In this document: positions 1 through 64,000 of the stretch, in pieces
Layout of the letters: every line of letters starts with the position of its first letter
How positions within the stretch are numbered: position 1 is the first letter of the stretch
Assembly: GCA_963695855.1 (NCBI GenBank)
Contig: CAVOHZ010000010.1
Location: 832,001-896,000 of the forward strand
DNA from: an uncultured Nitrososphaerales archaeon
GTDB lineage: Archaea > Thermoproteota > Nitrososphaeria > Nitrososphaerales > Nitrososphaeraceae
DNA length: 64,000 bases
Direction: 5' to 3'
Program-made: the position numbers and the translations under genes
Notes under the pieces: model-generated
Told to the model about the DNA's origin: nothing
Seen by the model: the letters and a program-made list of their open reading frames with translations, nothing else
Databases searched by the model: none

Positions 1-1230
1 TCTTATCCTCAACTCTTCTCATCAATATATAATGAGGAAAGTAGCAAGGACTTTGTTGTTGGCGCCATTTTACCATTTACTGGTTCCTTTTCCTCTCTTG
101 GTAAATCTATCAAAGTAGCATTGGAAAAAGCTGAATATGATGTAAACAAACATTTTGAAAAAATGAATTCTTCATCACACTTTAATCTATTAATGGCTAA
201 TTCAAAGACAAGTCCAGAAGATAGCCTGGCAGCAATAAAAAAATTACATGAATATGGTGCAAATATTATTGTAGGACCTGCAATCGGGAGTACAGTTTAT
301 GCTGCCAAAGAATATGCAGATGCAAATAATATCATCCTTATTAGTTACTCCAGTACTTCCTCATCACTTTCTATTGAAGGAGACAATCTTTTTCGATTGG
401 TTCCTGACGATACAGACCAAGGAAGAATAGTTGCAGAAAGAATGATCAGTGACGGTATAAAAGTTATTGTTCCTATCTGGAGAGGCGGTTTATATTCAAA
501 TGATCTCTATAAATCTACTAAATCTTCTTTTGAACAGCTAGGAGGAAAAGTAGAAGAAGGTATTAATTATAAACCCTATACAGGAAAATTTGCCACTAGT
601 TTACATAGGATAAATTTCCTAATGTGGAATCAAGAATTAGAAAAATTAAATGCAATAGTCTCTGATGCAGTAAAAAAATATGGTGCTAAATCTGTAGGTG
701 TATATGTAATATCTTTTGACGAGATAACACCTATTTTAATTCAATCAACCATTTATGAAAACTTAGGAAAAGTAAGATGGTATGGAAGTGATAAAATAGC
801 ACAAAATCATCAGATAACAAAGAATGTTGATTCAGCATTATTTGCAATGAAAACAAATTTTTCTAATCCTTTATATTCAATAGATAGTGAGTCGAAGAAA
901 TATCATGATCTCAAAGAAGTATTAGAAAAACAATTACATGAAGTAAGTTCAATAACATATCCTGCACTAGCTTATGATTCTTATTGGATAGCGGCACTAA
1001 GCCTTGATAAAAATAATACTACTTTTAACAATAGTAATAATGGAAATTTAACCAAATCATTTGAAGAGATTATTCGTGAAACTGCAGATTCATTTGATGA
1101 GGGAATATCAGGAAAAATAAAACTTAACAAAGCAGGAGATCGCATTGGTGGAAATTATGATTTTTGGATTGTTGGTAAAGATAATGACACTCAAAACTAT
1201 GAATGGGAGAAAGAACATAAATTAGAATAG
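1..1230 (+). CDS. ABC transporter substrate-binding protein, LivJ/periplasmic binding type I (5' end outside window)
   Basis: Frame is open from base 1 (VVGAILPFTGSFSSLG); IVGP, ISYSST, FRLVPDD, YDSYW and GKIKLNKAGDR are typical of this family. Confidence 0.8.
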   Translation, partial: SYPQLFSSIYNEESSKDFVVGAILPFTGSFSSLGKSIKVALEKAEYDVNKHFEKMNSSSHFNLLMANSKTSPEDSLAAIKKLHEYGANIIVGPAIGSTVYAAKEYADANNIILISYSSTSSSLSIEGDNLFRLVPDDTDQGRIVAERMISDGIKVIVPIWRGGLYSNDLYKSTKSSFEQLGGKVEEGINYKPYTGKFATSLHRINFLMWNQELEKLNAIVSDAVKKYGAKSVGVYVISFDEITPILIQSTIYENLGKVRWYGSDKIAQNHQITKNVDSALFAMKTNFSNPLYSIDSESKKYHDLKEVLEKQLHEVSSITYPALAYDSYWIAALSLDKNNTTFNNSNNGNLTKSFEEIIRETADSFDEGISGKIKLNKAGDRIGGNYDFWIVGKDNDTQNYEWEKEHKLE

Positions 1231-1355
1231 CAAGCCTATTTAAAAATGGTAATATTTACATAAGTGATAGCGGAAATGTTCATTTTCGAGAAAATTATGT
1301 GTATAGTTAAATTATATAATTTACTTAAATATTTGTAGTAACTATAAATAAATAA

Positions 1356-2615
1356 TTGAAGGAACGTATGAAAAAATTCGGCATATTAAGTATTTGCTGT
1401 ATCGTTTTTTTATCAACTTTTTTATATATGACTATAAATAAAAATATATTTTATCATTTTCAAGAATTTGGTAACATTCCACATTTGATTACAACTTATT
1501 ATAGTTATTTAAATGATATATTACCAGTGTCAAAGGTTAGTTTTTCAGATAATCTATCTGTTTCAGCATCACATGATATAAGAAAGCTGATTAGCGTAGG
1601 TGGGATAAATGGCGATAATAAAACATCTAAACCATTTGAAGAAATTCAATATCCCAATAATATAAACATCACTCATAAAGACATTCAAAAATATTTTTTC
1701 TCTAAAAAGAGAAGTGAAATACATTCACCAGAAAATAATAGCCATACTTTAGAATTTGAAAATAAATCTATAGCACTTGTTAAACCTACTTTTACTGATG
1801 CAGCTTATAACAATTCATTCTATAATTTTTATAGACTCTATGCCAGTGTTCCTATTAATACAAATATCACTACTAATCTCAATTTGCTTTATAGTAAACT
1901 CTCTAATAACCAAGAAGGCGCAATTTCAAATGTTTTTGCTATGCTTAATATGATAAAAAATTTAAAATGGATAACAAATAACTCCAATATTACTGTAATA
2001 ATTGACCAAGATGTTGATTCTAACTCTATTTTCAATAAAGATGGATCAAATAAATACAATATTTTAATTCTTGGACATCAAGAATATGTCACCCAACAAG
2101 AATATGATAATTTGAAAGAATTTGTCTCTAATGGTGGAACTATGATCCTCTTGGATGGCAATGCATTATATGTTCAGGTAAAATACGATAACAGCACAAA
2201 TCAAATATCTCTAGTTAAAGGTCACGATTGGGCTTTCAACGGAAAGTCTGCATGGAAAAGTGTAGACGAAAGATGGAAAAATGAAACCTCTCAATGGGTA
2301 GGTAGTAATTATCTTTGTAATGTTTGCCATATATCCTATTTGCATAATCCATTTCAATACATACATCATGAAGAAAATTATATTACAAATCCAAATGATA
2401 TTATCCTCTTAAAATATCGATTTACTGATCCCGTGGATAATTTATCTAAAAATTTAGTAGTAGCAACATATGAATTGAATTATAAAAAAGGAAAAGTTAT
2501 TGCTTTAGGATTATACTCGGATGATATAATAAATAATGGAAATTTTGATAGATTTTTTGATAGTTTGTTAATTAAAGACGTATTCAAAAATAATTTGAGC
2601 CTATCCCAAAAATAG
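1356..2615 (+). CDS. Exported protein with N,N-dimethylformamidase beta-subunit-like/class I glutamine-amidotransferase-like domain
   Basis: N-terminal hydrophobic segment; LVKPTFTDAAY and ILGHQEYVT...FVSNGGTMILLDGNA motifs; stop codon lies inside the IS5 left end. Confidence 0.55.
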   Translation: MKERMKKFGILSICCIVFLSTFLYMTINKNIFYHFQEFGNIPHLITTYYSYLNDILPVSKVSFSDNLSVSASHDIRKLISVGGINGDNKTSKPFEEIQYPNNINITHKDIQKYFFSKKRSEIHSPENNSHTLEFENKSIALVKPTFTDAAYNNSFYNFYRLYASVPINTNITTNLNLLYSKLSNNQEGAISNVFAMLNMIKNLKWITNNSNITVIIDQDVDSNSIFNKDGSNKYNILILGHQEYVTQQEYDNLKEFVSNGGTMILLDGNALYVQVKYDNSTNQISLVKGHDWAFNGKSAWKSVDERWKNETSQWVGSNYLCNVCHISYLHNPFQYIHHEENYITNPNDIILLKYRFTDPVDNLSKNLVVATYELNYKKGKVIALGLYSDDIINNGNFDRFFDSLLIKDVFKNNLSLSQK

Positions 2616-3504
2616 ATAGGAATATAGCTCCTTTGTTTCTTACCATATCTGATAATGTTTGAGTAAGAGTAAAAAATATGTTAGAACAATTACACGTATT
2701 CCAGATGACCTTTGGTATGAAATAAAAAATATTTTACCAGATGAGAAACAGGAAAATACAATAGGCAGACCAATTATTCCATATAGAAAAGTATTTGATG
2801 GTATCATGTTTATCCTGAGAACTGGATGTCAGTGGAAAATGTTACCCAAAGAATATGGTTCTGGTTCAACATACCACAGAAGATTTCAGGAATGGAGAGA
2901 ATCACGTATATTTGATAAATTATGGAGTCTATTACTAAAATTATACGATAACAAGAGAGGAATAAAATGGAACTGGCAGTCACTTGACAGCATATGAATA
3001 AAATCACCTTTAGGGGGGCGATGACAGGTCATAATCCTACTGATAGAAGCAAATTAGGAACCAAAAGACATATTTTAACAGATAAAGAAGGCATTCCATT
3101 ATCTGCGATTATAACATCTGCAAATACTCATGATCTTACCGTTGCAATTGATACAGTTGATAGCATGGTTCTCAAAAGATCATCATATAAACTAAATGAT
3201 GGAAAGAAGAAAAAGAAGACTAAAAAGCAGAATCTATGTCTTGATAAAGCATATCATTCCAAAGATGTAGAACAAGAAATTATCAAGAGAGGATACATTC
3301 CACATATACGACACAGAAGAGAAGAACAAATATTTCGTAGAAAACATCCTGCAAGAAGATGGGTTGTAGAACGAACAAATTCATGGCATAACAGATTCAG
3401 GAAATTATTTACACGGTATGAAAAGAAAGAGGAAAACTATCTGGGTCTTGTACAATTGGCTAATAGCATAATTATCTACAGGAGGATAATTTTGGGATAG
3501 GCTC
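2597..3504 (+). mobile_element. IS5-family (IS427-like) insertion sequence
   Basis: Perfect 15-bp terminal inverted repeats GAGCCTATCCCAAAA (2597-2611 and 3490-3504) enclosing a two-part transposase. Confidence 0.9.
2659..3500 (+). pseudogene. IS5 transposase (two-frame, with a premature TGA)
   Basis: LRTGCQW..LP, LDS, DKAY and RWVVERTNSW motifs; TGA at 2995-2997 interrupts LDSI*IKSPLGG just before the G6 frameshift site. Confidence 0.8.
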
Positions 3505-3563
3505 TAAGTATCAAATATCAATATTCAACATTTTAATATTATATTATTATAAAAAGATACAAT

Positions 3564-4043
3564 ATGAAAATATTGAATGCTGGACCCGGTTTCAGTCAAC
3601 CAATGACAGAAGATGAAACTATAGCATTTCTTACTTCTGGAAGAAGAAATATCTACATTGCAAGTTTAGATGAAAAGAAAGAACCAAATATTCATCCTGT
3701 CTGGTATTATTTTGATTCATCAAATCAAAAATTCTACATTGAAACATCTAAATATTCAAAGAAAAAAAAGAATTTAGAAAATAATAAAATAGTATATTTT
3801 TGTGTAGATGAACCAAATATTCCATATAAAGGGGTAAGAGGAAAAGCAAAGGTAGACATTATTCAAGATATTGATAGTATTGTTCCAATTTGTGAAAGGA
3901 ATATGAAGAAATATCTTGGAAGTCTAGAACATCCAATGGCAAAAGAATTGGTTAATCTTGCTAAAAGAGGTGAATCAGTAGCAATAGAAATCTCTCCATT
4001 GTATTTTTCTACTTGGGATGATGGTAAAGTAAAATTTCAATAA
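3564..4043 (+). CDS. Pyridoxamine 5'-phosphate oxidase-like flavin/F420-binding split-barrel protein
   Basis: P.IHPVWY, SKKKKNL and YKGVRGKAKV motifs. Confidence 0.8.
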   Translation: MKILNAGPGFSQPMTEDETIAFLTSGRRNIYIASLDEKKEPNIHPVWYYFDSSNQKFYIETSKYSKKKKNLENNKIVYFCVDEPNIPYKGVRGKAKVDIIQDIDSIVPICERNMKKYLGSLEHPMAKELVNLAKRGESVAIEISPLYFSTWDDGKVKFQ

Positions 4044-4117
4044 ATATGATGCATTTATAAAAAATGGCGACAATTTTGTCCCTGTTTCCACTTTAGAATA
4101 TATTATGTTTCTCTCTT

Positions 4118-4537
4118 TCATTTACAATATCTAACATCGCCTGTCTGCCTCTCTTTTTTTGATTTATAGTATTCCTCGGTTTCATCAACCCTCATGTTAA
4201 CAATATCCACGAAGCGGACACTATCATGTTCAAATTGATGTATTATATGAGTTAATTCCTCGATGGTTGGACGTGGCTCTGTATATAAAAATCGAGTACA
4301 GATATCAGTATTTACGAGATATCTATTTCCAAACATTTCACCTATCTTAATCATTCCATCCAGTCTGCGTACACGATAACGAAGGGCTTTTTCATGCCTT
4401 GACATTCTAGTAGAATCCCATTTTGGATGTTTGCATTTTGCACAGTATCGGGGTTTGGGTTTCTCCCTGCGGCTTATCCACTTCTAGCCACATCTCTCGC
4501 ATTCGTATTCTACTGCTTCTATTATTCTTTGAGGCAT
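4118..4537 (-). pseudogene. Zn-ribbon protein (CERC...CAKC) with in-frame TAG
   Basis: ATG at 4537 reads MPQRIIEAVEYECERCG*KWISRREKPKPRYCAKCKHPKW, in frame with the listed 4118..4405 ORF; TAG at 4484-4486. Confidence 0.65.
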
Positions 4538-4551
4538 TTTGCTACTAACTA

Positions 4552-4597
4552 AACTTTACTAATGGTGAAGTTAAGTATCTTTACTAATAGTAAAGTT
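4552..4597. promoter_or_regulatory. Two tandem imperfect palindromes (putative operators)
   Basis: AACTTTACTAATGGTGAAGTT (4552-4572) and ATCTTTACTAATAGTAAAGTT (4577-4597) lie just upstream of the Zn-ribbon gene start. Confidence 0.5.
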
Positions 4598-4614
4598 TGA
4601 AGAAAGGCCATACT

Positions 4615-4770
4615 TCATTTCTGTGGTTGTTGTTTGCCTTTATTATCATAGAAGTTTAGCAACGTTTCGATAACATCCTCATAACCCTTCCCAATGCACC
4701 CATATTTTGAAAGTCTAACTAGTGTTTCAGATTTTAATCGAACTACAATAGGAAAGTGAGCCTCTCCCAT
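4615..4770 (-). pseudogene. Ribbon-helix-helix (CopG-like) regulator, frameshifted
   Basis: MGEAHFPIVVRLKSETLVRLSKYGALG, then a shifted frame giving GYEDVIETLLNFYDNK; strand-helix-helix pattern. Confidence 0.5.
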
Positions 4771-5130
4771 GCTAGCAAAAATACCTGTAAACGTCTTTAA
4801 TCGAACTATTATAGGATTGAAAAAGAAAGTGACGGGATTCTATTTTTTTAAGATCCAAACGATGAACGTGCTTAATTATTGTTACAAAAAAATCAAAAAG
4901 AGAAAATTTTTTTTAAAAACAAATAATAGATGGGAAATATAATCTTCGAGTAATGAATCCAAACAATAGGATTCGAGGCGAGCATATTGTTCCCGCTCAA
5001 GGCTCGTCCTTTAAGCATAAATTTTAGTATTTTTGAAAAATCAGCCTTGCGTACTTAAGGGTATCGACACAACTTCATATCAGAATTCGTATATATCATC
5101 ATGTTGCATTAATAAGGTTGAAATTAAGTC

Positions 5131-5481
5131 ATGGGGAAACAAAAAAATAAATCTGTTAATACCAAGGCAAAGATTTCTGATAAAGGTATCAGTACAAATA
5201 AAGACAATAGACCGACTGGAGTAACAACAAGAAGGAATAGAATTTTATCAAGTCAGAAAATTGTAGGAAAAGATATGGTGAAGCGACAGCCTACAGGAAG
5301 TAGTAGGAAATTATGCATGGGGGTAACTATGGATAAAGAATTCCTTGACCGATACTTAGATAAACATGCAGCTGAATTGAAAATGACAAGGAGCTGGCTT
5401 GCATATTCAATACTTAGAATGTACTATGGTTTACCAGTAGAACAAAAGATAAAGAAACCATTTTGGTCTTTTAAAAAATAA
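5131..5481 (+). CDS. Basic protein with C-terminal ribbon-helix-helix-like domain
   Basis: MGVTMDKEFLDRYLDKHAAELKMTRSWLAYSIL fits the RHH pattern. Confidence 0.5.
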   Translation: MGKQKNKSVNTKAKISDKGISTNKDNRPTGVTTRRNRILSSQKIVGKDMVKRQPTGSSRKLCMGVTMDKEFLDRYLDKHAAELKMTRSWLAYSILRMYYGLPVEQKIKKPFWSFKK

Positions 5482-6014
5482 TTTATCTACAACAACGAAT
5501 TTACTGTAAGACTCATTAAAAAAATTCAGAAAAGAAGATTAAAAAGAATATTATAAAGAATATTATGAATAACAGATAAAATAACCTGGAGAAAAAACGA
5601 TTCAACATTAGTTATTTAAATATCAAATCGGTATTTAATTATATTTTTACATTTAGTAAATACTTCAATATTATAAATCATGTTATCATTTCCATTCATA
5701 AATCTTAAATAATTTTTCTTGTTACCAAAACATTAGAATTTATTATTGCAACGATATCGGTATTACATCTCACGCGTCCATTATATTTAGGATTTTATTT
5801 ATGGTATAATACATTATCTAATCAATTTTAGTTATGTACATGAGAAATTGGAAAAGAGACAATAAATTTTTAGTAAAAATAGGTATATTATTTGGTTATG
5901 ATTTTTCTGAAGTAGATGCGGTAAGTAAGAATCATGAATCTTAGAAATGAAATATGGCGTCATGCTGTAAAGCTATCAATAAATATGAAATCAATGCAAT
6001 TAATGAGTAAATAA

Positions 6015-6444
6015 ATGGGTAGAGCATCACAAGTATTTGGATATCTTTTTGGTTTCATAATCCTATTAACAGGACTTATTAATTGTAACAGCATTGGCTC
6101 AGCCTTTGCTGTTTTTAGGTGGTATTCCTATAATTGGTTTATTAGTAACAATCTTTGGATTTGCCATTATGTATCTAGGACATAGGTCAAGACCTACAAA
6201 AGAAAAGGAGATGTTGAAGATGCAGGATGAGGAGTATTTTAGAGAACAAAAGTTGAAGGAGGAATTGGAAAAGAGAGAGACAAAGGAGATGGAAAAAGCG
6301 GAAAAAGGAAAGAGAAAAAGAATAGACATGAAATTAAATTTTTTAAATTTGTATCGCAATAACATATTATACTTTCATCTAATTTGCATTGTGTGTTATA
6401 CCTCATTATCTGAAAACTTAATGCAAAATAAAATCATAAAATAA
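6015..6444 (+). pseudogene. Membrane protein with charged coiled-coil tail, probably frameshifted near 6075
   Basis: A hydrophobic N-terminus from ATG 6015 joins the 6094 ORF after a 1-nt shift. Confidence 0.4.
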
Positions 6445-6816
6445 AAGATATAAAATAATTTTATTACTTTTGCAGATAGAATTTCTTACGAAGCACAATG
6501 TATCTTTTAAACAATTCGATCTAATTTTTGTATTGTAATAAATTCTATTCAATAACATTAATACACTTATTTGCATAGTTGAAAAATTCCGATATTTTAG
6601 AAGTATGCATAAACTACTTACTGATTTAAAAATAAAAATGAACAGAATGAATTGTTGACAAAATTATATAGGATAACTATTCCATAATACAATTTTGAGC
6701 AAAGTCACGAATATTTCTTATATTTTTTTGCAAATAATATGTAGAATGTTTTTCTGTAATTAGATTACCTCTTCATGTGACGTTATACTAAAATAAGTAA
6801 ATTCCTTATCAATAAT

Positions 6817-7077
6817 ATGACAAATAGAAGCAGAACAGAAATAGTTTGTAATATACTTGATGCCGCAAATGGAGGGGCAACCAAGACAAAAATTATGTAC
6901 ATAGCTTTTGTAAGTTATATTCAATTAAAAGAGTATCTTTCTATTTTGATAGAATACAAGCTAATAGAATATATTGATGGGACTCGCACATTCAAGACCA
7001 CAGAAAAGGGATTAAACTTTCTTAAAATGCATAACGAAATGGGAGAATTATTACAAAATACCATCGAAAATAACTAA
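6817..7077 (+). CDS. Winged-helix transcription regulator (HTH_45/ArnR1-like)
   Basis: RSRTEIV.NIL...GATKTKIMY...FKTTEKG pattern. Confidence 0.85.
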   Translation: MTNRSRTEIVCNILDAANGGATKTKIMYIAFVSYIQLKEYLSILIEYKLIEYIDGTRTFKTTEKGLNFLKMHNEMGELLQNTIENN

Positions 7078-7819
7078 TTAATTTTATAATCTAAGGTATC
7101 GTAACAACTGAAGAATCTTGAATAGTTGGTGACTAATCAGTAACGAACTATTACACAGATTATATATCATTTTTTAATATGATATTATAGTTTCACACTC
7201 ATTGATTTGTTGTGATTAAATATGGGATCATAGTTGATGGTGATTCACTTCAGGACCGACTTTTTATTTTGCAGCGCTATAAGGGAATCAATAATGTCTC
7301 AAAAACATTATTTCAACCACCTTTGACCTTTTTTATTATGACAACAATTTGTAATACAATAAATAATATTTAAATATTATCTTATTTATTACTAAAACAT
7401 TAGTTTCTTATTTTTGCACCGCTATAGGTATTACTGCCGATGGTTATGTGCCTGTTCATAGGTCTGTAGATCTATTTTTTATAGGATCTATTACCATTGG
7501 TGTCTTTCCAAATTCACTTGGTAATTCTATCGATGTTGCATTATCTGGAATTACATCATATTTTAATATCTGTTTATCTACATCATAAACAGGATAATAC
7601 AATTCAACTATCACAATATCTTCTATAATCTGCTGTAATACTCTCATGTTTATTCAGACTATCCTGATTTACATTTAATTGAATCTTAGATAATTAAATT
7701 TTCTAAAAACATACATGTATTACACATTTCCATGAAAAAGAAAAAATAGACATAGTTAAAAATACATTCATGTTAGTGGTAACTAACAAAAAATCCCAAA
7801 TTCGATATTCTTTGATTTT

Positions 7820-8989
7820 TTAATTAAATTTAACAATTTCAATCCAATTTGGATCTTTACCCGACTCATACCGATCCAAGAGTTTTAATTCACCAGTTTC
7901 TGGATTGATCGCATGTACCGATACATGATCTGATTTTTGTCCTGCTACAATCACAAAATTGCCCTTAGGATCAATGTTAATACCACGTGGCATCTTTTCA
8001 GTATCGTAAGTTCCAACGTAAGTCAAATTACCTAAGTGACGGTCAACAGCAAATGCGCTAATTGTGTTGGTAGCTCTTTCACTTACGTATAACCATTTAC
8101 CATCAGGTGTTATGTGAATATCTGCAACTTTAATAATGGTAGATTCCCCATCAGCCATACCTTGGGCACCATATCCAGCTACAGGAGATGATGGTTCAAG
8201 GTTAATGTTAGGAGGGATTACTGAAATTCTCTGGATTTCCGTTAAAATCCCTGTCTTGTTATTAATCTCATAAGAATAAACCGTACCATCCATTTCATTT
8301 GATACATAAACAAACTTATTATTTGGTGAAAAATCAAAATGGCGTGGTCCAGAACCATCTTTAGTATATACAACATCAGGATCATTTGGTGTAAGAGCCC
8401 CAGTGGATTCATTAAACAAATATTGTTTTATCTGATCATTTCCTAACTGAGGTACATACACAAATCGGTTGGATGCATCAACTAAAATTGAATGGGGTTT
8501 TGGACCCGTGGGAATCACCTGTACAGGTTCTGCTTGGACGAAACCTTTGAGGTCTATTGGGTTTACCGCAATTTTCGCACCGGTATAGGATGCTGATAAA
8601 AGAAAACGTCCGGTTTGATCTACTGAGATATATGCCATGTTATCTGGTAATGGTTCTTTAGAAAGATGAGTTAGGTTACCACTCTCAGAATTAATTGAAT
8701 AAGATATTACTGAAAAAGGTTCTGAACGAACAGACGCATAAAGGAACCGATGATCCGGACTCAATGTCATATGCATTACGTTTGGCCCGGCAGGTACCTT
8801 TTCCACCAATTTCATATCACCTGTTTCAGGGTTTAACTTCATGATTGCAATATTTCCATCACCACCATTAGAAACATACACAAACGTTCTATCTGAATTA
8901 GCATAAACAAACGTTCTATCTGAATTAGTCTGATTTATTACCATAAATAAAATCGCAATCACTAGCGCACCCACAATAATTCTAAGCAC
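7820..8989 (-). CDS. 7-bladed beta-propeller lactonase (6-phosphogluconolactonase YbhE/cycloisomerase 2 family) with N-terminal signal/anchor
   Basis: PHSI, GSGPRHFDF, ADIHITPDGKWLYVSER, PRG and PNWI motifs. Confidence 0.85.
   Translation of the reverse strand: MLRIIVGALVIAILFMVINQTNSDRTFVYANSDRTFVYVSNGGDGNIAIMKLNPETGDMKLVEKVPAGPNVMHMTLSPDHRFLYASVRSEPFSVISYSINSESGNLTHLSKEPLPDNMAYISVDQTGRFLLSASYTGAKIAVNPIDLKGFVQAEPVQVIPTGPKPHSILVDASNRFVYVPQLGNDQIKQYLFNESTGALTPNDPDVVYTKDGSGPRHFDFSPNNKFVYVSNEMDGTVYSYEINNKTGILTEIQRISVIPPNINLEPSSPVAGYGAQGMADGESTIIKVADIHITPDGKWLYVSERATNTISAFAVDRHLGNLTYVGTYDTEKMPRGINIDPKGNFVIVAGQKSDHVSVHAINPETGELKLLDRYESGKDPNWIEIVKFN
8880..8928. repeat. In-frame 27-bp tandem duplication (NSDRTFVY x2)
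   Basis: ACAAACGTTCTATCTGAATTAG at 8880 and 8907. Confidence 0.85.
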
Positions 8990-9196
8990 GAAACTATGCA
9001 GTGTTTTTTTGTTATTATTAATTTATCTATATGTTATTGTCAGTAGATATTATAGCTTGAACCAACTTTTTGGAATCACTTGAAATAAAGATTAATCAAA
9101 AAAGATCCATGTAAATAGAAAACATTTTGTATTCTATTCTAATAGCCATTTCGATATCTATAATAACAATGACTAAAATCCTTAAATATTTGAAAA

Positions 9197-9514
9197 ATGC
9201 AACCAGTTGACAAAAATGGTAGGAAATCAAATTATTCATTTCTAACAAAATCAGAATATGAATTACTCAATGGAAAAGGAGAACAATCTATTTCAAAAAA
9301 CTTTAGATATAAAATGCTATCAAATAATAAAAAGGAGGTTCGCATATTCTTGGAAAATGTATTACCACTACTTGTAGAAAATAACTTGATTTCCTTTGGT
9401 TATGACAGTTACAATTTTGATCCCAATATTGTAGGAAATATTGAAAATGATAATGACTTTAAGCAAAAGGTCGCTCGATCGAATCTCGCTCAAGTCTGTA
9501 ATACAGAAAACTAA
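9197..9514 (+). CDS. Hypothetical protein whose 3' end reads through a tRNA-like segment
   Basis: 105-aa ORF; the C-terminal KQKVARSNLAQV is encoded by the tRNA-like sequence. Confidence 0.45.
   Translation: MQPVDKNGRKSNYSFLTKSEYELLNGKGEQSISKNFRYKMLSNNKKEVRIFLENVLPLLVENNLISFGYDSYNFDPNIVGNIENDNDFKQKVARSNLAQVCNTEN
9460..9497 (+). other. Degenerate tRNA 3' half (tRNA-Thr-like), possible att site remnant
   Basis: TAAGCAAAAGGTCGCTCGATCGAATCTCGCTCAAGTCT resembles an archaeal tRNA anticodon arm-T arm-acceptor segment; no 5' half upstream. Confidence 0.5.
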
Positions 9515-9576
9515 AAAATATAATATTATCTGATATACCTAAAAATGGTAATTAGCTTAATCTCAAACAGTGACAG

Positions 9577-9714
9577 TTATTCACCTTCATATTTCTCTTC
9601 TTCCACTTCATCTTCTTCTTCCTGTTTATCATCCTCTATGTGATGAACTTCATCCTTAGTTTCTTCTCTTTCAGTTTGTTCACCTTCTTCGTCATTTTCA
9701 GATTTATTACTCAT
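9577..9714 (-). CDS. Small highly acidic protein (45 aa)
   Basis: MSNKSENDEEGEQTEREETKDEVHHIEDDKQEEEDEVEEEKYEGE; below the ORF-track length cutoff. Confidence 0.45.
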   Translation of the reverse strand: MSNKSENDEEGEQTEREETKDEVHHIEDDKQEEEDEVEEEKYEGE

Positions 9715-11679
9715 AATTATAATGTTATAAAACTAAATCTAATAACTTTATTGTCATGTTTTTTTATTTTTGAAAAAAATCATTTATTTCTAACTTGCTA
9801 AGTATTTTTGTAATATGTAAAGATTTTTGGATTTAGGATTGAGAGTAATTGAATTCAATGTTTCAATAACCATTTCCCTCAACTCTTTAGATAAATAAAT
9901 AAAATATTTATTCCCTTGTAATATCATTAAAGAAGAACGTGTATGAAATATTCTTTTGTATATTTTTATTAGTTCGGATCAACAATTATCCGATATAATG
10001 CTTATCTGGATTAGGCGATTCAATGAACCTCAGAATTCTCATACCCAATTTATAATCATGGGCAAAATAACTTCATTATCTCGATTTGAAAATTGTGCGG
10101 GTTAGGTCCTTTTTTCCATTATGTGAAAAGCACACTTTCAAAATTATCAATTTTTTTTTTAATTTGGCTTTTAATCTTTCGATGATAATTACCTACTAAT
10201 TCTTTATTATGTAATAGCCATTGTAATTCTGTTTTAGTAAATAGCGATGGTTTAACAATTTGGTTATCTCAATTTTCGCTTGCTAATATTTTATCATAGA
10301 TAAAATCAATTTAAGAGAAAAAAATAACAAAGCGACAATAATTTTAGAATGACAATCTGATACTTTAGTATTCTACGACAAAAATATTCTTGTCAGTAAA
10401 CAGATGGTCTTTATAGGTATGCACAGAAAATGAAGGGATATTGTTATCATGTTATGTATGCTGAAGTTGTTATTTGGGATAACTGGTCTTACATTTATCT
10501 TCAGTTTGCTCAATAGCCTGAATACATTTAAAATAGTCATTCCCTGACTTCTGGAAAGATATCGTGAGATTACCTTCATTACGAGAATCAATTCTAGGTC
10601 TACTACTGTCTCCAGTTTGCAATTTTTGTTTATATCTACTCTGATTTTAGAGGTTTCTGGCACAAAACACCCAATTAAAAACCGTATATATACCAAAAGG
10701 CTACCCCTCTATCACATTGCCATAGTTACCAAGCCTTTGTCAAGCAACCTATGCCAGATACTCTAACTTTTTTTACAAGATTTCCGATATATTACATATT
10801 AGGCAAAAAATACCATATTTTAGAATTTTTGAGGTTATTTTACTTTATTTAATATTATTTATGGTCGTAATAGATTAGAAATATCTGGCTTTTCTATATT
10901 TTGGCCTCTTTTCTATATTTTGGCCTACTTAACTCAGCCAAAGTATCTTCAAAGATATAAACAAAGTATTCATAATTTATAGACCGCGTGACTGGATAGA
11001 TATAAACAAAATAAAGCATTTAGAACAATATTTATTTTCATTTATATTGACATAATCACACTTTCGACATTATAAAACTGAGAATTTGGTCTTATTATAT
11101 GCCAATAACAGAGGAATATTTTCTTATCGAGATGACGGGTAACAATTCATTCGCAACTCAATTTGATCCTTCTAATACCACTGCGGATGTTTCGTTGGAT
11201 CCAAGTACTCATGTAATAATGAAACACTTTCTCAAGATTTAGATACTTTGAAACAGCAATTCCCTGATCCACGATTCGTTGATCCGCCATGTTCAACACC
11301 ATTTTTTGAGATTGTATTTAAAGTACTATCTTACGGCAACAGGAACAAGAGGAGCGAGACTATGCCAGATCTGTACTATACAAAACCAATTTGTCGTTCT
11401 GAATGAAGAATGGGATTGGGAAATAATTATCAGGGAAGACTTGGGAACCAGTATACCAATGGAACAGAGCTTTTTTTTCTTTTTTCAATGTTAATTAATC
11501 TGTTACTCTAAGGACGTTGCTACCAACAGCAATAACATGAATACTAGTAAAAGATTTGTTTTAATAATGTGAAAACTCTTTTTTCAGTACCTCCCTTTTA
11601 TCTTTTGGCACCTTATAATAATTTATATTTACATCTCGATTTTGTTTTCTAGTAGGATATATTACATTATATTTAATTA

Positions 11680-12059
11680 AAAATATCTTAATAGTCGATA
11701 ATGATCTTGTTACTTCCTTTAGATACAAGAAATGGTTGAAGAAGAAGGTTTCAATCTAACTTTAATAAACGACCCACAATTAACAGAAAAAAAATTTTAG
11801 ATCTCAAGACTATGATCTTGTTCTTATTGGTTTTAGAATGTCTGTAATGGATGGTTTTGATCTTTATTATAAATTGCTTGAAATATCAAAAAGGGTAGAG
11901 GATACACCTCAAGAATTTAAAATAAGTTTTATAACATCATCACTAATAAATTATAAAGCGTTAGCAGAAATCCATCCAGAATTCGGAGAGGAATGTTATG
12001 TTTCAAAGCAAGATCCAAAAGATATTTTTATAAACCGTATCAATTCCTTGATACCCTGA
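11680..12059 (+). pseudogene. CheY-like response regulator receiver, frameshifted
   Basis: NILIVDND / EEEGF..NDP / YDLVLIGFRMSVMDGFDLY...FITS spread over shifted frames; the phospho-acceptor Asp is replaced by Gly. Confidence 0.7.
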
Positions 12060-12781
12060 ATAACCCATTTCTTATTTTTTAACTCTTCAATATCTTCTAT
12101 GGTATACAGTAAATAATTTGAGGTATCCGAAGATGATGTATGTAACAACATAAGTATGACACTAATGACATCATTGTATATCGTTTCTACCTTTAAAGTA
12201 CCAATAAAAACTAGTGTTCCAGCATCATAGTAAAAACAATTTAACTTAAAACCTGCAGATATATTAGATTAGTATATGCATATACATAATACGTTCTCCT
12301 GATATTATCAAATACTGTAGCATCGTTACCAATATGATAACATTCTCTAATAACCAAGCAAACCCTCTACCCAGTCATAGGTACCAAGACAATGAGATGT
12401 TATTACAGGGATTCACAGATGATAAATTTCATGATGAGTATTGTTCAACATCTGCGGAATATCTTCTAGAAATGTAAACAAAAGAGTACTGGTAGCACCA
12501 CGTTGTCTTGTTCTAACAATATTATTATTTAGTGATAAAAAATGATGGTGAGCAAAGTAAAGAAGAAATCAAAAATTTGACAGAACGTGATAAAATAAAA
12601 GAAGATGCATTACTATATTTGTAAGATCAAATATTGAATCGGATAGAAAATTTAGAGAATAAGAGAAATGAGATCTCTAGAATATATCAAAAATAAATTT
12701 CAATAATAGTGTCAACAACAATATTTGCATTAGTAAAGATCACTGCTACGCAAGTGACAAAAAATATCTTTATTTGACGTA

Positions 12782-13432
12782 CTACTTACCAAAGTCTCGA
12801 TAGTCTTCTAAAACAAAGTCAAAATTAGCAAATTTTGTTCCATTTTTATCAACAATTTTCATTATTAATGGCTCTTTTACAAAGATATCCATATTTGGGT
12901 CTCCTTCAAAATATAATTGACTAACCAATGAGGGATTACCAGGGTTTTCAGGAATCCATGCCTTTACATGTATATGCGCAGGCCTAATAATATTTCCTTG
13001 AGAATAACTTCCAGGGAGTATAGTATCTAGTGTATAGTTTCCATTCTCATCAGAAATAACTTTGCCTCTTAGATTAAAATCCTTATTGTCGTACTTTCCT
13101 TTAGAATCTGCTTGCCAAAAATCTAAAACGACACCATTTACTGGATGGCAGTCAGGAAAACTCATGACTTTCCCAGTAACTACTAACCTTTCTCCTTCCA
13201 TTTCTCCGACAAACTCTTTTCCTTCTTTGATTGGTGCACCTTCTTTATAGTATGGTCCTTGTACTGTCGGAAGGGTTAGTTCACAAGATGGATTTATTTC
13301 GTTCATTTTGGCGTCATCTGATGAAGTGTTACTATTTTGAGCAAAAGAGTCAGAATATGACAAGACAGAAAAGAAAAGAGTAATTATAATCGAAAATATA
13401 ACTCTAGTTTTTAAACTATTGATCTTTAACAT
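12782..13432 (-). CDS. Secreted intradiol ring-cleavage dioxygenase family protein
   Basis: Signal peptide; GPYY, DFWQADSKGKY, LRG, PGSY and RPAHIH supply the 2 Tyr + 2 His iron ligands. Confidence 0.9.
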   Translation of the reverse strand: MLKINSLKTRVIFSIIITLFFSVLSYSDSFAQNSNTSSDDAKMNEINPSCELTLPTVQGPYYKEGAPIKEGKEFVGEMEGERLVVTGKVMSFPDCHPVNGVVLDFWQADSKGKYDNKDFNLRGKVISDENGNYTLDTILPGSYSQGNIIRPAHIHVKAWIPENPGNPSLVSQLYFEGDPNMDIFVKEPLIMKIVDKNGTKFANFDFVLEDYRDFGK

Positions 13433-13818
13433 CTGTTTGTAAAGGATACATTCAATTTATAAAAGTATTGTAACAATCCACTCACAACAATATTGAATTT
13501 ACTAATCATCTGAAAATTCAAGACAATATGAATCTGCCATTATAAATCGATTATTACTTAACTAAATAAACAAATGTTTATGGTGTGGGGACAATTGATA
13601 ATAAAATTTAATCGCTAATAGATATACCAGGTATTTACTAAACAATGAGTTGAACTATCTTGTTGATATGTTTAAAGACTAATTTGAAATTGATCTTTTG
13701 ACGAATTGCTAAGTGTCTAACTGAAATTTTTAGAGAAAATTTATGATATTACTTAAATTCTAAATTCAAAAATATAACACTAGTGTAAAATTATCTCATT
13801 TAAGTGCTTATATATACA

Positions 13819-14241
13819 TCAAATTTGATCAATTCCACTTATTTTATTTTCTATAATTTTTTCAATTTCCTTCAATTGATTACTGTTAATCAATATATCA
13901 GCTTTACTCTGACTATCGATGTCTTCTATACGTGTACTTCCTCTAGGTAGATCTTCTAATACATTTACTGCAGAAGTTTCGGCTGCAATTTGTGATTGTG
14001 CTAATACTATTGATGCTTGATTTAGATCTGCATTACTTAGATCTGCATTACTTAGCATTGATGATTGATTATTAATAAAAAGAACTCTGAAATTTTCTGG
14101 GAGATATGATAATAGAGAATCTCGTTGTTGACCTGTAACAAATGACTCTGATAACATTAAGTGTATAGATAAAATAGCTAAAATAAAAATCAAAAAGAAT
14201 GATAATAAATTTAAATTTGTAAACACTTTGTTGTTTACCAT
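13819..14241 (-). CDS. Exported hypothetical protein
   Basis: N-terminal hydrophobic helix; LSNAD x2 from a 15-bp repeat. Confidence 0.5.
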   Translation of the reverse strand: MVNNKVFTNLNLLSFFLIFILAILSIHLMLSESFVTGQQRDSLLSYLPENFRVLFINNQSSMLSNADLSNADLNQASIVLAQSQIAAETSAVNVLEDLPRGSTRIEDIDSQSKADILINSNQLKEIEKIIENKISGIDQI

Positions 14242-15401
14242 ACATTCAAAAGCATTTTATACTATATATATAGGTAAACTTTTAGAGTTTAAAGTTCTTT
14301 ATTTTTGAATTTCTTTCACGTCTTTTATAGATCTCGCTATGTTTGTTTTATTATTAATCCGACAAGATTTCATTGGATTGTTCAACTGCTAGTTTGAGCG
14401 CTCCTATTGCTTATAGAACGTCTAAACTCCTCTTTCCTTGTGATTAGATCTTCTTTATCTCTGTTGCTAACAGGATGTGATCAATTTTGAATAGTATTTC
14501 TGATTTAACGACGTTCTTATCGATAAATGATTTAATTGATATCAGAACTCGCTTTTTTATTATTTGAAGATATTTGCCACTTTTAGAAGCTATTGCTCCA
14601 CATACTCTCTTTTTAACATAATTGCTAATACGGTATGTACAGAATCAGATGGTAAAACAGTATAAACGATTTTCGTCATATATATTATTTACATCCATTA
14701 AATTACGTTCATTACGATTTTACAAAAAGGTACTAATCTAAAATTTGATAAATAAAGAATTAAAATATTTGTTTAATGACTGTTTTTATGAGATTCTTTT
14801 AGTTGGTCGGATGCTACTGGTATCAGTTTATACTTTATTATCCTCATATCATAATTCTGCCCGACGTCACTATAGATCAGAATTTTAACTTTATGAATAG
14901 ATCCGAGATTTTACAGGATTTTATGCAAAGCTTATGATCCAGAAATATTCTAAAAATGACAGCAGATGATTTCAATATTTGCAGGCAAGTTTATCACAAT
15001 AAAAAATCAAATAGCCAAACTGAATTATATCAAGATTTTATAAAGTAATGATACATTTTCAAAAGACGATACTTGCTTTTCTGAGAGAGGTTTCCAGGTG
15101 GCTTGACTTTATGAAAAAATATTGTGTTTCTTTATGTGAATCTAATGTTGTTCAAGGACAAGTTTTCTAAGCACCATACTTCATTAATTTTTATTTTTTT
15201 CAGGATGACCGCGGTATTGATATTGGATTCTTTTTAAATATTAGGTTCTATAAAAAAATTTTAGAGCGTCTTGCAATGTGAATTTTGCTTTAGATCATAA
15301 AACAAAACACAATTGTTAAGCAGTTCAACTGATTGTCAAGAAAGCGTATGCTCTCTTAAGGAAGTTCAATAAAATGGCAGTTCAAAATAATAAAAAAAAG
15401 G

Positions 15402-15518
15402 TTAGGCATTTATAATAATTGGTTTTTCTTCCTTTTCTGTGTAATCTTCTTCTTGCTTTTTAACCAATTTCTTGTATTTTAGTTCAATTTTCTCTGGTAT
15501 TTCGTAATCGAAACACAT
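15402..15518 (-). CDS. Small protein MCFDYEIPEKIELKYKKLVKKQEEDYTEKEEKPIIINA (38 aa)
   Basis: Clean ATG-TAA ORF with an upstream TATA-like AT tract and a downstream T-run on the coding strand. Confidence 0.5.
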   Translation of the reverse strand: MCFDYEIPEKIELKYKKLVKKQEEDYTEKEEKPIIINA

Positions 15519-16379
15519 GCAAATATACTTGAACTTCGTTTCTAATAAATATTATATTATTCAGCTTGATTTATACCAGTTCTTTTATCTGTCTGCTTTG
15601 TTATGACCTTCAAAATTCATTATAGGCTTTGACAGCTTTTGATGGTCTCTCTATTGACGTTGAATCTTTGGATGTAAATTTTTAGTCAAGTCGTCTTGTG
15701 TATTAATTGAAAAAATATATGTACAATTCATCTTAATTTAATTGAAAGGAAAATATGGTATTATACGTCGATATTTGTCATTCCGTTTCTGTCTGTAGTC
15801 TTAATATACATCATATTGTCTAATACAAAGTCAGCAGCTTAGAGACTATCCGAAAGTTAAAAATGCGTATTTTATTGGCAAAATATACCGATTAAATGGT
15901 TTTCATCTATACTACAGATAGTTATTTTAGTGAAAGTTATTTATGTCAAAGATAATGATACGATTTGTATTAGATCTATATGTTCTGCAAATAAGCAGAA
16001 CATTAAAAGATCAGTGTTACAAACGTAGTAAGACAGAAAGTCAAAAAAATGGCAGAATACTAAAAAATATCATCATTATCGTAATTGTGGCAATAATCCT
16101 AACTGATCTTTTCTCATCGGATACTACCGGTAACATTGCAACCTCATGTTAATGATATTTCGTATTAGAACGTGAAGTTTACGCAAATAAAATAATAAAT
16201 TCAGATATTCATAATTGACCCAATAAACTTCAAGATTATGAATTAGTAAATATTTCTTTAAAAATAAAAACTTGATGAAATCAGCGTTAACGAAAAGAAT
16301 TGATACATTAGTATAAAATTATCTTAATATTTTTTCACAGTATTGTGACTATACATTAAATCTGTATCAGTATCGAAAT

Positions 16380-16604
16380 TCAATTTAATTGTCCACTCTC
16401 AAACCAAAATTTAAATTCATCAAATGTCGGTTTTTTATCTTTACTGGCAACTAAATTTAGATGATAGAGCACATAGTTTATCTTTTCAATTGTCTTTTTA
16501 TTATCATCAATAATTTCTTCTGCAACTTCTAAAGATTTCTTTCGTAAATCAGAAGGGAGGCTGGTTCACCATTCGGCAAATGTTCTTTTTCTCATGTTTG
16601 TCAT
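16380..16604 (-). pseudogene. Small hypothetical protein with in-frame TGA
   Basis: MTNMRKRTFAEW*TSLPSDLRKK...KPTFDEFKFWFESGQLN; TGA at 16566-16568 is probably a TGG>TGA change. Confidence 0.55.
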
Positions 16605-17132
16605 AACTAATTGTTTACTAGATGATTTAAAAAATTTTTGATAAAGATTTATCTATCAATATAATATACTAATATAATTTTATTATTATATATACAAGAA
16701 ATAATCTTTATACAAAATATTATTACAGATATTTTGTTAATTAAGAGAAATTATGAATAATTTACTTTTATACATGTTATTTTATGTTATTTTTTTGAGC
16801 TAAAACCTTCACATGAATTTTTTTGATAAGGTTATATTTTTGATAAATTTTATTTGATTTTTTATCATAAATTCACTGCTTGAATCTACCTAATGTGCAA
16901 CAAGATTTTCTATCTAAATTAATATAATTATAGAATTGCAAATAATTTATTAATAATCTTATACTCGCAACATTCCAGATCATTCTCCTGTTGAAGACTT
17001 GCTTATTTCATAATGTACCTAAACATATTTTTTTATCTATGTTAGTATCATTAAATCAGAATATTGAATTAGTAAAAATTTATTTAATGATCTGTCCTAG
17101 CTCAGATATATTTAATCGAGTAACAAGAAATA

Positions 17133-18341
17133 ATGAATAGACAAAAAAACAAAACGATCAGTTTTGTTCTAATGATCATAGCAGCAGCGAGTATAACGGG
17201 TCTAGTGGCTCCGTCATTAGGCACAGATGTACAAGCAGAAAGGGATGGAGACGAATATAAGTCTAATTACAACGATGACAGACAAAAATCATATTACAAC
17301 GATGACAGACAAAAATCATATTACAACGATGACAGACAAAAATCATATTACAACGATGACAGACAAAAATCATATTACAACGATGACAGACAAAAATCAT
17401 ATTACAACGATGACAGACAAAAATCATATTACAACGATGACAGACAAAAATCATATTACAACGATGACAGACAAAAATCATATTACAACGATGACAGACA
17501 AAAATCATATTACAACGACAATTATGCAAGCAATGAATATGCAAAATATTTTGATCCAAAAGATAAAAATGTAAAAGTAGAGGTAATTAAATGTGATAAC
17601 GCGATAACAAACATATTTGATGCAGATCAAGAGCAGAGCCAATTTCAAATACCTGTAAACGTTGGCATCGGTGGACTTGGAGCAACAGAAGCTGAGGAAG
17701 GCGCAACAGCAGCAGGTGGACAGGATGAAAATAAATTTGCTCAATTAAGCATTGACAAGAATACAGTTGTATGGTGTAAAAGCGAAAATAAGTATAAGGT
17801 CGATGTTGATTTAATACAAGGACAAGGCCAATCTAGCGAGCAAAATACTGGTGATGGATTGCAAAGCAACACTAACACCATAGAAGATCAATCAGAAAGG
17901 GAACATAACAATTACGAGTCTAAATACAAAGATAGCTATGGAAAGGATGGATATAACAATTACGAGTCTAAATACAAAGATAGCTATGGAAAGGATGGAT
18001 ATAACAATTACGAGTCTAAATACAAAGATAGCTATGGAAAGGATGGATATAACAATTACGAGTCTAAATACAAAGATAGCTATGGAGAGGATGGATATAA
18101 CAATTACGAGTCTAAATACAAAGATAGCTATGGAAAGGATTCTAAATACAAAGATAGCTATGGAAAGGATTCTAAATACAAAGATAGCTATGGAAAGGAT
18201 TCTAAATACAAAGATAGCTATGGAAAGGATTCTAAATACAAAGATAGCTATGGAGAGGATGAATATAAAAAACATTATGACCGAGAAGATAGCAAATATC
18301 GAGAAGATAGCAAATATTATGATTATGACCAAGAAGACTAA
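17133..18341 (+). CDS. Secreted Tyr/Asp/Lys-rich tandem-repeat protein
   Basis: Signal peptide, then 9-aa, 16-aa and 10-aa repeats flanking a core with two Cys. Confidence 0.8.
   Translation: MNRQKNKTISFVLMIIAAASITGLVAPSLGTDVQAERDGDEYKSNYNDDRQKSYYNDDRQKSYYNDDRQKSYYNDDRQKSYYNDDRQKSYYNDDRQKSYYNDDRQKSYYNDDRQKSYYNDDRQKSYYNDNYASNEYAKYFDPKDKNVKVEVIKCDNAITNIFDADQEQSQFQIPVNVGIGGLGATEAEEGATAAGGQDENKFAQLSIDKNTVVWCKSENKYKVDVDLIQGQGQSSEQNTGDGLQSNTNTIEDQSEREHNNYESKYKDSYGKDGYNNYESKYKDSYGKDGYNNYESKYKDSYGKDGYNNYESKYKDSYGEDGYNNYESKYKDSYGKDSKYKDSYGKDSKYKDSYGKDSKYKDSYGKDSKYKDSYGEDEYKKHYDREDSKYREDSKYYDYDQED
17267..17520 (+). repeat. 27-bp perfect coding tandem repeat, about 9.4 copies (YNDDRQKSY)
   Basis: TTACAACGATGACAGACAAAAATCATA repeated with no spacers. 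Confidence 0.95.
17905..18260 (+). repeat. 48-bp (x5) then 30-bp (x4) coding tandem repeats
   Basis: YNNYESKYKDSYGKDG units followed by truncated SKYKDSYGKD units. Confidence 0.95.
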
Positions 18342-19064
18342 TCAAAGCGAATGAAAGTAAAAGAAGTCACATAAAAATATTTTTTTCTTAAATATTTTTT
18401 TCTTTTTTAACGAATTACTATTGATCAAAAGTAATCATTCTCAACATCTATTCTTTTTCACATGAATAATTCTGAATGTTAAATATTAAACTACTTTTAA
18501 TGTTTCTCCTAGCCAGGATAAATTAAGAACATAAATAACTAACTAACTAATGGACAAACAGACTAGAGACGGACTAGAAATAACACATGGTCTTCACTAT
18601 TATTTGATGTCTCGAGTACAAGAATAAATGTATAAGATGAAACCCGAAAATATAGATGAAATTTTTCCTAAATTTCAGCAATTACTCCCAGATGCCTTCT
18701 GTAAGCAACTTAATTCATATCATATATCAAAGATAGATCTTTCAAAGTTTGACGAACGTTTAATTAAGACACTTCAGCATGAGAATCCCAAACATACAAT
18801 ATAATATATCTAATTGAGATAAAGAATGAGGGTACTCTCAGGAGATTAATGAATAAGTGCCCAGCAAAGGATTTTATAAATTCATGAATAAAAATCGAAA
18901 AAACATCATTCTTTTTTACCTTTTCAAATTAGGCAATCAATCAATCTATTATTGTGTTGATAATACTATTTATTTGCACTGTTGCGTTAATTTTGCCCCT
19001 ATTTTGAGATAATTTATATCTAGACGTATAATTTAAATTCAAAAATTTCTATATTTTCAATAAA

Positions 19065-19505
19065 ATGATTGGATCAGACATAGTTACTAAATATATTACA
19101 TTGTCTTCTAGAGGCGAAAATGATATTATTGATATTACAAGTAATGTAGACGAGTTATTATTAGAAAGTCGATTGAAAAATGGCATTGTGACACTTTTTG
19201 TCATTGGTTCTACGGCAGCAATAACTACCATAGAGTACGAACCTGGTCTGAGGAAGGATTTTCCAAGAATGTTGGAACGAATAGCATCCAAAGATATTGA
19301 ATATGAACATGAGAATACATGGCATGATGACAACGGACATGCACATGTAAGAGCGTCGTTAATTGGTCCTAGTTTAACTATACCTTTCGTTGATGGTAAA
19401 GTTACCCTTGGAACTTGGCAGCAGATTGTTTTACTAGAATTGGATACAAGAAGTAGAAATAGGAAAATTGTAGTTCAGTTAATTGGAAGTGCATCTCCTA
19501 AATAA
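19065..19505 (+). CDS. yjbQ: UPF0047/YjbQ family protein
   Basis: GSTAAITTIEYEPGL, NGHAHVRASLIG and LGTWQQI motifs. Confidence 0.9.
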   Translation: MIGSDIVTKYITLSSRGENDIIDITSNVDELLLESRLKNGIVTLFVIGSTAAITTIEYEPGLRKDFPRMLERIASKDIEYEHENTWHDDNGHAHVRASLIGPSLTIPFVDGKVTLGTWQQIVLLELDTRSRNRKIVVQLIGSASPK

Positions 19506-19657
19506 AATTTCTTCTAACTTTATTTTGGATCTTTAGATAATGATTTTTTTTCTTCCCGATCTCTTTATACTTTAATGCGAGATAAAAATATGAATTTACA
19601 TCTTTTGTTCAATTATATCCTCTCCCCCTTATCCAAGAGTATTACACAATTTATCTA

Positions 19658-20629
19658 TTGTCAGTACGAAAACTTTTCATGAGCCTATGGTATGACAATT
19701 CTGCACCTGCGATCTCCGGTAGGGAAGGGAAATCACTCCTTCACAATTTCTTTGTTTACGGGAAAGAAGGATTGACCATTAATCCATATCAGGGATGTCA
19801 TCATAGATGTGGGTATTGTTACGCAACTTATGACTGGTCTCCAAAGTTCTTCGATCATATCTATGCAAAAATAAATGCTGCAGATCTGTTGTATGAAGAA
19901 ATTAGAAAAAGGAAAATCAAGATTTCTCACCCTGTAATGATTTCCTCTGCAACGGATGCCTATCAACCAGCCGAGTTAAAGTACTCTATAACGCGACAAT
20001 GTGTACAAGTATTACAGAAATTTGAAATTCCATATTACATTTTTACCAAGTCTATAATTATTGAGAGAGATTTGGAGTTGCACAAACAATATTCTGATAA
20101 ATGTTTCATAGTGTGGTCAATTACTACTTGCAATGAGGAAGTAAAAAGAATAATCGAACCAGGCACTCCTACATTTGACTCTTTATTTAAGGTAATCGAA
20201 AAATTCACAAAGTCTGAAATCCAGTGTGTCGTTAATATTGATCCTATTCTACCTCTAATTACTGATTCAAAATGCGACCTAGAAAAAATTTTAGATACCG
20301 CTGTCACCAGTGGTGTCAAATTTATCAGTAGCGCAATTTTGAAGCTTAAATCCGACATTTGGGAGAGATTAAAGTCTATCCTGGACCTTCTGAAGATGTC
20401 GGATGCAAAAAAACAATATGAACAAATTTACAACATTAAAGAACCGATAAAAGTAAAGAACAGTTTGAACGCCGAAAATAAATATTCATACAGAATTTTA
20501 AACATGTTGATGAGAGAATGCGATAAAAGAGATCTGAAATATGGGTTTCCCAATCTGCCACTTGAGAAAAATGGTTATTCATCTGCAGATAATTTAAAAA
20601 TGGTTACTCTTTTCGATTTCATAAGGTAA
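19658..20629 (+). CDS. Radical SAM protein, spore photoproduct lyase-like family
   Basis: NPYQGCHHRCGYCYA (CxxxCxxC), SSATDAYQPAE, TKS and IEPG motifs. Confidence 0.85.
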   Translation: MSVRKLFMSLWYDNSAPAISGREGKSLLHNFFVYGKEGLTINPYQGCHHRCGYCYATYDWSPKFFDHIYAKINAADLLYEEIRKRKIKISHPVMISSATDAYQPAELKYSITRQCVQVLQKFEIPYYIFTKSIIIERDLELHKQYSDKCFIVWSITTCNEEVKRIIEPGTPTFDSLFKVIEKFTKSEIQCVVNIDPILPLITDSKCDLEKILDTAVTSGVKFISSAILKLKSDIWERLKSILDLLKMSDAKKQYEQIYNIKEPIKVKNSLNAENKYSYRILNMLMRECDKRDLKYGFPNLPLEKNGYSSADNLKMVTLFDFIR

Positions 20630-20711
20630 CAAACAAAAAAGCCACCTGAATTTGTATGTGAAAAAGCGTTAATAAAGCATAAAATAGCAGATAATTAATA
20701 TAAAATAATTA

Positions 20712-21281
20712 TTGAAGTCATATAACATAGATAACTTTCAATGTATGTTGATTATATTATCGGTTTCATTAATCTTGACTTTAGGTAATATAGGAATTTT
20801 AAACGAGGCACTAGCTCAAAGTTTTATTACCTATGACAATAGTAAAATGAGATTTAGCCTCATGTATCCATCTAATTGGCAGATGGAAGAACATTTTAAT
20901 GGTTTTGTTACTTTTACTGCTCCAATTGAAGATTATACACAAAAACGGTTTCCAGCAGGACTAGGAATTTTCCCCCTAACTTTGCAATCACAAAACATAT
21001 CTCTGACAACACTAAAAAATGTTAATCTTAAGAATTTAACCAGCAACCTTAAAGAATTTCAATTGTTGAGAGCTAATCAAATTATTCTTCCAGGAAATTA
21101 TCCCGCACAGCAGATAGTTTTCACTGCACTCGATGGGGATGAAATCAGAAAATCGATGCAAATTATTGTTAAAAATCAAGACAAAGCATATCTTATTACA
21201 TACAAAGCTGATTTGAACAAGTATGACAGTTATTTACAAACGATTCAAAAAATCCTTGAAACTCTTGTCTTGACAAAATGA
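20712..21281 (+). CDS. Exported PsbP-like protein
   Basis: Signal peptide; FSLMYPSNW and KAYLITY...Y...IQKILET motifs. Confidence 0.7.
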   Translation: MKSYNIDNFQCMLIILSVSLILTLGNIGILNEALAQSFITYDNSKMRFSLMYPSNWQMEEHFNGFVTFTAPIEDYTQKRFPAGLGIFPLTLQSQNISLTTLKNVNLKNLTSNLKEFQLLRANQIILPGNYPAQQIVFTALDGDEIRKSMQIIVKNQDKAYLITYKADLNKYDSYLQTIQKILETLVLTK

Positions 21282-21303
21282 TTTTTCTCTATATTCTCCC
21301 GAA

Positions 21304-21609
21304 TTGAAGTATATTAAATTACTATACTACTTTATTACTCCTAGAAATAAATATTTAAGATTTGGTTTGATTATCTTGGTAACATTCTCAATATTAGCTA
21401 TCTATCTGAACTTCCAAGGTATGACTTGTCTTAAACAACTAGCCCCTTATTATAGTTCTAACATTGGTGATGCTAAAATCAAATCAATTGAATCTCTAGA
21501 AATGAATTGTTTTATTGTTACTAATTCTTATGTGTATTCCATCTTTGGTATAATTATTGGCATTATATTGATATTAGTTTACTTTTTCAAAATCAAAAAA
21601 AGAAAATAG
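21304..21609 (+). CDS. Small two-TM membrane protein
   Basis: Two hydrophobic helices with a Cys pair in the loop. Confidence 0.55.
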   Translation: MKYIKLLYYFITPRNKYLRFGLIILVTFSILAIYLNFQGMTCLKQLAPYYSSNIGDAKIKSIESLEMNCFIVTNSYVYSIFGIIIGIILILVYFFKIKKRK

Positions 21610-21648
21610 ATGTCTTTAACTTTGATTTTTCATTTTATTATGTGCTTT

Positions 21649-22233
21649 TTACATTACAGGTTCAGTATGTCCTGCTTCTGCAGCTTCATGAGATTCATGT
21701 TCTCCCTTGGCTATTTCATTAACGCCGATTACGACTGTTGATGTAGGCGGAAAATCTATGTCCTCGTCAGTTGGATTCTTCAAGGCAATATCTGTTATCT
21801 TAGAAACATTTCCACCGGGCATCAAATCAACATGATATAAACATAAATCTCCCGGTTTAGATAGATTTGCTATATTTTCTAATTCAGCTGGAGCAAATTG
21901 TGGTGCAGATCCTATCAAGACTTGAATTGGAGAAACAGAGTCGTCTTCACATGGTATTTTTACTGCAACATGACCTTTTAATATCGTATCAGGCGTACTA
22001 TCATAGAGATGGATAAAATCTTGAGATGGTAATGTTAGGTCCTGCAGCATAACAGTAACGGTATCCCTGACTGAAATTCCTTCAGTGTACTCTTCACCGT
22101 GCTCTTCTGGAGTTGTTGCATTGGACATCGTCTCGTTGGCCCCTTGTGCAAAGCTAGGTACTGTATTAAAAAGTCCCATCGCAAACGCTACCGTGACAAA
22201 TACTATAATAGTATTTGTAAGATATTTTCCCAT
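21649..22233 (-). CDS. Exported protein with His/Cys/Glu-rich motifs (possible metal binding)
   Basis: Signal peptide; HLYDSTP, GHVAVKIPC and CLYHVD motifs; His-rich tail. Confidence 0.7.
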   Translation of the reverse strand: MGKYLTNTIIVFVTVAFAMGLFNTVPSFAQGANETMSNATTPEEHGEEYTEGISVRDTVTVMLQDLTLPSQDFIHLYDSTPDTILKGHVAVKIPCEDDSVSPIQVLIGSAPQFAPAELENIANLSKPGDLCLYHVDLMPGGNVSKITDIALKNPTDEDIDFPPTSTVVIGVNEIAKGEHESHEAAEAGHTEPVM

Positions 22234-22479
22234 TGAATGTTCTTGATAATTAATGCTTTTAAACTTTATTGTACATCAATCGAAGGTTCAAATTTTTGAA
22301 TTTATGGGTAATTGTACTATATTCCTGAAATATTTTGTTTATAAAAAAATTCGTCGCTTCAAGGTTGTACCATAATATATTTAAATTCTTTCTGTTGATT
22401 TATGACATTGCTAAGGAATTTTAATAATCCAGATACATTCTATAATAATCCAAAAGTACTTGCGTTGATAGCAAGCGTT

Positions 22480-22820
22480 ATGATCTCATCTCATTTTTAA
22501 CTGTTCCAGCTATCTTACCACACATTTACCACAGAAATATGATTTACCATATTATAGTTCATTTGAGATCATTGATAATCTCACAATTTCTTGTATTAGT
22601 ATGTATCCTAGCATATGGCAGAACCAAAAGTGTCAAGATCTTCTTTATGACCCTAGGTTTTGTAACTCTCGTCGCAGTAGAATACTTGTACCTCTTTAAT
22701 TCCACTGCGGATATTTACGCTATGCTTATTCCAATTGCTAATATAGAACTTTCTCACCTCATTCTACTAATTATGGTTATTTTTTTTGGTATAAGTTTTC
22801 TGAATGGTGCTAATAAATGA
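22480..22820 (+). pseudogene. Membrane protein partner of the winged-helix regulator (5' frameshift likely)
   Basis: Hydrophobic ORF; the His-containing N-terminal part ILPHIYHRNMIYH lies upstream in frame; ATG at 22480 is out of frame. Confidence 0.5.
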
Positions 22821-23356
22821 ATGCAGAATTTACTCTAGAAAAGAGAGAAAAAAAATTCAGTTCAAGAAAAAATAATTCATTTTATTATTAAATTTCCAGG
22901 AGTCAGATACAGGGAATTGTTAAGACTCACTGGACTTTCTAATGGCGTACTTACCTATCACTTAAATATATTGGATCGTTACGGTAAAGTTAAAATCGAC
23001 AGAATTAACAACAGAGTAACTAGATATTATTCTAAAAATAAATGGGATAAGGAGTCCAAAATTTTAGCTATACTGAGACAAAAAAGCACAAGAAATGTTT
23101 TACTGTTTATAACGTATCATGATTCTTGCACCTTTAATGAAATAGTAGTTACACCCATAAGGTTCCATCAACTGTCTCATGGCATTTGATGAGACTAAAA
23201 GAATCAAATATGATCAGGATACGAGGACACAATGATTATAATGTTTATGATCTATCTATAGATAAAACTTTTCTACTCAATACTTTACAAAAATACAACA
23301 AAAGTCTCAGTTCTGACATTGTAGAAGATTATGTTGAAATGATGCAAGAATTTTAA
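22817..23356 (+). pseudogene. Double winged-helix (ArsR/HVO_0163-like) regulator with two frameshifts
   Basis: PGVRYRELLRLTGLSNGVLTYHL and PSTVSWHLMRL are in different frames; shifts at an A-run (~22850) and at ~23150. Confidence 0.75.
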
Positions 23357-23801
23357 TTTTCACGAACTTTATCCTCTAGAGTTAGCCAAATAGTTTTATC
23401 TATAGCTATCCTTTTCTAGTCTATAGATATTTTACTTTTATCAGAGATCAACATTTTTTCCGTTATCGACTCAAGATTTTTTAGACGAATACCTTAAATA
23501 TACATCCTCTCAAAAAAAAACGATAACAAAAAATGGCTTTCCAAAATGGAAGTAGCATAAATATTGTTTCTCCTAAGGCATACAAAAAACAGAGACCCGT
23601 CGCATTAATTAACAACGATGCGATATTATCAAACCAGAAGTAAAAATGCTGGTGACCAGAAATTGTCACCTGAAAGGAAACTACTCGAAACCTTGTTAAA
23701 GGTGTTTTAATTGAAATACATGTACAAGTGCTAATAGCCTTATGGTATAATCGATGAATGTACTTTAATAGATTAATCTTCCATAATGAACTTATTTTAA
23801 T

Positions 23802-24842
23802 TTATCTTGGTAAAAATGAAAATTTAAGAATCATTTCTGAATTGTCTAACCCTTTCTCAGTTCTATCTTTTGTTAATTTAAACAGACTATTGCTATCTAA
23901 AACAAAATGTACTATTAGATACGAGGAATTTGAAAATGGATCTATTGACACGGAACTTTTACTTATTTCTTCAAAATCAATATCATTTATTTTTATGATG
24001 GAACTGTTAGCATTAAAAAATTTTTTGAAATGGTTCGGTATCTTTAATTCTGTATGGATATAAATAAAACCCTCCTCGATTCTTGTGAGATTATATTTAA
24101 AAGGAATTTCAAAAGAAATTTCATCTGTATTCACGTTATACTGGTATTTTAATATCTGATCGTTGTAAGACAATATGGTTAAATTATCATTTTTATTTTT
24201 GCTCATGTTATTAATATTTAATATGTTACCTAAGCTTAAATAAGAATCAAATTTTAAAAAATTCTGTCCATTTAAATCATTATTCTTCTTCATATTAGTT
24301 TTGATTTTAAGATGATATATTCCGCTCTCTAATATTGGATAGTTAACATAAACCGTTCCATTAATATCTGATTCTACCTTTGAGTTAATCATTGAGTTGT
24401 TATATTTGTCCATCTTTCCACTTTCTTTCTTAGCGGAGTTAAATTCTAAAACCAGTGAATCATTCTTTGAATGAAAAGTATCATTTAAAAATAGATCTTC
24501 AGTTATGTTATTATTTCTAAAATTATTTTTCAGCATTATTAATTCCATACTTTTTGGGTTTTGAGTTGAGTTATTTTCAGTGTCTATTAATTTAAAAATC
24601 AACTGTCTCTTTTCCTCTACATGAGAATCGACCATCGAAGGTTTAAATTCAACCCAAAGACCAAGGGGCGTATTATCTAAATTTAAAGGAGGTAATAAAT
24701 CCCTTCCAAAGTTATTTTTAATACCATTGGCATATGCATTTTCTATTTGATTAATAGATAAAAAGCCTTTTGAAGACGTGAGAAATGAAAGTAAAAATAA
24801 ACAGATTAATGTAGTTACAAAATAATTATTAGTTTCTTTCAT
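23802..24842 (-). CDS. Exported hypothetical protein (Asn-rich)
   Basis: Signal peptide; IHTELKIP and SIDPFS...IVHFVL motifs. Confidence 0.65.
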   Translation of the reverse strand: MKETNNYFVTTLICLFLLSFLTSSKGFLSINQIENAYANGIKNNFGRDLLPPLNLDNTPLGLWVEFKPSMVDSHVEEKRQLIFKLIDTENNSTQNPKSMELIMLKNNFRNNNITEDLFLNDTFHSKNDSLVLEFNSAKKESGKMDKYNNSMINSKVESDINGTVYVNYPILESGIYHLKIKTNMKKNNDLNGQNFLKFDSYLSLGNILNINNMSKNKNDNLTILSYNDQILKYQYNVNTDEISFEIPFKYNLTRIEEGFIYIHTELKIPNHFKKFFNANSSIIKINDIDFEEISKSSVSIDPFSNSSYLIVHFVLDSNSLFKLTKDRTEKGLDNSEMILKFSFLPR

Positions 24843-24922
24843 TTTTCAAAACTAGCCGCCTAAAGCGTCAAAAATTAAATTTCACGATACCGTCTACACA
24901 AAATATTCAAAAAATATTTTAT

Positions 24923-26584
24923 CTATCTGAATAGAAAGCTACAGATAGAATCATTAAAGTGTTTAAGACATTCTCTTTTCAGTTGTTCTAAGTATTTTCC
25001 TTGTCCAAAGTCATCAAAATCTTTTGGTGCGCCATCTTCAAAAGGTTCTAACTTAAAGTTTTCCGGTAGTTCTGGCTCTGGTAAAATTTCTAATTTAGCT
25101 GAAATATTCAATGGTTTTCCTTCTCTTATGATTGCAATTTTTACAACTTCTCCTTCTTTCTTGGTTTCGAGATACTTGTTAATGTCTGTAACATTGTTTA
25201 TTTTTATATCATCTATTCCAACTATGATATCTCCTCCTAGCCTGATTTGAGTATTATTAATAATTTCAACCTTGTATCCGCCTTTAATCCCTGCCTTGTC
25301 TGCAGGACTTTTAGAGTTTACATCTATAACCAGGAATCCTTTTGCTTCAGTCAAGTTCATTGCATCTGCAATTTCTGGTGTAACATTGATTCCTGTTACT
25401 CCTAATGAAGGATGTTCTCCTACCTTAGAAAGAGTTTCTGAATCAGGTCTTGCCTGGAGTATGGCATTTTTCTCTTCCAATGTTCCATTTCTGATTATTG
25501 TCAAAGATATCTTATCTCCAACAGATTTTTCCAGTTCCAAGTGTGTTAGTATGTCATCTATTTTCCTTACTGGAGTTCCATCAATTGCAATAATTACATC
25601 TCCTCCCAATTCTACTTGCCTTCCATCAATGCCATAAATTTTGTCTCCGCCCCTAATCCCTGCCTTGTCTGCCGGACTATTGGAGTTTACATCTATAACC
25701 AGGAATCCTTTTGCTTCAGTCAAGTTCATTGCATCTGCAATTTCTGGTGTAACATCTACACCAGTTACTCCTATCCATGGGTGTTGATAGGATCCTTTTG
25801 CAATCAATTCAGGTATTACCTTTTTAATCGTGTTGGAGGGAATTGCGAATCCAACCCCTGCATAAACTCCTGTGTTAGAAAAAATTGCTGAATTAATACC
25901 AATTACTTCTCCACTCAAACTTAGTAACGGACCTCCAGAATTTCCTGGGTTTATAGCCGCATCTGTTTGAATAATTCCTGGAATGTTGAACGCACCCACT
26001 TTCCCATTTCCGTAAACCGGTTCTTGCGATGATGGTAATAACCTTCCCAACCCGCTAATAATCCCCTCTGTAAGAGATCCTGATAAACCAAATGGATTTC
26101 CTACGGCTGCAACAGGTTGACCTATTGTTAGTGATGATGAATTACCAAGTGTTAGTGGTACTAATCTCTCCTTGGGAACATCTTCCGCGAATACCACTGC
26201 AAGGTCACTATAAGGATCAGAGCTCAGAACCTTTGCAGAATATATAGTTCCATCCGAAAAAGTAACATGCAATGTCTTGCTGCCTGCGATCACATGGTTG
26301 TTTGTTACAATATGACCTTCTAAATCATAAACGAATCCAGACCCCAATCTTTCTCCAAGCATTGCTGAACTTTCGTCCTTACCTGATATCTGGACTACTG
26401 ACTTTTCCACATTTTTAAATAATTCAGAAAGTGAATACGCTTGTGTATTCTCATCTTGAGCAAAAATATCGTAATGGAGATAATTAAGAACTAATAGTGC
26501 TGGTAGCAATAGAGCAAGAAAAACTAACATATTTTTGCTTGCACCGCTTAAATTGTTTATAATATTAGATTTTTTATTCAACAC
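24923..26584 (-). CDS. HtrA/DegP-family serine protease with two PDZ domains
   Basis: TNNHV, DLAV and QTDAAINPGNSGGPL catalytic triad; two PDZ repeats; N-terminal TM. Confidence 0.95.
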   Translation of the reverse strand: MLNKKSNIINNLSGASKNMLVFLALLLPALLVLNYLHYDIFAQDENTQAYSLSELFKNVEKSVVQISGKDESSAMLGERLGSGFVYDLEGHIVTNNHVIAGSKTLHVTFSDGTIYSAKVLSSDPYSDLAVVFAEDVPKERLVPLTLGNSSSLTIGQPVAAVGNPFGLSGSLTEGIISGLGRLLPSSQEPVYGNGKVGAFNIPGIIQTDAAINPGNSGGPLLSLSGEVIGINSAIFSNTGVYAGVGFAIPSNTIKKVIPELIAKGSYQHPWIGVTGVDVTPEIADAMNLTEAKGFLVIDVNSNSPADKAGIRGGDKIYGIDGRQVELGGDVIIAIDGTPVRKIDDILTHLELEKSVGDKISLTIIRNGTLEEKNAILQARPDSETLSKVGEHPSLGVTGINVTPEIADAMNLTEAKGFLVIDVNSKSPADKAGIKGGYKVEIINNTQIRLGGDIIVGIDDIKINNVTDINKYLETKKEGEVVKIAIIREGKPLNISAKLEILPEPELPENFKLEPFEDGAPKDFDDFGQGKYLEQLKRECLKHFNDSICSFLFR

Positions 26585-26778
26585 TTTTTTAATAATAACA
26601 GTTATGTATATTTCTTAACAATTTCAATTAAAAAATTTCTATAGGAATCTTTTATTTATCTAATATATTTATATATATTCTTTCTTGTCTATATAGCAAT
26701 TATTCAATAACTATTTTATCCTTAGATGCTATATAAAAAAACTTCTGGGAGTTGAAGAACTGTATTATTCGGATAATC

Positions 26779-27321
26779 CTATTTTACTTCTTTAGCTTGC
26801 ACATCAATTGTATAGGTAACTGTAAATGGTTCAGAATTTGTATTGTGAAAAAGCAATGCATCACCAACGAAATTGAAAGTACTAGAACTAATCAAAGTAT
26901 CATTAACTTCTAATGGTTTATCAACAATATTCTTAAGTTGTGAAATAGCAATTCTTTTATCACCAAGTACTACATTGTAGGGTTCCCCATGTTCAGAATC
27001 AATAATTTCAGTAGGATTATACTTATGCAAAATTTCTATTTCGATTGGTTTGCTCGCGGTGAAGGTTGCTGTTCCTGACCATATCTTTCCGTCTTCTCTT
27101 AGAGGCAATGCAAAAACAACTTCGTGTGGTTGTTGACCTGGGATACTTACAGACGCGGTTTTGGACATAACTGTTTTTTGTTGTACGATGGAAACATTAT
27201 TATCACCAAGAGCATTTGTGGAGTTATTATTTTCTTGTTGTTGTTCTTGTTGTTGGTATGAGTTTTGTATAAAAGATATAGATGCTATCAAAAAAATAAT
27301 ACCAAATAACAAAATATTCAT
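26779..27321 (-). CDS. Exported hypothetical protein
   Basis: Signal peptide; HEVVFALPLREDGKIWSG..FTASKP and ALLFH...EPFTVTY motifs. Confidence 0.7.
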   Translation of the reverse strand: MNILLFGIIFLIASISFIQNSYQQQEQQQENNNSTNALGDNNVSIVQQKTVMSKTASVSIPGQQPHEVVFALPLREDGKIWSGTATFTASKPIEIEILHKYNPTEIIDSEHGEPYNVVLGDKRIAISQLKNIVDKPLEVNDTLISSSTFNFVGDALLFHNTNSEPFTVTYTIDVQAKEVK

Positions 27322-27460
27322 CTCTATTTCTGGTTAGTTCCAAACTAAAATATATAAAAGTTCTTAAATTCCTTTATCATGAAGTAATATGACTATTTAT
27401 TAATAGGTTAATTAATTTTTATTAACTAAAAACAAATAACTGTATAAATATTATATTTTA

Positions 27461-28237
27461 ATGCAAAAAGGAAAAACATTTCTTCTTGAGGAAATGAGTG
27501 GATTCGAAATTAAAAAACAGGTTAATTCAAAAACAATAGCCGTATTGATTTTCGGAGCCTGCGAAAATCATGGTGATCACTTGCCTTTCGGTTCTGATTT
27601 TATTTTTCCATTAGATCTAGCAAAGCGTATTTCACTTAAATCTAAAAATTTAATAATTCTGCCTCCTCTTCCATACGGAGTAAGTATTCATCACAAGAAG
27701 TTTTTCATGACAATTAACATCGATCCTAATACTTTAATCAAATTCATTGAAGATATTATAGAGAGCTTAATATTTAACGGAATAAAAAAATTCTTGATAA
27801 TTAATGGTCATGATGGAAATATTGCTCCAATTGAAATAGCTTCAAGAAACACTAAAGGTAAATTTCCACAAGTAACAATAGCATGTTTGGAATCCTGGTG
27901 GACTCTAGTGGGCCAACTTTCTTTAAATACATTTGAGATTTGGGACGGTATGGGACATGGGGGAGAAGCTGAAACATCTGTTATGATGTACATCCGTCCT
28001 GATCTGGTAAATATGGAGAAAGCACCTGAAGACACTATACCCCAACTACCTGATCATCTCCGTATTTATTGGAATATGGATGAGTTATCAACTACGGGAG
28101 CAACAGGTTCTTCAAAAAAAGGTTCACTACAAAAGGGAGAAAGTGTCATGAAAATCTTGGAAAAATTATTATTATCTTTTATTAAAAATATGGAAAAAAC
28201 TGATTGGAAATATGGCTTATATTTGAAAGCAAATTAA
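27461..28237 (+). CDS. Creatininase (creatinine amidohydrolase) family protein
   Basis: GACENHGDHLP..D, NGHDGN and GHGGEAETS motifs. Confidence 0.9.
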   Translation: MQKGKTFLLEEMSGFEIKKQVNSKTIAVLIFGACENHGDHLPFGSDFIFPLDLAKRISLKSKNLIILPPLPYGVSIHHKKFFMTINIDPNTLIKFIEDIIESLIFNGIKKFLIINGHDGNIAPIEIASRNTKGKFPQVTIACLESWWTLVGQLSLNTFEIWDGMGHGGEAETSVMMYIRPDLVNMEKAPEDTIPQLPDHLRIYWNMDELSTTGATGSSKKGSLQKGESVMKILEKLLLSFIKNMEKTDWKYGLYLKAN

Positions 28238-28352
28238 GAGAAAGGAAAACAATATGTTTTATCTGTTCGTTGTACCACTTGGTTCTCTGATAATATGATT
28301 ATGTATCTCATGAATTAGTAAATATTATATAAAATAAAAAAAGAAATTTGGT

Positions 28353-28637
28353 CTATTTATAATATGGTTTTCCATATCTATCTTCAAAATATCCGCTTTC
28401 GTATTGGTCGTAATAACCACTATGTTTTTCTCCATTATCATAGCCTTCATTATCTTCTCCTTCATTATCATATTCTCTGTCATCATATCCTCGACATGCA
28501 CAATATTCATCATCATAGTTATCTTTTGTAGATTTATCTCCAGATGCATACACATCACTTGCTAAATACATGCTTATTGAAAAAAAAGCTCCAAGTGTGC
28601 TTGCTGCTAAAATTATTAATGAGTATGTTCTATTCAT
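28353..28637 (-). CDS. Small secreted Tyr/Asp/Glu-rich protein
   Basis: Signal peptide followed by a low-complexity acidic tail. Confidence 0.55.
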   Translation of the reverse strand: MNRTYSLIILAASTLGAFFSISMYLASDVYASGDKSTKDNYDDEYCACRGYDDREYDNEGEDNEGYDNGEKHSGYYDQYESGYFEDRYGKPYYK

Positions 28638-28868
28638 TTTTTTGTATACAATCCTATGAAAACATCATATATTAGGTGAATTCAAATAAGTTATATAATC
28701 CGACCACACCTTCTTTTTCTATATTTTTTTTTGATTTTCTGTTACTAAACAATTCTCCTTATGTTTACGTGTAATATTTTTTTTTGAATTATGTTACTAA
28801 TTCTAATGAAATATAAATAAATTATTTCTCGAAATCAATATTTTTTTATAGCCAAATTTGATCTTATT

Positions 28869-29864
28869 TTAGGTAATTGAAGAACAAATCATTGGAAACG
28901 AAATATCGTACCGAAAACTTGTATTTGAGTGACCACCATCAAATTCCTCGTAGTAATGTATTATATCCAAATTATTTAATTTATTATGTATCATTCTTGC
29001 ACCAAGGTGTAGGTTAAATTCATCTTTATTTCCGCAATCGATATACAAGAGTTTTAGTTTTCTCAAGTTATATTGATATTTATTTATCATTTTCACTGGA
29101 TCTAATGCTTTCCACATTTTCCATACGTCTTCTATGATCTCTCCTGTTTCTATGTCAAAAGGTAATTTTACACCCAGTTCAGAATTAGTATCAGGTGAAT
29201 AGTGAGCGGCCATAGCAAGGATATTGAGAGTTATAAAATCTTTTTTTTGTTTTCTATTTTGTTTTTTCCAAAATTGATTGAACCACTTTTTTACCCCTCC
29301 TGCTTCCTTGAACGTTTCGTATGCACTAGGAAAATCAGGCAGATAACAATATTCAAATGCAGAATCCCCAGAATGACATGCAATTGCTTTAAAAATTTCT
29401 GGGTACTTCATACCCAGAACAAGTGATCCATATCCCCCGGAAGATTTTCCCCACAACCCAAAGGAGGAAATATTATAATTACTCTGTATGAAAGGAACAA
29501 TTTCATTGACGATGTAATCTTCGTACCTTCCAGTTGCAGTCGAATTAATATATTGGTTTCCACCAAACTTGGTAAAACAATCTGGAATCGCTAGTATCAT
29601 AGGAGCAAGTTTTCCATCAGCAATTAGCCTATTCATTCTTTCTTCAATGTTCTCTCCTAAAGGATCAAAATTAAGGAATGTTCTGCCATTTCCTGCAAAA
29701 CCGGATAATCCAATAGATGCTGGATATCCATTAGAATGACTTTGTGAATAATTAGGAGGAACATATACTATTACTTCTCTTACATGCGGGTCATTGAGAG
29801 GATTAGATCGTAAAATTGTACTATCATGAGTATGCCTGATTATTCTTCCTTTATATTCGGTCAT
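28869..29864 (-). CDS. Alpha/beta-hydrolase esterase (Fes/antigen-85-like)
   Basis: VYVPP, GKSSGG nucleophile elbow, IDCG..DEF and FDGGH motifs. Confidence 0.85.
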   Translation of the reverse strand: MTEYKGRIIRHTHDSTILRSNPLNDPHVREVIVYVPPNYSQSHSNGYPASIGLSGFAGNGRTFLNFDPLGENIEERMNRLIADGKLAPMILAIPDCFTKFGGNQYINSTATGRYEDYIVNEIVPFIQSNYNISSFGLWGKSSGGYGSLVLGMKYPEIFKAIACHSGDSAFEYCYLPDFPSAYETFKEAGGVKKWFNQFWKKQNRKQKKDFITLNILAMAAHYSPDTNSELGVKLPFDIETGEIIEDVWKMWKALDPVKMINKYQYNLRKLKLLYIDCGNKDEFNLHLGARMIHNKLNNLDIIHYYEEFDGGHSNTSFRYDISFPMICSSIT

Positions 29865-29890
29865 TTTTAATATTTATGATGACTAGGTAT

Positions 29891-29937
29891 ATATAATATA
29901 CAAATATAATATACAAATATATTATACAAATATAATA
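29891..29937. repeat. 13-bp tandem repeat (ATATAATATACAA, about 3.5 copies) in the esterase promoter region
   Basis: Read directly from the sequence. Confidence 0.7.
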
Positions 29938-30132
29938 ATTATGTCTTGAATAAAGATTTTAATATCTGGTTTCTCCTTAAATTGTTTTATTCATGTAGTA
30001 CCGATTTTCAATTTTCTCTTTCATATTTGTTTTAACTAGTCATTATCTTATTAAAAATTCTATATTTGTATAAATAATTACGAACTGAAATCCCAACTAT
30101 ATTTATTTTAACCAGTTGAATAAAGACTTTAT

Positions 30133-31074
30133 TTATTCTCTCTTACTTCCATATATGCGGTAAATATTCCCAGTGGTACTCGATATGTAGTTCCACACTT
30201 CAGTACCGATTGGTAATTCCTTAAACTTGTTTTTTTGGTTTTCATCGACCACATCAAACACCAGCTGTCCGATCACAACTTGGTCAGGTTCTGCCAATGA
30301 AGTCATTTTAACTGCAATACTTACTGTATAACCTAAAATATCAATAATGGGTTTTTTTACTTCAATTTTTTCATTCTGGATGTTAATAATACTTTTCTCC
30401 CATCCATATTGTACAACAGCATTTTCCCCAACGTCTACTGCAATCCTTACATGTATTTCTGAATAATCGTATTGGCTTAAAATAGGATTGATTCCAAGTT
30501 TGATAACTTTAATCATTGCTAAAGCACAATTTAAGGCGTTTGCGCACGGTATCTTTTCTTCATCCCTTTCTCCTGTCTTCACCATAAAAAATCCTAAAAC
30601 GGCATCTCCCACAAATTTTAAGACATATCCTCCATAGGAAGATATTAGAATTGACATTTCCTGAGTAAAAGCTCTAATAATGTCTGCCAGCCTATTGGCA
30701 GATAATGTCATACAACGTTTCGTAAATCCCACTATATCAACATGGATGATTACAAGTTTTATCTTTGATTCGAGATATTTTTCTAGAATATATCTCGAGT
30801 CATCAGGAGATATGTTAAACTCTTTTGCCTGTAATGCAGACCATGTTCTAGTCTGTGCTTTCTTGATTAATTCGTTCACGTCAACTATTGCATCAAGATA
30901 AAATTCTGCCAATGTTGGAGTCAAATTTAAAGCTTGTTCAGTGACTCTTTTTTCGTCTGAATTTATTATATTTAGTATCTCTTGTGTGTCTAGATCAGTC
31001 TGTAGTGCAATTACCTCTATCGGTATCCCAGATTTATGTAAGTTGAGTACTGTTTGTTTTTGTTCAATGGACAT
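30133..31074 (-). CDS. Class III adenylate/guanylate cyclase
   Basis: HVDIVGFT, VLKFVGDAV and DILGYTVSIAVKM motifs. Confidence 0.9.
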   Translation of the reverse strand: MSIEQKQTVLNLHKSGIPIEVIALQTDLDTQEILNIINSDEKRVTEQALNLTPTLAEFYLDAIVDVNELIKKAQTRTWSALQAKEFNISPDDSRYILEKYLESKIKLVIIHVDIVGFTKRCMTLSANRLADIIRAFTQEMSILISSYGGYVLKFVGDAVLGFFMVKTGERDEEKIPCANALNCALAMIKVIKLGINPILSQYDYSEIHVRIAVDVGENAVVQYGWEKSIINIQNEKIEVKKPIIDILGYTVSIAVKMTSLAEPDQVVIGQLVFDVVDENQKNKFKELPIGTEVWNYISSTTGNIYRIYGSKRE

Positions 31075-31157
31075 ATCTTTTCGCCTCCTCCTATTATAAT
31101 AAAGTACTATATAGAGATAAATTAAAACTAACTGAATAAAGAAATTTTGGAATCAAG

Positions 31158-31448
31158 TCATAAAGATAGCCTAAATAATTCTCTTTGATCTATAGATTCC
31201 CATGCTCCCATTCCTTTTCCCTCTGCCTGATCACCAACAATTTCACTAAATATAATCTCCTTTGAATTCATTGGAGGCCAAATCATTGCTACGTATTCTC
31301 CTATTTCACCTCCTTTGTCCAGAGAAGCCATAGCTATATTCTCAGATTTAACATTCTTTTCTATCAACATATTCTTTACTCGTTCGTAAATTTGTCTATT
31401 TCCGTGAACAATTACATGGACCTTCTTTTCATCACTTAGTTGGGACAT
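31158..31448 (-). CDS. Hypothetical protein
   Basis: Clean 96-aa ORF with coding-like composition. Confidence 0.65.
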   Translation of the reverse strand: MSQLSDEKKVHVIVHGNRQIYERVKNMLIEKNVKSENIAMASLDKGGEIGEYVAMIWPPMNSKEIIFSEIVGDQAEGKGMGAWESIDQRELFRLSL

Positions 31449-31546
31449 ATTTTTCCTATACCCATAAAATATAAAAGCTTAACTTTTAACAAATTAAAAT
31501 AATACATTTATTATTTAACATTGTTTTAATTTTCTTGATCAACGTC

Positions 31547-31849
31547 TCATCTTCTTGATAGTTCATGTCTTTTTATGAAATTCATAAAAAGAAATTTGAG
31601 TATGAGTAGTGATTTTGAAATCTCGTTATAGTATTGAGCAAAAAATGCTATAAATACTGTAATGGCACCTCCAATTATTAATCGTACTCCGACTATTGAA
31701 AAACCTTCTCCATCAGAACCTATCATTTCCCCCAGAAATTTCAAAATGATGCCTACTGTACTTATTACTATTCCAGAAGAAAGTAAAGGCAGAAATAAAA
31801 CATGAAATGATTTTCTATCGACCAATATAGTACATATGATATTCTTCAT
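31547..31849 (-). CDS. Small two-TM membrane protein
   Basis: Start moved to ATG 31849 to avoid overlap with the next gene; two hydrophobic helices. Confidence 0.45.
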   Translation of the reverse strand: MKNIICTILVDRKSFHVLFLPLLSSGIVISTVGIILKFLGEMIGSDGEGFSIVGVRLIIGGAITVFIAFFAQYYNEISKSLLILKFLFMNFIKRHELSRR

Positions 31850-31896
31850 AGTTACTTTATAAACAATTTTATTGATAAAATAATATTTTTTTAGCA

Positions 31897-32826
31897 TTGA
31901 AAAGTCTAAATATTGCAGTATTAGGTGATCACGAAATTCTAAAGGATCTTGGTAAACTGGGTACAAGCTCTGATATTTCCCTATATGACAAAAAATTGGT
32001 CGACAAGGTGTTTACTTGGGTTTCCCCCATTACTTTTCCTGAGAAAATACAATCACTTGTTCAAGTAATAAATATGACCGAACTAGTAGTCTTAAATGTT
32101 AAATCATTAGATAAATATTTTGCTGAACAAATTATTGCGTTGGATTCACTTCAAATTTCACAGGGATTTATTCTTCATTCTTATGATGTTGATCATGATA
32201 GATTGCAACAGATGATCAAAGATACTACCGTAGCTAATTTCAGAATACTTGATGATGTTGATTCATTAAAAATAGAACTTAATAATGTTTCTCAAAGATC
32301 TAATGAAGGGAATTTAATTATTCCAATTGACCATAGTTTCGATGTCAAAGGAGTTGGAACTGTTATTCTGGGTGTGATCAGACAAGGTCGTGTAAAGATT
32401 TATGATAAATTAAAAATACTACCTTCAAACAAAGAAATTTTGGTTAAATCAATTCAAATGCATGATGATCCAGTAAACGAAGCATCAAGTCCTGCAAGAG
32501 TAGGTCTTTCTCTCAAAGGTGTCAGTCCAGATGAAATAGAACGCGGCGATATAATATGTGATGGAGAAGGATTAGAAGTATCATCTTCTGAATTAATTGT
32601 TCCAAATCTCTCAAGAAATAAGTATTATAAAAACGAAATTACTCAGAACCAAACGTATTTGATATCTGTTGGATTACAAATAAAACCAGTAAAAATCGTA
32701 TTTCAAGATTCCAAAATTAAATTGCTATTAGAGAAACAAATAGTTTATTATCACAACCAGAAATTTCTAATCCTAAAACCTGATAGCAAGAGTACAAGGA
32801 TTGTTGCCCAAGGATTGTTGCCTTAA
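31897..32826 (+). CDS. SelB-like/EF-Tu domain 2 protein with degenerate G domain
   Basis: IDHSFDVKGVGTVILG, VKSIQMHD and ARVGLSLKG..IERGD motifs; no canonical P-loop. Confidence 0.85.
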   Translation: MKSLNIAVLGDHEILKDLGKLGTSSDISLYDKKLVDKVFTWVSPITFPEKIQSLVQVINMTELVVLNVKSLDKYFAEQIIALDSLQISQGFILHSYDVDHDRLQQMIKDTTVANFRILDDVDSLKIELNNVSQRSNEGNLIIPIDHSFDVKGVGTVILGVIRQGRVKIYDKLKILPSNKEILVKSIQMHDDPVNEASSPARVGLSLKGVSPDEIERGDIICDGEGLEVSSSELIVPNLSRNKYYKNEITQNQTYLISVGLQIKPVKIVFQDSKIKLLLEKQIVYYHNQKFLILKPDSKSTRIVAQGLLP

Positions 32827-33450
32827 TACAGAAAACAGATTAAATTTTACTATCAGTAGATATGGTGTTGTCCTTTATATCCTAGCACTCGAAGAATCCA
32901 CAGCAGAAAGGGCTTCAATAAGTTAGCAAAAGTAACTTAAAAATTCAGATATCTCAATATACATATTACGAACTATTCCTAATTCACAATCAATTAACAG
33001 CATTCAGTAATCAGCATAAATTCTTCCTTTTGAAATAACATATATTGATAAATGCGAAAATAAAAGAAATTGAGTTTAGAATGGATAAGAAAATAAAAGA
33101 AATTAGGACAATAAAGAAAGAAGATAGTAAGGAAGAGTTACCTTTGTCAGCGAGAATATTCTAAATAATATGGAAAATCAATCTGTAAACAATGAAAAAT
33201 AGTCCATAAATAAATTTGATGAGATAATAGAAAAAAGATTAATTTAAAGAAACCCAGACACAAAGCAAGAAAAGTTTTAGGTAAAAGTATGCAAGATCAT
33301 TCAACAATCTATGAATGATATAATAACCTAAAATTTAAAAAGTGAAATTCTGAGATAACTAAAGTAACATATAGATTCAAATATAATATAACAATATTGT
33401 TCACATTGTTATTTATGTGACTCATATTTATTCAATTTATCGACGCAATT

Positions 33451-36087
33451 TTAAAAAAATATCTTAATTGTTAGAATTTTGAATGCATCAATTTCTATAT
33501 TCATTTCATTATTTTCTATATTCTTTATTTCTTCAATTTTATTTTCCATTAAATCAACTATTTCCGCCGCTTTCACATTTAAAGCTAATTTGATCTTTAC
33601 ACTAGTTTTCTTACCTTCTGCTTCATATATCCTCAAAATTATTGTTTTTCTATCATCACCTAACTTTATAGTACTTAAAATTACATTTTCTTTGTCGATA
33701 TTCAGAAAAGATTCTCTATTTCCTAAACTACCACTTTCTAAATTTTTATCTCCGCTGGAATGACCATTTACGTTGTTGTTATTTCTTTTTATCTGCAGTG
33801 GAATTAAAGGCATGTTGATCTCCATCCCGTGCTTATAGATATCATCATCTTGCCAATCATTTTCGTGTGGGAGTATAGAATATCTGAAAGTATACGGTTT
33901 ACTTTCTGCGGCATCCGGTGTCGGAATACATGGTCCCATTATTCCATCAGATGATAATAGAATTATACTTCTAAGTAATGTTAAGTATATTGTATTATCT
34001 CTGACCTCATGAGAGGGTAGTCCTTGATGTAGCAAGCTAACTCCAATTTTTTCATTTGAGTCATTTTTTTCAGAAATATAATCAACCCATTCAAATGATG
34101 GAAAAACTCCAGATGGTTTTTCAAACCAATGGGGTTCATGTCTTTTATAATATAAGTTAGTATCTCTTTGTATAGCCCCAAATTGTGTCCCGCACCAGTA
34201 GTTTGAGGATTTAATATTGGTATCAAATTTAACCCTCAATCTAGAATGAGGATGTTTATTAAAAATATGGGTTATAAAATCTATTCTATTTAAATTCTTG
34301 TAAATTATAATTTCTTTTTCTATATCAACGAAATCATGTCTAAATAGCACGGGTTTAAATTTCTCGGTAAATCTATATGGCCATCTTAAAGCATAATATT
34401 TACTCTTAAATTTTATATGTGTCTTTAATTTGCCATTTATTACTTCGTATTTTTCGGGGTTGAATATTCCGTATTTTACTCCATCTCCAGATTCAGACTT
34501 TAGCAGTCCCAAATTTTCTCTATGATAGTACAAATCTCCAATTTCTTCATCTAAACATATTTCATTTCCCATCAAATAAGGTATTTTTTCGTTATTCTTG
34601 TTAATTTTTGAGACCGTGATTATAGCATTCTCTCTATTGATTTCAATATCATACTCTTTATTTTTAAAATTCGTATCATGAGTAACTATGGTTTCCAAAT
34701 TGATGTTATCTGACCTAACAAGTTGTAGGGTTTTATATCCAAGTGAGGGGATCGAAATTAGAAATCCTATCTTTATTTTCTTTATAGAGTTATCTGGATA
34801 GAGAGAATAATCTACAATTTCTATTTCTATGCTCTGATCCTCATCTTTTAGTCCGGAAATCCCAATGACTTCTTGTTGATCGAATTCCAGGGATAGTTCT
34901 GTCCAGTTAGTCACTTCCCATGATAGAGGATTAAAAATAAAAATATCCTTATTATTGTCTGTTTTTAAAGATAATTTTTTCAGATACTCTTGTATTGATT
35001 TGCCAATACTTTTCTTTGCATTATCAAATATTTCTCCTATTTCTTTGTATACTTCATCTACGCCTGTTCCTGGCAAAATATCATGCATGGCAACAAATAG
35101 CATTTCTTTCCAGTGTCTTGAAAGTAAATCTGAAATATTATCATCATGAATATTTACCATCCAAGAAATCGCATCAAGTCTCTCTAGTAATAATATACTG
35201 TTTTCAAATTCTTTTGCGCCTTGTTTTATCCACATACGAGTTGATGTACATTCAGGATATACTGCCGAAAATTTTCCTGAATACATCTCTCCTTTTCTGA
35301 TCATAAATTTGACATTTTGTTTTTCCAACTCCCTAAAAAATCGAAGAGGGGTAGAAATAGTCATTCTATGTCGTTTTGTATACTTTCCGTCCCTATCAAT
35401 TGATTTTTTATTCCAATCTTCGATCGCATCGATTAACTCTGGTTGTGGTGGCGTTGAACCACTTCCAGAAAGCATCAAGATTTGATTTGTTGCAGAATGT
35501 TTTTTTAATTTCTTGTATGATTTGTCTAAATCTGTTAAAAACAATCCCGCCCTATAACCTAATGGCATCCAATGAGTCAAGATCTGTGTTCCATCAAGAC
35601 CTTGCCAAAAAAATTCAGAGGGCGTTGAATTATTTATGCCCCTTCTGAATAGAAAATATTTGTATCCTGCACTTTTTAAAATCTGCGGCCACTGTGCATT
35701 AAATCCAAATTCATCAGCACCATAGGCAACTAGAACCTCCTGATTTAATTTATCCTTTACAAATTTTTTACCTTCAATTATCTCTCTTATTAGTACTTCT
35801 CCATTTGGAACCATTGTATCTGCTAGTAAATACTGACCGCCAGCGATTTCCATTTTATTTTCCCTTATTAGATCACTTATTTCTGAGAAAAGATTAGGAT
35901 AATCTTTTTCTACTTTTTCCAAAAGAAATGTTTGTTCAACGATAAATTTGTAATCTGATTTTTTGATGAGATTTATGGCTTGTTTTAAAATAACCTCAAT
36001 ATTGACAAAATAATAGTCTTGTTTATTTAATATCCATACTGCATCATAATGCATATGAGGAACTACATGAATAGTGGGATCACTCAT
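33451..36087 (-). CDS. GH38 alpha-mannosidase
   Basis: PHMHYDAVW, ADEFG nucleophile, HDILPG and LTLLRS motifs; start at ATG 36087 overlapping the mpgP stop (ATGA). Confidence 0.9.
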   Translation of the reverse strand: MSDPTIHVVPHMHYDAVWILNKQDYYFVNIEVILKQAINLIKKSDYKFIVEQTFLLEKVEKDYPNLFSEISDLIRENKMEIAGGQYLLADTMVPNGEVLIREIIEGKKFVKDKLNQEVLVAYGADEFGFNAQWPQILKSAGYKYFLFRRGINNSTPSEFFWQGLDGTQILTHWMPLGYRAGLFLTDLDKSYKKLKKHSATNQILMLSGSGSTPPQPELIDAIEDWNKKSIDRDGKYTKRHRMTISTPLRFFRELEKQNVKFMIRKGEMYSGKFSAVYPECTSTRMWIKQGAKEFENSILLLERLDAISWMVNIHDDNISDLLSRHWKEMLFVAMHDILPGTGVDEVYKEIGEIFDNAKKSIGKSIQEYLKKLSLKTDNNKDIFIFNPLSWEVTNWTELSLEFDQQEVIGISGLKDEDQSIEIEIVDYSLYPDNSIKKIKIGFLISIPSLGYKTLQLVRSDNINLETIVTHDTNFKNKEYDIEINRENAIITVSKINKNNEKIPYLMGNEICLDEEIGDLYYHRENLGLLKSESGDGVKYGIFNPEKYEVINGKLKTHIKFKSKYYALRWPYRFTEKFKPVLFRHDFVDIEKEIIIYKNLNRIDFITHIFNKHPHSRLRVKFDTNIKSSNYWCGTQFGAIQRDTNLYYKRHEPHWFEKPSGVFPSFEWVDYISEKNDSNEKIGVSLLHQGLPSHEVRDNTIYLTLLRSIILLSSDGIMGPCIPTPDAAESKPYTFRYSILPHENDWQDDDIYKHGMEINMPLIPLQIKRNNNNVNGHSSGDKNLESGSLGNRESFLNIDKENVILSTIKLGDDRKTIILRIYEAEGKKTSVKIKLALNVKAAEIVDLMENKIEEIKNIENNEMNIEIDAFKILTIKIFF

Positions 36088-36947
36088 TTTGTCCGGTTCC
36101 TCTGTAATATATGATCCAATACCACTTCCTTCCAACCATCTTGAGCTATACCCTTAACTCTAGTTAGATTGTTAATTTCCATTGGTGTATATTGATTGAA
36201 AATATTCCTTACTAGGAAAGCTTGATCGACATTTTCAAACATGGTAATATCGTTGATAGCGTCTCCTATAGCTATAACTTGAATCTTTTGATTTTTATAT
36301 TTTTTATAAAAAAGATTTTTCAGAATAGAAACTGCAGATCCCTTGTCGTGTCGCGCCGAGACTGTGATATATCTGGTACCTTGAACCATGATAAGGTTTC
36401 TTTCAATTAGGGCCCTCTCCAACTCTACACGATTGACAAATTCTATCTCTAGTATGGTTTCACTATATTCCCTTGATGCCATCAATGTTGCACCCTCCAC
36501 TGATATTCCAACTTTATTAGCTAATTGGGTAATTGAAAAATCAGAAACACAATTGAATCTAATATGAAACTTATTCCGTATATCGTTAAGGATTGTTATT
36601 ATTTGCTCATAGGATTTTCCCAATTCTAAAGTCATATTTCCATCGGTCTCTTTGGTTTCCAAACCAAATTCTTCAAGATTAAACGGAAAATAGTTTTTTG
36701 GAACAATAATGGCACCTCCATTTTCTACAATATAGGGATCAACAATATCTAGGTCATTTCTTATTTTGTCTTGTTCTTTTCTAGTTTTAGTTGAACATAA
36801 TACTAGAGGAATTTGATTCTCTGAAAGAATCTTGATAACTTTTTTAATGTCTCCATAGCCGTTTGAATGAATCATTTCTCTATTTCTTGCTATATATGAT
36901 TGTATGAGGGTATTGTCAATATCAGAAAAAATTAAAAACCGTGACAT
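36084..36947 (-). CDS. mpgP: Mannosyl-3-phosphoglycerate phosphatase (HAD IIB)
   Basis: DIDNT, CSTKTR.E, PYIVENG, REYSE, DKG and GDAIND motifs. Confidence 0.8.
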   Translation of the reverse strand: MSRFLIFSDIDNTLIQSYIARNREMIHSNGYGDIKKVIKILSENQIPLVLCSTKTRKEQDKIRNDLDIVDPYIVENGGAIIVPKNYFPFNLEEFGLETKETDGNMTLELGKSYEQIITILNDIRNKFHIRFNCVSDFSITQLANKVGISVEGATLMASREYSETILEIEFVNRVELERALIERNLIMVQGTRYITVSARHDKGSAVSILKNLFYKKYKNQKIQVIAIGDAINDITMFENVDQAFLVRNIFNQYTPMEINNLTRVKGIAQDGWKEVVLDHILQRNRTK

Positions 36948-37017
36948 CTTTTTACTCTTTCTTTAAAATGGATGACTTTATACTTTAACGTAAGAACTTA
37001 CATAAGAATTTTCTATA

Positions 37018-37584
37018 TCAAGGGAAAATTTGTCTGCCTGTTAATTTATCAATAATTTTTATTGCTTTTGTAGGACAAGTCTGGGCTGCATCTAATATGT
37101 TTTCAAAATCATCTCCAGATTCAGATATCACTACTGCTTTAGGATTGATCATCTTATTCTTTTCAACAATGAACACATGAGGAGCTAGAATCTCACAACT
37201 GCCAAATGCCATACACAAAGAAGGTTCTATTATTATATTAAATCTTGACTTTTTCTTTATTGGACCATATTTTTTGGAATTGTCATTAGGTTCATTATCT
37301 AAAACTGTTTTTTCATTTTCTAGATTGGTACCTAAATTAAAATCATCAACAATATCACTATTTTCTATTTCAAGACATAATTTATCATAATAACCCCTCT
37401 TATGATTGTCAGATAAAACTTCAAAGGCGATATTGATTTTTTTTATCATTTCCAAATCGTACTCTTTTCCAGAGTTCTTATCTGGATGATATTTTTTGAC
37501 TAACTGTCGATAAGTTTTTTTTATTTCAATGCTATCTGAATCCATAGTTAATCCAAGAATACTATAATATCCGTAAATATCCAA
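37018..37584 (-). CDS. DnaJ-ferredoxin fusion protein
   Basis: J-domain with HPD; C-terminal CMAFGSC...AAQTCP ferredoxin. Confidence 0.9.
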   Translation of the reverse strand: MDIYGYYSILGLTMDSDSIEIKKTYRQLVKKYHPDKNSGKEYDLEMIKKINIAFEVLSDNHKRGYYDKLCLEIENSDIVDDFNLGTNLENEKTVLDNEPNDNSKKYGPIKKKSRFNIIIEPSLCMAFGSCEILAPHVFIVEKNKMINPKAVVISESGDDFENILDAAQTCPTKAIKIIDKLTGRQIFP

Positions 37585-37929
37585 CTATCAATTATGTATC
37601 TCCTTCTTATTTAATTTCTATGAAACAGTTATTGCAATTTTAAGTAGATTTAAAGCGATTTCATGGAAACGAAACGTTAACTTCAGCTGCTTTAGAAGTC
37701 TGTATATTATTCGAATTTCTTTAACAATACTCAATCGATCTACAAAAAAATCACCACTATTGACGATAATTGTTTTTTTTTTGTTTATATCCAGTACAGA
37801 TCCTATAAACTTAAATTAGAACTCCATATCTCAAGATGAATTCAAATCTATCAGATTGATATTGTAAATTATAATTGTTTATTCTGTTTGATTAATTTTG
37901 ATCGTCATTTAAAAAGATGTTTTTCTGCG

Positions 37930-38898
37930 TTAACTAGTATTGTAAATTAACTCTGAACTAATTTTGAGCATTTCAGTGTTTTCTAAAAAATTACAATTTT
38001 CTAGTCCGAGTTTCTTGGCCAATCCAATTATAAACAGCTGTACAATGAAAGTTGCCATCAGTAATATTTTGATATCTTCATTATCAGGAATTTCAATCAT
38101 GAATGTTTCTATCATCCTTTTTTTCAGTGATCTTTCTAATTTCTTTTCTTTTTGATAAAGACTATGCCTTTTGGAGGAAAGAATGATAATAGAATCATCT
38201 TCTGTAATCTGAAACAAGGGTGCATGACAGAAATTCTCAAGGGAATAGGCAAAAGACTTCCATCCCAGAACTTCATTAACCTTTAAAGATCCATACATGG
38301 CTATAGGATACAAAATAGAATTTCCAAGAAAAATTATAGAATTATTTTCATGTGAAGTAGATGAACACTTAGTTTTAGATACCAAAATTTTTGCTTTTCT
38401 TTTGGATTTTTCATACATTTCTTTTATATTATTGATATTATACGATGCTTCCAATAGATAAACACAAGTTACCATGCTGATAATAAAACTTAAAGTTCCC
38501 GAAGTAGGAGTATCTAAATTTTTATAGTTTAGATTTATTACTCGATTGCAATTCCTAGCCAATTGGCTGTCCGGATTACATGTTATTGCTATAGTTTGCT
38601 TACAGTATTTTTTTATCTTTTGTGCAACAAGTATATTCTGTTTAGTTTTACCAGAAATGGAAATTATATAAACAATTTTATCTTTACTTATCGAAGGATT
38701 GATTATTAAGTCAGCTGGATCAATACATAGGGAATCAAAATTTGTGAGATAACTAAATATCAATCCTGCAACATACGAATCTCCAGAGCCAACGATTATA
38801 CATTTATTGAAATTATTAATTTTAGGTGGTTTTTTAATTTTAGAAATTTCCGAAACCTGAAGGCTAATTTCTTTTTCCATTTTTTCCAATGATTTCAT
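37930..38898 (-). CDS. Double SIS-domain sugar-phosphate isomerase-like protein
   Basis: VGSGDSY, SISGKT, LKVNE and ENFCHAP motifs. Confidence 0.8.
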   Translation of the reverse strand: MKSLEKMEKEISLQVSEISKIKKPPKINNFNKCIIVGSGDSYVAGLIFSYLTNFDSLCIDPADLIINPSISKDKIVYIISISGKTKQNILVAQKIKKYCKQTIAITCNPDSQLARNCNRVINLNYKNLDTPTSGTLSFIISMVTCVYLLEASYNINNIKEMYEKSKRKAKILVSKTKCSSTSHENNSIIFLGNSILYPIAMYGSLKVNEVLGWKSFAYSLENFCHAPLFQITEDDSIIILSSKRHSLYQKEKKLERSLKKRMIETFMIEIPDNEDIKILLMATFIVQLFIIGLAKKLGLENCNFLENTEMLKISSELIYNTS

Positions 38899-39425
38899 TT
38901 TAATATCTTTCCTTTTAATTATTTAAAAAATTTATTTATTCTTTTATTTTCCTAGAAAACAATATTTTTAGATTTAGATGTAAAATAAGAATATTCTAGA
39001 TTTTAATTATATAATTTTTTTTGTATAAATCTTTTTTCTATACCGATATTCTATTTTAAATAATTAATGAGATACGATAGATGAATACAGGAGCATATAC
39101 AAGAACCTGAGATTGCATTTAATAGAACCTAAACTAATAAAATCCTTCAAAAAAGAAATCTCATACAACTTTTTTGGATTTTCTCTCATCTTTATAAGAG
39201 ATGGCGTGATAAGCATCGTAAATCATCACTTTTTAAATGGAGTTTCATTTTTAGTCTGTTTAACATATTTAATCTAAAACAGAAAAAATACAAATATCTA
39301 CCATAATACCGATTCCTTTTAAAGAAAGTATCGAATATTTTCGGTTTTTCTTTAAATACTTATTACAAAATCCGTAAGCTTAGAATATATGATAATATAT
39401 CCAAAATGTGAGGTAGCATTAAATA

Positions 39426-40181
39426 TTGAAATTACAAGATAAGGTTGCAATAGTTACAGGAGCAAGTGGAACTGTTGGTAGAGATATTACTAAAAAACTC
39501 GTATCAGAAGGTTGTAAGGTTGTTCTTGTAGGCAAAAATAGCAAAAAATTAAACAACTTAGTAGAGGAAATAGGAAAAAAGGATGATCTTTTACCTCTGC
39601 CTTCAGATATTAGCAAAGAGGGAGATGTACTAAATATCATTGAACAAACCATCAATAACTTCAATACCATAGATATTTTGATTAACAATGCAGGAATAAT
39701 AAATGATCCCACTCCTTTCCACAAAACTGATCAAGATCTGTGGATGAATTTGATCGAAGTTAATCTAATAGGAACTTTGCATATGACAAAATTCGCATTG
39801 CCTATAATGATGGAAAATAAATCCGGCAACATCGTAAACATTTCCTCAACGTTAGGAACTAAGGCCATTTCCGGAGTTCCCCTTTCAATCTATGGCCTTA
39901 CAAAAGGTGGATTGATATCATTTACAAAACATGTAGCTGTAGAGTATGGGGAATACGGAATCCGGTGTAATTGTATTGTTCCCTCTTCCATAAGATCGCC
40001 ATTTTTAGAACCATACATGAGTGATGAAAACGCCAGAAAAACTCTAGTATCATCATTTCCCTTGGGGACAATTGGAGACCCCTCTGATATCTCTAATGCA
40101 GTCATATATCTGTGTTCAAATGATTCAAAATGGGTTACAGGTGCAGAACTAGATATAGATGGCGGGATGACTGCAAAGTAG
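39426..40181 (+). CDS. Short-chain dehydrogenase/reductase
   Basis: TGASGTVG, NNAG and YGLTK motifs. Confidence 0.9.
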   Translation: MKLQDKVAIVTGASGTVGRDITKKLVSEGCKVVLVGKNSKKLNNLVEEIGKKDDLLPLPSDISKEGDVLNIIEQTINNFNTIDILINNAGIINDPTPFHKTDQDLWMNLIEVNLIGTLHMTKFALPIMMENKSGNIVNISSTLGTKAISGVPLSIYGLTKGGLISFTKHVAVEYGEYGIRCNCIVPSSIRSPFLEPYMSDENARKTLVSSFPLGTIGDPSDISNAVIYLCSNDSKWVTGAELDIDGGMTAK

Positions 40182-40257
40182 GTATTGATGATATTCTCTG
40201 TAATCGCAGAGAATTATTCAGACCTATATTTTTATAATATTATTTTTATACATATTT

Positions 40258-40602
40258 ATGAAAAAGTTAGAAATAATAATACCACATGAACGTTTAAACG
40301 AAGCAGATTCCATTCTCGAAAAGTTTAATGTTGGAGGAATGTCCTTTCTTCATGTCAATGGACGAGGTAAGACCAAGTGGAGTCCTATTCCTGTTGGTAG
40401 AGGAGTGATGGTGTATACTCCAAAATTTGGAACTCGCACTAAAATTGAAGTACTAGTAAAAGATGAAATAGCTAAACCTTTGGTTGATGCATTAATAGAA
40501 AATCTCAGTACAGGGTCTGTGTCTGATGGAAAAATATTCGTCTATGATGTTCATGACGCTTATGACATAGGAAACAGACAACAATCGGATTTGGCAATTT
40601 AG
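40258..40602 (+). CDS. P-II family nitrogen regulatory protein (divergent)
   Basis: MKKLEIII, GRG and TG..SDGKIF motifs. Confidence 0.85.
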   Translation: MKKLEIIIPHERLNEADSILEKFNVGGMSFLHVNGRGKTKWSPIPVGRGVMVYTPKFGTRTKIEVLVKDEIAKPLVDALIENLSTGSVSDGKIFVYDVHDAYDIGNRQQSDLAI

Positions 40603-40944
40603 CCTTATTCTAATTGTTATATTCTTTCACTTAAAACTAATAATAGATCCGAAAGATGAGCCGACACGTCTTCTTTTACCTTGTCATTCTATCTTTCAAT
40701 GATTGATTGATTAAATTTGTTCAATTTTTAATAAAATACATTACCAGTTTCATTACTTACCTATTTCCTATTACTGACTTGAGTGCTGTGAATCTGTAGA
40801 CAAGCATATATACATACCATAGCCTTCTACATGGTACATTCGTGGTTGCTCCTCCAATAGACGGCTATGGCTCTTATTCTTCTTATTTTACTATTAAATT
40901 TGGCAGACAGAAGTTATCTCCAATAGTATAACATATGACAAAAT

Positions 40945-40976
40945 TAACTTTATTATATTATAACTTTATTATATTA
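40945..40976. repeat. 16-bp tandem duplication covering the likely TATA box of the CHRD gene
   Basis: TAACTTTATTATATTA x2. Confidence 0.75.
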
Positions 40977-40996
40977 CATGTTTATATTACTATTTA

Positions 40997-41515
40997 ATGA
41001 GAAAACTTTTCTTTTTTACAATAACCGCTCTACTCATGACAACAGCATCCGTAGTAGTGATAAACTCATACGATATAAAATTTAATATATTGAATGCATA
41101 TGCTACTGTGGAAGGATTTAGTGCTCAATTATCAGGTAATGAAGAAGTTCCTCCTGTTCAAACTGATGCAACTGGCTCTGCTGAATTTACAGCACCGCAT
41201 TTTGACAATATTCGTTATTCCCTAAATGTATCAAATATAGATAAAGTTACAATGGCTCATATACATAGTGGCAAACAAGGCGAAAATGGACCACCAGTGG
41301 TAACATTGTTTATGGCAGAAACTCCATCAACTGAGCCTATAAATGGCAATCTAGTAAGTGGCAATATTACTAATGCAAATCTTCAAGGTCCTATGGCTGG
41401 AAAAACAGTAATGGATTTAACGAAATCTATGGAATTAGGTGAGACATATGTTAATGTACATACGGAAGAAAATCCCAAGGGTGAAATTAGAGGACAAATT
41501 AAAGGTGGAGGATAA
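40997..41515 (+). CDS. Secreted CHRD-domain protein
   Basis: LSGNEEVPPV, AHIH and YVNVHT...GEIRGQI motifs. Confidence 0.9.
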   Translation: MRKLFFFTITALLMTTASVVVINSYDIKFNILNAYATVEGFSAQLSGNEEVPPVQTDATGSAEFTAPHFDNIRYSLNVSNIDKVTMAHIHSGKQGENGPPVVTLFMAETPSTEPINGNLVSGNITNANLQGPMAGKTVMDLTKSMELGETYVNVHTEENPKGEIRGQIKGGG

Positions 41516-42449
41516 ATTCCATACTTTTTTAACTTGTAGATAAAGACTGATCCAACAGTAACTGCACAAATTTCAATATTACTAAAATAAAAATAAAAAT
41601 TTTTATTAACTTTTAATAATTTTTTTAATAAATTTTTATTTCTTCTCTAGTTCTAGCACCACTATCAAATACAAACTAGTACAAAATACTGTTATTTATT
41701 AAATAAAAAATCTAACATTCACTTAAAACTCTATGAGAACAGTTTCAAAAGTGATAAATACTCTAACAATTGGGTTTTCACCACACATGCATATCGAATC
41801 ATAGCAAAACCTCACAGTTGTCATACTCACCTGCATTCTATCTATAAATCCATATCATATTGTTCGTTCAGGCTATGACAGCAATAATAATTTCTCTATT
41901 TAAGATTATTTAAAACTCTATAGAAAAATAGTTTCAAATAAATAAATATCTCATTGGAAAAGAGGAATATGAACATTAACCTCATAAGTTCATTACTCTA
42001 TCTAGCGAGTGATATAACTATGACTATTGATTCTGTAAATAAACAAAAGTGGTGAAGGAAGGGGTGAAGGCTGTGAAGGCATCTGATGAGGGAGAGGGGA
42101 TATTCAAAACACAGAATGAGAAATAACGAATAAAATCAATAATTCTGATTTCTAAGAATATAATTTAAAATATATGAAAAAGGAGGAGGGAGAGAATTCT
42201 ACTAACAAATGAGTAATAACACCGTCAAAGATCTACCCTGTCATTATGCATCAATAGCAATTGAAAAAGGGAAGGATCGCCAGACTGTTCTAAATTTGCT
42301 ACAAGAACTTTTTTTGACGAAGGTTAAGATTGAACTTTTCCTTTATGTGAAGAACATTATCAAAAAGTATCAAAACAAAGCAAAAAAGCAGTTAGTTAGT
42401 CATTTAGAATCCTAATATGATTAATAATTAATCAAATCAATTAATTAGT

Positions 42450-43499
42450 TGTTGTACTTACACAGATAGGTAACAGATTCACTTACCAACATGGGTAACA
42501 CTTTTTATCTGCTTATTTGTTTTGATATTCTTACAACTATTTAATCTTCCTTTCATAAGAAACATTTCAGATGGTGTGTGACCATTGATTCCACCATGTT
42601 CTCTTGTTTCATTGTATGCTTTGACAAACATGGAATATCTTCTCTTTCCTTCTTCTCTGTTGGAAATATTTTCTATTGCCAAAAATTCATTTTTGACTAT
42701 CTTGTTATATGCTTCAATTTTACCCTGTAGTTGTGGATATCTAGCAGGTATGGATTTATCTTTAATGTTGTTACGTTGTAGAAAACGTCTGAATATTTTG
42801 GATGTAAGCTGTTTACCATTATCATGCAGTACCTTGAGAGGTTTACCATTCTCTACTATGTAGTCTTCCAGTACCTGTAGTACATCTACACTTCGTTTTC
42901 TTTCAGACCAGTCACTTGTTACCTTTCTTGAACAGTCATCTTCACAACTGATAAAATAGTTCTTTTGAGTAGAATTCTCAAGGTAAAATGGTCCTAAAAT
43001 GTCCATCTGTACCATTTGATTGGGTTTTTCCATTGCAAATCTTTTGTATTTTCTATTTCTGATTTTGCATCTTAGTATGTTCAGTCCATGTCTTTTCAGT
43101 ATCTTGTAGATGGTTTTTGTACTGAAGGAGATATCATTCAGTCGTCTTAACCTGAACCTTATGCGATTGCAACCAAATCTTTTTGTTACACGTAAATCCA
43201 ATATTTCCTGTTCTATCTCATTTGTTACTTTTCCAGGTTGTATATTATATGGTTTCCTACTTTTATCCCGTAAACCGTCTATTCCATTCTCAAGGTACCT
43301 GTTCTTCCATTTGTAGTATGACTTTCTAGATGTATGATATCTATTACAGATATTAGTTACAGTATCTCCAGTCGACTCTTTCTCATGAATTAAATTAAAT
43401 TTTGTTTGTAATTCTATTTTTGTATACACTTCCTAGCAGATTAGGAAGTGTTACCTATCTCGGTAAATGAAATTGTAACCTATGTTGGTAAGTACAACA
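42450..43499 (-). mobile_element. IS481-family insertion sequence
   Basis: TGT...ACA ends (TGTTGTACTTAC / GTAAGTACAACA), repeated subterminal motifs, and a near-perfect 6-bp flank duplication ATTAGT/ATTAAT. Confidence 0.9.
42479..43429 (-). CDS. IS481 DDE transposase (intact)
   Basis: N-terminal HTH (YKWKNRY...GLRDKS); QMD, DDCSR, HDNG and GKIE catalytic motifs; YN..R.H. Confidence 0.9.
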   Translation of the reverse strand: MYTKIELQTKFNLIHEKESTGDTVTNICNRYHTSRKSYYKWKNRYLENGIDGLRDKSRKPYNIQPGKVTNEIEQEILDLRVTKRFGCNRIRFRLRRLNDISFSTKTIYKILKRHGLNILRCKIRNRKYKRFAMEKPNQMVQMDILGPFYLENSTQKNYFISCEDDCSRKVTSDWSERKRSVDVLQVLEDYIVENGKPLKVLHDNGKQLTSKIFRRFLQRNNIKDKSIPARYPQLQGKIEAYNKIVKNEFLAIENISNREEGKRRYSMFVKAYNETREHGGINGHTPSEMFLMKGRLNSCKNIKTNKQIKSVTHVGK

Positions 43500-43575
43500 A
43501 TTAATATATTATTCTATAGCGAGTGAATAATATTATTACTATGAAAAAGAAGTAAATTTTTTTATTTATTTATTA

Positions 43576-45422
43576 CTAACTTAAGTTACCAGTAAAAACA
43601 ATTATTGCGCCTCTTGACTCAAGAATGGGCAATAATATTATTGTTATTGCAGACCCTGCTTCCCATATTATTGCTATGTATACCCATATTATGTAAACAT
43701 ATAGAGAAAATGCGTATCCTGAAACATATAATGGTAATGCCCAAATAATAACAAGAATGAGGGTTAAAAAGAGCGCATATTTGTAGGTGAATCTTGCAGT
43801 ATTCTTTAAAAACTTTTCATTGCTGTCCTGTTCTATTATGTTTCTTTTCCTTTCGTCAGTAACAAAACTTCTTTGTTTGATTGTATTGAAATTGAGATTC
43901 TGTGGTTTTAATATCCTTATAGCTATAGAAATAATTCCGCCAGAGACAATTGACGTAATATTACCAATAAGAAGTGGTATATATTCTCAGGTCGAATGAA
44001 TTGAAATTTCTCCATAAATTGTGTAGGCAGTAAGTAACCAGGTACAAATTCCAAGGGATAGACCGGCTAGTGCGCCAGCAATTATGGCATTTTTATTTGT
44101 TTTTTTCCATACCAATGCTATAGATATTGGAATCACCGAAGATCCAATTATTATGCCCATAGTCAAGTACACATATTGAAGGCTCGATCCAATATGAAAG
44201 AGGACAGACACTAATACTCCAATTAAAACTCCAAACGCCATTATGGATATACGAGAAATTCTAATTAATTCTCTTCCTGAAGCTGATGGTTTTATATAGG
44301 TTCTGTAAATATCGTAAGTAGTTAACGACGATACTGCTATCATTTGTACTGATCCTGCAGATGTTACAGCAGTAAATACTGCAGTCAATATTAAGATTGC
44401 ACCTAGGTCACCTAATAATTCTGACGCTGCCGTTGGTGCTACCATCCCATATTCAATTTCCTGTGTTGTTAATGATATTCCTATTGAAATTGCAGCTAGA
44501 CCCAAGGAAGTAGCCAATGTAAACGGGATCGCAAACCATACCAAAACAACAATTAAAAAACCACGAATAGCAGACTTCGGCCTGGAGGCAATTGTTCTTT
44601 GTCAATAAGTCTGATCAATAAATACACTTACAAAATTTCCTACGATGTTAATTATACCAAAAGTTAACGCTCCAATCGTGGCTAATGTAAGATAAGACCC
44701 TTGAGCATTGCCTTCCACAGGATCAGTTAATGCTACCTGTGTTAATTTGTTATACATACCTTCAATACCACCGATCTCTGGATTAATAAAATATATTGAA
44801 ATAACAAAAATCAATACTACACAAAAAATAAATGCAGTATTCAGATAATCAGCAAAAAATGTGGCTTTCAATCCTCCAAAAATCCTATAAATAATTACTC
44901 CGATGGGAATCAAAAATGTTGCAATGGTCATATCGACTCCAGTCAAGGCATTAACCACTGCTGCCCCTCCAAGGATCAACATTGTAGTTATGATTATGTT
45001 GGTGATAAGAGCAAAAAAAAGAAACACTTTATGTGCTTTGTATCCAAACCTAGCAAAAATCATTCTAGGAGATGTGTGTGAATAAGGAGCTTTTCTTTTT
45101 AATTCGATTGCTAAAATAGCAAAAAGAACAACTTGAATACTTTCTCCTGCAGCATACCAGAATAAACCACCTATTCCAAATTCATATGTGACTGTCGAGG
45201 ATTGAAGTAATGTTGCAGCAAGTCCATGCCGATACTACCTATGAAGCAATTAATCCTGATTTAACATTTCTTCCGGCTGTTGAAAACGATTCAAAGGTTT
45301 TTTTGGTTCCAAGCCATTTTGTTTCAGCCTTGACTAAAACATTACTATTATCGCCATAGTTTTACCAACTCCAAGTAAAGTAAAGTAAAGTAACCAATCT
45401 CTTGGGTTAAGATCTCTTGCAT
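43576..45422 (-). pseudogene. DUR3-type urea active transporter (sodium:solute symporter family), multiply disrupted
   Basis: TAGRNVKSGLIAS, AATLLQSS, GGLKATFFADY, NIVGNF..VFIDQ.Y*QR and WFAIPF motifs; several frameshifts and nonsense codons. Confidence 0.9.
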
Positions 45423-45595
45423 TGTTATCAAATTAAAAGAGGAATTATTTAAGAATGATTTCCAACATCAATTGTAAATCTTCAAAATGCATTTTTAAAA
45501 AAATTTGAATAATTATCTCTTTTATATAAATAATATAAATATAATATGGTATTATTAAAATTAAAATATTCGTCTTACAATAAAATAGAGCATTA

Positions 45596-46141
45596 TTGAT
45601 AGTAGTAGATAAAGTTGATGAAGTTATATTGTCTGCCTTATCCAGAGATGCAAGACAAGATGTCAGAGAAATCTGGGAATTTCTTAGAGATCATGGATTC
45701 AATTTAACCGAAAGTGAAATTGAATCTAGAATTACGCGACTAGAAGACGATAAAGTAATTACGAGATATACTATATCAATTGACACGAAGAAAATTAATT
45801 CCCGTATAGTGAGATTTATTCTAGTTAAATTTAGAACCTCCCAACACCTTCCTAGTAGAATGGAGGGATTGAAAAAATATCTTTCTGATGCTCCGTTTGT
45901 TCTTTATTCAGGAAAAACTAGAGGGGGTTATGATTGGATTTGGATACAGGCATTTTTAACAGAAGAAATGGCTGACGAAGAAATGGACATGTATAGAAAT
46001 CTTTTCGGTGATATAATTCAAACATATGAAGTGTATGATTTTATTCCAACAAAAGAGCTTTCTCTTCAGGCATTATGTTATACTGATACGGAGTATAAAC
46101 ATTTTTTAGAAGAATGGTTACCCCCATTTTTAGGTAGATAA
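45596..46141 (+). CDS. Lrp/AsnC family transcription regulator
   Basis: DKVDEVIL.AL..DAR...RI..LE..VI..Y HTH followed by a RAM-like domain; divergent from the DUR3 pseudogene. Confidence 0.8.
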   Translation: MIVVDKVDEVILSALSRDARQDVREIWEFLRDHGFNLTESEIESRITRLEDDKVITRYTISIDTKKINSRIVRFILVKFRTSQHLPSRMEGLKKYLSDAPFVLYSGKTRGGYDWIWIQAFLTEEMADEEMDMYRNLFGDIIQTYEVYDFIPTKELSLQALCYTDTEYKHFLEEWLPPFLGR

Positions 46142-46168
46142 AAAAAAGAAATATATTTAATAATCTTT

Positions 46169-47050
46169 TTATATTTTTATTGCTTTTTTGCTATAATTCT
46201 TAAATCTTATTGTTTCATCTATTAACTCGTGAATTTTTAATCTTATTTCCATTAGAAAATTGATAATTTCAGTTCTATTCTCTGGTTCGATTGTTACTTC
46301 AACTTCCTCTATCAAATTGTCAATTCTAGCTAAACTTACCCTAAGTGATAATGATGCCTTTTTGGTGATTTTTAATGAATTGAAAAAGTAGCTATTGTTT
46401 CCATTCGATAGGTTCCTATTTTGTTCTTCGATATTCTCTTTAATTGCTCTTTTCATTTCTCTTAATTTTTTAACAGATATTTTATTTCTAATTATTTCTT
46501 CTAGGATCTCCGGATGACTATCAATTGGTATGGATGAAATTTCTATTGCCTTACTAACGTTTATCATGTTGTCGGATATTTTTTTCTTTATTTCATCAGG
46601 TAATTTAAGCAATTGAATTCTGTGAGAAACATATTCTTCGCTTTTTCCAATCTTTTTTGCTAGGTCGCACACTCCGCCCCAGCCAAAATCTATTACATAT
46701 TTTCTAAAAGCTTCTGCCTCTTCTATAGCATCCATCGTTTTTCTTTGAATATTTTCTGTTAACTGAATCTCAAAAGCCTGTTTGTCAGACATCTCTCGAA
46801 TTTTACAGGGAATAAAACGCCATCTCAGTGTCCTACATGCATGATATCTTCTATGGCCTGCTACAATTTCAAATCCATGGGACAACGGTCTAATAATGAT
46901 GGGTTGAAGTAAACCATACTCTCTAAGGCTCGATACCAATGTATCGTCTTCTTCCGAATATTTTTGAAATTTGTCCCTTACTGCAAAAGAGGACGGCCTA
47001 ATCATTTTCATTTCAATCTGCTCGATTATGCTTGTATCGACAAATTCCAC
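46169..47050 (-). CDS. ParB/Spo0J-like protein (no parA in window)
   Basis: GLLQPIIIR, IVAGHRR, ENIQR and HTH (LAKKIGKS..YVS) motifs. Confidence 0.9.
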   Translation of the reverse strand: MEFVDTSIIEQIEMKMIRPSSFAVRDKFQKYSEEDDTLVSSLREYGLLQPIIIRPLSHGFEIVAGHRRYHACRTLRWRFIPCKIREMSDKQAFEIQLTENIQRKTMDAIEEAEAFRKYVIDFGWGGVCDLAKKIGKSEEYVSHRIQLLKLPDEIKKKISDNMINVSKAIEISSIPIDSHPEILEEIIRNKISVKKLREMKRAIKENIEEQNRNLSNGNNSYFFNSLKITKKASLSLRVSLARIDNLIEEVEVTIEPENRTEIINFLMEIRLKIHELIDETIRFKNYSKKAIKI

Positions 47051-47188
47051 AATTATGAATTGTTGGTTGTATTTATATTGTTTTTTATTTTTCTCTTTTA
47101 AAATAAATAGAAATTATATGTTTTGTGGAAAAAATCAAATTTCCTATATAAAAGATTACTTTTTAGTGAATTTTCAACATGAAGAATG

Positions 47189-48079
47189 TCAATGTTCATG
47201 TCTGTGATCGTCCTTATGAACATGGAGATGAGAGTGTTTTTTATCTCCATGAAAATGTCTGTGACGTAATCCTTTAAGATATACGTAGAAGAGTGATATT
47301 CCAAATCCAGATGCACCGAACAAAACTATCGTTGCACCTGAAGGAGAATCAATATAAAAACTAGTATACATTCCTAAAAATGCAGTACTGATTCCTATAA
47401 TAGAAGATAAAAGTAACATCTTAAAAAAATTATTTGTAAGCAGTCTTGCAGAAGCAGCTGGTGCTATAATTGCAACAGCAAGAAGTGTAACGCCAATAGA
47501 ATTCATTGAAGATATAACTACAGATGCAAGAACAAGGGAAAATAAAATGTCTACGCGATCTGTATTTATACCATAAACTTTTGCAGTTTCATTATCAAAA
47601 ATAGTAAATAGTAGCCTTTTTTGAAAGAAGAAGATAAATACGATTGTAATAATTGTTACTACAGAAATTATCATAAAATCAAAGTCAGTTACAGCTAATA
47701 TGTTTCCAAATAACATAGCTTCGAAATTTTTAATTGGGCTGTGTCCTGTATTCATTAACAGAACTCCAGCTGCAAAACCAGCAGTAGTAACTATACCAAT
47801 TACCGCATCTGCTTTTATTTTATATCTTTTATTTATCTCTGTTATTGCTATTGCTGAAAGAAATCCCCATAAGGTTGCTCCAATATAAAAGTTAAGACCA
47901 ATTAGGTAGCTGCTCACAGCTCCTCCAAAAACAGCATGAGATAAACCATGTCCTATGTAGCTCATTCCTCTAAGAACAACGTACACCCCCAATAACCCAC
48001 AAATTGATCCTAACAATATAGACACAATAATCCCACGTGTAAAAAATTCATACTGGAAAGGCTGCAGTAAAAAATCCAT
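47189..48079 (-). CDS. Metal ABC transporter permease (ZnuB/MntB family) with His-rich C-tail
   Basis: GHGLSHA, LFGNILAV and PSGATIV motifs; tail HRHFHGDKKHSHLHVHKDDHRHEH. Confidence 0.9.
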   Translation of the reverse strand: MDFLLQPFQYEFFTRGIIVSILLGSICGLLGVYVVLRGMSYIGHGLSHAVFGGAVSSYLIGLNFYIGATLWGFLSAIAITEINKRYKIKADAVIGIVTTAGFAAGVLLMNTGHSPIKNFEAMLFGNILAVTDFDFMIISVVTIITIVFIFFFQKRLLFTIFDNETAKVYGINTDRVDILFSLVLASVVISSMNSIGVTLLAVAIIAPAASARLLTNNFFKMLLLSSIIGISTAFLGMYTSFYIDSPSGATIVLFGASGFGISLFYVYLKGLRHRHFHGDKKHSHLHVHKDDHRHEH

Positions 48080-48098
48080 TTATATTTTTCTCCTCACA

Positions 48099-48842
48099 CT
48101 AATTACTTTTTGTTATACCATAAGTTCTATGAATTACATTTTCAGACAATACGTTATTTGGATATCCTTGAGATATTAACTCTTTGTTCAAACATACTAC
48201 CCAGGGTAACTTCCTAGCCACACCATCAATATCGTGTGTAGTCATTATGATAGTAATTCCCTTATTGTTCAGCTCGGTTAATGTTTGTACAAGATTTTCC
48301 CTTGACATGGGATCTAGTCCAGAGGTCGGTTCATCTAAAATCAATATATCGGGATTATGAATCAAAGCTCTTGCTAAAAATGCACGTTTTTGTTCTCCTC
48401 CTGATAATTCTCTTATTTGTCTATCCGAATAAGCATCTAATTCGAGGTCATGCAGGATGGAATCTATATCTTCTTTTGTTCTACTATTTATCCATGGAAA
48501 ACAACCGGAGTTGTTCCAAATACCCATAGCTACTAATTCTCTTACTGTAACAGGAAAGTCCCATTCTACACTTTCGACCTGTGGAGAGTAGCCTATAGTA
48601 GGAAATGTAACCCCATTATGTTTTGAATTCTTTTCAAACATGATTGTTCCATTCCATGGTCGAATTAATCCTAAAATCAATTTCAGTAAAGTGGTCTTTC
48701 CTGCACCGCTAGGACCCAGTAAACCCACAAAACTACCTTTTAAAAAATCTAATGAAATGCCCTCGATTATTGGATCATGGAATTTATATCCAAATGATAA
48801 ATTTCTTATTGTTATTATACTAGGTATATTATTGGAAGCCAT
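48099..48842 (-). CDS. Metal ABC transporter ATPase (ZnuC family)
   Basis: GPSGAGKT, LSGGE, LDEPT and THD motifs. Confidence 0.9.
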   Translation of the reverse strand: MASNNIPSIITIRNLSFGYKFHDPIIEGISLDFLKGSFVGLLGPSGAGKTTLLKLILGLIRPWNGTIMFEKNSKHNGVTFPTIGYSPQVESVEWDFPVTVRELVAMGIWNNSGCFPWINSRTKEDIDSILHDLELDAYSDRQIRELSGGEQKRAFLARALIHNPDILILDEPTSGLDPMSRENLVQTLTELNNKGITIIMTTHDIDGVARKLPWVVCLNKELISQGYPNNVLSENVIHRTYGITKSN

Positions 48843-48922
48843 TTTCTAGGTTATGCCTTCTTTAACATCCAATCAGAATAACCTTTTACAGTTGTCAATT
48901 CTTTTATATCCCAGATTTCAAC

Positions 48923-49924
48923 CTACAGTAAGTCCTTTTCAGCGATTTGCTTTAAAGGCTCTATATTTCCTCCTAGAGGTAGTACCATATTTCTAATATT
49001 TTCCAACATCATTCCTATATACGAATGATTAGGATCTCCTTCTTTTCCAGGTAAATCATCATCACTCAGCGTTTCTACTATCGTTACATTAGCTTCTTTG
49101 GCTATCTGATCTATTATATTAGTAGGAAAAATTTCAGATGCAAATAATGCTGGAATATTCTCAGTACGAATTTGGTCGATCAATCTCGCAATATCTCGGG
49201 CAGAAGGTTCACCAAAGTCAGAAGGTTGTATTGTTCCAATTACAGTCATCCCGTACCTTGGAGCAAAATATGCCCAAGAATCGTGATATGTAAGCAATTT
49301 TCGGTTTTCTTGGGGTATTGTGTCCACAGATTTTCTTATACCCTCATCAAGTTCTTTAAGTAGTTCATTATATCTTTGATAATTTGAGATATAATATTTA
49401 GAATTGTTTGGGTCTAGCTCTATTAATTTATCCGTTGTGATATTTGCAAATTTCATGGCATATTCTACGTTCAACCATAGATGTGGATTAGGATCTCCTT
49501 TTTCTTTTGGAAAACTGAAATCGAAAATCCAGTCATCTTTTGTTACGGTGTTATCTGCTAGCTTTACCAATTGTATTTTGGGATTTTTTGCAATAATGTT
49601 TTTTGCAATATTCTCTATACTTGTTTCAAGATTCAGACCGTCTATGACTATGAGATCGGCATTGCCTATTTTTATTGCATCGGAAGGAACTGGTTCAAAT
49701 GTATGAGAATTTACACCTTCAGGAACCAGACCAACTAGGTTTATTCTTTCTCCGCCGATATTTTTCACAATGTCCGTTATCGGTGCAACTGATGTTACTA
49801 AATTCAATTTTTTCTTGCCTATATCTGAAACTTCTATTTGTTGGCCCAAAACATAGTTGGAAAAAATAAGAATGATCGAGATCAAATGAATAAAGGCAAT
49901 TCCAATACCTGATGATCTATTCAT
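48923..49924 (-). CDS. Metal ABC transporter substrate-binding protein (ZnuA/TroA cluster A-I)
   Basis: SHTFEP, PNPHLW, YHDSW and LSDD give a His3-Asp site. Confidence 0.9.
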   Translation of the reverse strand: MNRSSGIGIAFIHLISIILIFSNYVLGQQIEVSDIGKKKLNLVTSVAPITDIVKNIGGERINLVGLVPEGVNSHTFEPVPSDAIKIGNADLIVIDGLNLETSIENIAKNIIAKNPKIQLVKLADNTVTKDDWIFDFSFPKEKGDPNPHLWLNVEYAMKFANITTDKLIELDPNNSKYYISNYQRYNELLKELDEGIRKSVDTIPQENRKLLTYHDSWAYFAPRYGMTVIGTIQPSDFGEPSARDIARLIDQIRTENIPALFASEIFPTNIIDQIAKEANVTIVETLSDDDLPGKEGDPNHSYIGMMLENIRNMVLPLGGNIEPLKQIAEKDLL

Positions 49925-49946
49925 AAAAAAAATTTAATTGTGGCGA

Positions 49947-49974
49947 GTATTAAAAATTTGCTAAATAGTAATAC
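49947..49974. promoter_or_regulatory. Putative NikR operator GTATTA-N16-TAATAC
   Basis: Perfect half-site inverted repeat with a 16-nt spacer, 23-50 nt upstream of the SBP start; same architecture as the E. coli NikR box GTATGA-N16-TCATAC; nikR is adjacent. Confidence 0.75.
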
Positions 49975-49985
49975 TTTTTCATATT

Positions 49986-50119
49986 AAACCCATCTTAGAG
50001 AACAATTGAATGAAACTAAATTTATATTAAAAATACAACCGTGTTATTCATCAAACCCATCTTAGAGAACAATTGAATGAAACTAAATTTATATTAAAAA
50101 TACAACCGTGTTATTCATC
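49986..50119. repeat. Perfect 67-bp tandem duplication
   Basis: 49986-50052 is identical to 50053-50119. Confidence 0.95.
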
Positions 50120-50192
50120 ATATTAATAAATTTATACTCAGTTGTTACTCATTGATTTACTTTAAATGTATTCATATAGATCAATAATGTTT

Positions 50193-50645
50193 TTATTTAA
50201 TGCCAACATAATGCATCTTTATACTTTTTATACCTCTGTTCTCAGAGATAACTTTCATAAAACTTTTCATTCTTCTTATTTTTCCTCTTAGAATGATCGT
50301 TTCAAGACAATTATCGTGATCCAAGTGTAAATGTGTAGTGGTTACGATTACATCATTATATTCATGCTGACTCTTTATCGATTCTCTATCATTACCGAAG
50401 AGATGATTATCGTATAAAACTACTAATGCACCTGCGCCTTCTTGAACTTCTTTTTGTTCCCATTCATTATTATTAATAAATTCATAAAGTGCTTTTTGAA
50501 TTGCTTTTGATCTATCTGAAAACCCTGCATTATTCATGGATTTATCAAATTGATCAAGTAAAGTAGGAGATAATGAAATGCTAATTCTAGCAACCTGATC
50601 TTTCTTATTACCTTCTTTTTTGTTTTTGTGCAAGTTCTTACGCAA
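50193..50645 (-). CDS. nikR: Nickel-responsive transcription regulator
   Basis: RHH N-terminus RISISL...DRSKAI; Ni site QH...HLHLDHDNCLE. Confidence 0.9.
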   Translation of the reverse strand: MRKNLHKNKKEGNKKDQVARISISLSPTLLDQFDKSMNNAGFSDRSKAIQKALYEFINNNEWEQKEVQEGAGALVVLYDNHLFGNDRESIKSQHEYNDVIVTTTHLHLDHDNCLETIILRGKIRRMKSFMKVISENRGIKSIKMHYVGIK

Positions 50646-51076
50646 TTTTATAATAGATCGTATTTTTTATTCTTAAACCTATCTTTACATTAAATACCTT
50701 TATCTTGTCCAGTGAGATCAAGATAGATTTTAAGTTTAAAAATTTATTTTGCATAGTAAAAATCTATATTGTCTTTGGATTATCTTTACGTATTAAAGAG
50801 GTTATATATCAAAGAAGCACAACATATTTTTATATAATATCTTTAAATCTTCCTTGCAACTACGTAAGCTCATAACTACAAATTTTAATGAATTTTTCAT
50901 CTATATACATTTATTTCGATATTTTCCTGATCTTTTTATATTTTTATATTGATAAAGATATTCAGTAATCATAAATACTAAAAATGAATTATAATATGAT
51001 CTAAAAGTTTTTACTTTATTAATAAACAAAATTAAATTACAAATTAATAAAGAATACCTTGTGAAAATCTACCTAC

Positions 51077-52192
51077 ATGGGAGTAGCAGATTTTGTGTCC
51101 GGTAATCCGGGATTGGACTTCTTTTATATTCTGTTTAATGGAATTTCTGAAGTTCCACTCTTCAGTTCTCCGGTCACTGGTATCCTGATACTAATTGGAG
51201 TATTTATCGCGTCAAGAAATGCTGGAATAATGATGGTAATTTCTGGTCTAATAGGTGCAGGGATGGCTATATTGCTAGGCGCTCCATATGGACTTGTTGC
51301 ATTCGGTCTTTTTGGTTATAACTCTATACTCACTGGTATGGCTTTTTGGTCTGGACCTTTCGTTAAATCTAACAAGGCAACATTCTTCATATCGATATTT
51401 GGTGCAGCTGTTACGGCAGTAGTCTGGAATGCAATGGGTCATCTGATGGGAGACATGTTTGTTCTACATGGTTTAGCTGAATCTTGGGCAATTCCTGGCT
51501 TTACGTCATCATTCATCTTTACGACTTGGACAATAATGTATGCCACTAAAAGATTTGGACATGATATTTGGCCTGAACCGGCACCCGCGGCACATGAACA
51601 GTTGATAAAAGGTAGTGGAAACCCCGTTCTGGTGCAGGAAGAGAATTTCATATGGACAGCAGGAGAATTTATAAAATCAACGTTAAAAGGTGTTTCCCAG
51701 GTTACATTTGTAGAAAACTGGAAGACTGGAATCTTTTGGGTGGTTGGCCTTACGTTAGCGTTTGAATTGGCACCATTTATAACTGGCCAAGATAGACCTT
51801 GGTGGACAAATGGGTACACCGCACAATGGAATGAATTTTCTCCGCTTTATTTGGGTGGCTTGATGGCGCTTGTTGGTTCTGCAGTTGGAGCTGGAATGGC
51901 AATATTGACAAAATTGCCAACAGGCGAGATAAGAGCAGGTCTACATGGGTTTAACCAAGTATTGGTAATGATTGCTCTCACCAGTTTTCTGCCTCTTACG
52001 CCACAATCTTTCTTTATTGCATTACTTGCCACAGTATCCTGCGGTTTTGTGATGCCGGCGATGCAACGATTCTTTGGAATGTGGGGATTACCAGCATTAA
52101 CAGGTCCGTTCGTTTTCACTGCATGGGTGTTCTTACTAGCGATATCTGGTTTCTCAAATATACCTGCTGGTATCGGCTGGTCACGACCATAG
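51077..52192 (+). CDS. Urea transporter (UT/Utp channel family)
   Basis: Internal twofold repeat GISEV/GVSQV, GLFGYN/GLHGFN and PGFTSSF/LPALTGPF. Confidence 0.9.
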   Translation: MGVADFVSGNPGLDFFYILFNGISEVPLFSSPVTGILILIGVFIASRNAGIMMVISGLIGAGMAILLGAPYGLVAFGLFGYNSILTGMAFWSGPFVKSNKATFFISIFGAAVTAVVWNAMGHLMGDMFVLHGLAESWAIPGFTSSFIFTTWTIMYATKRFGHDIWPEPAPAAHEQLIKGSGNPVLVQEENFIWTAGEFIKSTLKGVSQVTFVENWKTGIFWVVGLTLAFELAPFITGQDRPWWTNGYTAQWNEFSPLYLGGLMALVGSAVGAGMAILTKLPTGEIRAGLHGFNQVLVMIALTSFLPLTPQSFFIALLATVSCGFVMPAMQRFFGMWGLPALTGPFVFTAWVFLLAISGFSNIPAGIGWSRP

Positions 52193-52229
52193 ATCCGAGA
52201 AATTCCATTTTCTTTATTTTATTTTTTAA

Positions 52230-52820
52230 GTGAAAAAAATGAACATACAGGAATTTAATCAATTTTTGAAAATTACAAGGGAAGGAAGAGAGAATTCTGA
52301 TATCCAAAAAATCAAGATGTTTATAAATTGGTGCAATAAAAACAACTACGAAGAAATAATTCTAAGACTTAGTTCCGAGAAAGATGCAGGTTTAGGAGAT
52401 AACCGCATAATAGACTTTACTACAAAACGAATTATTATTACCAAAAAAAGTTTTATGAAAAAATTTCTTGATATTGGTTATGTAGCTGGGATGGGTCCAT
52501 TTCCATACATAATATTATCCGAAAAAAAATACACATCAAAAATAAAGGATTCAGCAAAAGTAGACGTCAGAAAAATTATGAACAAATCAGATTCAGAATA
52601 TTCGATAGATTATGATTTAGTAAATGAAGTTATTGTAAGCCAAGGCTCTAGTTCTGTTGTTAGAAATATGTTTGGCTCATTTATAACAAAAAATTACTTG
52701 ACTATAATTGCGGATCAGAGAAGGTATGAGTATATTTTGCCAGCTAAGAAGAATGGTGATTTTTATAGAATGACTCATTGGCTTCAGGTTCTTCCAGTAA
52801 AGGTTTCAGTCGTATATTGA
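52230..52820 (+). CDS. Hypothetical protein between the urea channel and ureA
   Basis: 196-aa ORF with GTG start; family not recognised. Confidence 0.6.
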   Translation: MKKMNIQEFNQFLKITREGRENSDIQKIKMFINWCNKNNYEEIILRLSSEKDAGLGDNRIIDFTTKRIIITKKSFMKKFLDIGYVAGMGPFPYIILSEKKYTSKIKDSAKVDVRKIMNKSDSEYSIDYDLVNEVIVSQGSSSVVRNMFGSFITKNYLTIIADQRRYEYILPAKKNGDFYRMTHWLQVLPVKVSVVY

Positions 52821-52822
52821 TC

Positions 52823-52858
52823 TTAGCCGACGTCGGCAAAAATTACTTTTATATAAAT
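52823..52858 (+). promoter_or_regulatory. GC-rich palindrome upstream of the TATA box of ureA
   Basis: Perfect GCCGACGTCGGC (52826-52837) followed by TTTATATA (52848-52855). Confidence 0.55.
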
Positions 52859-52917
52859 TAATTCTTTCAAATTTAAAATATTTCAAATTCACTAGTATCA
52901 TAAGGTGAATTGTAGAT

Positions 52918-53220
52918 ATGATGTTAGTTCCACGTGAAGTGGATAAAATGATGATTTGGACCGCAGCGCAAATTGCTGAAGGCCGTAAAAAAAGGGGAAT
53001 AAAACTCAATCATCCGGAAACTGTTGCATATATAGCGAACTATGTAGTTGAGGGCGCAAGAGAAGGAAAAAGTGTGGCAGAATTAATGAAATCTGCTAGG
53101 GAGGTTCTAACAAGGAATGATGTTATGGAAGGGGTACCAGAACTGATTCATACTGTTCAGGTTGAAGCTACTTTTCCAGATGGTACCAAGTTAGTTACCG
53201 TTCATGATCCAGTTCAATAG
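52918..53220 (+). CDS. ureA: Urease gamma subunit
   Basis: GIKLNHPE and [18 protein letters not shown] motifs. Confidence 0.97.
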
Positions 53221-53290
53221 GAGTGAAAAAAATGGTTAGAAATTTTGAAAAAAATATAATAAAGAAAAGTAAGGAGGCTTTTAAATCGAA

Positions 53291-53665
53291 ATGATTCCAG
53301 GCGAGTATATTTTGTCTTCGGAGCCTGTAATCTGTAATCCAAATTATAAAACTGTCAAGGTTACTGTGAAGAATACTGGTGATAGGGCATGCCAGATAGG
53401 ATCTCATACACACTTTTTTGAAGTAAATAGGGCTCTAGATTTTCCAAGAGAACAAACATATGGATACAGATTAAACATACCTGCTGGCACTTCAATTAGA
53501 TTTGAACCGGGTGATTCACGAGAAGTAGAGTTATGTGAATTGGGTGGAAAACGAATTATATATGGATTTAACGGTCTGACGATGGGGGGTCTCAATTCCT
53601 CTGTGATAAAAGATGCTGCCATGGAAAAAGCGACGAAACTTGGGTACCGTGGGATGAGCAAATAA
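53291..53665 (+). CDS. ureB: Urease beta subunit
   Basis: MIPGE, NTGDR..QIGSH.HFFEVN and IPAGTSIRFEPG motifs. Confidence 0.97.
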   Translation: MIPGEYILSSEPVICNPNYKTVKVTVKNTGDRACQIGSHTHFFEVNRALDFPREQTYGYRLNIPAGTSIRFEPGDSREVELCELGGKRIIYGFNGLTMGGLNSSVIKDAAMEKATKLGYRGMSK

Positions 53666-53687
53666 AACTCAAGGAGCATGAATTAAA

Positions 53688-55415
53688 ATGGTTTTGAAAA
53701 TAACTAGAAAACAATATACTGACCTCTTTGGACCGTCAAAAGGTGACAAAATAAGACTTGCAGATACTGACATAATTATTGAAGTTGAAAAGGACTTGAT
53801 CTCCCAAGGAGATGAATGTGTCTTTGGTGGAGGCAAAACGATAAGAGATGGACTGGCGCAAGCATCAGGTATTACCAATGCAAACGGTGCTTTGGACCTT
53901 GTCATAACAAATGCCGTAGTTTTAGATCCTATACTGGGGATTGTAAAGGCAGACATTGGTATCAAGGATGGAAAGATAGCAGGAATAGGAAATTCAGGTA
54001 ACCCATATACTATGGACCATGTTAATACGAACATGATTGTCTCAGCATGTACAGAGGCAACTGCGGGTGAACATACAATTTGTACTCCTGGTCACTGGGA
54101 TACACACGTACACATGATCTCTCCACAACAATACATGGATGCAATTAGCAACGGAATCACTACTATGATAGGGGGTGGAACTGGACCTGCAGATGGAACA
54201 AATGCAACAACATGCACACCAGGGTCCTTCAATATTAGCAGGATGATGGAGAGTGTAGAGGATATCCCAGTAAATTGGGGTTTCTTGGGCAAAGGAAATG
54301 ATTCACATCCATCACTTGCCACACAGATAGAACAAATTGAAGCTGGGGCATGTGGATTAAAAGATCATGAGGACTGGGGAACAACTGCTGCAGTTTTAGA
54401 TGCATCTCTTAAGGCAGTAGACATGACTGATACACAATTAGCTATACATACCGATTCAATAAATGAATGTGGTTACGTTGAAGACACAATTAATGCGATA
54501 GATGGTAGGACACTCCATACATATCATACTGAGGGTGCAGGTGGTGGACATGCTCCAGATATTATGAAAATCGCAGGTGAGCAGTTTGCACTCCCCTCAT
54601 CAACTAATCCAACTAGACCATATACTGTGAATACGGTTGATGAACACCTTGATATGCTGATGTTTTGTCATCACCTCAATCCAGCAGTACCCGAGGATGT
54701 GGCTTTTGCAGAGTCAAGAATCAGAGCAGAAACAATTGCTGCAGAAGATGTATTGCATGATGAGGGAGTGTTGAGCATGTATTCATCTGATAGCCAAGCT
54801 ATGGGCAGAATTGGCGAAGTTGTAATCAGGGCATGGCAAACTGCTGACAAGATGAAGAAAATGAAAGGAAGATTGACAGAAGAAACAGGAGACAATGATA
54901 ATCTTAGAGCTAAAAGGTATATTGCAAAGACTACCATCAATCCTGCTATCACGCATGGTGCAGCTGATATCCTTGGATCTCTAGAAGTAGGAAAATATGC
55001 AGATATCGTTATGTATCAAACACCATTCTTTGCAGCCAAGCCAAAAATGATTTTTAAAGGTGGCTTCATTGCTTGGTCAATCATGGGTGATCCTAATGCG
55101 TCCATCCCAACGCCTGAACCTGTCTATTATAGGCCAATGTTTGGTGCTATGGGTAAGGCGGTAAAAAGGACGTCCTTGACTTTGTCATCAAAGGCAGCCG
55201 TAAACCTTGGAGTGAGAGAAAAACTAGGATTAGAAAAGGTTCTACATCCTGTACACAATTGCAGGAACATTGGCAAAAAAGATATGGTCTGGAACGATAA
55301 AACTCCAGAGATTACGATAGATCCTGAGACATACGAGGTAAAACTGGACGGAAAAATAGCTACAGTTGACCCTGCAAAAGAATTATCCCTAGCACAAAGA
55401 TACTTCATGGCATAA
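53688..55415 (+). CDS. ureC: Urease alpha (catalytic) subunit
   Basis: [33 protein letters not shown] flap and SSDSQAMGR motifs. Confidence 0.98.
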
Positions 55416-55440
55416 GAGATAAACTATACCGACATCTACT

Positions 55441-55466
55441 ATTTTTTATTTTCATTTTCTTTTTTA
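55441..55466 (+). terminator. T-rich archaeal terminator-like tract after ureC
   Basis: ATTTTTTATTTTCATTTTCTTTTTTA, followed by TATA-like GATATATA about 25-30 nt before the next ATG. Confidence 0.45.
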
Positions 55467-55500
55467 TCGAGATATATACCTCATAGTAGGATAATATTTT

Positions 55501-57057
55501 ATGTCTAATCCAAATTATGGAGTTTGGAGACCAATTGCAGAAAACGTAGAGTTTAATGCTCTTGAATCTAATTCACAAGCAGTAATGGCTGTTGCAGAAA
55601 CAGTCAGAACAACTTTAGGTCCAAAAGGTCTCGATAAACTCTTGATAGATCAAGCTATGAATCGACACGTTTCAAACGATGGTGTTACCATTTTACTCTC
55701 TTTAAGGGCCATACATCCAGTTGCAAGAATGATAGTCGAAATTGCAGAAAGACAAGAACAGCTAGTCGGTGACGGTACAACTACTGCAGTTGTAATGGCT
55801 TCTGAAATGATAAAAGAAGGGAAGAGACTAGTGAAGGAACTAGGAGTTCATCCAACCAAAGTAGTGGAAGGTATAGATAACGGTGTTAAACAAGCATGTA
55901 AACTTTTAGAAAAACAAGCAAAGAGTATATCATTGAATGATGACGAGCTTGAACAAGTAATAAGAACTTCTCTCAATTCTAAATTAGATGGTGCAAATTT
56001 ATCTACATTGGTTATCAACTCCATTAGAACCATTGGAGAAAATTCTGTCTATAACTCATCATTTGATTTTGGTAAATCAATTAAAGTGATAAGAAAAACA
56101 AACGTGTCTGACACAGTATTCAATGGTGTTGTCTTGGAAAGAAAAAGACTCGATACAGAGATGCCATTAAAAATTGATAAACCTAAGATAATGATAGTAA
56201 AACTAGACTTAAAACCAGTTAAAGAATCATGGTTGAAAGAAAATAATCGTTATGAAGAAATACTGACCATGGAAAATGATAGACTTTCAAAGTCTAAAAA
56301 GATAGTTGATGAAATTGTGTCTACTGGAGCCAACACACTTTTGATAGCCTCTCCAGAAATAGATGAGGTTATAGAAAATCTTTTAGTGTCTAAAAAAATT
56401 TTTGCTGTCAGGATCTCTTCTGATGAAATTGAATTTCTGTCTCGATATCTTGGAACAAGGCCTGTGAGAATGATAGATGATCTACAAGGGGACAGTATCA
56501 TTGGAAATGCTGGCTGCATTCAAGAAAATGAAGATGAGGGATTAATTTACCTTGAAAATGGTTCTGAAAAAAATATTGTTTCCATAATAGTATCAGGAAC
56601 TACTAAAGAGACATCCCTTGAGAGGTGGAGATCAGTAATAGATGGAGTTAATGCTGCTGAAGCCGCCCTTAATAAAGGTGTTGTAGCTGGAGGTGGAGCA
56701 GCAGAATTACATGTTATTGAAAAGTTAAAAGGTTTGAGGATGAAAGGCCTAGAGCAGGTAGGAGTTGAGGTAGTAGCGTCAGCACTTGAAAGCATAATGA
56801 GACAAATTTTAACAAATGCTGGTTTTAATGGTCTAGAAAAAGTTATGGCTGCAAAAGCATCAAAACAAAATATTGGTGTTGATATAGATAGTGGTGATCT
56901 AGTGGATATGTGTGAAAAGGGGATTATCGATCCTTTATTGGTTAAAATAATGGCCCTCGAAGCTGCTGGAGAAATTTCAAAATCTGTCCTTCGGATTGAT
57001 AGAAATCTTGCCGCCGAAGACCTAAGTCAACAGGCCGTTTCTGAAACAAGGAGGTAA
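55501..57057 (+). CDS. Cpn60/TCP-1 superfamily chaperonin, divergent (group III-like features)
   Basis: [37 protein letters not shown] and IIDP..VK motifs; no GGM tail. Confidence 0.9.
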
Positions 57058-57066
57058 AAGAGAGAA

Positions 57067-57459
57067 GTGCAAATTCGTCACTGTGTACAAGAAGATAATG
57101 TAAATGAACACATGATAATCAAGGATCCCACAAAAATAAGACACGTAGTTATTTTTGGAGGAAAGATAAAATCAATGTCAGGTTTTATTGATCCTGCTTC
57201 TCATCTTAATATTGATTATCCACTACACAAGGTAACAAAATGTGTTATTGCGAAGAAATTTGAGTTAGGTTCTGATATTCTTTTCTCTGATAACGGGTTT
57301 ATCTTTGCCTTGGTGATGTCTTCACATTTTGATAATTATGGATACCTAGACTATACAAAAAATCTTTCTGAAATGATTGAAAAAGTAAATAATCTTAAGA
57401 CTTCTAAATCAGTTAAAAAAGTATTGGAACAAGAAAATACAAGAGAGCAGGTTGAGTAA
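57067..57459 (+). CDS. Hypothetical His/Cys-containing protein in the urease accessory operon
   Basis: GTG start with a GGAGGT Shine-Dalgarno sequence at the chaperonin 3' end; tightly packed between cpn and ureE. Confidence 0.75.
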   Translation: MQIRHCVQEDNVNEHMIIKDPTKIRHVVIFGGKIKSMSGFIDPASHLNIDYPLHKVTKCVIAKKFELGSDILFSDNGFIFALVMSSHFDNYGYLDYTKNLSEMIEKVNNLKTSKSVKKVLEQENTREQVE

Positions 57460-57467
57460 TAAAAAAA

Positions 57468-57983
57468 ATGATAACTATCAATAATATAATTGGTAATTTA
57501 ACGAAAGACTTTAAATTAAAAGAAAAATATGAATTGATGCTTAGGAAAGGTAACTGTGAAAAAGTAAAAATCAATAGGTTAGAATCCCAAAGGCTCAGAA
57601 TGAGAAAGAATACAGACAAGGGATCTGATGTTATTTTTGTTTTTGACCATAATCCACAACTTCGACATGAGGATGTTGTATTTTCAGATGATGAGAAGAT
57701 GATTATTGTTGAATTGGAACCAGAATACGTCGGTATAATTACATTGAAAAATTATAATAATAACGAAGATATGTTTTCAATGTCGATAAAGATTGGTCAT
57801 ACACTGGGAAATTTACACAGACCAATTCAGGTAACAAAAAATCAAGTATATTTTCCATTACAAGCAGAGACAGAAATTGAAATGCTTACAAAACTCTTTT
57901 CATCATTCAGTCAATTTCTTGATATCAAAACTGATTATATGGTCTTTGAACCAGAAGAAGGACACCATATTCATGAACATTGA
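57468..57983 (+). CDS. ureE: Urease accessory nickel chaperone
   Basis: R.R..TDKG, GHTLGNLHRP and C-terminal HHIHEH motifs. Confidence 0.92.
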   Translation: MITINNIIGNLTKDFKLKEKYELMLRKGNCEKVKINRLESQRLRMRKNTDKGSDVIFVFDHNPQLRHEDVVFSDDEKMIIVELEPEYVGIITLKNYNNNEDMFSMSIKIGHTLGNLHRPIQVTKNQVYFPLQAETEIEMLTKLFSSFSQFLDIKTDYMVFEPEEGHHIHEH

Positions 57984-58737
57984 TGCCATCGATCTTCAGT
58001 TAGAAGAGATAAGCATTATGCAGTTAGGGGACTCTTTTTTTCCAACGGGGATGTATACGACCTCAAGTGGATTGGAGTCTCTCTATTACAATAGAAAGAT
58101 AAAAGATAAACAAAAAATTTTAGAATTTATTTCCGTATCTCTGAAATATCAAATAGGTCCAGCAGACTGTACAGCACTCTCTAACGCTTATCATTTTGCT
58201 AAAATTTCAGATTTGCAAGGCGTAATAGAGATAGACAAATTACTTTTTTCTATGAAGTTAGTTAAGGAGATACGAGATGCTTCGACAAGGTCCGGAACAC
58301 AATTGTTAAGTTGTGTATCAAGTTTCGTTAATGAAAGTATTACCGACGATGTCGCAACAAATTTAATTCATGATAATATTCTTACTCCTGCCAAACTGGT
58401 TTCATCCTATTATAATGCGATAAAGAATAAAACTGCTCATGGTATTTATCCAGTTGCATTAGCGGTAGCGTCAAATGCATTAAACATAAGAAAAGAAAGG
58501 GCTTGTATGCTTTTATTGTACGGATTTACGGTAAGCATAGTAGGTGCGGCACTTAGATTGGGAATGTTACAACATTTTGAAGGACAGCAAATAATTCATT
58601 CTTTAAAACCAGTGATGATAGAGGTTATAAAAACAAATATTGATAGACCTTTTTCTCATATGTGGCAATTTTCTCCTGGAATCGATATTTTGCAGATTAC
58701 ACATGAGAGGATGGATTCAAAAATGTTTATTACATAA
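57973..58737 (+). CDS. ureF: Urease accessory protein F
   Basis: QLGDSFFPTG.Y..SSGLE, AALRL and HE....KMFIT motifs; start placed at ATG 57973. Confidence 0.92.
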   Translation: MNIDAIDLQLEEISIMQLGDSFFPTGMYTTSSGLESLYYNRKIKDKQKILEFISVSLKYQIGPADCTALSNAYHFAKISDLQGVIEIDKLLFSMKLVKEIRDASTRSGTQLLSCVSSFVNESITDDVATNLIHDNILTPAKLVSSYYNAIKNKTAHGIYPVALAVASNALNIRKERACMLLLYGFTVSIVGAALRLGMLQHFEGQQIIHSLKPVMIEVIKTNIDRPFSHMWQFSPGIDILQITHERMDSKMFIT

Positions 58738-58758
58738 AATATTTATCATTTATTTGTT

Positions 58759-59424
58759 ATGACTGTTAAAAGAATTCCTCGAGTTGGTATCGGTGGACCT
58801 GTTGGATCAGGAAAAACAATGTTAATTGAACAATTTGTTCCTTTATTAAGTCAAAAAGGATATAAGACGGCAATTGTCTCCAACGATGTAGTATCGAAAA
58901 TAGATGCTGATCGGATGCGAAGAAACTTGGCATCCGAACAAGGACTACTACCAGAAAGTCTGGTAATAGGACTTGCTACAGGCGGATGTCCACATACTGC
59001 CATAAGGGAGGATCCTTCTATGAATATTTCTGTGGTTGAAGAAATAGAATCCAAACATAATGAAGATCTTGATTTGATAATCATTGAAAGCGGTGGTGAT
59101 AATATAACAACAACGTTTAGTCCTGCATTGGCTGATTACTTTATCTATATAATAGATGTCTCTAGTGGAGATAAATATCCCAGAAAACGTGGTCTTGGAA
59201 TAGAGAGTTGTGATCTTTTGGTGATTAATAAAATTGATCTTGCTCCACTTATAGGTGCAGATCTTAAAGTAATGGAAAATGATGCTATTATCGTCAGAAA
59301 AAACAAACCATTTCTATTTGTTAATTGTAAAACTGGTCAGGGAGTGAAAGAAGTTTCAGAACATATTATAAAAGATGTTTTGTTTGAGGCACCCCCAAAA
59401 ACTCTTCTAAAGAAAAACAATTAG
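58759..59424 (+). CDS. ureG: Urease accessory GTPase
   Basis: GGPVGSGKT, TGGCPHTAIRED, ESGGDN and NKIDLA motifs. Confidence 0.97.
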   Translation: MTVKRIPRVGIGGPVGSGKTMLIEQFVPLLSQKGYKTAIVSNDVVSKIDADRMRRNLASEQGLLPESLVIGLATGGCPHTAIREDPSMNISVVEEIESKHNEDLDLIIIESGGDNITTTFSPALADYFIYIIDVSSGDKYPRKRGLGIESCDLLVINKIDLAPLIGADLKVMENDAIIVRKNKPFLFVNCKTGQGVKEVSEHIIKDVLFEAPPKTLLKKNN

Positions 59425-59447
59425 ATAATGAAAGAGTTTACATAATT

Positions 59448-60383
59448 ATGATACCTCTTGATCTAGATTATTTCATCCCAAAGGATATTCCCAGAGAGGT
59501 TTTATCTTATGAAGCAGTTTTGACTCAACTAGGGGTAGGTAAAGCGGGAAAGCTTGGAACATTGATTTTGTCCCTTGAAAAGGATCAAAATCTAAATAGA
59601 ACAATAATAAGAGAACAGTACTGTAAAGTTCCTCTTTTTGTTCAACGTGCGCTATACCTTGAAGAAAGTCTGCCATCTATGGCATATATCTATATAATGT
59701 CTCCTTCTGGAGGAATTCTCCAAGGTGACCGGTATAGAATAGATATCAAGATAGGTGATAGTGCATTAGCTCATATGACCACCCAGGGAGCTACAAGACT
59801 TTATAGAATGGATAAAAACTATGCAACTCAGATAGTCAATATAACTTTGGATAGCAACAGTTATTTTGAATTTGTGCCCGACCAGATAATACCCTATAGG
59901 GATTCTAGGTTCTATCAATCTGTAACTTTGAATATTCATGAGGAGGCTACCATGATATATTCTGAAACAATAGTGCCAGGACGTATGGCTATGGGTGAAT
60001 ACTTTAATTATGATATTTGTTATTTAAAAATGATTGGAAAGAACCAAGAGGGCATATTACGATTTATTGATACTGCATTGTTACAACCCAAGAAAAATGA
60101 TCTAAAGATCCTTGGAATTCTTGAAGAATTTAATATGTTATGCAATACGTATATCCTCACACCACCCAGATATGTTGAGAAATTGAATGATAGTATAAAT
60201 GATAAAATATCTCTATTTCCAGAGGTCAGAGGTGGATGCTCTGTGATGCCTGATGAATCAGGAATAGCTATTAGAATCTTGGGAAACACAATAGATAGAT
60301 TAAAAGAGGTTACATATTCTATATTAGGGATGTGTAGACATGAAATCCTAAATGCGAAGTTTAGTGGAATTCGCAAAAACTAA
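59448..60383 (+). CDS. ureD: Urease accessory protein D/H
   Basis: PSGGILQGD, TTQGATRLY, PDQIIPY and PGRMA.GE motifs. Confidence 0.93.
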   Translation: MIPLDLDYFIPKDIPREVLSYEAVLTQLGVGKAGKLGTLILSLEKDQNLNRTIIREQYCKVPLFVQRALYLEESLPSMAYIYIMSPSGGILQGDRYRIDIKIGDSALAHMTTQGATRLYRMDKNYATQIVNITLDSNSYFEFVPDQIIPYRDSRFYQSVTLNIHEEATMIYSETIVPGRMAMGEYFNYDICYLKMIGKNQEGILRFIDTALLQPKKNDLKILGILEEFNMLCNTYILTPPRYVEKLNDSINDKISLFPEVRGGCSVMPDESGIAIRILGNTIDRLKEVTYSILGMCRHEILNAKFSGIRKN

Positions 60384-60469
60384 CGGTTAAAGAGATCTTT
60401 TTTATATTTCATTTCTTTATTTATTTTTCATTTTGTTAGTCTTTATGATTTTATTTTTATATTATGATC

Positions 60470-60622
60470 CTACTTTCTTGATATCGTCCAAAACTCTATT
60501 ATTTTGACCCTATGGTTATTATTGTTTCTGTGAATCTCTGAATCAACGATGTTGTCAAAAACCTGATCACATTCCTCACACCAAGAGGTACATTTTTTCT
60601 TACTTTTATCTAATGCATTCAT
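60470..60622 (-). CDS. Small C2H2-type zinc-finger protein (50 aa)
   Basis: MNALDKSKKKCTSWCEECDQVFDNIVDSEIHRNNNNHRVKIIEFWTISRK matches C-x2-C-x3-F-x8-H-x5-H. Confidence 0.6.
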   Translation of the reverse strand: MNALDKSKKKCTSWCEECDQVFDNIVDSEIHRNNNNHRVKIIEFWTISRK

Positions 60623-60866
60623 CTCTTATTTAGAACGACAAAATTATTATTAAATGATCTGTTTATACGAGTCTTTCAATTAAACAATCAAATATTAGAT
60701 GAAATTTCAATATATTTTCTAAATTATGCAATTTACTTGATGATAGTACATATTGATATTACTTATTGATATTCTTAGTACATCATTTGCATACTTTGAT
60801 AATGATATCAGGTATCTATTGATTAGTTTTAAATGAAAAAGACAATAATGAATATATTTATGATAG

Positions 60867-61388
60867 ATGAAGAGTCTTCGGAGATTACTCTTTTTGGATA
60901 ATAACTCTATGAAATTTCAAAAGAGCCCTAGTGATTCAAAAGCAGAATCCACTATTATGATGTTGCCATCAGATGCAAATCCTAAGGGAAACGTCTTCGG
61001 AGGATCTATTCTAAAACATGTTGATTTAATTGCTGGTATTGTAGCTAAAAGACATGCCAACCAGTCAAATATTGTTACTGCAAGTATGGATAGAATGACT
61101 TTCATCAAACCCATATTTATTGGAAATGCGCTCATCCTTTCAGCAAGAATTAATTATGTTAAAAGATCTTCTATGGAAATAGAAGTAAATATTTATTCAG
61201 AAGATCTTGATTATAATACTAGAGTTCATGCCGGTAAAGCATTTGTGACTATGGTCGCACTTGATAAATACGGTAAACCCATGGAAGTACCTCAACTCCT
61301 TTTAGAATCCGAAAGCGATAAAACTCGATTCAAAGAAGGAGAGGAAAGAATGGGAGTTAGGCTGAAAGAATCAGGTAAATTTAAATAA
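60867..61388 (+). CDS. Acyl-CoA thioesterase (hotdog fold, YciA-like)
   Basis: PSDANPKGNVFGG, VTAS.D, SSMEIEV and FVTMVALD motifs; true start may be 60909. Confidence 0.9.
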   Translation: MKSLRRLLFLDNNSMKFQKSPSDSKAESTIMMLPSDANPKGNVFGGSILKHVDLIAGIVAKRHANQSNIVTASMDRMTFIKPIFIGNALILSARINYVKRSSMEIEVNIYSEDLDYNTRVHAGKAFVTMVALDKYGKPMEVPQLLLESESDKTRFKEGEERMGVRLKESGKFK

Positions 61389-61588
61389 ATAGATATATTT
61401 TCAACATTTACAATTCTTGATAAATCCCTACAAAAGGTGTCCATCTCTACTTGGAACATTTTTTTTTGTTTGTTTTATTAGAATTGATCTAAGATTTGTT
61501 TTATGGATAAAACCTATATAAAATTATTTATAAAAATTTTGTGAAATTGTTTATAATAAATGTCGTACATAATCAATTAGTATAAACG

Positions 61589-62140
61589 ATGTACCAAAAA
61601 AATTTATTGTTAATTATGACTACCTTAATTACTTCGATATTTTTGTTCTATGGAGGATTAAATGCGGCTTTCTCAGCATCTGGTGATAATTTTAGTGCAA
61701 ATCTGGATGGGGCACAAGAAGTACCACCGGTAACTACTGAAGGAACAGGTATTGCCTCTTTGCAAATGCAGGATAATACCATAACATATCAGGTAAACGT
61801 CGTGAATACCGATAAAATAACTGGAATTCATATCCATAAAGGAACAAGTGGAGAAAATGAGGACGTACTTGTCAGTTTGTATACCCGAGATACAGATGGT
61901 GGTGATATCCCATCTTTACCTAAGAACATCGAGCCAAAAATTGATGTTGCATCAACTGTTCAAAGATCCAGTCAATTCTCATCAAGTGGGAACTTCCATG
62001 ATTACGATCTGCAAGGCTCTCTAGAAGGAAAAACGTTAGAAGATCTAGTTTCTCTGATACAAAGTGGACAAACATATCTAAATGTACATACAACAAGTTA
62101 TCCTGATGGTGAGATTAGAGGACAGATATCGAGCAAGTAG
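61589..62140 (+). CDS. Secreted CHRD-domain protein
   Basis: LDGAQEVPPV, IHIH and YLNVHT..YPDGEIRGQI motifs. Confidence 0.9.
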   Translation: MYQKNLLLIMTTLITSIFLFYGGLNAAFSASGDNFSANLDGAQEVPPVTTEGTGIASLQMQDNTITYQVNVVNTDKITGIHIHKGTSGENEDVLVSLYTRDTDGGDIPSLPKNIEPKIDVASTVQRSSQFSSSGNFHDYDLQGSLEGKTLEDLVSLIQSGQTYLNVHTTSYPDGEIRGQISSK

Positions 62141-62182
62141 ATCGAAATTAAATATATCTCCCAAAGTATTCTGTATAATATC

Positions 62183-63019
62183 TTGGGAAATGAAGGATTA
62201 AGAGTTGACGAATCGGTTCAATTAACTAAAAGTGATGGTAGGAAAGTCTTATTTGATTTTGATAAGATTATATCCACATGTATAAGAGCCGGTGCTAGTA
62301 GAAATCTAGCTGAAGAGATTGCACAAAAAGTATATGAACAATCTTATGATGGCATGACTACAAAAGAGGTATATAAAAAAATACTTCGATTTCTAAAAGA
62401 CCAACATTATCCAAAGATACAAAATAGGTATAGACTACGCGAATCAATAATGTCCCTTGGCCCTACCGGCTTTATTTTCGAATCCTTTGTTGGTCAGATT
62501 CTTGAAAAACACGGATATAGCATGGAATCTATAAGATCCAAAGTCAAAGGTCAATGTGTAGAACACGAAATTGATCTAATTGCACGTTCTTCAACAAATG
62601 ACCGATATATGATAGAATGCAAGTATCATAACATTGCGGGAATATTTACTGGTCTAAAAGAGACACTATACACTCATGCAAGGTTTCTTGACCTAAAAGA
62701 GGAGTTCGATCGGGAGATGCTTGTGAGTAATACACAGATTTCTGGAGATGCTATCCAATATGCAAAATGTGTTGGACAAGATGTATTGTCGTGGCGATAT
62801 CCAAAAGATAATGGATTAGAAAAGATGATTGAAGATCAAGGACTTTATCCAGTAACTCTTTTACATTTAAATAAAAATGAGTTAGATGCCTTCGCAAAAA
62901 TTAATTTCTTATTAGCAAGAAATCTTCTCAATGTAAATATTGATGAATTATCTAGTCAGACAGGAATTTCAACGAACCGGTTAACCACACTTCAAAGTAA
63001 GATCCATCAGATTCTGTAG
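62183..63019 (+). CDS. ATP-cone domain fused to an Mrr-like PD-(D/E)XK nuclease
   Basis: KSDGR...FD..KI...GMTT.E ATP-cone; LGPTGF.FE and HEIDLIA..IECKYH nuclease motifs. Confidence 0.8.
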   Translation: MGNEGLRVDESVQLTKSDGRKVLFDFDKIISTCIRAGASRNLAEEIAQKVYEQSYDGMTTKEVYKKILRFLKDQHYPKIQNRYRLRESIMSLGPTGFIFESFVGQILEKHGYSMESIRSKVKGQCVEHEIDLIARSSTNDRYMIECKYHNIAGIFTGLKETLYTHARFLDLKEEFDREMLVSNTQISGDAIQYAKCVGQDVLSWRYPKDNGLEKMIEDQGLYPVTLLHLNKNELDAFAKINFLLARNLLNVNIDELSSQTGISTNRLTTLQSKIHQIL

Positions 63020-63315
63020 ATTTATTGAATTATTTTTTTTATATCAACTAATGTGAAAGTATTATTTAACTGTCAATTGTTTCATGTGTTTAATTGATTA
63101 TCTATCGGTCTCAAATTATAATAAAATGATAAAACAAACATGCCATATGAGGTTGATAATTGTAGATGATGATGAAAATAAATTCAACAGAAAAATTCAT
63201 TAAAAATAAATTAGCTTTCACTTTAGAGTTTTTTATTGTGTATATATATATTCTAAAATATTAGTCGACATCGACTAAATATACAAAAATAGACTATTTT
63301 GATGGATTAGTCAAG

Positions 63316-63633
63316 TTAAGGTAAATCATATGATTGTGTGACATCATAGATGAAAATCTTGCCATGGATTTTACTAGATTTTTTTACCTCATCTAGTATT
63401 TTATCTACTTCAGAATCAGGAATAACCACTTCTACTCTTTTTCTCGTTACGAATTCAGGAACAAACTTTTTCCCAGATCTATATCCGTCTATTATTTTCT
63501 CTACCTCTCCTCTTTCTAATTTTCCTCGTCCTGCTATTTCAAAATACGATATTCCCTCAACATTATTTTTTTGTAAAACTTCTTTAATAGATTCGAGATC
63601 CGTATTACGGATATAGAAGACTAATCCTTTCAT
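63316..63633 (-). CDS. P-II family protein (divergent)
   Basis: GRGK T-loop entry, RVEVVI and GKIFIYDV motifs. Confidence 0.8.
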   Translation of the reverse strand: MKGLVFYIRNTDLESIKEVLQKNNVEGISYFEIAGRGKLERGEVEKIIDGYRSGKKFVPEFVTRKRVEVVIPDSEVDKILDEVKKSSKIHGKIFIYDVTQSYDLP

Positions 63634-64000
63634 TGTTAATGTATTCTAGTTTATTTATATAACTCTTTTCAACTTATTTTAATTTAAATGCATTAATTAT
63701 AGTTTTATTGTAATACAAAATGTTTTTTACTATAGTACAAATTGCCAATGTTTGGTCACAAACACTTTATCAATCTAAAAATAAGTGCTAAAAAACATAA
63801 AAATTATCTCAGTAATTGTTATGTTCTATTTCAACAAACCAGTTCATTTATCTGACTAGCAAACCCCTTGTGCACATGGTCCTCTCTAGTAAAAAGAAGG
63901 TTTTTCGATGAATGGTCATGTATGTGTGCTGTTGCATATGTTAGCGCTCTAGCTATGATATATTTTTGCAGCTTTGTCTATTGCTCTTTTGATTGCAACC

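Follow-up and report, generated by a model that had tools for sequence, protein, structure and literature searches.

A urease-linked chaperonin clade and a conserved histidine-bearing small protein in the urease operon of an ammonia-oxidising archaeon

The urease locus and its transcription

The window, a stretch of 64,000 nucleotides of DNA, comes from a soil ammonia-oxidising archaeon of the Nitrososphaeraceae and carries a urease operon in the order urea transporter, orf196, ureABC, cpn, orf130 and ureEFGD. The following features were assigned:

50193..50645, minus strand: NikR-type nickel-responsive regulator, upstream neighbour (PF08753, 77.7 bits; NF002169, 106 bits)
51077..52192, plus strand: UT-family urea transporter (PF03253, 180.5 bits)
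52230..52820, plus strand: orf196, conserved, between the transporter and ureA (tblastn)
52918..53220, plus strand: ureA, gamma subunit (PF00547, 152 bits)
53291..53665, plus strand: ureB, beta subunit (PF00699, 138 bits)
53688..55415, plus strand: ureC, alpha subunit, "type A" with cpn and orf130 downstream (TIGR01792, 890 bits; UreC tree)
55416..55500, plus strand: ureC-cpn spacer, T-runs then a TATA-like ATATATA (sequence)
55501..57057, plus strand: cpn, urease-linked lidded chaperonin (ure-cpn), 518 aa, ATG start (PF00118)
57067..57459, plus strand: orf130, 130 aa, GTG start (alignments, models, gene context)
57468..57983, plus strand: ureE (PF02814 and PF05194)
57877..58737, plus strand: ureF (PF01730, 114.7 bits, match beginning at residue 75)
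58759..59424, plus strand: ureG (TIGR00101, 229 bits)
59448..60383, plus strand: ureD (PF01774, 155.5 bits)

The first-pass annotation had placed cpn and orf130 between ureC and ureE with very short gaps and a Shine-Dalgarno site, and the sequence confirms this layout: the gaps measure 9 nt (57058-57066) and 8 nt (57460-57467), and a Shine-Dalgarno-like GGAGG lies 12 nt upstream of the orf130 GTG. This GTG is the correct start, given that all 17 orthologous loci use the same one, two codons upstream of an invariant (I/V)RHC. The listed TTG start of ureF overlaps ureE, and the real start may lie further 3'. Gene order from ureC to ureE is identical in the 17 loci fetched, three of which reach a contig edge (L042 lacks ureAB; L036 lacks ureD, and its ureG was not seen). 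The transporter is syntenic in 15 of these 17 loci (L034-L050), L037 holding a short remnant and L042 ending with its contig. The orf196 product, which has no Pfam or NCBIfam match and whose closest Atlas clusters are unnamed Nitrososphaerota proteins, was found by tblastn in 12/14 loci of family f1 (L034-L047; L037 lacks it and L042 stops short of it) and was absent from all three f9 loci.

The 85-nt spacer between ureC and cpn contains T-runs and an ATATATA about 25 nt upstream of the cpn ATG, and most of nine aligned orthologous spacers show the same T-run followed by an AT-rich box, a pattern that could represent a terminator and an internal promoter. RNA-library contigs with adapter ends at 55403, 55424 and 55429 give a weak hint of a transcript end in this region. 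Soil RNA-library contigs span the cpn/orf130 (56716-57154) and orf130/ureE (57292-57539) junctions; they derive from relatives 95-99% alike, the libraries may contain DNA, and their depths are unsuited to ranking genes. No contig among those listed bridged the ureC-cpn junction, although holes in contig cover prove nothing, and a scan for sigma-70 promoters and hairpin terminators returned nothing above shuffled sequence with models that are not applicable to archaea. The earlier suggestion that cpn-orf130-ureEFGD forms its own transcription unit is weakly supported by the spacer pattern and the contig ends.

A conserved small protein that accompanies one urease lineage

The orf130 product contains six histidines (residues 5, 15, 26, 46, 54 and 87) and two cysteines (6 and 59). 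Alignment of 47 rows showed that H5, H26, H46 and N48 are invariant and R4, G39, D50, H54, A81 and G92 near-invariant, while C6 is limited to archaeal members and H15 and H87 vary. Residue 90 is Asn in the protein studied here, and His90 occurs in 90% of 30 close relatives. The 270 relatives detected at E<=0.01 all lack Pfam domains and functional names; searched with a profile, 1.84 billion representatives yielded 69 matches. The protein itself matched no Pfam family at E<=0.001 and no NCBIfam model, with nothing relevant at E<=1 among 28 members. Comparison with UreE gave an hhalign probability of 0.7%, with no PF02814 or PF05194 match.

Structure prediction yielded a β-rich domain (residues 1-92) followed by a C-terminal helix. 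The first model reached a pLDDT of 81.6 (the remaining four, 46-67); its best Foldseek match in the PDB had an E-value of 2.7, and VIA wide matched the C-terminal helix only. A second model, of residues 1-95, reached a pLDDT of 96.3 and likewise gave no fold match in Foldseek (best E 1.1), while VIA wide over 48,161 chains returned a single row at Z>=2, 1o12_B (Z 2.3, rmsd 3.8, 57 residues). Such searches with predicted models are no proof of a new fold. A sequence search of the PDB produced a chance-level match only (E 0.025). Joint folding of UreA, UreB and UreC with orf130 gave an ipSAE of 0.00 in two runs without controls and is uninformative either way. Separately, clusters of trypsin-like peptidases came up as weak leads in the ESM Atlas (0.86-0.88, below the 0.9 line).

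Gene neighbourhoods tie the family closely to urease. A urease gene adjoins orf130 in 60 of 61 loci; in 24 it lies directly 3' of ureC, and every UreC linked to it falls into one clade of the UreC tree (SH-aLRT 98). Twelve bacterial and methanogen loci carry the family after ureC where any cpn is absent, and in six loci lacking cpn fewer than 200 nt separate orf130 from ureF, which leaves no room for ureE. Within the Chloroflexota sample, orf130 is rare (4/201 genomes, against 30/201 for ureC), and all four copies adjoin ureC. Among named strains, at least Raineyella antarctica LZ-22 (locus L159) carries the gene. Together, the 47-row alignment and this neighbourhood support the earlier description of orf130 as a conserved His-bearing, urease-linked protein.

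The position directly after ureC suggests that orf130 is made together with the structural subunits and not with the accessory proteins, and the conserved His/Asn/Asp set could equally well form a catalytic site. The weak fold leads point to small β domains found in amidohydrolases, among them NagA (Z 2.3). These observations would suit a small enzyme or a urease regulator, whose target might for instance be the active-site flap or carbamylation, or an extra structural subunit instead of a metal carrier. We consider this unlikely, as no family or fold match to an enzyme was obtained and orf130 takes the place of ureE where ureE is absent. We favour orf130 as a maturation factor, probably one that handles metal.

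A lidded chaperonin clade found beside urease genes

The cpn product matched PF00118 with 354.3 bits (cut-off 34.3) over residues 31-501 and bears [15 protein letters not shown] and the Asp of RSVIDG. In a seven-row alignment with thermosomes, G90-T94, G397-A400 and the catalytic D381 are invariant; GDGTT, GGGA and the catalytic Asp are all kept, so that the ATPase motifs are intact, as first proposed, and the alignment also bears out the absence of a GGM tail. The window spanning the lid comprises 50 residues, compared with 52-53 in 24 thermosomes, 48 in 11 group III proteins and 35 in GroEL, and we read from the alignment that cpn has a built-in lid (helical protrusion). Of the two adjectives applied to this segment in the first-pass annotation, "divergent" holds and "short" hardly does. 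The nucleotide-sensing loop window measures 17 residues, between the 20-22 of thermosomes and the 14 of group III, and retains Lys161; the corresponding residue is Lys in archaeal ure-cpn copies and Arg in anammox copies.

The protein scored below every NCBIfam thermosome cut-off (TIGR02339, 309.1 vs 671.1; NF041082, 303.3 vs 450; NF041083, 296 vs 400), and the same genome codes for two canonical thermosomes that score 642 and 618 bits against PF00118, compared with 354 for cpn. In the careful tree, which contained no eukaryotic CCT, 17 ure-cpn rows formed a clade with support 100/99, comprising 11 archaeal copies of the AOA type, a subclade of five of the anammox type and one broken copy from a methanogen order that adjoins ureD. 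The 24 thermosomes formed a clade (100/98) that includes the two from the same genome, and the 11 group III rows formed another (100/100); cpn lies outside both. A sister relationship to group III received support of 50/21 only, and a position as sister to the thermosomes was not rejected (AU p 0.408). Self-matches aside, the anammox copy matches AOA copies best, with 44-48% identity. Hence cpn is a member of its own deep clade, outside the canonical thermosomes and outside bacterial group III. It had been called "group III-like" and expected not to be an ordinary thermosome: the latter is correct, and the motifs cited for the former do occur in true group III proteins, but membership is contradicted by the tree and the sensing loop is intermediate. 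Assignment by PDB bit scores alone proved indecisive: cpn scored 184.6 bits to 5x9u vs 195-230 to thermosomes, and its top match at 285 bits, 9rwq, carries the title "ancestral group II" although its score to a true group III protein is 600 bits.

Across 301 genomes of the order, cpn was found in 46, orf130 in 47 and both in 44; in 43 of these 44, a single contig has cpn immediately 5' of orf130, beside a "type A" ureC. The two genes thus occur together in 44/49 genomes that have either, and the five exceptions are at contig ends or in a decayed locus. In the decayed locus L051, ureABC, orf130 and ureE are absent and cpn is reduced to a remnant of 244 aa. Near-full-length matches in 42 other genomes are 68-98% identical across families, which implies strong constraint. 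The anammox class sample gave cpn in 9/121 genomes, ureC in 9/121 and both in eight. These counts bear out the proposed tie between cpn and urease, here to one ureC type, in archaea and in anammox bacteria. The tie is nevertheless patchy, since cpn follows ureC in archaea and ureD in anammox bacteria and is missing from most bacteria that bear orf130; it was found in 0/73 genomes of family f13 and 0/74 of family f10. Within the same UreC lineage, both genes are lacking beside the "type B" ureases of AOA (33/73 f13 genomes, among others) and beside two Chloroflexota ureases; neither is therefore essential for urease as such.

This distribution bears on the idea that orf130 serves the chaperonin as a metal-binding co-factor, a functional analogue of a nickel-binding GroES, with the two working as one pair. 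Archaeal loci fit it, with constant gene order, a spacing of 9 to ~100 nt, frequent co-occurrence and an RNA-library contig across the junction. Elsewhere the two genes part: besides the 12 loci noted above, the whole genome of Raineyella antarctica has orf130 without ure-cpn, its only PF00118 genes being two of the GroEL type, and in six anammox-type loci ureEFGD stand between cpn and orf130. Moreover, orf130 matched no Cpn10 profile in the Pfam searches, and cpn carries its own lid segment and so should need no GroES-like cap. The pair interpretation is accordingly quite improbable, and orf130 is not specific to the chaperonin, contrary to its original description as a dedicated partner.

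That cpn is a general or stress paralogue merely riding in the urease locus is very improbable: additional thermosome copies are frequent in archaea, and one near the urease genes of a hadal MAG is read as pressure adaptation in a passage of PMC7265257, but the ure-cpn clade sits in urease operons of two domains, is highly conserved across families and was not found without ureC in the genomes searched, barring a remnant (G045), one anammox-sample genome (G580) and contig-edge cases.

Proposed roles and relation to known systems

Because both genes accompany urease genes in two domains of life, we propose cpn and orf130 as two urease-maturation helpers within a conserved urease module, cpn as a dedicated folding cage and orf130 as a maturation factor in its own right, likely metal-handling; judged from gene neighbourhood and conserved residues, this reading is somewhat probable. 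The chaperonin is an ATP-driven, lid-bearing Cpn60/TCP-1 protein, of a clade that in the genomes searched occurs only beside urease genes, and would serve as a folding or assembly cage, not as a general stress chaperonin. Its likeliest client would be UreC or the apo-enzyme, ahead of nickel insertion. The orf130 product belongs to a family of small proteins that has no name and shows four invariant or near-invariant histidines, restricted to one urease lineage and usually encoded directly after ureC, chaperonin present or not. It would most likely handle metal (nickel) through a putative His cluster, beside UreE or substituting for it where ureE is missing. Gene order, conservation, co-occurrence, phylogeny and fold prediction were observed; from them we infer the client, metal binding and physical contact.

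A bolder version appears doubtful: ure-cpn as a fourth, client-dedicated chaperonin group as deep as group III, and the orf130 family as an ancestral, hitherto unnoticed urease maturation factor that binds nickel through four His, has a fold unseen among solved structures and could stand in for UreE. If true, it would imply a separate maturation route for one large urease lineage, that of ammonia-oxidising archaea, anammox bacteria, Chloroflexota, Actinomycetota and some methanogens.

The maturation of urease, a textbook example of how a metal centre is assembled, is described with four helpers (UreD, UreE, UreF and UreG). The nitrogen cycle is driven by anammox bacteria and by nitrifiers of soil and sea, for which urea is a major nitrogen source. 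A chaperonin clade that was seen here beside urease genes only would be a rare client-dedicated prokaryotic chaperonin, and a four-His protein of unmatched fold after ureC in two domains would be a directly testable new accessory factor. The two genes may also account for any difficulty in getting such ureases active in standard hosts.

A chaperonin in ammonia-oxidiser urease loci was already reported in 2018. In its relevant passages, that study describes an "Hsp60 homolog (arCOG01257)" in the urease loci of Ca. Nitrosocaldus cavascurensis and Nitrososphaerales, proposes that it stabilises urease, citing Evans 1992, and notes its absence from Nitrosopumilales, which agrees with the zero counts in families f13 and f10 (Abby et al, 2018; PMC5797428). 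By these passages cpn and that homolog share both family and position; the passages contain no group III phylogeny and no bacterial copies, and the chaperonin and thermosome passages no downstream small ORF. Added here are the separate clade with anammox copies, the urease co-occurrence counts and an orf130 family independent of cpn. A literature search returned no paper on urease and chaperonin in Scalindua or on anammox urease and thermosome, and for "urease gene cluster" and thermosome only the 2018 study; the relevant passages of PMC4084955 say nothing on cpn or orf130.

The group III reference, Ch-CPN of Carboxydothermus hydrogenoformans (PDB 5X9U/5X9V), belongs to a group described in its report as lacking the nucleotide-sensing loop, which is six residues shorter with Arg in place of Lys (An et al, 2017; PMC5635000). 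Group III and ure-cpn are both lidded, thermosome-like, present in bacteria and devoid of a GGM tail, and they share GPKGLD, A-L-x-S/T-N, AGE(I/V)..LRID and a three-residue lid gap relative to thermosomes. They differ in forming separate clades and in the loop, 14 residues with Arg in group III and 17, with Lys in archaeal copies, in ure-cpn. Group III chaperonins are encoded with heat-shock genes (hrcA/dnaK operon), and in the single neighbourhood scanned a true group III gene sits after hrcA, whereas cpn sits in a urease operon. With group II thermosomes, cpn shares the Pfam family, the built-in lid, the sensing-loop Lys and the catalytic Asp, but it is only ~30% identical to those of its own genome, has an N-terminus ~10 residues shorter and a sensing loop shorter by three, and lacks their GGM tail.

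UreE and HypA are nickel metallochaperones of urease maturation. Like them, orf130 encodes a small His-bearing protein among urease accessory genes, in the place of ureE in six loci; unlike UreE, it shows no sequence relation to that protein and no family or fold match. GroEL/GroES assist urease, and HspA of Helicobacter pylori is a nickel-binding GroES. These systems and cpn have in common the idea that urease needs a chaperonin; GroEL/GroES and HspA are group I proteins encoded apart from any dedicated clade, whereas cpn belongs to a separate lidded clade and lies inside the urease operon.

The urease module and its coverage in RNA libraries

The best-supported reading of this module is that it encodes a urease-dedicated chaperonin (cpn) and a small His-bearing protein (orf130), which would aid urease maturation. 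The first-pass annotation had described a group III-like chaperonin and a His/Cys partner ORF within the urease operon. The observation held, with two corrections to its interpretation: the chaperonin forms a clade of its own, and orf130 is tied to urease and not to the chaperonin. The protein lengths (518 and 130 aa), the gaps of 9 and 8 nt with GGAGG preceding GTG, the 6 His and 2 Cys of orf130, the ATPase motifs and missing GGM tail of cpn, and the T-runs plus ATATATA 3′ of ureC were all as first described. The sole inexact detail was the "short" lid of the chaperonin, which is divergent, not short.

The window has a G+C content of about 30%; its contig measures 1.8 Mb and belongs to a genome of 3.55 Mb with 99.9% completeness. 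Nitrososphaeraceae MAGs hold the closest named relatives of both the cpn and orf130 proteins.

Features of the urease module and of the genes just upstream
48923–50645, −, ZnuA/AztC-like metal ABC substrate-binding protein gene and NikR gene
51077–52192, +, UT urea transporter
52230–52820, +, orf196, between the urea transporter and ureA, matching no known family
52918–55415, +, ureA, ureB and ureC
85 nt, +, spacer between ureC and cpn
55501–57057, +, cpn, 518-aa chaperonin
57067–57459, +, orf130, 130-aa ORF
After orf130, to 60383, +, ureE, ureF, ureG and ureD

The ZnuA/AztC-like and NikR genes may constitute a nickel-supply and control unit; a ZnuA-like gene flanks the urease module in 4 of 17 fetched loci (L036, L044, L045 and L046). 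The longest ureF frame, opening with TTG at 57877, shares 107 nt with ureE (57877–57983), and the true start probably lies further downstream, because the Pfam match begins only at residue 75. Orf196, whose closest Atlas clusters consist of unnamed proteins from Nitrososphaerota, is kept in 12 of the 14 fetched loci of family f1 and is absent from all three of family f9.

The urease locus is covered by contigs, mostly 95–99% alike, that derive from four RNA libraries of soil or rhizosphere in two studies. One (56716–57154) bridges cpn and orf130, another (57292–57539) bridges orf130 and ureE, and a 2.2-kb contig runs from ureA to ureC, ending at 55403. Contigs of three RNA runs end around the ureC stop codon (55403, 55424 and 55429) in adapter-like sequence, which we take to be Illumina adapter. 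These ends fit the earlier proposal of a separate transcription unit starting at cpn, but they are a weak hint of an RNA end after ureC, being contigs only, from libraries that possibly contain DNA.

Co-occurrence with urease in the archaeal order

A sample of 301 genomes from the same order yielded orf130 in 47 (f1 42/73, f9 3/11, f4 1/9, f13 0/73 and f10 0/74, by family), ureC in 106 and cpn in 46 (E ≤ 1e-100); each total takes in G257, flagged unpublished, as one positive. Cpn tracks urease in this sample. It occurs together with orf130 in 44 genomes, with cpn directly 5′ of orf130 on the same contig in 43 and pieces of the two on separate short contigs in the remaining one (G194). Each of the three orf130 copies without cpn lies at the first bases of a contig, and the two cpn copies without orf130 are a remnant (G045) and a 192-aa fragment lying at the end of a contig (G179). 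The host genome carries three PF00118 genes, two canonical thermosomes scoring 642 and 618 bits and cpn scoring 354 bits.

The ureC genes are of two kinds, type A (870–906 bits, model positions 1–567) and type B (915–949 bits). Cpn and orf130 lie downstream of type A and not of type B; the latter is present in f13 and several f1 genera, and three genomes carry both. The order ureC, cpn, orf130, ureE is identical in all 17 fetched loci, and the order from transporter to ureD is kept wherever the contig extends far enough.

Three loci merit separate description. In G045 (L051:7578–10790), a decayed urease locus retains a 244-aa cpn remnant (residues 220–449) followed by intact-looking ureF, ureG and ureD; ureABC, orf130 and ureE were not found at this locus, nor ureC in the whole genome. 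In G179 (C111:3–2381), type A ureC accompanies a cpn piece 99% identical to that of the window although the genus is different, and the contig, which ends just past the match, may be mis-binned or reflect a recent transfer. In G152 (L052:4264–5979, −), a second, type B ureABC without accessory genes is preceded on the opposite strand by a 571-aa paralogue, a member of the canonical thermosome clade whose GGM tail is replaced by a His-rich C-terminal tail; NikR and ZnuA-type genes adjoin.

Association of orf130 with urease

A small alignment, used to scan named genomes, yielded 61 orf130 loci. Of these, 33 are archaeal-type (ureC-cpn-orf130), six anammox-type (ureABC-orf130-ureEFGD-cpn, in Scalindua, Brocadia, Subterrananammoxibius and two other MAGs) and nine cut short or partial; one, from a Methanomassiliicoccaceae MAG, carries a chaperonin gene that is broken and lies beyond ureD on the opposite strand. 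The remaining 12, from Chloroflexota, Actinomycetota including the isolate Raineyella antarctica, an Egibacteraceae MAG, Limnocylindrales and Methanoregulaceae, are without any chaperonin. A urease gene lies beside orf130 in 60 of the 61 loci, with ureC immediately 5′ in 24, and in six the distance from orf130 to ureF is below 200 nt and therefore leaves no room for ureE. L180 (G628, flagged unpublished) is counted among both the 12 and the six, and is also a row in the UreC tree and the alignments. Across 201 Chloroflexota genomes, ureC occurs in 30 (including G666, flagged unpublished) and orf130 in at least four, the search having scored 22 first-look candidates per genome and some copies possibly having been missed; all four copies adjoin ureC. 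Accessory genes are missing from the next 4.5 kb after ureABC-orf130 in a Scalinduaceae MAG (L154), and from an archaeal MAG locus (L183) where NikR and a transporter come after ureBC-orf130.

This distribution places orf130 with urease, not with the chaperonin. Its proposed role as a chaperonin partner found no support in its stated form, given the 12 loci without a chaperonin and the R. antarctica genome, whose only two PF00118 genes are both GroEL-type. In a quick UreC tree (41 rows, one partial row left out), all orf130-linked UreC fall in one clade (SH-aLRT 98). This clade also takes in the type B ureases of archaea, which are sister to type A (97), along with two from Chloroflexota in which ureF comes directly after ureC; eight other Chloroflexota ureases fall outside. 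With these eight as outgroup, the simplest reading of this tree, whose root was not inferred, is that orf130 is an old feature of its urease lineage that has undergone several losses.

The N-terminus M-x-(I/V)-R-H-C, invariant in 17 of 17 orthologues, fixes the start of orf130. Residues invariant in 30 archaeal sequences include R4, H5, C6, N11, H26, S38, G39, D42, H46, N48, H54 and C59. Searching 1.84 billion cluster representatives with a profile recovered 69 proteins (E ≤ 0.001), many of which belong to high-G+C organisms; over 47 rows, H5, H26, H46 and N48 are invariant and R4, G39, D50, H54, A81 and G92 nearly so, C6 being restricted to archaeal members. None of 28 family members has a meaningful Pfam match, and those relatives that bear a name in their sources are called "hypothetical" or "uncharacterized". 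With a deeper alignment, residues 1–95 were modelled as a β-rich domain (pLDDT 96.3, pTM 0.85; 95.5–96.3 across five models), to which the full-length model adds a long helix (96–126); neither Foldseek nor all-against-all alignment to 48,161 chains gave a convincing fold match for the model.

Placement of the chaperonin among known systems

The mere presence of a chaperonin in urease loci is not new, since it has already been reported: passages of Abby et al. (2018, PMC5797428) describe a specific Hsp60 homologue, suggested to stabilise urease, that Ca. Nitrosocaldus and Nitrososphaerales conserve in their urease loci and Nitrosopumilales lack, and Zhong et al. (2020, PMC7265257) mention that a hadal MAG has, close to its urease genes, an additional thermosome that is phylogenetically distinct.

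In a scan of named genome records, a Brocadiaceae MAG encodes a 522-aa chaperonin, 44% identical to that of the window, after ureF-ureG-ureD and before a sodium:solute symporter; apart from its own group, this chaperonin best matches the urease-linked copies of archaea (44–48% identity). Within the same bacterial class, the chaperonin and ureC each occur in 9 of 121 genomes and together in eight, the single genome with ureC but no chaperonin having its ureC cut at a contig end. In the Methanomassiliicoccaceae MAG (L191/L214), the chaperonin right after ureD on the opposite strand belongs to the urease-linked clade, and a frameshift divides it in two (352 and 170 codons).

As true group III references we used a 517-aa thermosome-like gene directly 3′ of hrcA (454.6 bits to 5x9u), from a Bacillota MAG with an orf130-type urease locus of its own, and relatives of this gene, which were detected in 79 of the 201 genomes sampled from the phylum. 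The PDB entry 9rwq, whose chain is titled "Ancestral Group II Chaperonin (ACII)", looks by sequence like the ancestral group III construct, because it matches the true group III protein at 600.7 bits; 9rwp scores far lower, and the title is possibly shared or wrong.

The careful tree (58 rows, 523 columns, LG+C20+F+G4 by PMSF, rooted on six GroEL sequences) left out 67 of the 125 candidates first collected to cut redundancy. It recovered a thermosome clade (24 rows, 100/98) holding the host genome's own two thermosomes and the His-tailed L052 paralogue, a group III clade (11 rows, 100/100) and a urease-linked clade (17 rows, 100/99). Cpn falls in the last, outside the ordinary thermosomes. The grouping of urease-linked and group III sequences received 50/21, and forcing urease-linked sequences and thermosomes together costs 1.41 log-likelihood units (AU p 0.408); a quick tree of 75 rows paired group III with the urease-linked clade at SH-aLRT 87, on long branches. 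The window's chaperonin belongs with neither the thermosomes nor group III; it and its urease-linked relatives make up a third lidded clade.

Group III is defined, as outlined by An et al. (2017), by loss of the nucleotide-sensing loop (shortened by six residues, Arg155 taking the place of Lys165) and by lid deletions. The alignment segment around this loop is 17 residues long in each of the 16 full-length urease-linked rows, 20–22 in thermosomes, 14 in group III and 13–14 in GroEL; its Lys is kept in the archaeal urease-linked copies and is Arg, as in group III, in the anammox copies. These features fit an intermediate position between thermosomes and group III. The "group III-like" label is apt for the motifs named at first pass but not for the placement, the tree setting cpn outside the group III clade: unlike thermosomes, the urease-linked chaperonin and real group III have GPKGLD, A-L-x-S/T-N and AGEI..LRID in common.
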